DNA of 63,122 bases, filler included, from Hyphochytrium catenoides (taxonomy: Eukaryota; Protista; Hyphochytriomycota): NCBI GenBank assembly GCA_900088475.1. It is 4 parts of 4 records of this genome, joined end to end, with 100 filler letters (N's around TTAATTAATTAA, not from the genome) between each part and the next. Parts side by side here need not be neighbours in the genome. Positions count along the whole stretch, not along the records: positions 1 to 26,722 come from FLMG01001994.1; 3 more parts are not named here. One strand, 5' to 3'. Positions within the stretch are counted from its first letter, which is position 1; each line of letters begins with the position of its first letter. A model generated the notes under the pieces. It made no database searches. It had not been told where the DNA came from and saw only the letters and a program-made list of their open reading frames with translations. The position numbers were made by a program, and so were the translations under genes. Positions 1 through 63,122 of this stretch are shown here, in pieces.

Positions 1-11524: not shown

Positions 11525-12481
11525 TTAGGGCATGGTCGAGGCCTTGCACAGCGCCGAGATCCACTGCGTCCTCTCCATCTCATGCCGCGTAGAAGTCCGC
11601 AGTACTGAGCCATCAGCGAGGTGGATAATGATGCCATTTCGTTTAGTTGGACACCGTGATACAGCCCGTACGATCCCACGCTGTAGAGGCAGACGCTGGG
11701 GCCTATCGTCCTGATAGCAGCTGATCAATCCATTCGTTAGGACAAAGTACTGCTTTCTCCATACCGAGAAAGAGTGCTTCCCCTTCTGCATGTACATCCA
11801 GCCAGATTGTAGAATGAACTCGGATGTACATTGGCGTCGGCGGTGAAGTTCATCTTTCAACGATGCGATGCGCGCATCTGCCGCGTTACGAAGGTTTTTA
11901 AACCACGCATCCCGCTCTTCCGCAGAATCTGCCTCCACGAGCAGCTCCCTGCCGTCCAAGCCTTTGATGTTGATGCCATTTTGCACCGTGGGGGAGAGAC
12001 TAACAGAGAATACGACAAGATGGCCCCGAAGTGTAGATCTTCGAAGTCGTGTGTCGTCCGATGTAAAGTAGGCGAGGGAGCTCTGGTTGAGAACAAAGTA
12101 TCGTCTCTTCCAAGATCTTACTCTTGAACCCTGTTTCCTAAGCCATCCCGCATACTCCACTCTGCCAATCCCCTCATGCGAGCAGCTGCAGGAGCCAGGA
12201 CTGGCTGATCTATTGAACCGATAATGTTCCTCACATTGAGCCGCGGAGGATGAATGTTCATTCTGCCGCTGTTTGTTTGCTATGTCTTCTTCAAGGGAGT
12301 CCACATAGAGATAGCTTTGGGGCACCACAATACTCTTCTCGAAGTCTCTGTCTTCAATGAAGGAACAGGTAGAGAACTGATCATCAGGTACAGTCAGACT
12401 CCGACCCACGAACTGCCAGAAGCTGCTTCCAAAGCTCTGAAGGCCCTGGAAGGATCCTCGAGGTGCAACGTCCTCCAGCAT
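11525..12481 (-). CDS. Tandem pleckstrin-homology (PH) domain protein, single exon
   Basis: PH1 reads EYAGWLRKQGSRVRSWKRRYFVL...ERDAWFKNL. PH2 reads QSGWMYMQKGKHSFSVWRKQYFVL...ERTQWISAL. First ATG is at 12481. Confidence 0.9.
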   Translation of the reverse strand: MLEDVAPRGSFQGLQSFGSSFWQFVGRSLTVPDDQFSTCSFIEDRDFEKSIVVPQSYLYVDSLEEDIANKQRQNEHSSSAAQCEEHYRFNRSASPGSCSCSHEGIGRVEYAGWLRKQGSRVRSWKRRYFVLNQSSLAYFTSDDTRLRRSTLRGHLVVFSVSLSPTVQNGINIKGLDGRELLVEADSAEERDAWFKNLRNAADARIASLKDELHRRRQCTSEFILQSGWMYMQKGKHSFSVWRKQYFVLTNGLISCYQDDRPQRLPLQRGIVRAVSRCPTKRNGIIIHLADGSVLRTSTRHEMERTQWISALCKASTMP

Positions 12482-12819
12482 TACTCTCCGATCCACAAAC
12501 TCTCAGGCTTCAGCCACCGAAGCCGACTCCAACGCCCCTTGCTCCAAGTGTCTTGCTAAATAATCCCAACTTTCTTATCGGTTGCCCTTGCTAGCTAGGA
12601 GAAGATGCTAGTTACGGAATCTCTTAGCTTCTTTAGAGCAACAGTACGGTCCTTTAACTTTTCGGACGGAAAAACGATTTGAGCTTTAGAGGGAAGAAAG
12701 ATCTCTGTCTCGCTCAGTCTCACAAGCTCTGACTCAACCTACCCGCTGCTCTGCAGCNNNNNNNNNNNNNNNNNNNNNNNNNNNNNNNNNNNNNNNNNNN
12801 NNNNNNNNNNNNNNNNNNN

Positions 12820-12857
<38 letters not shown>

Positions 12858-14139
12858 AGGAAAAGAAGAGCAGCAGCATCACAGAAGGGAGAGGATTTCT
12901 CTTTCCCAAACAGAACTTCGTTGAGTTCCAGGCTGATGGGACGTTTCTTCTACCCTCAAATTCTATGTCCACCAGATCTTTGTCCCTCTCACCAATGTCG
13001 CTCTCCCCATAAGCCAGCAAAGGAGCCTATAACTCTATAGCTCTTTCACCTCTGTCTCGTCCCTCTGCACTCTGTCTTTCCCCATTTGATTCAATATATT
13101 CTATGGCTTGTGCCCTTCGTCTCTGTCAATCTTCTCTTCCAACCTCCGCCTTTGCAGCTGAGTCCCCTTTTCTACTCCTTTGTGTAACTTGATAGTCCAG
13201 CTAATGAAGGGCCAAGACACCTGTTTTATTTCTCTTGATTTAGAACAAGACCTGCGGTTTGTAACCATAGGAAAATAGGATCCCGCCTACTTCCCGTAGC
13301 AGTATTACTAGAAAAAAGTAGGATTATGAAGGGTGGGGCAAAACGTCTAGATATTTGGAGGAAGGTGACAAAATCTCCCTCTTTTTTCACAACAAACTGA
13401 ACAAAAAATAGAGTACGGAGTAAATAGTATAGAGTACTTGTCCAATATCTATGCTAGGCCATCGGGGCCCCAACCCTGACCATAACAGTAAAGTTTACAT
13501 GTGAAGGCCTTAATTTACTCTTGCCTGACTATGTGTCAGCTTTTGATGTGAAGTTTATTGCCAGCTCATGGTATTGTGGTCGGTGGTGAAGTTCACAACG
13601 CCACCAAGTCAACAGGTCTTTTTCTTAGAGGATCCGCTGCACACTTTGCCGCTGCGCTAGGCTGGTGCAAGCCTCTTGCCCTGCCGTCAGCGCCAAGACA
13701 TAAAAGGGCGGGCCTATGCGTCATAACTTCGCCTCAAACTTGAAAGAATACTTTGAATATTAGGGTAACCATGTCTAAGGTTAGTGCATTCTTTCATACT
13801 GAAACCTTTCTAAGTCTTGGTTTCGCTTCAGTTTGCATGTAACGTTTTGGTCACGTTCCTCTGTTCTGGCGCCAGGATCTTATTCTGACGGAGTTCTGAC
13901 CTATCGAAACACGGCGGACACAAAGGCTCGTTTATAGACCAAGGAACCACATACTTTAGCTGCCTAGCCTTATTTTAGGTATTCGAGGCGTTGTTCTAGA
14001 TATCCATCAAGTCGTAATACCGCTTGACACAAATAAGCGTCAATCGCTCATAACAGCTTTCGGGAATCAAGTTGTTTCCGGGAACTATTTCCAAGGTTTC
14101 AGTGTGCAAACTGGGAAGTTGCCATTTCGTTTCGTCAGC

Positions 14140-15530
14140 AGAAATGAGGTTGATCGAGAGACAGAGCAAGAATGAAATACTCCAGAATCACGCATGGATG
14201 AGCAACAATCAAGCGTCAAATGTCCGAGTAAACTTCAGCTACGAGAAAATGAAAGCGCAAGACAGAGCTCAAGTGAGATACGAGACTCGAACAGCCGTGG
14301 TTGAAGCTTGCACCACATCTGCGCTAAAGGAGGAAAAGGAGGGGGGACCGTAAAAACGAAAAAACTCACTGAAGGGGCCACATAGATACAGAAACCAAAA
14401 GCAGAAACCCCTTCAAAGTGCCAATAAAATTGGCGTCAGATGGAAGAGACAGAGAGGCCCCAAAAGTGTGCCAACTGGGGATTCTATGCAGAAAAATACT
14501 TGTAGGAAAGTGACAAGCGCGAGATACCGCATGTAGAGGGTCTAGATATTAACGCTTCATATCAATCCACAGTTAAAGAGCGGGAAAGCACAAGGACTGT
14601 CGAAAAAGAGTAGATGTAAGAAATAGACAGAGGCCATTGAGGTAGGACATAAGCGAAGAAATTGCCCTTTGTTCCTCTTTCTCCTGTTGTCAGCAGCAGC
14701 AGTGGCTCAAGGCAACAAGGCAATAGCAGCATCAGCAACAATGCGAACGGAGATTATTAGAAAGATCATCGGCACTATGGAGCCTGTCCAAGCCGCTGAT
14801 GGAATGCTAAGGGACACTTGAAGGCTGTATGTGACGGCACTCCAGGCCGTCGGACATTGCATTTGCAGGCGAGTGTTCCAGTGGGTGAGAATAGTCGGGG
14901 ATGATAGTCAGAGGAACAGCCTGGATTGAACTGAACCACAAAGTGCCGAAGAGGCCAGCTGAGTTGCATCTTCCATTGAGCCATTCTCCACAACCAGCGA
15001 TTGAGAGCTCGCAACAAGGGGCAACAGGTAGGAGCCCAAGAACAGAAGCAACAGGGTGGTGACAATGTGATCAAGGCTTTTTCCAAAAGCAGCAGTACTC
15101 GTAGAAAGAACGAGCTCATAGAACTTCGATGTAGAAGAGTTCCCTGAAGAACAAGGGCTCCAAAGACGATAGCCAAACTTTCTATAATGGATCTGTGTTC
15201 TCCCTTCTGTCTTGAACCAGTTTCCCTTTCTAGCTTCACTGCTTCCATATGTCTTGCCTTGATTGTCCTATCTTCTCTTTGAGTTCCAAAGTTTCTTGAT
15301 CTTGAAGAACTCCTCATCCGTGACACAATGCCTCTGCCAAAAGTCTTTGGCCGAATTACACTTCGTTCTTGAGGATGCACAGGAATGGGCCTCGAGGCTT
15401 GAGGAAGCGAGGAGCGAGGAGAGATCAATCCGTCTTCCTTACAAGAGAATGGGAGAAGACTTGCAGCTGGTGAAAGCTAGGTATCCCATCACACTTTCTT
15501 CTCACGATCCTTAGACTTTTACAATGAACG
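14140..15530 (+). pseudogene. Decayed coding relic with two degenerate CCHC zinc-knuckle-like motifs (possible transposon gag/transposase remnant)
   Basis: RCKK*TEAIEVGHKRRNCP near 14610-14668 and GACPSR*WNAKGHLKAVC near 14780-14832, in different frames and interrupted by stops. Confidence 0.35.
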
Positions 15531-16342
15531 TGAGCACTTTCCATGCCTTGCGATCCCCTTGTAAGCTAAAGGAACGATCGTGACAGTCGCGTACTCAAGC
15601 ACGAGGATGCTACGCCAGCTCCTTGTGAAATTAGTGGGACGTACAACCAATGCCTAAGAACGCTTGCTTTTGCTAGATCATTCCTTTTATAAAGAAAGTC
15701 GAGCGCAACAGAAGACAGAGCTCTTTCTTTTCGCTAGCACAGCAGCAAGGGATGGCGACCTTCTGGGAGATGACCAGCTTGCTAGCACTTGCTCTGTGAT
15801 ATAGAGAAACTAGGGACTTCTTCTACTGCCTCCACAGGTCCTCTCTGATATTGACGCTCCATTAGGTTAGGGATTCAGGAAGGCGCAACGGCGTCCGATG
15901 GACTCTCACTGTCTCCCCAGACACGTTTATGATATGACTCTGGCACATGTTCAAAGTACAAAGCCCTGCTGCCCTCAAGCAACGATCAAGGTATTTGTTA
16001 AATGAATCGTAGGTAGCAACCATTTTCCTAGCTTCAGATATCAGACAACAGAAGCGGCTCTGCGTCTAGCGGCTCTGCGTCTGGGCTCTGACCACAGCGG
16101 TCTCTTGCCGCGACAGCTCATCGGTAAAGCTCAAAAAATTGCTGCTGAAAGCTGAGTCTATGAGATTATGGTAGCTTAGGCTAGTAATAAGAGTTAAGTC
16201 TATGCATTCTCCCTTATCCTATTATGGTCTTTGTTGGTCCGCCCTCGCCTCAGATTGCAGGCGCTCTAAGAAGCAATCTGAAGATAAGAAAGAGAGAGAC
16301 CAAGCAATCTCGACTAAGAAGACTCTACGACAATAGCCATCC

Positions 16343-19300
16343 TCACTCTTCCTTAGCCTCCTCGTCCTCATCTATTCTTTCAACGCCCGGCTTTGGCGGT
16401 GGCCTTGGAGTTTCCTCGGTCCTCTCACCTGCGCCTTGCTGGGTGGTGCTGCGGTTGGCGGGGATCCAGCTGCAAGGGGATAAAGGACAACCGTTAGAAG
16501 AGCAAGAATAACATACTGTCTCGGCTCGTACGTAGGGCCCTTGGATGCCCATAAAGCGCAGCCTCAGCACCAATAACGGGGGAAGTTAGCTTGTGATAAG
16601 TGTAGAGAAAGGATTAAGAAGAGTAGAAGACCGGCAAGTCCGCGTGAATGTAGGAGAGTTAAGGGCAGACAAATAACAAAAGAGATGCAGTCGGGACGGT
16701 AATCTGAAAAGGAGAGGAGATGTGACCTACCGCCTTCTTCGACAAGATGATCGTCCCAGCGGTATTTCAATGATTCGCCCCAGTCTCAGTCCCCTTCTCT
16801 CACTGCCTGATCTATTGCTATCCTGAGTGCTTCCTCTTTCCTCTCTACCTCGCCTGCGCAGAGCACTGAAAGTGCCATCGTATATCCATCCGTTCTCGTC
16901 ACTTCCTTCTAGGGAAGTGTCCACTACCCAGCCCTCGAGAGGGAACTCGAAGGCACTAACGTCAAAGTCCCATCCATGGGAGAAGCGTAGCGGGTCTGTC
17001 GGGAACATGTGTCCAGGATAGGACGAGCCGTACCCTAGCAGTGGACTTCTCCTACGTAGCACAACAGTTCAGATTCAGCACCAAGCAAGGATAAGTCGAG
17101 GTGTGCAGAAGGCCACCAAGCCCTCATCTCCTTAGAAAGAGTAGCCGGTGTGAGAAAGAAGAGGCTGAAGTAGGAAAAGGCAGACGATAAGTTGGACAAC
17201 AGCGGCTTGCCCTTGTCTCTGAGTTGGTACCTTTCGTTCTCCCAGATCTCTCTATTTTCCAGCGGCAACGAGTCTATAAACTGAGCAAATTTTCTATCTC
17301 TCTTCCTTCGCGCTGCGGGGATCATCAACTCGACGGGCATCTGTATCACCTTCTTGAGCAGAGCTTGGCCTTCCTCAGCCACAGAAAAGGCGAATCCTAC
17401 CAATCACGTTAGACAGTCGAAGCGCAGACGAATAAAGGGGAGGGTGGAGGGACGAGAGTGCAGCCTTAGGATCGTATTGACGGACTCGAAGCCCGCCTCA
17501 TCCATCTCTTCGCTCTCGGACCTTTTCAACCGCACCTTCTTCCCCGTTCCTTGCACTACCGCCTCTGAATGCTGTACTAAATGCGGTTGTCCGAGCCCTC
17601 ATCGTTGTCGTTAGGTTCTCGCCCTCATTCTTCTATCCCTAACCTCTTTGGTACAGCTTCTTACATCGACTCTATCCTAGAGTACTCTTCTCGATCCACC
17701 TACTTCCTCCACTACTTCCTCCTCCTACTCAAACGTCCAGTAATTGTTGCCTTCTCGCTTCCGTTACCTGTATGTCGCCTTCGTCCCTCTTGCTGGCTTG
17801 CTGTTTCCTCTGCCTTCTCAAGGTCCGGCTCGCCAGCTTCCTCTTCCTCCCTGAGAAGTGACAGAAAAGGTTAGTACCACCATAAAAGGGCACTTCAAAG
17901 CCCTGCTCTGAGGACTTCTCCCGCAGAGCTCCAGGACATAAATAACAAAGACCAGGACGAAAGCGAGGGCGGCTTCTTCAGTCCCAAATGAAAAGGGTGA
18001 AAGGCACTTTAAGTAACTCTGATTGTTGTGAGGTGAGACCACGAGGAAGAGAGGAGTCACGCTCACCTGCCAGCAACAAAGAAAGTTGTCTGTTCCAAAG
18101 CTGGGTTCCAATCCAGAGCAGGACCTTCTATATTATGCACATGGGCTTCTCGCAAGAGATGGTAGTACTCGGGGTAGAACTGCGGCCGAGATGAAAGCCG
18201 GAACAGTTAGGAAAGACACATGGCGGGAAGAACAGAGGGACGCGCCGGACAGTGGTGGTGTCAGCTGTGCTACTTTCTTGAAGAGAGGAAGAATGAACAG
18301 ACAACAGCAGATTCTGAACTTGAAATCGCAGAACAAAGCATGGCAAGGACTCATAAGCATCACATCCATTCCCCGTCCATATTGTTAACTCCTTGGTCTC
18401 TGCTATGCTGTTCCGCCCTTGCAAGCTATTCCCACCGTACCTCATACTTCCAGCCCTTCCAAAAGATCTCCCTAGCCATGGCTAGGACGCAGGTGACGAA
18501 CACAAGCACCCAGAAGTTGGGGATCGAGTACTCGTAGGGAAACGCCCAGTCCATTATGGCAGGGATCTCAAGCACGTTCCAGATGAGCAAAGAGGCGAAA
18601 TAGACGATAATAGAGAGAAAGACAGAGCCAAGAAAGAGGATATCAAAGGTCGCGGTGTTCAGGACAAGCTTGAGGTGAGATACTATCATCATCGCCGTCC
18701 TGAGTGACAGAAGAAAGGAATCAGTCTTGGGATGGAGCATAACGGTTAATGGACAGCGAAGAGGAGGCAATCCTTGCTCCCCAGAGAGTGAGAAGACCAT
18801 GAACTTCTAAAGTAAGCCCCTAGAAAAGAAGGAGAGTTGCCGGGACAACGCGTTCTCCTTACCAAGAGACGGCCCCACATCTGTAGATGCTATAGAACAT
18901 CCCATTCTTGTCCACTCCTCCATAGAACCAGAGAGGGATAAGAGCGCAGATGGTTCCCTGGAAGAAAGCCTCCAAGATCCTTTTAAAGGGAAGTAAAGAA
19001 ACATAACGGCAGGCCCAGCAGGTGAGAGGCCAGGGATAGCAGGTCGAAGGTGGACAGTTCATCATCATAAAGCGACGGGCGATGAAAGTAACCCAAGAAG
19101 TGACCTCTTACCACTGCCAGAAGATCCTCCTTCCGAAGAGCTCATTCTTCCAGCCCGTGCGGTATAGAGCAGGATACCGTGCGGCCATTCTCTCTGGGAC
19201 AGACTGGTCCAGGATGGAGACTACGACGATCGGCACGGCTGTGTATACTATATTATACCTACGAAGGAGAGAAAGCATTCCCTGGTTAAGAATCTAGGTT

Positions 19301-22300
19301 TTTAACGTGGGCAGAAGAACGGAAAAGAAAGAGAGAATGAAGACTGTATCATGGAAAGAGAGATGTCGAGGAAGACGAAGAACCTGTGGACATCATCAGT
19401 TGAGAAAGTCTGGTCCAGAGAAGAAGAGCACAATTGCAAGCTGAAGCAATTAGCACGAGGGAGAGAGGGGGAGCGGGAGACAGAAGAGGAAGCAGATCGG
19501 AAGACCAACTAGAGGACTCACAGGTTTATCCATATCTGGTTATGATACAGGGTCCCGGACAGCGCCGCATAGATCGCCAGGACGTAAGTAACCCATTGAA
19601 AGATAATGTTTTTATAGACAATGTAAAGGCAAGCCTTGCTGACTCGATGATAGTTCCAATGGCCGTGCACCAGCAGCAATCGGGAGAGAAAAGAGAACTG
19701 AGCAATAGCGAAGTCACTGTTGTTCACTGCTTCTGTCCCTTCTCGCCCGCTGATGCCAACTCCAACATGCGCCTCTTGAATCATGGAGACGTCATTAGCG
19801 CCGTCTCCTATGGCAAGAGTTCTAACAGTTGGAAGATACTTCTTGATAAGAAGGACCATCAACGCCTTTTGCTTGGGAGAGACGCGGCATCCCACGACTG
19901 CCACACAATGCTGCGCCAACTCTACCAAAAGCTGCAAAGTGCCAAAGTTAGGAAAGGGAAACTACGAAGACATCCCAGCCTCTCACAGCAGAGAGAGAAA
20001 GTCACACTTCGACACTCAGCAACAAGGACCGTGTTAGATTGGTGATGACTGAGCCAGCCAGCGTGCTCACCTGCTGCAGGTACTCGTCTTCGAAGACGAG
20101 CGAGAGGGTTGCTCCATCAATTATCAGCGCCTTTTCAGGAAGAGGTGTCCTCTCCTTTGGATTCTTCCCCGCATTCTCTGCCCAGTACTGGGTCATCTCA
20201 TCCGCGTTCTTGCGTAGCACTTTCCGCAGCGCATAAGGGTCAGGATAGAGGTGAGAAGAGAGGACAACCCTCTCCATATCATTCGATAGTAGCTGACAAG
20301 CAAATCCGATGTTGATCGCAGTCTCTTCCTTATCTCCCGTTAGAACCCAAACCTGAACAACAGCCAATAAGACACGATTGGAAGCGATGATGGAAAGGAA
20401 AAACGTTTGTCGGCACACCGAAGGAATTAGATTAGGATGACGGATGATAGGGAGTCACCTGCTGCGTAGTGAAGCGGCAAGTGACAACCCGGCTCCCAGA
20501 ACGGCGAAAAAATGGCGTATCTCTGCTACGCACAAGGACAAAGAAATGATCTCCTTACTTTGATTCCAGCTTTCAGCAGATCAGCAATCGTCGCTGGCAC
20601 TCCGTCCTGCAGTCTGTCCTCAATGGCTGTCGCGCCTAAGAGAGTCAGGCCGGTCTCAATTTCCTCTTCAAGCTGTTCAATCCTGTTGGGCAATCCTGCA
20701 ATTTTCATTTAGTGACAAGTGAGAATTGGGCTCAGAAAGTTGTCCGTCCTCTCTATTTGACGACTCCTCTTTCCTCCCCGAGATGTAGGTACCCGCCCTG
20801 AAGATGCAGGCACTTCGTCTCTCTCTTACCGTCCTTCATCTTTTCTCTCTCTTTATGGTTTGTGAGACTCTGATGGTAGCGCACTGCCCAGGCTGCATAC
20901 TCCTCTTCAGAAAGAGGCTTGCATGCTATAAGAAGGGTCCTAAGGCCATCCATCGCGAATCTGAGAGACAGAGAGTTTTTGGCAATCGAAAGGTACGGTT
21001 AGCGAGGGAGCAACCAGAAGCAAGAAGGCTGACCGCAATGGCTGGCGTATGTAGCTCATCGATGAACAGATGATCCCACAGGACCGATAACTCAAGAAAA
21101 CGAGAGTCAAGAGGGAGAAACAGAGTATACGAAAGAGAAAGTTAAGGGAGAAAGCAGAGAGGAATAGGGCGAGAGCAAGTGAGAAAAATAGAAGAGAGAA
21201 ACAGTGAGAGAGATAGAAAGAAAGTGAGAGGGAAAGACAGAGAGAGGGGATAAGAGAGAGGGAAAGAGAGGAAAGATAGAGAGGGAAAGAGAGTACGGAA
21301 CAAGAAGCAGCGTAGTCGCCGCTGATGAAGTGAGAAGAACGCACTTATCCCTACTCGGATAACTAACTGCCAGTGAAAGAAGAAACGATGCTAGGACTTC
21401 TGCAGTAAGACCGTCTTCCTCCTACCTGTCAAGGTCTCTCATAGTAGTCTGGACGAGCTCCTCATCTCTTCCTTCTTTGCTCAGTCTCTCCAGGATCACA
21501 CTGTCTGCCCCTTTACAGAACAGCATCAACTCACCTAGTAAGATAAAACATGAGCCATGAGGACACGGAAATGAAGGCGAAGAAAGGAAGGACTGCAGGA
21601 AGAAGATCCTGCTAGCCACGCTAAGAAATTGAAAAGATCTAATGGCAGCTTCAACAGGCAGCACAGCAGAAGAGTCGGTAAAGGTAGAATGCCTGCCGAG
21701 AGCGCGCCGCCGCTATCATTCACTGGCACTGGTTGATTCTTAGGAAAGGAACGCCCAGCAGCGAATGCCTCGACCGCATAGGTATCGAAAACAAACGGTT
21801 GACTGTCAACATACCATTGTCTAGTCTCACAATTGTGGACATTCTCTTCCTGCTGCTGTTGAAGTCAATAATGTCCAGAACGTTTACTTGGACAATACCG
21901 TGCGCAGTCTCCAGGAAGATGGCGCCCGGACGCCGGTCAACGAACTTATATCCCAAGTAAGCGGCCCCTATAGTCAACACAAGAAGAGAGAATGCAGCAG
22001 AGCATACCCCATGTGAGTCACATATAAGTGGAAGAATATGTTTAGGTCAGATGATGAAGAAGCTTTAACGGCCTGCTGAGGTGGTGAGATCCAACCCCTG
22101 AAGGCCACAGAGGTCGAAGTATCACCGTGAAGTGAAGCAAACCGGCCGGAGAGAGGCCAGCGGCTCAGGATAGGAAACCACAAGCTCACCTGCCACTAAT
22201 GCCTGCTCATCAGGCGATGAAGCTGACCAGAGTATCTCTGGGGGTGACGTTGGGCTTTCCTGCTCCTCACCCTCCTGCTGCTCTGGATGCTCTGGAATGA

Positions 22301-25300
22301 CGTTGTGGCATACCGCAAGATGAAGCAAGAACCTCTCAATTTTCTGTGCATGCTCTTTGCCCCTTGCTCCCTGCATACCAAGAACCAGCATTGATGCTTC
22401 TTAGCCTGTTCTCTGATGTGCCTTCCACATACATTCCTAGCAAACCGCATCTCTCTCCGATCCTGTTGCCGTTCTGACTGTTCGCGACATTCTGCGCTAC
22501 TGCTACACCTCTTCTCTGCGTCCCAAGGACATTCCCTTGCGATGCCTTTCGTCTCTTTACTCCTAATTCAACCAAATGCTGGAAAGCTTTCCTTCATTGG
22601 AGACGAGAATGGGTCGTACCTGTCTGTCTTTGGCCAGCTCCCCTGTCGGGTCCACAAAGTGCACGTTGGACGGCTGTTCAACCAGCATATTATCCGCTAT
22701 AACATCTCTTCCAGAGAGCTGGTCGTTAAGGTAAAATAATGTTAAGAGACATCAAACCGTGCAGGAATGGAGAAGGCTACCATCAAGACCAAAGGAGCAT
22801 AATCTTCGTCAATGACAGGGGTGCGAAAGCTGAATGAGTAGAGGAGCAGAACAGACACGTTCGAAAGCAACTAGGAGACGAAGTACAGGCACAGGGCAGA
22901 CCTAGCCCAGTGGACTAGAGATGGAAGAGGAGATGGAAGGAATGCCTCTCACCTCCAAACCAGCCCTTTTCAAGGCCACTCGTCCAATCTCTGTGGTGCC
23001 CTTACCATAAGCAACACCGTTGATGCTGCACTTTCTGAAGTCCATCACATTGGCAGTCAGTGTGCCTGTCTTGTCAGAGAAAATGAACGATATCTGGCCG
23101 CACAGATCGTTCAGGTCTGGATTTCGAGCCAATGCAGGTGTATCGGTAGGTTCATAGTACATCTTGATGTCCTTGTTGATGAACCACGCCTGCCAGGTCT
23201 TAGTGATGGCAAGAGTGACATAAAGAGTAATAGGTATGATAGAAGAGGTCAAGCCCCAGAAGTAGAAAGTGTAGATAAGAAAGCCTGCAAAGTTGTTATA
23301 GAACGGGGTTGGACTTCCGCTCTCTTGTAGGAGAAGATATGTGTGCTCGTCGATGTTGACGCCAATCCAGACAGAACAGAGCAGGCCGCCCGCCAGACAG
23401 AGTACGACAAGGATGATGACGAGATATAACATGGCGCTGTTGACGACCTCGGCGATCTGTCCATACTTGTGAGGGTTCGGCTTGGAGCTCTGCATAATCT
23501 TCGTATCAGGACCTAGCAGCACAAGTGAAAGGAGGAACGAAAGAGGAACAGAAAGTAGGTTTAGGGGGAAGCCTCCTGCTGGTCGTGGCCAATTGCTTTT
23601 CTCTCTTCGAGCCCTTCTCTGTCTAATCTTGTCTTCATATTCTCTCTGGCTATCTGGCCTTGCCTTTTGCTTCCTACTAGGGCTTGAGTCTTCTCTCTGC
23701 TATTTCTTACTCCATCCTCTCAGGGCTTCCTCTAACCGATTCTCCCACGTTTTGCCTTTCATCTCCTCGGAATCGTTGGGCACATGCAGGACCTAAGGTG
23801 CCGCTCGTTTGCTCGCGCTCTGGGCCCCAACCCACCTGTGTTCAAAACTAGGCCGTAAATGTGGTCCACGTTCCGCAGCGTTGTTCCCCTTAGAAGCACG
23901 TTTTTCCTGTCGATGCTTAGCTCTCTCGCCCCATTTTCATCCACCCATTTCCCTCTAAAGCTGTTCGTGTTATGGTTAGGCCCTTCGCATTCCACGAGCC
24001 CCCTGGCCTCCCTGACATCCTTAGGACTACTGACAGGGGAAGACGAGAGAGGCATGACTTCTCTAATTTTAAGGTTTGTCTCTCCATCTAAGGACTTTGT
24101 CTCCACGAAGCAAATGCCCTGAGGGGGCTCGTCTTCCTTCTCGGAAACGCCAACCAGCAGAAGGTCAGCCGGAATGGTCTCCCGATTCTTCACCTGATGA
24201 AACAGAGCCAACGCGGTAGTTTGGTTGGAGACAGGGTCAGGTCGGTAAGAACACTAGCAACACAGGCCCACACCGAGACCAGGATAGTGAAGAGCCTTGA
24301 AGACAGACGCTGCAGAGTTAAGCTCTAGGACCGTCAAGGAAAGAGAGAGCTAGCGACAGACATAAGAGAGAGCAGCAATTGAATGTTCTCAGTGACATGA
24401 ATGACCCTCCTACCGAGCATCTACATAGAGGCATCAGCAGCAAAAAGTACTACGAATGAACATGATAGGCGGGCAATGATGCAGCTGCGTACCATGAGTA
24501 TATCTCCCACTACCACCTCGCTCCAGGTCGTATGCACGAAGCTCTCTGTCTGCTCGTCATAGCGCAGAGTAGGCGCAGAGTTCGCCTTCTTGTCAGCTTT
24601 ATAGCGCTTATGGTCCGCCACACCTTCAAAGAAACCATCCAGCGCGAGCACAAAGGCAAGAGAGAGCCACATAAAGGGGATGCCTCCCGTAGGAGAGATA
24701 GCAGGTATAAGCTGACCGACACCGACGAGAAAGAAGTAAGCATTAGCGGTCTGTCTGAAGCGAGAAACGAGAAAGAGAGGAACGAAGTTCCATGAGGTGT
24801 ACTTTGTCGTCGACACTCCGTTTCCTACGTATTCATGCTTCGCGTTCTCTTCCCGATTGTGCAGATAAACCTTCCGGGGAAGGGAAGAGTCGGGGGGAGA
24901 GGAAGGGACGGCGGTAGGAGTGGTCGGGGGCTCATGAGGTGGATACCAAGGATCCGGCGTGTTACTGGCGATGACTTCACTCTGAGGCGCGTAGGGAGGG
25001 AAGAGGTATTCCATGATCTGTTCAAAAAGAACAAGAGGGGGAGGCAAGAGAGAGATGAAGGAGAGACAAGAGAGGGAAGTCTTAGCTCGGTAGTTAGGTC
25101 AAGGGTAGCGACATCATCCGAGTGAAACGGCTGAAGAGCGAAGAGAAGGTGCTGCAGAAGCTGACTAGGGGCCAGTGGCCGCCGGCGAAAAGGTCAACAA
25201 CCTCTATGTTCACGCCATAACGTAAGACCACAGGTAAAGCGAGAGGTGTCGCGGAAAGGGTAGCGCGAGGGAGAGAGAAAGAGAAAGAGAGAGAGAAAGA

Positions 25301-26084
25301 GAGAGAAAGAGACATAGAAATTCACAAAAGGGGATCAGCACAAAGAGTCGAACATGTGAAGAAGAGGGGACGAGGGGAGAAGAGCCAGCAGGATGTTCAA
25401 TGACAAAGATAAAAAACCCTGTGAGACAGAGAGAGAATTTGAAGAGAGAGGGAGATAGTGGGAAGAAAGGAAAACATAGACCCAAAGAGCAAGAGAGAGA
25501 GAGAGAGAGACAAAGACAGAGACAGAAAGAGAGAGAAGAGACAAAGGAAGAGGGGCCAGGGTAGAAGGGAAGACCCAGATAACAGGAGCACCGTTGAGAA
25601 AACGATAACTCCACAGCAGCGGAAGAGACACGAGGAAGTAGCCTTGACAGACTCTCTCTCTTCCTTTTACCTTCTTGCTGCTCTCCTGAAGTCTTCCGGA
25701 GAGCTGCCCTTCCTGCTGCTCCTGACTCAGAGGCGGACTGAGGCCCTCCCCTTCTCCCCCGCCATTCGCAGAGAGGAAGCTCCTCATAGAGCCGGAGTGA
25801 CCTAATCTTCTGCTCACTCGGCCGCTGGTGTTTGGCGTCACGGCGAAGCGCACGTCCTTGGCCGACTGCATGTGCTCCAAGAGAGCGTGAGTGGGCTTCA
25901 TCTCCTCTCCTTCTCTGCTGCCTCCTCTCTCCCCTCGTTCCTGATAGAGGCGACTCCATGGTCGGTCTGTGGGTACTCCTCTCCCTCCTCCTCCAGGGCC
26001 AGCACCTGGGAAGCTCTGCGTCCTATCTCTCTCTTCGAGAGGCGGAGGAAAGGCACGCGGAGGTGGTAGGTCTTGGTCCCACAT
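16343..26084 (-). CDS. P4-type ATPase (phospholipid flippase, ATP8/Drs2-like) with C-terminal DysF domain, 20 exons
   Basis: Motifs [102 protein letters not shown] and RHTGFAFS. All 19 reconstructed introns are GT-AG and phase-compatible. The start ATG at 26084 is the least certain part. Confidence 0.93.
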
Positions 26085-26722
26085 GATAATAACACTGGAT
26101 GGTGGACAGAAGAGAGAAAAGGATTGGCTTCCAGTCAGCCTCAGAACACGTAGGCTTTCTCCCTTCTTTCTCTTCTCCTGGGCAGAGACAGCTCCGCCGT
26201 CTTCAGCAATGGACCTGCTGCTAGACTCTTTCCTGATGAGCTCCTCGCAGATGTTCAAGCTCCTCTCTGCGGGCAGCCCGGTCAATGCCAAGACACCGAG
26301 ACTCAACGATGAGCAACGGCCCGAGAGAAGTGGCGATAATGGTACCGGTCGGTGGCCGCCGTCTTGCCTGCAACTGTTCTACCGCGTTCGTAAAAGAGAG
26401 AGAGAAGAGAGTTGGGGAGAGGGAGAGCAGAGGGAAAGGAGCAAGAGAGTGTGTCTGTAACAAGACGGCAGAGGCAGCGGCATCATCCTTGAAGTGGCAA
26501 AAGAGGAGAGGGGAGGGAAACAGGAGGAAGATGATAGAAGAGCGAATAGTTAGGAAGGAAGCAGCCTCCTCTCCCTTGCTCTTTATCTTTTAGAGGCCTT
26601 CTTTCTCTCTCCTCCTCTTGGTCATCAGTCATCACCTCTGTAGAACTATAAGCAGGACCTACGTTGGCTCTCTCTCTCTCTCTCTCTCTCCCTCTCTCTC
26701 TCTCTCCTTTCTTTCTCTCTCT

Positions 26723-26822
26723 NNNNNNNNNNNNNNNNNNNNNNNNNNNNNNNNNNNNNNNNNNNNTTAATTAATTAANNNNNNNNNNNNNNNNNNNNNN
26801 NNNNNNNNNNNNNNNNNNNNNN
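26723..26822. other. Artificial contig linker (44 N + TTAATTAATTAA + 44 N)
   Basis: The same 100-nt construct recurs at 49950-50049 and 60937-61036. The 12-mer carries stop codons in multiple frames on both strands. Confidence 0.95.
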
Positions 26823-27019
26823 AAGCGGGCATAGCCCCGATATAGGAAAGAGATCTTTACGGGAAGGGTGGATATCGCATGCGCCAAAATGGGAAGCAAT
26901 AATGGGAAGCAAACCGCGAGTGTCACTGAATCCTCCCACACGCCATACTCTTTAACGATCTAGGCTAGTCTTTTTGCACTTCCTGCCAATCAGTGTGCTG
27001 CTTAGATTGACACCGCATT

Positions 27020-30000
27020 ATGGGTTCTGAAGATTTGAGTGACATGGGGGAATACGCCGCCACCCGATTGGCTGAGGACGTCTATTGGTCCTCGGTAGAC
27101 CCTGACTGTTTTTATGACGATCAGTTCATGGAAGAAAGGGCAATGACGTTAGCGGGGACAGACCAGTACTGGTCAGACCAAGTAAAGACCTCGCCTAAGA
27201 AAGTATGACTTTCCCTCCTTTTTGGTTCCGTAGATTAATATGCTAACATATTATGCTAGGCCATGAAGTCGTTTCCTTCTACGTGCACCATTGAGAAATT
27301 GCTGGCGGATATGCTAGAAGTTGCCACAGAGCAAAAAATGCCAATTGCACAGGAGCATCTCGTCTTTTCAGGAGAGGACACGCTTGATTCTTCTAGAAGG
27401 TTGACTTCTTCCACTTCTATATCTGATCTGTATTATGCGAAAACCAATGATGTTGGCCTGCTCATTAGACGGTCAGAAAGTCGATATCGAGTGCTGCAAC
27501 GCATCCAAGCAGCCCGAGAAAGGATCAACAAATTTTTGCAGGCAGAGGCAAGCCACGAGACTTCCGCTACAGTTACCGATAGGGGTCAAATGACCTCTCA
27601 GCTCCTCAATGCCGCAGCCATTCGGATGACTATATGCGTTATGAAAGCATTTAGAGCCACCAGTAGGTATCTCCCTTGTTTGTACTTGCGAGGGTTAAGT
27701 TCACGGAGTTTGTCGGTCTAGATCCAGATCTCATTAGGGACGGCCTGCGAACTCTAATCAACCTCCTCGACGAAGCTCCACCTCTTTCTTTGGCCATGGT
27801 AAACTGTACCTAATATATCGGTCTGATGCACTTAAAATCCTTTCTACTAGTCTGACGAATAGTGGACCGTCACAGGTCAAACGCAGCACAGTGGAGACGT
27901 CGACTTTAGAAACGCTTGTCGCGTTTGCTGCGGAGACTTTGGAGGACAAGCAAACAGGTCTTATTTTTTGTATTTATCGAAGACAGCACTAGTCGACCTT
28001 ACAGGCTCATCCTCGAACACCAGGAGTGGCAAGTGGGCCAGAAACCGCAAGGCTTGCCATAAGCTTACTTATTGCCTTAGCCACGGCTTCGGGGGAGCTT
28101 CGCTTATTCTACTTAGCCCTCGTATTTCTTGAGAAGTTTGAGACGGATAGCGACCCACTTGTATGTCTTTCCTTTCCCTGCTACGCAATAACTGCTGGTT
28201 TGCTTACCCCTTCCTCTTACGTGACACCAAACAGCTTCGTACCTCTGAACTGCCACCTGAAGTGAACCCTTTCCTCAAAAGGCTAGCAGAGCATCACCAT
28301 GACTTCGGACTCGACTGCCTTCACTCTTCAATGATTATTACTGATGTCCACCTCCAAGTTGTGAACACTATCCAGAAGCCTGCAGCGGAACCTCATGGCA
28401 GATCCAGAGCAATAGCTTCTGATGGACGATACATATACTTCTATGACCAGGGATCCATATATAAAGGTAGAGCTCTTTGCCACCTGACAGATAGATGCGC
28501 ATACTTATATTTCTTTCCATGCGCTTGAAGTGGGCTCCGGCCTGAAAGGCTCAATCCTAGGACACATCTACGCACAGCTACCCATGACAATGTTGAATCA
28601 GAGCAAAGAGATCCCTCTACTTACGGCTGCGTTCTACGGCGAGGGCTTTGATGTTACAGATCCCTTGAAGGAGGCACTGGGTACTTCTGGCATTCTCTCG
28701 CTCGACACTGATCTTATAGCAGGCCTTAAAAATACCAACTCATATCCTGGGGTATTAGCTGTGATATACTCTACAGCTGGTGATACAACTTCAACCATCC
28801 TCTACCTTTTGACTAACGGTTCCGAGAACTACAGACTGGACAGCAGGTATATCAAAATCTGCTGCGTATCCTAGACTCTAATACGTTAGCTCATGAGATG
28901 GGTTTAGCAACATAATCCATTGGGCCATCTACGGATCGTTGACAGACGTGACAGATATCGTCCGAGAGGAGTGGTCCCGGTCGAGTTTCAGCATCCTTCT
29001 TGGAGAGCGAAAAGTGCTCTTTCGTCAAGGTGAGGAGCGTAGCCTCTTCCTCTCTTATTCGGAACGAGGGCTTTCGACCCAAAAGGTCTACCCACCCCAT
29101 GAGGTGGTAGATATCGATGTTCAGACCCAAAGCGAGGACGTAGGTAAGGGCCCCATCCTACTATCAAACTAATTTTTCTCATCAGCGCTGAGGCCTTCAA
29201 TTACTATAGTTCGACTAGCTTGTGTTGGAGAACGTCTTTACATCATGTCCTCGCACTTGACGGAGGAGAAAAGCATTATCTCTCTCTCGACAACGCACTT
29301 TGGCAAGGTGAGATAATCGGCATAAGTAATGACGTATGTATAACCAATGCCTCTCTGCTTCAGGAGCCAGACTTTCGATACCTTACCCTAGACATAGCAG
29401 ACTCTTCTGAGGATCTTGAGGTCAGTTGTCGTCGATTTCTCGTCCCTCATTCATCACAGTCCTCAGTGACAAAGCCATTCAGAGTCTTCCAAACTCCAGA
29501 CAAGCTGAAATGGAGTCAGAACTTCAGAGGCCCCTTTCCATCGCTTCCCTGACAGCCTCACACGAAATTGAGTCACTGACTGAATACCTTGAGGACCATG
29601 ATGGTACGCAACGATTGCGCAAACCAAACAATCTCTCAGGCCGCAGCCCTAGTACCATTGCTCCTATTTCTCTTACCTCAGCTCGCGGGAAGGCCAATGA
29701 ACTGACACTTTTCAGCTCTTCTCCAGTTTTTTAACTTCTTCTGCCCCTCTACCATTGTTATTGTTAACTCTGAGTTCAATGTCCGACAGAAGATGATGAG
29801 GATGAGAACAGCTTTGAGGAAGTTGAGGGATTTGTCTCGAACCTGTTCGAGCACTCTATGTTAGGAGATAGGAACTCATGGCTCGCTGCTTATAATATGG
29901 AAGATCGCTCAGCATGGTTTGATTTCTCCCACCTTGAGTCCCATAATAAATGTTTACGGTGTCCGAAACTTGGTGCAGGTTCCAATTGGACTTCGGAGAC

Positions 30001-33000
30001 TCTCTACCTCGAAAACTGGTCCGGTACGAGTTATGTGCAGCGAGTTCGGGCTACGGGTCGCCTCCTACCGAATGGGTTGTCCAGGTGACTATCTTAACGC
30101 TCAATTGATCCCACTACAAGTGATTCTGTAACTTGTCTTGCCTGAGATCCCTTTTAACAGTTCAAGGCATTTCGTACTTGATCCACTCATAAATTTAACG
30201 TTCCCGTCGCAAGTGGCGTTATTACCTTGAATTTATCCCATGCGTGTCCTTTGTCACTCACTTACCTGCTTGGTTGGTTGCCTCTCACGCGCAAAATTCA
30301 GGCTCGGGAGAATTCCAACTCGAATTGGTTAGATGTTGGTGCCGAGACAGGCATCCAATTGTCTACAACTCCTACAGAATTCTGTATCAGAGACCACCAA
30401 AGAGGGCCATATTGCAGCTACCGCTGGCTCTTCAAGACAGGCCGGCTGAACGACGACCTATCTCCCTTCAAGGACATTCTTTCTCTAGGTCCTGTGAGGC
30501 TTTTTGAGTCTAGACCCAGCGAGAATACGGATATCAAGCTCAGCCGTTACCCTCTTCTCACCAGTGATGGAAGGAGGCTCTATCTTATCAAGGAGGCCTC
30601 TGGCAAGGCCCGAGTTTATATAATGAACGCGGCGTCCCTGTCAGTCGAGCGTACTGTAGATCTCGAGGTGTTGACTGAAGCTTCCCGGTAACGTTACCAA
30701 AGAGCAATTGTGCACGGTCGAAGTGAGGGGTTTTAAATATCCGATACTAGGCCTCATTAGTGTGACGATTTTTTGAAAATAGAGTTGAGTACCCAGAGGA
30801 CGCGAAGACTGACTTCTTCATGCCTGCGCGTTAAATTAGAAAAGCAGTAGTCTCAGCTAACACAAGGTTGAAGGTTGTGCACTTTTTGCGTGAAAGTTGT
30901 TGGTATACGAACGGTATTTACATCGGTCTGGTGGTTGAAGACAAGTCCGCCAACCAGTCATCAAACAGGTCTGATCACAAGCTATAAGTGGCCTCCCTCT
31001 TCCGCGTGCATTGCCTCACCACCTCTTTTGCTCTCGACCATACAGCATCTATAGCATAACTGACGGCTCATTGCTCAACAAGACGGAGCTGTCCAAAGAC
31101 ACCCCTAGCTGTACGAGCTACGACTTTGCTCACAATGTGATATGGTGTTTCGACAGTCGCGGTTGGCGCTTGCTCGCCTTTCGGAATAGCGGCCTACAGC
31201 TTCCTCAAGGTGTTGTGCCTTATGACGGCTCTTTGACAAACCCAGCCCTTAATGCTATCCTGCTTAGGCCAAGTTGCCAACGGTATTGGATATATTCCGT
31301 CTGATATTCCCGAGTCCCGTAGCGTTGGTGCAGTCAGGTCCCTGATTTTGTGCCAACTCCGCCGCCTTACTGCGCCATTTGCTCCAGCATTCGAATACCA
31401 AGGTTGCAACCATTTTATTGCTACGATTGTATATCATCCTCAGGATGGCTCCTCACCGCTTACTGTTATTGACAGACGCTTTGAAGTTTACTGTGGAGAA
31501 GTTAGAATGGCAGCCATTTGCATTTGATGCGAGGCTGGCCGCCTTTAATCACCTTCTGGAGCTCTTTCGTTGCTATTGGTAGGCATCGCTCTTAGAAGTA
31601 GGTATATTAAATTTTCTGACCTGCTCTTTCGGATCGTCCTCATAGTGGACGATACCAACGTGGTGTAGAGGGTGCTGGGTACGGTTTGGCAGTGTTGTCA
31701 GATCTTTTTTGCACCCACTTGTTCCAATCGCGGTCTCGTCTCAAGGGCAAAATGGAAGAAGCTGGAAAGCGTCTTTTACAGGCCATTGTGGATGTCGAAG
31801 GGGTAAGATCTGAACTGTAGAAGTGTTATGGCGGCAACGCTAAATCTATCCGCAAGAACAAGCTAGGGACCGCCCAACAGATGACAATTATGGTGACGCA
31901 GTCCGACCGAGTCCTAACCAAGGAGATCTCAGCCTCTCTGGGTAGGCTCTATGTGGAAGTTCTGGACTATGCCCACTCTCGAGACGAGGAGAGGGCGAAC
32001 ACTATTACCTCTCTCGTTGATCGCGCCCTCACTCAGCCTCCGACAGAACAGAATCTTACCATCTTGGACCTGGTAGGTGGCGATACAAGTCTGCTTTACA
32101 GTGTTATTGTAGGCTCATGACGACTCCTGTAGCTATTTCACAAAGCCTCGATGCCTTATGATATCGCTGTGCTCGGAGGTCGCTATAGCAAACTATTAAA
32201 GCAATTAGTGAAGCTGACGACTCATCTAACAACTTATCCGACAGTAGGTAAGAGCTGGATAATAAGTGGTCGTCCTGGGTCTGCTATACTGGCGTCTTAC
32301 CCGTGTAATCCGGTTATGTGCGCTGTCTGTTCAATAAGTATCAGGAGACTCGCTGCTTTCACGTGTTTGCGAGGCTCTCATAGCGTTTACCGGACTGTCC
32401 AAGGACGAGAGGAAGAATTTCTCGCTTGGGGAGTTTGGGCTGCTACTCATTGAGGAGTCTCACTGTCTCCTGGATGCATTTGTTGGCCTCGCCACACTCC
32501 AGTCCGATTCTTCACGCGGCATAGAGTTCGGGGACAAACTACAACATAGCATTCTCGGCCGAGTGCTACCTTGGTACCTCTTGAATCTTTCGCAGAAGCG
32601 GGACGATGCAGTTCACGAGTCTTCGTACGAAGAGGTGTTGTCCTTTAGATTTTCTTTTCGATCTGCTCAAGTTTAACCCTGTTTGCAAACCTAGTCTTCT
32701 TTTCTGCAGGCAGTAGTACTTCTACACTCCCGATTGCACAATGTCGCAAGTATGATTCCAGAGAAGGAGAGAAGTAAACTAGTCAACAAAGTAAAATCAA
32801 AAACGGTATGTGAGACAAAGGAGTCAGAACACTCCTATGCCAACAACACCTCGTCAAGAGAGGAGCTCCTTATAAGAGGTAATGCTGTCCATCTTCACTT
32901 ACAGCGGTGGAAGTGTGGGGGTCGAGCCCAAAGCAATGTCATCTCATAAGTGCTTATCCAATGCAGGGGCCAAGAAGATCATTATCACGTTCGATCCGAA

Positions 33001-36000
33001 GTCCTCAACAGAGAAACACTATGACATTGTCTCGTTCTATAAAGTAAGGAAGGATTACCTCTATACTAGTATCTGCCCGCTTAACGATTACGCAGGATGA
33101 AAGCCTAACGGACATGTGGGGTGGGGAGAGCTTCAGTGGGACTCCCAGTGACAACAATTGGCCAGGGGTGAATGGGAGGTATAACCCTTGGTCCATCGTT
33201 ATGCTGCATAAGGGAAAACAGCTAGGACGCCTTTCTCCTCAACGGTTGTCTCCTTTCGTTTGCCTCTTCTTCTTCCTTGCATGTCTTTTTCAACAGGTCT
33301 CCTCTGGAGATAGACGCGGACCGTTGTTTGGTCCACTTCCAAACTGACTCAAGTGGCACCGATTGGGGATGGAAGTTCACCGCGCAAGCTGATGTTGTGA
33401 CAATCCATAGAGGTTCAAGCGTGGCTCCCTGCCCCCTCCCTGCATTGGTGCTTACCTTGTCCTTACTTGTCTTTCATTTCCACTTGGTTGTCTGGCGCTG
33501 AACAGGGGTCTCATATCATTGGATGATCCAGTTGTCCAAGGATCTTTTGACCTTCGCTTGTGAATCAATCGGTCAGATGATTGAGGTAAGGTGAAACAGG
33601 GGCCTTACGGCTTCTAGAAGAGACCCTCTGAGGGCTAAGCTGTAGTAATGATTGCCCAATGTCACCAGCCATAGGACAGATTGCCTACTCATGGAATGCG
33701 CTAGAGCAAGTTCTTAAACTCTTACGTTCTACGTCCTTCTCAATAAAGCTACCATTCTGTTTGAAGTACTTGAACCACGACCACTGCATGTGGCTATTAG
33801 CAAGGAGACTTCAGAAAATAGCTAGGTTGACATCTGTGCTACCTGTCGCAGGGGCCAAAGGTGGGAGCGGATGAAGCCTATCTACGCCCGTGGCTGGAAA
33901 ATAGACTTCTCAAGGGCGGGAGAAAGGCTAGACTCCACCAAACTATGGGTGCTAGCCCGAAACAGCAGGTACGTTATGTACAAATCAGCCCAATGTTCCG
34001 CCAAGACCGAGTTTTGAGAACCTTGGATGAGTTATTCAATACCTCACCTTCCGCTGCTAGCAGACTTCTCCATACTCTTTGTGCTCTCTCAAGTGATGCG
34101 GTCGCATCTCCATGTTGCTCGTTCTTGGGTGGTCAGTCTCAAGCGAGGTGATTACACTAATGCGCCACGCCTACCAACTGCCCAAACAGGTTGCTATGGA
34201 GCGAATATTGAAAGACCTACTTCTTTCAAAGCAAGAGTCTCAAGCAGCCACACTGGCTGGGATTTTGAAGCGCCACGTGAGAGAGGACCAGGGTACTGTG
34301 TCAGCAATAAATAAGGTAGGTCTTTAACTTGCATCAGATGGAGGGTATTGTAACTCGTCCACGTACAGTCCTTTAAGCTTGATGTATACTGTCTTTTAGG
34401 CCGTCCATGCCGTGGCTGCCGCAATTCTATACCATAATGCGCTCATGATTGATGCCATGGCGGTTTTACGTGGAAAGGATCAACCATCGAGGTAGGCTGT
34501 GATTAGTCATTTGAGAGTTACAAATCCTGACAGCTCTTGGCAGCCATCTTCAGGAGGCCTGGCGAGCAGCGCAGAAAATGAGACGGTGGTTTGATGAAGG
34601 CGACGCAATACGCATGGAAGAACCAGGTAAATCCTCTCTACTTTCATCCTCTGCCTCAGGGCCCATGGCCAAAAAGGGTAGGGCAACCACTTTACCAAAA
34701 CTCTGTTCACAGAATTAGTGCCGCGGCCTCCCGTGTTACGTCGTCAGCCATCTGCTTACCGTGGTGCCAGCGAGGAGGCAATCGAATTGCTCTCAGCCAA
34801 AGTTGTCGAAAGGGCACAATTCCTACTACAGCTGTCTCCTTCCTTTTTTTTGGAAGGTGAGACATTGCGATGACCAGTGTTTATGTCACCTCACCTAGTA
34901 CGATGACAGGACTACTCCCCCTCAAAAAGACGTGGGTTTCATCCCTCAAAGTGGAGAGCGGAACAGGGGAAGGGAATAGTGGAAGGACGGACTCTTCCAG
35001 GGCTTCGTCGTATGCGGAGAGCAACCGTTGGCAATCTCTGGTCAGAGATATTGGGGCAGCACAAAAGTTGAAAAGATTTCTTGACGAACGGAGAGAAAGC
35101 TCTCCTTTAAGGTGAGTAGTATTCTCCTCCTTACTCTTGTGGCCTGTGCTTGCTTCATTATTGCGTCTAAGAAAGTGGTTTCCAAAACCACCCCTGAATT
35201 AGGAATCAAGGGCGACAGCGATCTATTTCAGAGCTAGTTGTTGCTTTCTGCCAAAGCGACTCGGAGGTGAAGGAGCTTGAAGCTGTGATGGACCTCAGGA
35301 CGAAACGGGCAAATATCAGAACCAAGGGGATAACGCTGCTGAAGGTGCCTATACCTCCGCTGGCTGGATTCCCCTCGTTCTGGCCACATTTACTCATAAC
35401 CTCTCATAATCCTGCGTTCCAAGTGCGCCGTGTGCGCTGACATCAAAAATCCCCACATGCCTTGTGCGCTGACATCAAAATCTTCCTCTTCATGTTTCTA
35501 TGCCCTTTTTACGTTGGCTAGGCACTCATGGAAACGGTCGAAAGTGATGAAGAACGCGGACTTGTGCTAGACGTGTGGATTAGCTCCCTCAAATCGGCCA
35601 CAGTGCAAGGAGAAACAACAGAGATTCATTACCTGGCCAACCTCGAGGCCTGTGATGAGGTTTTGACCCCTCTCTATGTCTATTTTTTGGTCCTTCCACC
35701 TCCCGTCCTTCTTGTGCTTCAAACCTTAACGTGAAACTGAACAATTTTGATACAGGAGGCGAGAGAAGCGCTCATTGCTGCTTTTGGGGATGTTTTGGAA
35801 GTTGTATCCAGTTGGCTCAGCACAGAAAGCCAGACGACTGACGAAGGCCCATTAAGAGGTAGAAAGTCGGACTTTTGGGGCTAAGTGTGGCTACCACCTG
35901 GATCTCTCCGTTCTCCTTGCCACAATGTTACTTTTCTTTTCCAGTTCTTAGAGTCTATTGATCCAAGTCAGCAGAGCCTCAGATAGTCTCAGGTCTCTTC

Positions 36001-39000
36001 ACCACCACACAGAATCACAAAGCTAAACCCCACCTTTCCCGCTAATGCTCTCTTGCACCATATTTCTCCCTTAATGGAATATAGTACTCCGCGCCCTGAC
36101 GGTTGACTATAAACCGCTGGACCATCACCTGTTGGTGAGCAGCAACCTTCTGGGACGGTTAGTTCAGCTCTTTCAAAGCGGCTCCCACCAGGTAGAGAAC
36201 AGATCCCCACACTCCGCTGAGGTGCCCGACTAACCTTAGGTGCCAGGTGAATGCAGCGGCATTGTCATTCTTCCGCTTTCTTTTCGGGCGATGCGTCGCC
36301 TTAATGCCTTCTAGCGGCAAAATATCACCGCTCCAGGACCAGCTATTGAATGCTGTTAGGTCGCAGTTATCCGGTACGTCCAAGCCTCGTATCGCCAACC
36401 AACACTATCACCACTTCACTGTACCCATCTATCGGACAATATCAATATTATTCGCATCTTACCAACACCCCTGCGTGACTGCTTTGCCCAGATATTACAG
36501 GCCCAAATTGGAAACAAAGAAGACGTAGAAGATCTCTACTGGAAGAGGTGAGTTATAGGGGCAGTTTACTGCCGGAAGGCTAGCAGAAGCTTAAGATGCA
36601 TGAAAGAAACGGATGTTCTAGAAAACAGGACTAAGATCTTTACTGCAGACACCTTCCGAAGGGCTGGGTAGCGTGCTCCTTCGCGAGCCGTACAAGCTTC
36701 GAAGAGCCGAGACGGGGCTTGCTTGTCGGCATTTCTCCCTAAATATGAGACACTCACTGTGCTTATGGATTTTTCTTGACCAACGTAAGACTTTCTTGCC
36801 TTTTGGTAAAATGGCTCGTCATTGCCAGGCTTTTTGCACAGCTTCCTGGGTATCAGTGTCATACAAGCTAGCCTGGTCAAAGATATCTAAGGTGCCTGGT
36901 ATACCATTTTATGTCTTAAAGCATCCGTGGAACCGCAGAGTCGCAGCTTGTTCAGGGCAGTAAACGTTGGGGACAAAGTCAGGCGTGGCCCCGGCTGGCA
37001 GAGTAAAGGTATTTTTCGAGAACTCTGCCCCTTGTCCAGTGTTGACGTTAAGCCCTTTGTCGTTTTCTGTCGATACATTAGGAGAGGACGATGGGGTTCC
37101 AGACGATTATGGACTAGTGACTGAGATCCATGCAGTAGGAAAGCATACAGCGTTGGAGGTTGAAGTTGAGTGGCAACGCTCAAAGCAGCGAGGCACCTAC
37201 TTGTAAGTGCGCTTGGGGAAAGTTCGTTGTTGGGCGAGTATTTAAGCTGTTTTGCTCTGTAAGACGGCGGGATGGGAGGTTGATGGCACCTGCTAGGCCT
37301 ATAGACAAAGGAGAGTCCCAACTGAGATGTGCGGCGGATGGTGAGTCTTCAGGCAGTGTCACAGGGCCTTGCCGATCTATAAGCTACAATGTAATTAACT
37401 TTTTCTTGCCGCAGCTGGGACTATCTCTCACCGTCACGTACGATGGAAGTCATCCAATGTGGCCGGGGAGGAGTCTTAGTGCAAAGCATGCCAGAAGAGG
37501 CAAAACCGGAGAAGGAGAACGAAGCGCGGTGGTTCCGATTAGCGCTAACAGAAGCCGGTACCCTCACATATACTCTTCAAGGGCCAAGAGCCAGCTGCAC
37601 CTTGAGCAGTGAGACGAAGTTCAGTGGAGGCTGCTGGGCCCACTGCGCTGTGGTTCATGATGGTGCAAAAGTGTGTCTTTACATAAACGGCAAACAGGAA
37701 GCAGAACAGGACATACCCTCTGAATTTGGGGCGGGACAAGGGTAAGGAATCAGCCAACATTAGAGTTTGCTTCCATGTGGAATTTCGCTGTGAAACTTTC
37801 TCGCTACTCAAATCATGCTTGCCCTCAGCTTGGGACTAAGTAGAACCATAGGTGCATACGAGTTCTGGAAACACCTCATCCATATCATAGTGATGCCAAT
37901 GTCTTCGAGACGGTGGTCTTCCCCGGTGCCAGCGCCATAATAGTTACATTTGACGACCGGGTATATTAAGATCTTCACTACACATTGGGCTTCTGATCTG
38001 TCACTGTTGACACTAGCACTGTCCTAATCTTGCTATTTCAAATTCTATCTGCTAGTGTGAGACAGAGTCTCCTTTGGACTACCTCAAACTCTACAAAGAC
38101 GGTTCTCATAAAGAGTATTGGGGCGAGGAGCGCTACACAGGCGGAGTTAACTCATCCAATACAAAATTTCCAGGTTATATTGGACCTTAACGTTAGAACT
38201 TTCAATGCTCTTCTACGTTGGAACCCTACTAGCCAAAAAGCTATTTTCTTGGATTTGCAGACATGCTCGTGCCTTCCGTCCCTTTCCTCTTATATTAAGG
38301 AGCCTCTAAAGTCTATCCGCCCCTTTCTTGTGCTAGTATATCACGACTCGATGCGCACACCTTTGACCCGAGCCGTTTCTTTCTTTCTCCTTGTAACATG
38401 TGCTAACCTGTGTGTAGGTTCTGCTACGCCTCTCACAATCCCTGCGGACATGTTTGTATTCCACTTTAAGAGTGAAACTACGGCCAACGGCTGGGGCGTA
38501 AAGCTCACGGCGACTCCGCTCTATTCAACGGCTACTCAAGCCCAAAATAGCACGAATTCGTCGCCATTCTATCTAGGAGAACTTCCGTCGGGAACATATG
38601 AGGAAAGAGGGGATCCAGCAGCCGTAGCTTGGGTTGCAGATGTGGAGGTAACTCTCCCTATTATTCGGAGGAACTACTGTTTTAACGACTGCTATACTTA
38701 CATATACTTTCCCTGTAAGGTGTATGAAACCATGCTGGAGGAGAGTGCTATTCGTCGGATCATGACCTCTGGCAAAGGACCGAGCGCTATTCCCCAAGCC
38801 ATTTCCGAAGAGAGAGCCTTGCACATACTAGCTATGCTTAACCAATGCTGTAACTCGACTGGAGGTGATTATATGAGTTCCTATGTTGCAACATTCATTC
38901 ACTAGCTCTCACCCATGACGCCCATTCCTTGTAATTTTGTCTGACTGTTTCAGGACGTCAAGCAATCGCAACAGAGGATGTAGTCATCAGCCTGCTCCGT

Positions 39001-42000
39001 CTCTCTTCAGAAGATTCTGTCTTTTGTAATGTGCAGATTATCGCATTACGATTGCTGGGACGTCTCATAGCTGCGCTACCATCGCATCTCTCCATTCGCA
39101 CACTTCTCCACAGTGCCTTTGGAGAAGATTGTGAGGAGACTTTTCCGCAGTATACATTTCGCAGAATTCGAGAGCTTAATTTTACGTGGGGAGACATTTC
39201 GTGGTAAGAGTCGCAGTACTGCTATAACAGGCCGCCTAATTCAAGCTGTCATAGCCCAGGTTCTCGGTATTCCGCTCCAAATAGAACTGTTCTAGTCAGG
39301 GAATATGTAAGGCTTCTTCGATCGCTCAGGTCTGTGACGTAAACTTCCCCACAGTCAGGATGTCTTCTGTAGCTTTACTCTCTCGACCTCGCAGCCTTTC
39401 TCCTGCTCTGCAGAATGATGTTAAATCACTGGTGGACGTAAAGATGAAAGAAGCGGAACAGTTGTGGACAGCCACCGCCTCTTCGGAGTGCTTAGAGATC
39501 GTGAGTGCACTGCTGGTCTTGCTAGGTGGAACCTTTGAAGGTATAGAGATATTGGCCACGAAAATTCGTTCTCCAACCTTCTGGCTCGAAGCAGTTGATA
39601 CGCGAATCTCCTTAGCTGAAAGCATGCATCGCTTAATGACCTAGGTGTGCAGCCTGGCGCAACGGCTAAATACGAGTATCAAGTGGACAAACAGAAAATA
39701 ATCGATGATGTGACTGTACTTCGCATTTATAACACCCCCGCTGGAGGTCTAGCGGCTGTCACAACAGAGCGCGAACCAGAAATAGTGCAGATAGTCTCGA
39801 TGCACAGTCTTATGCCTTCTGAGGTGACTTAGATCCTCCTCTTTTGCTTTCCATAAGTGATGGGTCTGTTGCATTTCCTCTTACCTCTCTTACACCAACA
39901 CCTCATACCAAGACATGGACATACAGAGTTCAACTACGGTCGGCACCCCAAATTTCACTTTGCCCACCTTGCAATCTTAAAGTGCTTGTAATCATGCTAT
40001 TCACCCTCGAATAACATCTATTTCACTATTACTTGGTATGCAGAAACCAGTACAAGCCGCCTTACAGCACCTGCTGAGATTATGTGCTCCGGCAATCAGT
40101 AGCTTCCTCTCGTTTGCTTTGTACAAGCTTAAACAAGTTGAAGGAGAATGTCATTATAAACCCAAGGTGGAGTAGGACGAAGACTGCGAGACACGCTAAT
40201 CACCATATTAGTAAGTTAACTAACTAGTGGCTGCGTCGCAGATCAAGTGCCGCGAGAAGGAGGAGATTATAGAGACTCAGCACCCGTACCAGCCTAACAG
40301 TGATCTTAGTTGGACTCTCGGTTAGTGCCTTATATTAGAAAACGCGGGAGGCTTCGCGTTGTATCCCTCAAAAGATCATTGCTGATGGCATTCCTCCACA
40401 GACTTTCCCGGGGCAGAATTCGTCACCCTGACATTTGACTCCCAGTCAAGGACTGAGCACAATTGTGATTATGTAGCTGTCAAGAAGCACGCGACTGACG
40501 GTTTTTGGGGCGAAGAAAAATACTCTGGATGTGATGGTAGCTAAACTACACTGCAAATGCCTTACGTTTTGAGGTTGACATTTGGGTTCTCATGTATATC
40601 GTGTCATTACTCACCTCTCAGGCACGGAGAATTTTCCTGGCTTTGGTGGCCGTCTCCCCCTCATCGTGCAGGAGCCAACATTCACTGTCTCTTTCATCTC
40701 TGATTCTTCCAACCAAGATTGGGGTATTCGCATTGTTGCTAAGGCGACTGTTCAAGAGGTAAAGAGTGAAGCGCATGAGACTGTTCCTGATCCCTTCGCA
40801 CTGAAACAACGAGCCGCTGTAGATGCTTGAAGCCCCAGAAGTTCCTCCACCATTTGAAAGCTTGATGCTTCGAGTTCTCCAGGCCCAGCTTTTACGCTCT
40901 CTTTATGTCATTACCAGCTGTACGGTACGCCAAACAGTAGGTTTCGGGTCTATCCCTAATACTGCGTAGCCCAATAACGCTTCTGTACCTTTGCCCCGGT
41001 CTTGTCAATCGCCAGCACATAGAAGGTATCGATTGGATTCAACTGGTGGCTCCCTTGAGTTCTCTGTCTGACGAAGCATATCATGGAACTGCGCGGATAC
41101 CCGAGCCCACCGTGGAGGTCCATTCGATGAACTGGTTACTTCTGGTTATCCGCTGTCTCTGACCACAAAAGTCTGTAGATGTTTGAGAGCGCTCATCCAT
41201 ACGAGAATAACATGTCCGAGTATACTGCCGTTCAATTCCCGGGAGCAAGGCGATTGAAGGTATTCTTTGATGACGAAACCAAGACGGAAACAGGTACTTA
41301 TTCATTACCTCCATTGGTCCACATCTCATATTTATCTCCTGAATACCTCTTTTCTCTGGAACGCTTGCTAGGTTGTGACTACCTCGTGTTCTATAAGGAC
41401 TCTAGTTGCACGGGCTATTGGGGTTCCGCAAAGTACTCAGGCAAAGAAGATGGGAAGAACTGGCCGGGGTACTCCACATCTCCATATGTGCAGCCTGTTT
41501 TTCGAGAACATAAAACTGAACTCGTCCCGCCATGGCTCAAATTGCACCATATTTTACTTTTATGTATCTGCATATTTACTTTCAGTGTCGGCATTGTAGC
41601 TCTTAAGTATCTCCATTCTCTCATATCTTTGTCTTTGCTTCCACCATCGTCTGCAGTTTATGTAGCATCCCTTGAGCTGTCCCGCCTCCTCCAAAAAAAG
41701 TTGATGCTGATTCTGTTTCACCTCTTTGGCCTTCCACTGACACACAGACAGGATGGCCGGGAGCCGCTTCTCATTCCCGCAGACCACTTTGTCCTCCATT
41801 GGTTCACTGATGCTTCCACCATCGATTGGGGCTGGCGGTTCTTTGTCGAAGCGGAGTTCAACCCAGAGAACCCAATGGTTCAGCCTCTTCTAAAGCTTCA
41901 GGAGAGATTACTTTATGCTATGGAACTTAGGGAAGAAGGTCCACGGAAGCAGAGAGTTCCAGTGGACCTTGATGGCTATTCAAAAGCAGAGTTGGAAAAT

Positions 42001-45000
42001 GAAGGTAGGAAGCAGAACGAGTTTAATAAACCTACGTTGAGACTCCCGATGTGACTCTGCTCGTACAGCACCAGGTCTATCAATGGAGCTCACTAGCACC
42101 ATAAGCGAACCTTTAGGTCTTTATATACCGGCCGCTTCCTATGTGGAGAAGATGCTAAGGTGAAGACACAACGTCAATTCCTTACTCTCTGTTAGCGAGT
42201 TCCTTATACTCGTACGTCGAACTGGTGATAGAGTGACTTGCCCTTCTGGGGTTAATGTCATGGAGTCTCCTTCGGAAGCTAGTGTGCAGTTGGCAAGTGT
42301 CCCTCAAGGTGCGATTCTATGGCTTAAGAGTAGCGGATTGCAGCTCATCGTCCAATGGTCATCCCAACACCTTTTGCGGATGGAAAAGCCTCGATCGGAG
42401 ATTCCCGTGAAACTATCTAAGAGTATTGTTGTCTTGCTGCAGGGGCTATCCTCAAAACGTTACAGCAGCAGGGATCCTGGGTTGAGACTACCTTTCCACA
42501 GAGTGAAGGGCGAAGGGTTTTAGGTTGGGTATCTATCCGTAGTCCAGAGGGCGTTGCACTAGAGCTTATTGATTGTGCCGACATGACCTCTGTAAGTATC
42601 GCGGTTATGTCGCCTAAATGCCACTTTACAGTGGTTCTTAGATGCAGTATTACAACTTGAACTCAATCTTTCTAGGTTGAGCTCTTTAATGCGGATGGTC
42701 ATCTTTCAGGAGTCAGCCTAGAGCCTCCTCTCCGAGACTCTCTTCCACAGGCCACCTCAGAGAGTGATGAGAAGGCGGTTACGAGCGTTACGACTGTCAG
42801 TCAGCCTGATTTACCAAACTTTTCCACGTTCTTCTGAACTGACCATCTATTATTGCAGATTGAGAAGAGGGTCGTGTACAAGAATATAACACGGGTGGAG
42901 TCCCTTATAGCAGACACAGCCCACGCTCTTTCTCTGCTGTGTGCACGTCACAGTCTAGCTAGGATCATCTCCCAGCTGCCACAAGGTGTTGTACGCATTA
43001 ATACTAGTACATCTGGCAGCAGCACCCTAATTAACCAACTGGAATATTCTTTTGGTCTCTCGTCATATTCCTTCAAGTTCCCATATACGCATGACCTCTC
43101 ATAGATGCTTCTTTCTCTTTTTGATCGGCTCCCTTCGTGTGAAACTCCATTCTCCTTTTAGGGTTTTTCTTACAGATATTACAGTTCTTAAATTGCTCCC
43201 TTTTGCTATCTCTTCTAGGTAACCCACTTACGGTCGAGGACTTCGGAGGCATTGAGCGCTTCTATCAATACTTTCTGAAAGTTTTGGAACCAGAGAAATC
43301 TCTTAGTTGGGAGAACGGAATCAAGGAGTCAAACATAACAGACAAAATGGTGACTGCATTGGCTAGATCCAAGGACAAGTCCTTTGGCTGGCAGCTGGCA
43401 GCAAAAGCTGTTGCACTGCTTGAGGCGGAGCTTAATCCCTTTTCCATAAGGAAAGTCATCAAAATCACCAGTGAGGTAAGGGCCAAAATGATGGTAAAAT
43501 TATGATTATACAAATCTGGTGGAGGATTTCACGGCCATCTGCAACAATGCTGGCAGTCGACCAAGATCTCCACACCTATTCCCATATGCATTCCTGGAGC
43601 CAAGCAGCTACTTCTTTCGATCCCGAAGGAAAACAAAGGCTTAGCGGACCAGCCTTCTCTTCTCATCAAGTATCCACGGTGAGTTGCCTGCCCAGGTTGA
43701 TAGGCCGTTTCTGACTTTCAAAGGGAAATTCTTGCATCTGCCATTTGGTGAGAGTTTCCTAGACTTTCCTCGACTCGCATACGTTATGTTCCCTACCCTC
43801 ATTCACGACGAATCTCTAACGCCCAATCAGCAGAAATAGCACAAACTTTACCGAAAGCAAAGAGGATTGGACCAATATTCACTTCCCGGACCCTGCGAGC
43901 AAATGGTCTTTCAATGAAAGAGGCGGCCTTTTAGTCGAAGGAAACGTGCTCGAGCTCTACTGGAACGCCGAAGGTCGAGGCGGTATTGTTGGTTAACTCG
44001 GACAAGACATCTAATGCTTAACGACATAGAAGGTTCCGGAATGATGATTGAAGTAACTGGAATTTTTGACCAACCCCTACAAGACAGACGTCTCTATAAA
44101 GACAAAGGCGAGTGAATTCTCCAGAGTCAGCCACGTGACACCATGCTAAACATATTTTTTATGCGCCCGCCCAGGAGGAAAGGACTGCGGCTTATTTGTG
44201 GCTTGCGACCTCCTCAGAATCCTGATGTCCATGGAGAACTCTGATATCTTAGAATATATCCTATCTCCTGAAGTGTTGTCATGCCTCTACCATGTCGCAC
44301 TCCTTCCTAGAACGGTAGGTTCTTGAAACAAGATTCATTATTGAAAAAAGATCGAATCCAATCGGTCTTCAGTCTCTTCAAGTGCGATTGTCAGAGGGGA
44401 GTTCTCTCTCTGACAACTGCTACATATTTGCAGGACTGTAGGGTCAAGGTCCTAGATCTTCTCAGCCAAGTTGTCAGGCACTCGAGTCCTTTGCAGAACT
44501 CGATTTGTGATCTTGGCGCCATTGGAGCCTGTTTGACTAATCAACTGAGATTCCAGCTCAAGATGGAATCACTATCTACGAAAAAGTCTGGCTACCTGCA
44601 GGCCTTAATGGACTGTGTAACTATGTGGAGGTTCCATATGCCGCAGCATTGTAAAGGGGTCAAGAAGCAGGTACCCGAGTGACGTAAATGAGTCTGACCA
44701 CAAGTGTGCAATGGCTCTTGACCATTGCAAATCCTTATGCTTACTTGTTCCTTTTGCATTCATTCTACTCTTTTGACTGCTCACTTAACGTTTTGCCTTC
44801 GCATGATGTTGTGTGTAGCCCGACATCTTCTTGCGAATAGAGCGTGAAGCAGAGAGTTTAGTAGCGATCGACATAGCATCTAGAACTGTGTCCTCTTTGA
44901 CGAGGGGTGGAAGCGTGACGGTCCGGTCGAGTACCATTATTCAAGAAGGAAGTCACATCTGGGCGATACGTGTTCTAAAGGCCGGGAGTACCTCTCTATC

Positions 45001-48000
45001 CATCGGCATAGAGGGATCGGAGAAGGAGATTAGAGAGAGCTATGCTTATGGTGGAAGAGACTGGCCTGCCAGAGTGATGGAAGGTGACATAATAACGTGC
45101 AAGTTGGACCTTGATGTCGGTTATTGGGCCATTTGGAAGAATGGGGCATATATAAAAAGCATCGTAGGGCCAGGCAGGACTCAACCATTAGTAAGAAAGA
45201 GGTTGATTGGGTCATTCACACCAATTTTAATCCTCTCCGATGGTGATGAGATACAGGTGAGCTGTTTAGTTCTTACTGCTGAATCAGTAAGGAAGCAGAA
45301 CAGAAATATGACTGAGCCGAGCAGAGATTTAATAGAATGATATGCAGAGGCAAAGGGCCACGGACTATCGCACTGAGAGAGCCTAGAACTGTCGGGCAAA
45401 TGAGAAACCCTTTTTTCTTTGTTAGCCATAGAAAGGCATGGGGAAGACGTATAGGATGACCCTCACCCTGTTTTTTTACGATCTAGGCTTTGGAGCCATC
45501 TCTCTCGTCATTGGGGTTTGGTTCAAAAGAAGAACCTTCAGAGCTTCAGGACGTAAGGATGCTCATAGTTCTACAGCCGAAGCTCTACTTGTGCTAATAC
45601 CCTGCGCTGTTATCTATGAAGGTTCGACGATTATCTCAAGCTCTACATGAACACTTGGATGGTGATGTTCCTCATGCCTTGATGCAAGCAAGATTTTCCG
45701 CTCACTTGAGGGAGAAGTATACCCAGATGCGACAAAGTGAGCACCCGTACGGTCCTAAACCGCTGCAAGAGACAATTACTATTGATAGAGCGGAAGCAAT
45801 TGAGGTAAGTCCCCACCACAGCCGTCAAGCTATCCTTGGATCCTTTCAGACTCTGTTGGTGCACTAGGTTCTGATGGACAAGGCAACAAGACTAGTTGAG
45901 GGCGACGTGCTCCGCGTCATCTCGTCCCAGACTTTAGAGACTATAGAGGTTGCTAAGCTGCAGGCATCTACTGCCTTGAAGTGAGTCGCCCGTGTCCTCG
46001 ATGACCTACAGGGAAAAACAGCCCAATTAAGAGTCCCTCTGTAGCTTCCCGGCTGAACCATCAATCTCACTTAATGCAGGGGACCTAGTTGTCCGGGGTA
46101 GTTCATGGCAATATGGAGATGAGGTAAGTGGCATGTCCTGATTTTCGTGTCGCAGGAGTCTGTCATTCCGCCCAAGCCACGATGAGCTAAATCGTTAATC
46201 CAGGATGGAGGCGTCGGGTCTCTAGGCGAAGTTACAGCGATAGCAGAAATGGAACAAGGATCCGTGATATGCGTCAAATGGCAGGTAGACATCAAAACGG
46301 TTACGGTTCGATGAGACCATGCATCTAAAGGGCCACGATAGGCCATCGAAACACTGGCGCGTTACCAGCGCGAAGAACTCAACCTCTTCCGAAGTGGCCC
46401 CACTTGCCGGACGTCTTTTCTAGCACACTCATCAGCCGTAGACTTGATAAGAGAAGTGGTCAGTCAGACCTGTATAGTAATTTTTGGGTATCTATTGCCT
46501 GGCGTTGCTAACGATGGGTAGCTATCGGAGAGCCGCTTCCTTCAAACCTGTTCCTCTCATTGTGGTCAAATCTGAGTTATTCCAACGCCTGACCGCTTCG
46601 AGACCAGCTTGACCATCTTGCTGTTGGGCAGGTTCCAGGATCTGATTTGACAGATTGCCGTCAACTACTGCTATCAGGAGGGGCATATCTGTCCTTCAAG
46701 GTGGAGACTTGCTTTCAGGAGGTCTCAAGCTGCTCCATTATGCTGTGGGTATTGATGTCTGAACCTGAGAGCGACAGAAGCCCCATCTTGACATGGCCTA
46801 AGGCAGACGGTGGGTGCTTTATCCTGAATAGGCGAACCTCGTAGGCCTATGACACCATATATTTTCTTGCCACTCATCATCCCCATGCTGTTTGCAGTTG
46901 AAACAGGCCTTGCCATGCTCTAGTCACACGTTATGCCAATACCTTCTAACTCTCCCTGCCTCTATTCCTCTTGAAGGATCTCAAGCTCCCGCAGCTGTTG
47001 CTTTCTGGGTCGAGCGAAATGGACAAGTCCATGTTGAGTTTCGAGGCAGCAATCGCACTATCCATGCTAGTGGTGGAAGCCTTCCCTTTCGTCGCTGGAC
47101 CCACCTTACAACAACCTTTGATGGGAAGAGTCTGCTTCTTAATATTAACGGTGTACAAAGAGGTAAGTTTTTGGATCGAGTGCGACCTGTTGATATACTC
47201 TTTAGCGTAGATCACTCCTAGAATTTTGAGTTCGGTGCTTCCAGGCAATAGGTGTTTGGTCCTGGTCGCCCTGCTTACCTATTCCCGAAAGCATTCATTT
47301 GAAAGCGACGCTACGTTTAGTACTTTTTTGTCCCGGTCCTCAACCCTGTTGACCTTTTTAGGGTCCAGCACTACGCTGCAGAGTTCAGAGGTCATCCAAG
47401 TAGGAAAGACAGTTTACTTGGGCTACGACGGCTTTGAGGCAGCCACAGGCTCCTTTCTCGATCTAAAGATTTTTCGGAGTGCGAAACTGGATAAAGGCAC
47501 ACTAAAGGTTAGCTTTCTATCGTTTGAAAGCATGAGATACCGGTGGGACCCAACTGACAGTTGTTTCGTCCAAAATGCTTAACTTGTCCTCTCTATCTAT
47601 AGGCGGTGTTCAGGATGCCACCAAACAAACGTCAAGGAACAGTTATCCCAACATTCGCTCTAAGTAATCTCTCCGGTCTTTATCGTACTTTACGTTTTAG
47701 GAACAAAAGCAAGTGCAACAAGCGCTACTTCGAAGTCACTCTTGGTATGTTCGCTAGAACCTAGTCTTCTTCCCAGGACATCATCGCTGCCTGCTGGTGA
47801 TGTCAGTAGCTCGTCGTTCTACCTCCCCACATGTGCACTTCCACCGTTCAGCTGGTCTCCGCCGAACCCTACTAGCATCACACACCAGCTTCCGCTTGCA
47901 ACGCCTATTTTTCTTTCCACCTAACTAAGCAACGACTAAGGGACTAACCCAAGTTTAGTGACGGCAGGAGAGGTCATTGTCGGATGGGTCCTGCCCAGCT

Positions 48001-49949
48001 TCAACTCCACCTCGGGCCACATGCTGGTGGGAACTGATGAGCAATCATTTGGTTTCGACTGTTTCAGTCAGGAGCTGCTCTCGTCCGGAAAAAGAACCGA
48101 GTATGTTTCCGACGTCTCCTGCAGCCCGGGGATCGTCCTTGGCTGTTTGGCGGACCTCAACGCTGGTTCGTTCTTTCTTCTCTTTGTTGAAAGCAAAAGT
48201 CCACACCTGCGGAATCCCGGAGCTGTCTAACGACATTTGTTGGCAGGCACTATCTCTTATTCCCTAAATGGCCAGAACCTCGGAGTGGCATTCTATCTAA
48301 AGCCTCTTGAGGTTGAAAGTGATTCTGAGGAGAGCCTGCATAATACCTATGATCCCGATCTAGGAGGAGACAAAGGTATCTCAGAATGAGCATGAGTTCG
48401 TGTAACGTATAGGATAGTACAATGACTTGGATAGGTATAGTTGGGGACGGATGTAAGTTCTGTACCGAGCTTCGGAGGCGGTACGCGTGCTGTGACGAAT
48501 TTCAAGCACTGCCTGGCAGCAAGCGGGTGACGAGAGCAAACCTGCTGTAATGTTCAGAGGCGCCGGAGAGAGTCCTTCATTTGATACTGCTTCACTTATC
48601 TAACTACTGCTTCGTAGGGCACAACCTTCGTGGTGTTCACGCAACCTCCACAATTGACAAACGAAGACCTAGAGGTACGTATTCTACCTCCTGGCCACGG
48701 CCATTAACCCAGAAAAGCTAACCTTAATTGCTCAAAAACCCATAACATCGTTTATTGGTATAGACGATTTGTATGAGCCGTATCCCTGGGAGGATTTGAT
48801 GCCCGGCCTTTCCTTGTCTCCACAGGGTGCTCAGTCGGTGATTCTTAACTTTGGCAACACACCTTTTCAATACCTTCCTGCAGGTTAGATGACTTTCATA
48901 ATACTCGTGCTGTTTCCTCGCTGGAGTTAGCGCATTTCCTTTTCCGGCATACTCGTGCTGGTCCACAGAAAGCGCTGCGAACAAGAGCTTCCACGCCTCA
49001 TCCCTCTTCCAATCTTGCGAAGCCGTGGCTCTTTTGTGTAGTTCTTTGTAAAGAAACTCTTAAGGGCTTTGGGAGAATTCTTCGAGTACCCAAACCAGCG
49101 CTCCCAGTTGTCCGTTTTTAGACCAGTGCCAACGTCATGTCAAGTTGATTTTGTTTCCATTTGAATGGCTGTCGCAATAACCTCACAATCTACCTCTCTA
49201 CCCCTGCAATCGCTCATTGGCTATACTACTAATAACTTGCTCCTGTAGGGTATTCAGGTCTAGTATCTGCAGAGGCTCATTACTCTAGTCACGGTGTCCT
49301 TGAAGTCTGGACTGAAAGGAACCAGGAAGGGGGAATAATCTGGGAGCAGCTGGCTCTCGAGCACGGTCTGGGTAGCGCAGAAGAAGACACACTTGGCTGT
49401 TGGAGGTTAGGTAAGTTGAACAGGAGTATTATCTGTCCAGTAACAGTGGCTAAGAGAGTCTTGCAGATGATGGAGAAGGTACCTCCTTATTGGATTCCTA
49501 CTGGGGAATAGCCTCCGGATCTGTCATTGACTCTTCGTCAAATGGAAGTCTCGCTACGTGGCGGCAGGATAGATGCCCTAGTTTGGAAGAAGAGAGTCCT
49601 TGGGGGTTTAGAGCATTTTTTGTGCCTATCTTTCCCCCAGAAGCGGGACTACAGCCTGAGTTCAAGGCGGACTATGATATTTTTATGAAAGGCTATGTAA
49701 CTGCCGGCAACAAATTGGAAATGAAGCTGGTATGTAAAGTAAGAGATGAAATCATAGCACTGGGTATCTCGAATGGCCGCAGATGGGCTTTAATAGCAGG
49801 GATGACAAGAACAAGTATTAGCGAGAGGCCTAGGGCCAGGGTAGAAAGTGGCGGTGTCAATCACACAAGCTATAGGGCGAAGATGGGCGCAAAGCAGGCT
49901 GGGTGAAGAATGTGATCCATTGACCTCACGTCATTATCCTCAGGCAAGC
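27020..49949 (+). CDS. Giant HECTD4/MYCBP2/HERC2-like multidomain protein (probable E3 ubiquitin ligase), dozens of exons, 3' end lost at gap
   Basis: Spliced exons give: SDGRYIYF...KVGSGLKGSILGHIY (HECTD4/MYCBP2-type N-terminus); F5/8C-like AWFQLDFG...PTEWVVQARENSNSNW; four clear CUB-like ES/TxHPY...W-G-W/I repeats; MIB/HERC2 VGDKVRRGPGW and GDLVVRGSSWQYGDEDGG; LamG WAHCAVVHDG and WTHLTTTFDG; SH3b-like GVNVMESPS...GWVS; two SPRY domains (second ends NFGNTPFQYLPAG). No catalytic HECT/RING domain is visible before the gap. Confidence 0.8.
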
Positions 49950-50049
49950 NNNNNNNNNNNNNNNNNNNNNNNNNNNNNNNNNNNNNNNNNNNNTTAATTA
50001 ATTAANNNNNNNNNNNNNNNNNNNNNNNNNNNNNNNNNNNNNNNNNNNN
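49950..50049. other. Artificial contig linker
   Basis: 44 N + TTAATTAATTAA + 44 N. Confidence 0.95.
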
Positions 50050-50524
50050 CGCAGGAGAACCCAGCTGCTGTGAGGACCCTGAAATCATCATCAATGCTCT
50101 GAATATCGTAGCCGGTGGTATGGAAAGGTGTCCAACTGACGCAAGGAATGCCACTAGCGGGCAGCTTTGCTCCTTCTGTGAAAAACCCCTGCGTCGTATT
50201 GCCCAGATATTCATCTTGAGAGGGTTCAGGGACCGCTATCTGTCCTGTTCGTCCAGCATGTAGACCGCCGTACACAAGGGCAACACCCGCGCCAATGATG
50301 CAGCAAGATGCAAAGACGAGCATTGTGGCAAGAGATCTCCTCAGCTTATTGCCGCCGGCGGCTTTCTTGGCAAGATGACTACCGCTCAGTCTCCGCCTAG
50401 AGTCGGTCATCTCACAACCTGTCTCAGGGCTTCCCGATCCGAGGATCTTTGAAGTCTCAAGTCGTGAGATGTCATCAACCGTTGGGGTCTCGATGCTGGC
50501 GAACAGGCTTGGGGTTCGAGGCAT
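50050..50524 (-). CDS. Putative type II membrane glycoside hydrolase family 17-like (beta-1,3-glucanase/glucanosyltransferase), 5' part only
   Basis: Cytosolic low-complexity N-terminus, a TM helix (LATMLVFASCCIIGAGVALVYGGL), then CVSWTPFH...SIDDDFRVLTAAGFSC, resembling the first strand/helix of the GH17 barrel. Truncated by the linker. The frame is open upstream to 50701. Confidence 0.5.
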
Positions 50525-50758
50525 ACTTTCTCCTGGCAAAACCAAGTTACTTAACGGGTTGCGCGCTGCCGTAAGACTAGACCGTCTATCAAATGGAGAG
50601 ACCCTAGCCGCACACTGATGCGCCTGCTCTCCCTGCCGCCACCTACTGCACTTCGGAAAATAATTGCTACGGAAGCGCTTCAATGCTGCAGCTTTTTGCA
50701 AGTTCCTACTCTGAGGCTAGTCTTGGAGAGGCTGTTTATGTGCGTCGCGCCGCTCTAA

Positions 50759-50795
<37 letters not shown>

Positions 50796-51226
50796 GGAAC
50801 AGAGAGAGAAAGAGAGAAAGAGGGGGAGAGCGCGCGCGCGAGTGAAAGGGAGGGAGAGAGGGAGAGAGGGAGAGAGGGAGGGAGAGAGAGACAGAGAGAG
50901 AGACAGAGAGAGAGNNNNNNNNNNNNNNNNNNNNNNNNNNNNNNNNNNNNNNNNNNNNNNNNNNNNNNNNNNNNNNNNNNNNNNNNNNNNNNNNNNNNAG
51001 AGAAAGGACAGAGAGGAAGGAAAGGGCAGCAGGGTCGGTGGCAGGATTGCCCAGGAGTGGCTTGTAAAGTGTATATACAGCCCCTACCGAGTCCAGTTCC
51101 GATTTATTATTGAGGAGCCCATCCCCATAACGAGCCATAACGCCCTGAGAGCGCATGTTTTCGCCACTATTACTACTTCGCCACTAACCATCATCGTTTT
51201 TCAAAAGACGCTGGTCATCCTCTCCG

Positions 51227-51438
51227 CCAATCAACACGTAGGTAGACTATGATTGGCTACTACTACCAATCATAGTGGATCTTAAAAGAACAGCAATGCG
51301 ATTGGCTCTTTACAGCCAATGGCATAGCATCTTTCGGTCATGGAACCAATCACGGCGCAGAGAATGGGAAGGCGATCCTTGCCGTTAGGACTAAGTTATT
51401 ATTAGAACAAAGTGACTGTGGGCTGGGGTGCTATAAAA
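51227..51438. promoter_or_regulatory. Cluster of six CCAAT/ATTGG boxes, four arranged as two palindromes, followed by TATAAAA on +
   Basis: CCAAT at 51227, 51266, 51316 and 51346; ATTGG at 51252 and 51301; TATAAAA at 51432-51438. The cluster lies between a (GA)n tract (50764-51020) and a (CT)n tract (51500-51740). Confidence 0.6.
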
Positions 51439-52691
51439 AGCTTTGTTCTGGCCTCAAGGCAACTGAGTCCGCTCCTCATCCCCTGCCTCGCTTCACTCTC
51501 CTGTCCTTCTTCTCTCCCTCCTCTCTCTCTCCTTCTCTTTCTCTCTCTTTCTTCTCTCTCTCTCTCCTTCTCTTTCTCTCTCTTCTCTCTCTCCTTCTCT
51601 TTCTCTCTTCCTCTCTCTCTCTCTTCCTCTCTCTCTTCACCTCTTTAAGTCTTTCTCTCTCTACCTTTGCCCCTCTTTTTCTCTTTTTTTTTCTCTCTCT
51701 TTCTCTTTTCTCCCTCTTTCTCCCCCTTCCTCCTTACCTTCCTCAACACTTTCTCCCAATGTTTCTCATTGGCGCTTGCGCACTCTCCTGCCTTTCCGTG
51801 GATCTCTACAATCCCCCACTCTCACTCCTCTCTTTATTCTCTTGATAGAGACGGGCCGCCTAATGAGCCGTCTGCCAAATATTGTGCATCTTCCTCTCGC
51901 CCGTTAGTGCGGCGCCCTACGGATATCCACACTTCGGCGACTATCAGTTTAAGCCTTCCAAGTTCCATCATTTGTTATCAACAGCCAAGGCAAGCAGGTG
52001 CAAGTCCTACAAGATTATGCTATTAGACGGTAAAGACTCCGCTATCTGCGCTCAGTCATTAGCAGGAGGAATTTACTTGGGCCTTCTCGACATACTAGGG
52101 GTCAACACTGATCTTCATACCGTGACCATTGTACAATGTCAACGATGAGCATTAAGAGCCAATCGCGGAAATTGATATTCAAGCAACTGAGAGGTTATGA
52201 AGGGGATGAACGTGAGCGGTTTTTTGAGGATTCTGCATTCAACGGCTGGGGATCCATCTGGACCAGATAGACCAATATGATGAAGCAGAAACGCGATGAA
52301 CCGAGGTACTCGTAGCTCTACTCACCTTGCAGTGTGATCTGAAGTTGCTCAGCGCGCCATAGTTACTCGGCTCCAGGAAGGTGTTCTGGTCGTCAAAGAA
52401 CCTAGTCCCCATCTCGTATAATAAACATTCGCACATTCGCAACACTGAACTGTCATTGTCAAGGAATATCGCCGTTATTATTGACGTTTACAAGGCGGGA
52501 CATAATGATGATGCTACGATTCTTCAGTGAAGCATGCTTCCCCAGCCACAGAGAGACAGAGAAAGGAGTAGAGAGAGACAGGTTGAAAAAGGAAAAAAAG
52601 ACTTCGTTCTTTAGCTACATTAGAAAAAAAGGAGTGGCATTTCTCTCTCACGTCGCTGATGAGAAGTGATGAAAGGCCTTCAAAGACTATC

Positions 52692-54655
52692 TCATGTGCG
52701 GCCCATCTTCTTCTTGATCCACGGCACCAGGCAGAAGTAGATAATGATGCCATAGCAGTAGCAAAACACGAAAGCGAGAAGGAGAAGCACCGGCACTCGG
52801 CTCTCTCCCTCACAACCTGCTCCGCCAAGGATGCGGTAGCACTCGAACGAAGTTCCTGCTCCCAGGACCGTTCCAAAGGTGATGATCGTGGAATAAATGA
52901 GGATAATGGTGACCGAGATAACGCAGAAGGCAGCCCATTTCTTAGATGTCTCTCCTCGAGCGAGAAGCTCGCGAGCCTCTTTCTTCTGCTTTGGCAGCAT
53001 GGGGAGGGAGAAGAGACTACTGAAGTTGATGGCCACGACGGTAAGCATGAGGTAAAGGTAGTCATTCCGGATCTCAGGTGTGTCAGCTGCTAGCGCATCG
53101 GCGCTAGCTAGAGTCGGGTAGCTACTGATCAGCTGGTTGGAGATGACAGAGCTCAGAGGTCCGACGGCGTTGTTCGTCGTGGTAATGAGGGCGTAGGTGA
53201 TAGCCTCGAAGCCTGGCTCAGAGACCTCTACAATGTAGAAGACGCCTGCCAGGAAGTTCAGAGTGCTTGTGAACGTCACGGACACGTCTGGAGAGTGAGA
53301 GAAGAACGTATGTTAGGACATTGGTAAATAAGCAAGGATACACCGTTGATTGCTTACCTGTAAACACATAGAACTGCCAGCCCACGCCAAGTACAGAGAG
53401 GAGAGGTGAGATGGGACCAAGAGTGAGCACAAGATTGAGGAGATTGTTAGTCACTGCAGCCACCTATGATAGAAACCAAGCTATGCAAACTGCTTACCCA
53501 GGGCTCACGCCAGATGTCGTATACGATGAGGAGATAGAGGAACTGGAAGAAGATTTGGATGAGAGAACCGATCGCAATCATCATTCTCCAACTGAAGTTG
53601 AGGCCGTAGCTTCTATAGAGATTCATGCCAAGGAACAAGACCAGAGACTCAAGGATGCCCATAATCTGAGACTGGAAAGGCGAGAGACCAAGCCACTCCG
53701 AGTTGGTGATCTCGGTAGCGCTGTTGGACACCCCGAAGAGAATGTTGGAGACCACGGTGTATAGGATGACTTGCCACACTGCACGATTCTGAAGAATGTG
53801 CCAGAAAGCAGCGATCTTATCCGTGAATTTCTCTCTAGTAGTCTTCTCCTCTCTCAGGAAGAAGAAGGCAGGAAGACAGACCAGGTTCCAGCCAGCCAGG
53901 ATCCACGCATATTGAGCGATCGTAAGAGAGAACGTAAAGACAGCTTTTGGACAAAGTTCGTCACCTTCCTCCCAACCAGGGCATGCAATTTGTGGCCCAG
54001 AGAAACCAAAGAGAAGGATAAGGGCAGAAACTATCCTGAACGCCTCGCGACAGATGTAGATGAGAGTCTGCACTCTCCCTCGTCTCTCAATGGGTTCACG
54101 ATGTGCCATCCACACCATGAAAGCATCAGAAGCAACAACAGCTAGCACATAGCCAAAGTTAGCCGCTGTGAGCATTATCACCAGACCTTTAGCGTTGACT
54201 GAATTTCCATTGATAGCAAGTGCAATGAGTGCCGTTGCACAGAGAGACCATCCGAGTATAATGTAGGGCTTTCTTCTCAAGCTAAGGATCGGAAAGCAGT
54301 CAGAGATGATACCGAAGAAGATCTTGTACGACCAGAAGAGTGTGACCAATTGTCTGGCTGCAGTGTTGAAAGAAGCGCTAACTCGCTCCTTGACCACTAG
54401 CACTGGATAGAGAAGCCTTACAGATCCACCATAGATCATACCCACGCACATATAGTGAATGGGGATACCGATGTATGGGCGGGACCAGGGGTTGGGCACT
54501 TCTCCATCGTAGGCGATGTTATAAATGTCGCCACCCTGGCCGCTGCCGGGGGTCTTTGTCGCAGGAGTAGTGCCCTTGGCCAGTGTGTCGCTTGTGGAGT
54601 GGCGGATAACTTCAGAGAGCCGCGTATCGCTCAGACGGTTATGATCGAGCGCCAT
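52692..54655 (-). CDS. BT1 / folate-biopterin transporter family MFS protein, 3 exons
   Basis: WSYKIFFGIISDCFPILSLRRKPYIILGW, EPIERRGRVQT and IVEVSEPGFEAITYALITT. Exons are 54655-53498, 53373-53358 (16 nt) and 53287-52692, all GT-AG and in phase. Confidence 0.9.
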
Positions 54656-54736
54656 CTTCTTGCCGTTAAGCGAGTCGCCGCCGGGCCCTATACTGACAAA
54701 GCTAAGTGGAGGCTATAGCTGTTAGCCTTGCTGCGG

Positions 54737-54750
54737 AAAATGACGAATGA
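54737..54750 (-). promoter_or_regulatory. Possible oomycete-type INR-FPR core promoter (TCATTCGTCATTTT)
   Basis: Matches the TCATTYBNNNWTTY consensus about 80 nt upstream of the BT1 ATG. It could instead be part of a 5'-UTR intron acceptor (ccgcag follows). Confidence 0.3.
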
Positions 54751-55326
54751 AGGGAAGCACAAGCGCCGAGCGAAGAGAACAAATATAAAACATAGAACAG
54801 AGGCTTGCACAAAGCACGGAGGAGGAGAAACGAGAGAGGAGCGAAGGTAGTCGGGGACAGATAGAGACAGGAAGGGCAGAGATGGGTAAGAACAGCGCCG
54901 TCGAAACTTCATCGCCTCTGCTCTTGATAATTCAAGAAACGAGCAGTCAAGAGGAAAGAACGTGGCAGTCGTTGTTATCCCTTCAATGTTTCCCTCTTGT
55001 CAAACCTTGCATCTCCTACTTCTTGTACTCGGTCGTCGCAAGAGGAAGAACGACAGGAACGTAGCAGAACCAAGCACCTCGAAGCTCCTTTGAGCGGAGG
55101 TTCTTTGCGGACTGGAGACTTTCCGAATTTGAAGAGAGTCGATCATCGCAGCCCTCATCAGCAGAGAGAAAGTGTGGGAAAGAGAATAAAGCTCAAATTT
55201 CCATCACGGCTGTTATGTTAAGAGGAAGAGAGGGGACAGGGAATGGGGCAAAAAGAGATAAGATATAAGAAAATGGAGAGGAGATCTAAGAGATACGATG
55301 GTACAGAGGAGGAGGAGGTTGGATAA

Positions 55327-55370
<44 letters not shown>

Positions 55371-57149
55371 AGNNNNAGCAGCAACCGGGCTCCTCATAGC
55401 GCCATTCTGAGCTATGGCCTTCTGGAACCTCGGGAGGAAATGCTGACCAGATAAATAATGCTGTGCAGTGCCAACAAACCTATGTCACCTCGAGCGTAAG
55501 AGCTTCTTTAAAAGTTATCTGTCTCTTTCTTGGTGGTGTGTCGTGTGTCCTGCATGTGGCTTTCACTCTGGTTGACCTTAAACACGTACCACTCACTGCG
55601 TACAAGAGAAGAACCACCGGGACGAAGAGAGCGCTCTCAGCCTTTTTCAATGGGGCCTAAGAGAGCGGGGAGCAAGAGACAGGCGTAGAACCACACTGAA
55701 AGTTATTTGATGCCTCCTGTCCGTAAGTCCTATCTCCTCGCTGCATTAGCCATTACCCCGTCTATTCTGGAAGGCTTTTTCTCTTCCTCGCGGCGACGAC
55801 CTCTTCCTGCCCACCACAAAGGGTCTTGCACAGTATGATCCAGAACGGGGTTCTGTACACTTCCTCCGTCTTATTCGTACTGTTATTCACCGCAAGGAAA
55901 GATGATGAGATATTGGCGCTTTATTCAGCCTCTGCTTATCCGTAGCTACGTACTTTTCAGTCAATGATGATTGGTTGGTTTAACAGCATCGCCATGGGGC
56001 TTGGCCCCATCTCACGGCTGCTGGGAGAACGGTCGCTACAGCTATGAGTAGAAGAAAGACTAACTTTTTAGGTCGAGTTCACAAAGGTCAGTGCTGAGTG
56101 CATGACCGTGGTGTTGGATCTTAGACTTATTATTCAACCGGGTCAAGGCAACGTATTGTCATTGTCTGCTGTCGTAGGTAAAAGACAACTTCCAAAAGTG
56201 AGTTCCCTCTTTCTTTTGCTCTCTTTCTCTCTCTCTCGTTCTCTCTCAGTCTCTCTCTCTCTCTCGTCTCTCTCTTTCTCTGTGTCTCTTTCTTTTCCCT
56301 GTATGTGTCTGTCTGTCTCTGTTTCCTTTTTGTCCCTCGTCCTTTTGCCCTTTGCCCTCCTCTCGTAGTCTTTCTTTCTCCCTCACGCTCTATCATTCAC
56401 TGCTCAGGTAGCTCAACTACGGCCAATGTTCTGCACCTGTATCTACATTTATGACGTTAGGTTAGAGTTAGGCAGAGGCCATAGCCCCGAAATTAACAAA
56501 TCATTCAGCCAGACAGATCCCAGAGCCAGCCGAAAATGAACCCGCGTATAAGTCATCTAGGGTTACCGTTTCGGTACCTAACAACGGTTGAGGACTGACG
56601 AAGCCGAAACTAACCAGTACCATGTAACACTACTGTTTTATATCTAGAACAGTAGTGATTCTGATGGGAGGGATAAAGCCTAGTGATTCTGAGCTAGGAG
56701 AGCAGGATCCGTGCCTCTTAGTCTGCCTCTTTCTTGACAGGCATCACAGCGTTTCCTCAGCTCTTTCCTGCCAATAGAGAGTATCACTGACTTGCACTTC
56801 GCTTTACACCAGAAACTCTGCAGCAGCTGTCATCGATGGTTAGTGAACGGAGAAGAGAGAAAGGACAGATCCCCTTCTGTCCTTCAAGGTCGAACTTTGC
56901 TTCTAGGAATAAGGTGGGCTTCTGCATGGAAGGCGCCTTCTTCTCTCTCTGACTTCCTTTATCAACCTATAGATCTAAAGGGTAGTGGGTCATCACTGAC
57001 TGTGCCGTAGAGAGTAGTCCCCGAGGCATAACCAGCGCAAGATAAATAAGGGGACCTTTAAGCGGTACTTCTACAGCAAGGGCGATAGAGAAGCAAGGGC
57101 TCTATCGCTCTCTCATAGACCGGCACACTAGTATATCATCACTGCCCAA

Positions 57150-58730
57150 GACGCTAGAAAGTGTCGGAAGTTCTATTTGGAACTTGCGGAAGTGCGGAAG
57201 TCACCACATGGTTGCAGGGCGTTTCTCTTCTATAAGTGACCGACTTCTTTCAAAGTACCCTGGGCGAAGATCGTTGTTCTTCTACAAGGAAAGAGAGAGT
57301 TCTCTTTATCTGTCGTCCTAGGCCAGCGTGTTGTTGCCGAAAGTAGCTTCCTATCGTCGAGATGTTGTTTTTGCTCGCAAAGGAGATACACTTGAGGTCG
57401 GCTTCGGACATCTAGCTAACCACCATCTCTTCATTCGTAGTGACCCAAACTTTAAGAGACACCTTGACAGCAGCCTTCCTTTATGCTTTGAGCCATGATA
57501 TCCAGAGGATGACCATCAGATCCTTCGTCTTTGTCGATTATGGTCCTGCCCCAATGCTGTGTTTAACCAAAGAGTGAGAGCAATTCTTACAGGAGGAGGA
57601 CGCAGCAACAAAAAACCCACGACGCCTTCCTACCCTTCACAATGTAGAGATAAACCTGTGGCCGTCTTCGTTTAGACTTGTTTATTCTTTGTTGCCAAGA
57701 ACCTTCATTGTGACACTGAGAGTAGTAGTAGACCTGAAGATCGCAAAGCGGCGTGTGCGTCTTCTCTGAAGCGATAAATAAAAGCCATGAAGAAGTACTC
57801 AGTGATGCAACTATCATCAATGTCCGACGAATAACAATATTATAAAGAGACCGAATGGCTGTCTTTGGTTAACGGCAGGATAGAAAGGCGCTACTGATGA
57901 GAGCAGTCCTCCTTGTGTCCTGCTGCTTTGCCATCAGTGAAGAGCAGGGAAAGTACAATCTTCAAGATAATGGTGTCCGCCTTTCAGGACTCCACGTATG
58001 CTGTGCCATTAACAGTGACAACAACAGTTCCACTATTACGGCCGGAGAACCCTTCTGGTAGCCAAAGTGGTAAGAGACAGCCTGCTTCCAAAGATAGGAG
58101 TCTACCTTAGAGAAGAACAGCTTTCGCTAGTGAGACAGAGTGGGACAACGTCACCTGATACGTCGGGGAAGTTTTTTAAGCAGTCAACAACTATCTCTTC
58201 TTTCATCTTGATGAAAAGCACTTTTCCACGACCTGTGGTGCCTGACGGTGGTGGGGCTTATGCTCAACCTCACAGTCGATTTAACGTGGACTTGAGGCTT
58301 AATATGATGGACTTCTTAGCCATGAGGCAAAGTTAGCCGACGTTTCCTGGCCCATCTCCATGAATATAGAGCGAGGGAAGCAGACAACGTAGTCCTCCTC
58401 ATCATGGACCATCAGCATCGCCTTTCTGGACAAAGAACGATCTGCCGTTCAATCAACCTGCCAAGGATCTACTTCTTCTTCTGTGTGAGAGGTGCAGACA
58501 CAATGAAGTCTGGGTCCTCATTATTGCGTCTCTTCATAGTAATAATGCCGCTGTACCATCTTTGCCTAACCAACAGTGCGCCACCAGCCGATCTCTGGCG
58601 TATAATGCTAGGTGTCTGTGGAGAGCCTTTGCGCCTACAGTCATCATGAACTAACAATGACGAATCAATGGCGTAGAAAGCCAAAGATCTTCGCGTAAGG
58701 TAATTTGATAGAAGGCTTTGGTTCACAAAG
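57150..58730 (-). pseudogene. Decayed coding relic with a degenerate P-loop-like motif
   Basis: Frame fragments SGTTGRGKVLFIKMKEEIVVDCL (about 58170-58247), TVVVTVNGTAYVES*KADTIILKIVLSLLFTDG and KAAVKVSLKVWVTTNEE, with many stops. Confidence 0.3.
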
Positions 58731-59519
58731 TACCCAGCCGCTGAGTGAGAGAAAGAAAGGTAGCCGCTTAAGACTCGTGGTCCTCGACCGGCTACAAGGA
58801 TATTAACCCGACACAGTGAGCCATGGAAACACTAACGCTACTTCCAACCCAAAGCAGTGAAGTGGAGCTTCAAGATCCTCTTCCTGCCAGAAGACAAGGA
58901 ACTTCCTCTCTCTAGCTCCATGAGCCTGTCTTTGCGGGTTATATCGCGGACGTTAGGGATAGATATTCCCGTTAGTGCGCCGAAAGGCCGTGACCTTAGT
59001 TAGTCTTTGGAATGTAACGCAGATGCGACGTCCAAGGTAGTCTTCGCCTAGAGAAGTCTCCCGGTAACCCTGCTATCCTGGTCATTGAGCTGGCAAAGTG
59101 GTGACACCTTTCTGTTGGGCTAATGCGTGCTCCTTCTGGCCGGAAGATTTACGCTGTCAATGCATAGCCTCACTCTTACTCTACTCAACTTCAATCACTC
59201 CGACGATGTTCCTTTGACGCTTACTAATAAAGAAAGGGATGGAAACAAATGATGAGAAGATTCTTGCTGTTTATGCGCTCCCGATGGGGAAGATAATAAC
59301 TCCCTAGTTGGAGAGTGAAGTTATCGCAAGGAGTCAGTGGTGGGGTGCATTTCTCAAGCACAGGCACGTGCCCCCGACAGTAGCAGAGGCCGTGGCCAAC
59401 ACTGGACAAGCCTAAAGACGGTCTCAAAAGTGAGGATGTAGGGGAAATCTGTTCAGCGTCGAGGAAGCTCGTCCAACTCCAACCTCCTCTGCTGACTCCG
59501 GCAAGATCCAACTGTCCTT

Positions 59520-59520
59520 G

Positions 59521-59555
<35 letters not shown>

Positions 59556-60320
59556 NNNNNNNNNTCTCTCTCTCTCTCTCTCTCTCTCGCTCTCTCTCTC
59601 GCTCTCTCGCTCTCTCTCTCTCTCTCTCTCCTCTTTCTCTTTCTCTCCGCTATCTTCCCCCGTTCTCTCTCTCTCTCTCTGTCTCCCCCGTCCATCGCCT
59701 CTTCTCTCTCTTCTCTGTCTTGTCTTTCTTTCTGTCTCTCTCTCTCTCTTGCTCTGGATAACAGTCTATCTAATTTTAATACGGAACTTTCTGATCAGGA
59801 ATAAATGACGTTATTCGAGCTACATTCTGGAATTGGTGATGGCTGAAGAGCCAGGGGAACCACAGTCTGGTTGGTGACTTCCTATATGACTACTTCGGAG
59901 CGGTAGGCTTCGAGCCACCGCTACGTAGTAACGGATTACGCGTATTACTATCCTAAGGCAAGCACAGCCTTTCCAAGGGCTGACAGGGAGGCCAGTAAGG
60001 GTTCTGACCCTCCAGCCAATCAGAGAGCTGGTGGTCATAAGACAGCCAATCATATCGCGGCCTGCATGGCTGTGATGATCATGAAGGGTAAAGACAGAGA
60101 GAGAAAGAAAAGAGAGAGAAAGAAAAGAGAGAGAAAGAAAGAAAAGAGAGAGAAAGAAAAAAGAGAAAAAGAGAGAGAAAACGAGAGAGAGAGAGAAGAA
60201 GAGGGAGAGAGGGAGGGAGGGCAAACGAGAGGGAGAGAGAGAGACAGAGAGAGAGACAGAGAGAGAGGAGCGAGATACGAAAGACGAGAGGAAAGAGTGG
60301 GAACAGAGAGAGAGTGAGGA
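59520..60320. repeat. Opposed (CT)n and (GA)n tracts flanking a core with two AGCCAATCA boxes
   Basis: (CT)n about 59520-59750, (GA)n about 60090-60315, CCAAT at 60016 and 60046. Confidence 0.9.
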
Positions 60321-60697
60321 GAAAAACCAGAAGCGCCTGGCAACAATCATGTTCTGTCACCTAAAAGCAGCAAACCTTTCGAAACACTCATCCTTTCTGT
60401 CTTTTCCTCCGTTCCTCCTCTTCTTTTTGCTCTTCTTTCCCTGTCTGGTCCATTCACAGTCTCATACATCCAACTTGCTGCTTCATTGTCTTCAGGGATT
60501 GTGAGAGCTACTGCCGGACTTCTTCTTGAACCCTTACTTTCCCACTTTCCAGTTGAAAGCAAAAGCACCTGCAGCTTTACCTCTTGGGAGCGATACCATC
60601 CTCAGTCACTCCCTACAGAGGCAGCAAACCAGCTAGACAGAGCTACGGCACTCTTTGTCACATCCTGCTCTCTTTTGTCTCATAAGAAACAGAAAAG

Positions 60698-60936
60698 ATG
60701 AGAAGCTTCAGAGCTATCCCTCTTCTTGTACTTGCCGCATCTGTGGCTAGCGCCCATGAGCGCCGCCTCCAGACGGCTGACGGAGCCAGCATGGTTGACA
60801 TGGGAGAAGCCAATGTCATTCTTTCCAGCGCCTGGACCAATGGCGGCGCTAATGTCAACAACGCGGCAGCCGTCACCGCGGATGGTACCATTCCTATTTC
60901 TACCGCTTCAACGCCTAACGCGACGGGTGGTACAGC
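60698..60936 (+). CDS. Secreted protein N-terminus (signal peptide + RRL motif), truncated by gap
   Basis: MRSFRAIPLLVLAASVASA is a typical signal peptide with an A-x-A site. It is followed by HERRLQ and an Ala/Thr/Asn/Gly-rich region. Confidence 0.7.
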
Positions 60937-61036
60937 NNNNNNNNNNNNNNNNNNNNNNNNNNNNNNNNNNNNNNNNNNNNTTAATTAATTAANNNNNNNN
61001 NNNNNNNNNNNNNNNNNNNNNNNNNNNNNNNNNNNN
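60937..61036. other. Artificial contig linker
   Basis: 44 N + TTAATTAATTAA + 44 N. Confidence 0.95.
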
Positions 61037-61039
61037 ACA

Positions 61040-61552
61040 GCTACCCCATATTGCTTCCCCGCTCGTAGAGTCTCGTCTGACTGCACCTTTCCTCCTGGGA
61101 CTGCTGGCAATTATTGTTGGGGTGGCGGCGGGCCTTATCGATCGCTCTGCTACCGGCTACCGCCTATGGGAGGTCCTTCTGCAGCTCCCTCGCCTGTACC
61201 AAAGGCTGATCGTCATCCTCATTATACGAACAACCGAGCACTCCCCCTTGGAAGGAGTCAGCCGTTACCAGTCCCCGCTGCAGACGAGAAATCAACACTG
61301 GCAGATTCATCACAGCTTCTTCCTCCTACTTTGGGAGAAGGGTATCATCGGGGCTCTGAGATCTCTGTCTGCTGGTCAGGCGCCTGGCCCGTCTACTTCT
61401 TTATATCCAGTTGAGAAGAAGCCACTGCCCGGCCTTTCCCTAGAAAGGTCCGAGGAGGCCAAGCTGGGGATCATTGGTCTTAACTACCAAGAAGAACGCT
61501 CTCAAGTAATAATATTGCTGCCCATCATCAAATATCGTGCTGAAGTTGACTA
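61040..61552 (-). pseudogene. Possible decayed gene fragment
   Basis: Protein-like frame VNFSTIFDDGQQYYYLRAFFLVVKTNDPQLGLLGPF*GKAGQWLLLNWI*...EEEAVMNLPVLISRLQRGLV...ELQKDLP*, interrupted by TAG/TAA. No family recognised. Confidence 0.25.
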
Positions 61553-63122
61553 ATGACGATAGGCCCCAAAGCGGATGAGCAGGAGAGTTAAAGCGGCTCT
61601 TGTCTTCACTAACGGTTAGGGCTCAAGTCTATCGGGTTAGCTCTCGCTCTCTTTATTGTGTCCTTGTTTTTCCCCTCTCTATCCAGTCCCCTCTCATTTT
61701 GGCTTGCCCTCTCTCCTTCCCTACTAAGCACACCCTCGCTCTGTGCCAACTAGTGACAATAATCGTCTTGCAGATAGCCCAAAAAGCTCTCAGTCACCAA
61801 TCCTGTGTGTACCAGCCTGGGCAGCCCCCATGAGTTGCAGGCCACATAAGGTGACCTTCTAGATCTATGTTTATTGCTTCTCTGCCATGGTCTCGATAAC
61901 CCTCTGTTTATCATCTTTGCCTTGCTCCCTTTCCTTCCCACCATCATCGCCTTTCGCTTTACGCGTGAGAAGTGAACAAATGCCTTAGCGATCCTTCTCT
62001 TGCTGCGGGCAACTACCTGCTATTCAGGGACATTTAATCGGACCTGACTTTCAGGCGTACGGGACACAAAGCAGGCTGACTCAGGGACATCCTTTGGCCT
62101 TCGGTCACCGCAGAAGTCGTTAGACTCTTATGAGCCAACCAGTGCATGGTACGGTGAAGGCTCCTATTCCTTATTGCAGTCTTCGCCTCCTCTCTTCTGG
62201 GATGCGTTGGCGGATAATCTCTTAACTCCTCTTCTCTTCTTTCTCTTCTTCTCTTTTCTTGCTCTCTTGTCTCAGGTAGTAGAGGTGCCTTGCTGATAAC
62301 TGTCTTTTGCTTATGCAAACTACAGAGGTTGACGATCCTACTTATTCTTCCTGCCACGGTAAATCCTGCTGAGCAGAAGAGTAGGAAGTGAAGTCTCTGG
62401 CTTCTTGCACGAAGTAGAGAGCTCGCCGGCCTGCTGCCTTCTCATCAAGCCTTCAACGGACCAGCATATCAGTGTTCTAAGTAGGGCGTCACTGACATCT
62501 GCTAGCTTTCCTCGAAGGTCAGAAGCTTCATTTGGTCGGGGACGATCTGGCAAATGTTTCTCCCTCCTCGTACCCTCGCCTACTTTCCCTCTAGTGGTCA
62601 TGCTTGTTCTTATATTGTCTATAGAGTTTCGACTTTGTGCCCATGAGTCCCCGTTTGTCTTCTCTGACGTGACACCTGCCGCAGCTAACGCTTCTACTGT
62701 AGAGTACAATCACGTTGCTTGCGTCTTTTTATGCTCTATCCCATTTCGTTTCTCTCCATTATCACCTCCATCTCTCTCTTTTTAAGGTCGTTGCCCTTAT
62801 GCTGTCATTATCGCTTCTGCTTTCACTTCAATAATCATCTTTTCTTTCCGATGGGCATTTCCTTTCTAAGCGTTCTTGTTATCACACCGAGCAGCTGATA
62901 CAAGCTCTGCGCCTCTTTCGTCCTCTAAGTCTTACCCTCCTTTCTATTGGGAACTACAAATCTCTTACAGCCCACTCTGCTTTTCTTGCTGCACCATTCT
63001 TTCATCTTCTCTCTTTCAATCACTGTGTCTTTCTCCTTTTCACCTTGTCCATTGCCATACCAGCCCTGTTACTCCTCCTCCTCCTTATTCGATTCTAGCA
63101 GATTAGGGAGCAAAGAACTACT

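What the first reader, a model, noticed from the sequence alone, without database searches (positions are those of the whole stretch)
16343..18179. P4-ATPase lipid flippase fused to a C-terminal DysF (dysferlin/Pex24-Pex30) domain
Seen: after the last TM helix the gene continues through five more exons (18179-18067, 17850-17768, 17396-17231, 17051-16731, 16469-16343), each joined by a GT-AG intron of matching phase. The spliced tail reads KYE|[13 protein letters not shown]...RRHT|GFAFSVAEE...NREIWENE|[25 protein letters not shown]...[23 protein letters not shown]...SCRRR|RWIP. Established: GFAFS/GYAFS is the autoinhibitory tail motif of Drs2/ATP8A flippases. ENxR...PTD...W..D...D..GW.Y...F...RRRRW is the DysF signature of ferlins, Pex23/24/30-family proteins and TECPR1, which act in lipid sensing at membrane contact or damage sites. 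Inference: GFAFS and the DysF start lie in the same exon, so this is one polypeptide. I do not know a characterised flippase with this architecture. It suggests a flippase whose autoinhibition or targeting is coupled to a built-in lipid sensor.
Basis: partly seen in the sequence, partly recalled or inferred. Interest (0 to 1): 0.8.

Follow-up and report, generated by a model that had tools for sequence, protein, structure and literature searches.

The report
Lipid flippase with built-in DysF domain
A 19-exon gene encodes a lipid-flipping pump (P4-ATPase) whose self-inhibiting tail ends in a small DysF domain, a fold that binds membrane lipids in other proteins; the same fusion is present but undescribed in water moulds, which suggests a pump regulated by the membrane it works on.

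Summary
Together with 14 upstream exons they give one stop-free reading frame of 1,427 codons on the minus strand (about 25014-16343). This frame carries the P4-ATPase motifs DGET, DKTGT, TGD and GDGAND. The core is closest to ATP8A1, ATP8B1 and Drs2.

The tail holds GFAFS, a 47-residue linker and then a compact DysF domain. The DysF call is supported by:
- profile-profile comparison with Pfam-validated DysF domains (99.6 %, E 9e-24);
- a profile search of solved structures, whose top hit is the TECPR1 DysF domain;
- an AlphaFold model of a relative's domain, whose Foldseek hits are almost all DysF proteins.

It is a shortened, divergent DysF and scores below Pfam's curated cut-off.

The fusion is real and old. 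More than 40 oomycete flippases carry the same tail, and Phytophthora ramorum encodes it in one uninterrupted ORF. A distant relative of the window's organism has the same four intron positions.

No transcript evidence across the junctions could be obtained, and the organism is unidentified. No paper in the searched library describes this architecture. The proposed function, lipid-dependent control of autoinhibition or of targeting, is inference.

The parts
18441..25014 (-). P4-ATPase core, exons 1-14: 25014-24493, 24193-23836, 23512-22953, 22718-22620, 22370-22190, 21967-21804, 21529-21426, 20960-20814, 20682-20559, 20352-20071, 19931-19522, 19258-19112, 18979-18863, 18699-18441. The N-terminus and some inner borders are approximate.
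   Evidence: Homology-guided spliced alignment with three guide proteins. The in-frame GT-AG chain carries DGET 210, DKTGT 440, TGD 758 and GDGAND 889. Pfam PhoLip_ATPase_N scores E 1.9e-21, and PhoLip_ATPase_C matches three exons, the last covering profile positions 159-245 of 251. tblastn hits are collinear with oomycete flippases. Best PDB relatives are ATP8A1, ATP8B1 and Drs2.
18067..18179 (-). Tail exon 15 ([13 protein letters not shown]...[12 protein letters not shown]), the juxtamembrane tail after TM10.
   Evidence: Bordered by AG and GT, phase 0 with 18441. Recovered by all three guides. [11 protein letters not shown] is conserved in L001.
17768..17850 (-). Tail exon 16, an 83-nt acidic linker exon ([15 protein letters not shown]...RRRHT).
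   Evidence: Bordered by AG and GT, open frame. It is needed to restore the frame between exons 15 and 17. L001 has an analogous 77-80-nt acidic exon in the same phases. This is the weakest of the five exons: it has no cross-phylum homology.
17231..17396 (-). Tail exon 17: GFAFS motif, conserved 47-residue linker, first DysF strand (EIWENE|R).
   Evidence: One open exon of 166 nt, the same length as the corresponding exon in L001. Recovered exactly with guide P0047. The GFAF-to-ENxR distance is 52 residues here and 43-53 in 40 of 43 homologues.
17383..17396 (-). GFAFS motif. The first base of the Gly codon is 17768, in the previous exon.
   Evidence: Sequence. GFAF is present in all oomycete-type P4-ATPase homologues that reach that far. 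The motif's role is taken from PMC13642993.
16460..17250 (-). DysF domain (model residues about 1270-1390), split by introns 17230-17052 and 16730-16470. It has an Arg-rich insertion of about 43 residues between GWIYDGTF and CRRRRW.
   Evidence: hhalign against Pfam-validated DysF domains: 99.6 %, E 8.8e-24. BLASTP of exon 18 against the P0050 DysF domain: E 1e-7. Family profile against PDB: top hit 8p5p, the TECPR1 DysF domain, E 6.6e-4. Atlas features point to Peroxin/Ferlin clusters. Pfam Pex24p scores E 0.14 on exon 18 alone.
16731..17051 (-). Tail exon 18: DysF core ([15 protein letters not shown]...EGWVVD...[10 protein letters not shown]), basic insertion, CRRRR.
   Evidence: A 170-nt contig of run X1 lies at 16833-17002.
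16343..16469 (-). Tail exon 19: the W of RRRRW and the last DysF strand (WIP...), a Pro/Glu-rich C-terminus, and the stop codon TGA at 16345-16343.
   Evidence: Acceptor CAG. The junction completes the conserved RRRxW. L001 reads CRRRR|WIPQ across an intron at the same place.

Best explanation
One minus-strand gene of 19 exons (about 25014-16343) encodes a class-1 (ATP8A/Drs2/ATP8B-like) P4-ATPase lipid flippase of about 1,427 residues.

Its cytosolic C-terminal tail carries, in order:
- the GFAFS motif, which in Drs2 and ATP8B1 plugs the ATP pocket of the N domain;
- a conserved linker of about 47 residues, in the position where the main autoinhibitory stretch lies in those enzymes;
- a compact, divergent DysF domain with a basic insertion loop.

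Shown here: the gene structure, the identity of both modules, and the conservation of the fusion. The fusion is present in a flippase family found in several oomycete orders, and in a distant relative of the window's organism.

Inferred: the DysF domain is a membrane- or lipid-binding module on the cytosolic face, as in TECPR1. When it engages a lipid of the cytosolic leaflet it would hold the tail at the membrane. That would pull the GFAFS segment and linker off the N and A domains, so that flipping is switched on, or kept on, only in membranes of a given composition. The basic loop suggests an anionic lipid, but this is not established. The same binding could also restrict where the pump resides.

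I put the architecture at about 0.93 and the lipid-gated relief of autoinhibition at about 0.35.
For: Gene model:
- in-frame GT-AG chain with all the catalytic motifs;
- Pfam P4-ATPase domains on the window's exons;
- collinearity with oomycete proteins.

One polypeptide:
- GFAFS and the first DysF strand share an exon;
- the P. ramorum orthologue is one uninterrupted ORF, as are the metagenomic P0044 and P0042;
- L001 has identical intron positions and an intact frame although its DNA has diverged beyond recognition.

DysF identity.

Class-1 flippase.

Mechanistic context:
- the motif, the downstream inhibitory stretch and the proposed electrostatic switch of polybasic tails come from PMC13642993;
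- the TECPR1 DysF domain binds sphingomyelin through its tip, which includes the R of ENQRW, the LL of LLxSD and the loop before VRRRKW (PMC10476172);
- in the flippase family the R and the LL are nearly invariant, though the window itself reads MF at the LL position, and the basic insertion sits in that same loop;
- the GFAF-to-DysF spacing is held at 43-53 residues in 40 of 43 homologues.
Against: - No transcript evidence for any junction.
- Pfam's curated cut-off for PF06398 is not reached.
- The window's own DysF domain could not be modelled, because only exon 18 could be submitted. That fragment lacks both terminal strands and gave pLDDT 53.
- The TECPR1 sphingomyelin-binding residues W77, D143 and K152-W154 are not conserved in the window, and the WxW segment of the Trp/Arg ladder is deleted. 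Ligand specificity therefore cannot be transferred.
- Most human DysF domains do not bind damaged membranes (PMC10476172), so lipid binding is not a given for every DysF domain.
- Nothing here tests autoinhibition.
- Exon 16 and the N-terminus rest on weak evidence.
Confidence: 0.8

Rival explanations
1. The fusion is real, but the DysF domain is an address label only. It would target or tether the flippase to a particular membrane or contact site, as DysF-bearing Pex30-family proteins act at ER contact sites, with no effect on catalytic autoinhibition.
For: DysF proteins such as TECPR1 use the domain for recruitment. The structural neighbours are Pex30, Pex23, Pex31 and Pex32, Spo73 and Mug65. 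P4-ATPase tails are known to contribute to localisation (PMC13642993).
Against: The tightly kept distance between GFAF and the DysF domain and the conserved linker suggest that the two elements work together. This does not exclude pure targeting.
Confidence: 0.3
2. The DysF domain is a docking site for a protein regulator, comparable to Gea2 or Arl1 binding to the Drs2 tails, rather than a lipid binder.
For: Drs2 is activated by proteins that bind its tails (PMC13642993). Most tested human DysF domains did not bind damaged membranes. The TECPR1 lipid-binding Trp residues are not conserved.
Against: No DysF-protein interaction is documented in the papers read here. The basic loop and the conserved R and LL tip residues fit membrane contact.
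Confidence: 0.12
3. The DysF exons are not part of the main flippase mRNA. They would be an alternative 3' end, a separate downstream gene, or decaying exons.
For: No RNA evidence across the junctions. An unspliced read-through after 18441 stops four codons later, so a tail-less product is formally possible.
Against: The GFAFS exon itself runs into the DysF domain. The frame is intact over 19 exons. Intron positions and frame are conserved in L001. The same order is encoded as single ORFs in oomycetes.
Confidence: 0.05
4. The resemblance to DysF is a chance match of short motifs and the module is an unrelated fold.
For: Pfam PF06398 scores below gathering on every member tested.
Against: hhalign gives 99.6 %, E 8.8e-24, against DysF domains that pass Pfam's cut-off. 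The profile hit to the solved TECPR1 DysF domain runs end to end. The top 27 Swiss-Prot structural neighbours all belong to DysF-bearing families (TECPR1, Pex23/30-family peroxins, ferlins, Spo73) or match over the same domain-sized stretch.
Confidence: 0.02

Closest known systems
Drs2p, ATP8A1 and ATP8B1 (class-1 P4-ATPases with a (G/A)(Y/F)AFS autoinhibitory tail)
   Same: They are the best solved relatives of the window's core exons. The catalytic motifs are the same. There is an exact GFAFS in the cytosolic tail after TM10.
   Different: In known enzymes the tail is described as largely disordered and ends without a folded domain (PMC13642993). Here a folded DysF domain follows 47 residues after the motif. 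Apart from the motif itself, the tail shows no detectable similarity to solved flippase tails.
TECPR1 N-terminal DysF domain (PDB 8P5P), a sphingomyelin sensor of damaged endomembranes
   Same: It is the top sequence-profile hit and the top structural hit, at 32-34 % identity to the relative's domain. It shares the ENQR, LLxxD, GWxY..F and VRRRxW motifs.
   Different: The flippase domain lacks the HWEWES segment (W116 and W118 of the Trp/Arg ladder). It has a variable basic or acidic insertion where TECPR1 has K152-K153-W154. W77 is Tyr, Phe or Arg. The host proteins differ: an autophagy E3 adaptor versus a membrane pump.
Pex30/Pex23-family peroxins, Spo73, Mug65 and ferlins (other DysF proteins)
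   Same: Same fold by structural search. Same Pfam family region, PF06398 positions about 244-358.
   Different: They are more distant than TECPR1. Ferlin DysF domains are nested and longer. None is attached to a transporter.
Green-algal VASt-DysF proteins (P0050-P0054) and Phytophthora infestans phospholipase D (Q5BMR2), which matches the DysF model over residues 1372-1500
   Same: Both join a DysF-like module to a lipid-handling module. The algal DysF domains are the nearest Pfam-validated sequence relatives of the flippase tail. The PLD is a structural neighbour only.
   Different: The partner domain is a lipid-transfer module or a lipase, not a flippase. The algal domains keep the full Trp-rich middle segment.
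P4-ATPase-guanylate cyclase chimeras (P4GC) of alveolates, oomycetes and bicosoecids
   Same: This is another P4A-ATPase with an extra C-terminal module, and it is found in alveolates, oomycetes and bicosoecids (PMC13466520). The DysF fusion is likewise in oomycetes, but the window's lineage is unidentified, so an alveolate link is unproven.
   Different: The added module is a cyclase with its own membrane domain, and the flippase part is often degenerate. Here the flippase motifs are intact and the added module is a small soluble domain.

Membership tests
P4-ATPase (type IV P-type ATPase, class 1 / P4A) | DKTGT phosphorylation motif, DGET dephosphorylation motif, TGD and GDGAND nucleotide/hinge motifs | tested here: met
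   DGET 210, DKTGT 440, TGD 758 and GDGAND 889 in the spliced model.
P4-ATPase (type IV P-type ATPase, class 1 / P4A) | Pfam PhoLip_ATPase_N and PhoLip_ATPase_C above the curated cut-off | tested here: met
   N: 76 bits against a cut-off of 29. C: 80.8, 47.5 and 34.4 bits on three collinear exons against a cut-off of 28.3.
P4-ATPase (type IV P-type ATPase, class 1 / P4A) | Ten transmembrane helices | tested here: inconclusive
   A strict hydropathy scan found six peaks. The exons align collinearly over the whole membrane domain of the homologues.
P4-ATPase (type IV P-type ATPase, class 1 / P4A) | ATP-driven lipid transport, usually with a CDC50 subunit | not testable with these tools
   Needs biochemistry.
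(G/A)(Y/F)AFS-autoinhibited flippases (Drs2, ATP8A, ATP8B type) | Motif in the cytosolic tail downstream of TM10 | tested here: met
   GFAFS at model residue 1224, about 77 residues after the last hydrophobic segment. GFAF is invariant in the homologues.
(G/A)(Y/F)AFS-autoinhibited flippases (Drs2, ATP8A, ATP8B type) | The tail binds the N and A domains and inhibits turnover | not testable with these tools
Needs truncation and ATPase assays.
DysF domain (Pfam PF06398 C-terminal region; TECPR1, ferlins, Pex30 family) | Pfam PF06398 at or above the gathering score | tested here: not met
   11.6 bits on window exon 18, and at best 20.7 bits among relatives, against a cut-off of 26.8. The match falls on the right profile region, positions 302-358. 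This is a diagnostic threshold, not a structural definition, so I file the module as a divergent, shortened DysF homologue.
DysF domain (Pfam PF06398 C-terminal region; TECPR1, ferlins, Pex30 family) | Significant homology to validated or solved DysF domains | tested here: met
   hhalign 99.6 %, E 8.8e-24, against algal domains that pass Pfam. Window exon 18 against P0050: E 1e-7. Profile against 8p5p: E 6.6e-4.
DysF domain (Pfam PF06398 C-terminal region; TECPR1, ferlins, Pex30 family) | DysF fold: a long antiparallel strand pair wrapped by a loop | tested here: inconclusive
   Met for the relative P0042:885-987: pLDDT 82, Foldseek top hits 8p5p (probability 1.0, TM 0.58) and then myoferlin and dysferlin. 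The window's own domain could be submitted only as exon 18, without either terminal strand, and gave pLDDT 53.
DysF domain (Pfam PF06398 C-terminal region; TECPR1, ferlins, Pex30 family) | Trp/Arg stacking ladder (TECPR1 W116, W118, W122, W138; R159-R167) | tested here: inconclusive
   By alignment, the window keeps the equivalents of W122 (EGWVVD) and W138 (GWIY) and the RRRR run. The W116/W118 segment is deleted in the whole flippase family.
DysF domain (Pfam PF06398 C-terminal region; TECPR1, ferlins, Pex30 family) | Membrane or lipid binding | not testable with these tools
   Needs liposome binding with the purified domain.

The most novel reading that the evidence does not exclude
The DysF domain is a leaflet-composition sensor wired directly to the flippase's own brake. 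When it binds a specific cytosolic-leaflet lipid it pulls the GFAFS-linker segment off the catalytic domains. The pump's activity would then be set by the lipid asymmetry it creates, a self-contained feedback loop not known for any P4-ATPase. Such a fusion would also give DysF domains a defined biochemical role, which could be assayed through ATPase activity.
Probability: 0.3. Interest if true: 0.8.

Novelty: new variant of a known kind. Interest (0 to 1): 0.6.

Why it matters
How P4-ATPases are released from autoinhibition is an open question; PI4P, Arf-GEFs, phosphorylation and electrostatic switches are all under discussion (PMC13642993). A natural flippase whose inhibitory tail ends in a folded domain of a lipid-binding type offers a simple test system: delete or mutate the domain, vary the lipids, and read out ATPase activity.

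It also gives the poorly understood DysF fold a new functional context next to a lipid transporter. This fits the pattern of DysF or DysF-like modules joined to VASt and phospholipase D modules seen here.

Because the fusion is conserved in a flippase family across several oomycete orders, which include major crop pathogens, and is absent from the described flippases of animals, fungi and plants, it marks a lineage-specific feature of membrane homeostasis.

Tried and rejected
- RNA evidence. Two run searches found one run, typed 'RNA?'. Laying it gave a single 170-nt contig inside exon 18, with no junctions.
- Structure of the window's own domain. Only exon 18 could be submitted by reference, and the model was poor (pLDDT 53).
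- Full-length annotated orthologue of the window's gene. None appeared in the representative library or in word-based searches seeded from oomycete-type tails. The window's own spliced protein could not be used as a query.
- Organism identity. The double-PH ORF found no homologues. Atlas searches gave no usable taxon. No paper mentions the accession of the L001 run. The organism is left unidentified.
- Metagenome scan. The single-protein scan found no relatives.
- The GFAFS exon against PDB sequences gave no hit, so the motif assignment rests on the motif itself, its position and its conservation.
- Rejected: chance resemblance to DysF, and a separate downstream gene (see the rival explanations).
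- P0003, an Ig-repeat protein, was a spurious hit of the first search.
Full report
**The observation.** The first four are followed by GT and the last ends in TGA. The exon that holds the last transmembrane segment ends ...WKYE|GTACGG at 18441 and joins 18179 in phase 0. Exon 18179-18067 leaves phase 2 and the GFAFS exon needs phase 1, so the two cannot be joined directly. The 83-nt exon 17850-17768 restores the frame exactly. GFAFS and the first DysF strand (EIWENE|R) lie within the single exon 17396-17231.

**The whole gene.** tblastn with three related flippases gives collinear minus-strand hits from about 24876 down to 16865. A spliced protein-to-genome alignment that I wrote, run with three guide proteins, agrees on the well-conserved core exons. 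All three guides recover the 18441 donor, exon 18179-18067 and the junction 17231|17051. Single guides also recover the 17396 acceptor, the 17768 donor and the 16469 acceptor.
Every intron is GT-AG, there is no internal stop, and the product is 1,427 residues.
- The product carries DGET (210), DKTGT (440), TGD (758), GDGAND (889), GFAFS (1224), ENER (1276), GWIY (1333) and RRRRW (1383).
- Pfam on the window's own exons gives PhoLip_ATPase_N (E 1.9e-21) and PhoLip_ATPase_C on three collinear exons. The last of these, 18698-18441, reaches profile position 245 of 251.
- The best solved relatives of two core exons are ATP8A1 (6k7g), then ATP8B1 and Drs2. This is the class in which (G/A)(Y/F)AFS autoinhibition is documented (PMC13642993).
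- The N-terminus (ATG at 25014) and several inner borders of the core are approximate.

**Is the tail one polypeptide with the pump?** Three lines of evidence say yes.
- GFAFS, a flippase tail motif, runs into the DysF domain within one exon.
- An exhaustive search with exon 17051-16731 found a 1,775-residue P4-ATPase, P0005, with the same tail. A search with that tail found about 40 flippases from Pythium, Globisporangium, Phytophthora, Peronospora, Bremia, Plasmopara, Albugo, Lagenidium and Saprolegnia, and later from Aphanomyces and Achlya. All that reach that far have GFAF, then ENxR 43-53 residues later (40 of 43), then GWxY and VRRRxW.
- In Phytophthora ramorum the whole protein is a single uninterrupted ORF (L003 1384-6525). 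Two metagenomic relatives are also single ORFs.

The window's spliced junction gives ENER + 5 residues + GYGS, the same spacing as in these intron-free genes. RRRR|W is completed across 16731/16469.

A 963-bp contig from another organism, L001, carries the same tail with introns of about 55-75 nt at the same four positions and phases. Its GFAFS exon has the identical length of 166 nt, and it ends in a stop soon after WIP. Its DNA shows no similarity to the window outside the coding potential, and the protein is about 41-44 % identical. The frame and the intron positions have therefore been kept across a long divergence.

**Is the module a DysF domain?**
- Pfam Pex24p (PF06398, whose C-terminal part is the DysF region) matches exon 17051-16731 at E 0.14. 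It matches 7 of 21 relatives, at best E 2.4e-4. All matches fall on the right profile region and all are below the gathering score.
- A profile of the flippase tails searched against PDB sequences finds the TECPR1 N-terminal DysF domain (8p5p) as top hit, end to end, E 6.6e-4.
- An AlphaFold model of the compact relative P0042:885-987 (pLDDT 82) has the three 8p5p chains as top Foldseek hits (E 2.6e-4, probability 1.0, TM 0.58), followed by myoferlin and the dysferlin inner DysF domain.
- Against Swiss-Prot models, the first 27 hits are TECPR1 proteins, Pex30, Pex23, Pex31 and Pex32 (and, at low probability, Pex28 and Pex29), Mug65, Spo73, ferlins and a Phytophthora infestans phospholipase D.
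- Language-model features of the window's own exon point to Peroxin/Ferlin clusters.
- A search seeded with P0044 reached green-algal VASt-DysF proteins that pass Pfam's cut-off. hhalign of the flippase tails (window first) against these gives 99.6 %, E 8.8e-24. The window exon alone gives E 1e-7 against one of them.

The domain is thus a true but shortened DysF homologue. The HWEWES segment of TECPR1 is deleted, and a variable charged insertion sits before the last strand. In the window this insertion is about 43 residues with 11 Arg.

[quoted passage not shown] PI4P, Gea2/Arl1 and phosphorylation are thought to release it, and polybasic tails may act as electrostatic switches (PMC13642993). 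The TECPR1 DysF domain binds sphingomyelin with the tip of the domain: R76 and W77 of ENQRW, L88 and L89 of LLLSD, D143, and K152-W154 in the loop before VRRRKW (PMC10476172). In the flippase family the R and the LL pair are nearly invariant, although the window itself reads MF at the LL position. The basic insertion replaces the K152-W154 loop. W77, D143 and W154 are not kept in the window.

My inference is that the DysF domain contacts the cytosolic leaflet, perhaps through anionic lipid. This contact would compete with docking of the GFAFS-linker segment, 47 residues upstream, so that a lipid relieves autoinhibition, sets the address of the pump, or both. None of this is shown here. Pure targeting and protein docking are live rivals.

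**Comparison and novelty.** The core is an ordinary class-1 P4-ATPase. The folded domain on the tail is what differs from described enzymes, whose tails are called largely disordered. Full-text searches for DysF together with flippase or P4-ATPase terms found nothing relevant. Papers on flippases of Toxoplasma and Phytophthora capsici, on P4-ATPase-cyclase chimeras and on oomycete gene fusions do not mention it. The precomputed Pfam annotation of the oomycete proteins lacks PF06398.

The architecture is therefore present in databases but apparently undescribed. I could not query InterPro. The P4-ATPase-guanylate cyclase chimera occurs in alveolates, oomycetes and bicosoecids. Whether the DysF fusion shares that spread depends on the window's lineage, which is unidentified.

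**Limits.**
- There is no transcript evidence. The one run that holds the region gives 170 nt inside one exon.
- The organism is unidentified. It is an intron-rich eukaryote with about 50 % GC, many CT/GA microsatellites and no close relative in the protein searches.
- The window's own DysF domain could not be folded as a whole.

**Verdict.** Observation confirmed and interpretation supported. This is a new variant of a known kind. Interest 0.6.

Noticed in passing
P0005-P0049 (oomycete-type homologues) versus window 17383-17396 and L001 258-272: The fifth residue of the tail motif is Asp (39) or Glu (4) in all 43 oomycete-type homologues (GFAFD/GFAFE). It is Ser in the window and in L001 (GFAFS), as in Drs2. 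An acidic residue at a position that is Ser elsewhere could mimic phosphorylation. Not followed further.
   Followed up: partly
window 8466-9128 (-): This ORF piece contains the start of an eIF3 subunit L / Paf67 domain (PF10255, E 1.7e-32, profile positions 1-101). It is one exon of a neighbouring multi-exon gene.
   Followed up: partly
window 11528-12496 (-): A 323-codon open frame with two PH domains (PF00169, E 1.5e-23). A word-based search of 5.8 billion proteins returned no homologue at E <= 0.001.
   Followed up: partly
window 2723-4882 (+): A 719-codon open frame, rich in Ser and Glu, with no Pfam match. It may be a lineage-specific low-complexity protein or may not be coding.
   Followed up: no
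window 883-1073, 1351-1639, 9989-10208, 26668-26722; N run 12758-12819: Long (CT)n and (GA)n microsatellites of up to 146 copies generate spurious SLSL and ERER reading frames. There is also a 62-base assembly gap.
   Followed up: partly
Swiss-Prot Q5BMR2 (Phytophthora infestans phospholipase D), residues 1372-1500; P0046 residues about 1088-1197: The P. infestans phospholipase D matches the DysF model over one domain-sized stretch. A 1,406-residue JGI protein, P0046, has the same tail-type DysF domain but no Pfam-recognisable flippase or any other domain.
   Followed up: no
window 18429-18441 (-): If the intron after 18441 is retained, the frame stops four codons later (KYEVRWE*). That would give a pump with no tail, lacking GFAFS and the DysF domain. 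Whether such an isoform exists is unknown.
   Followed up: no
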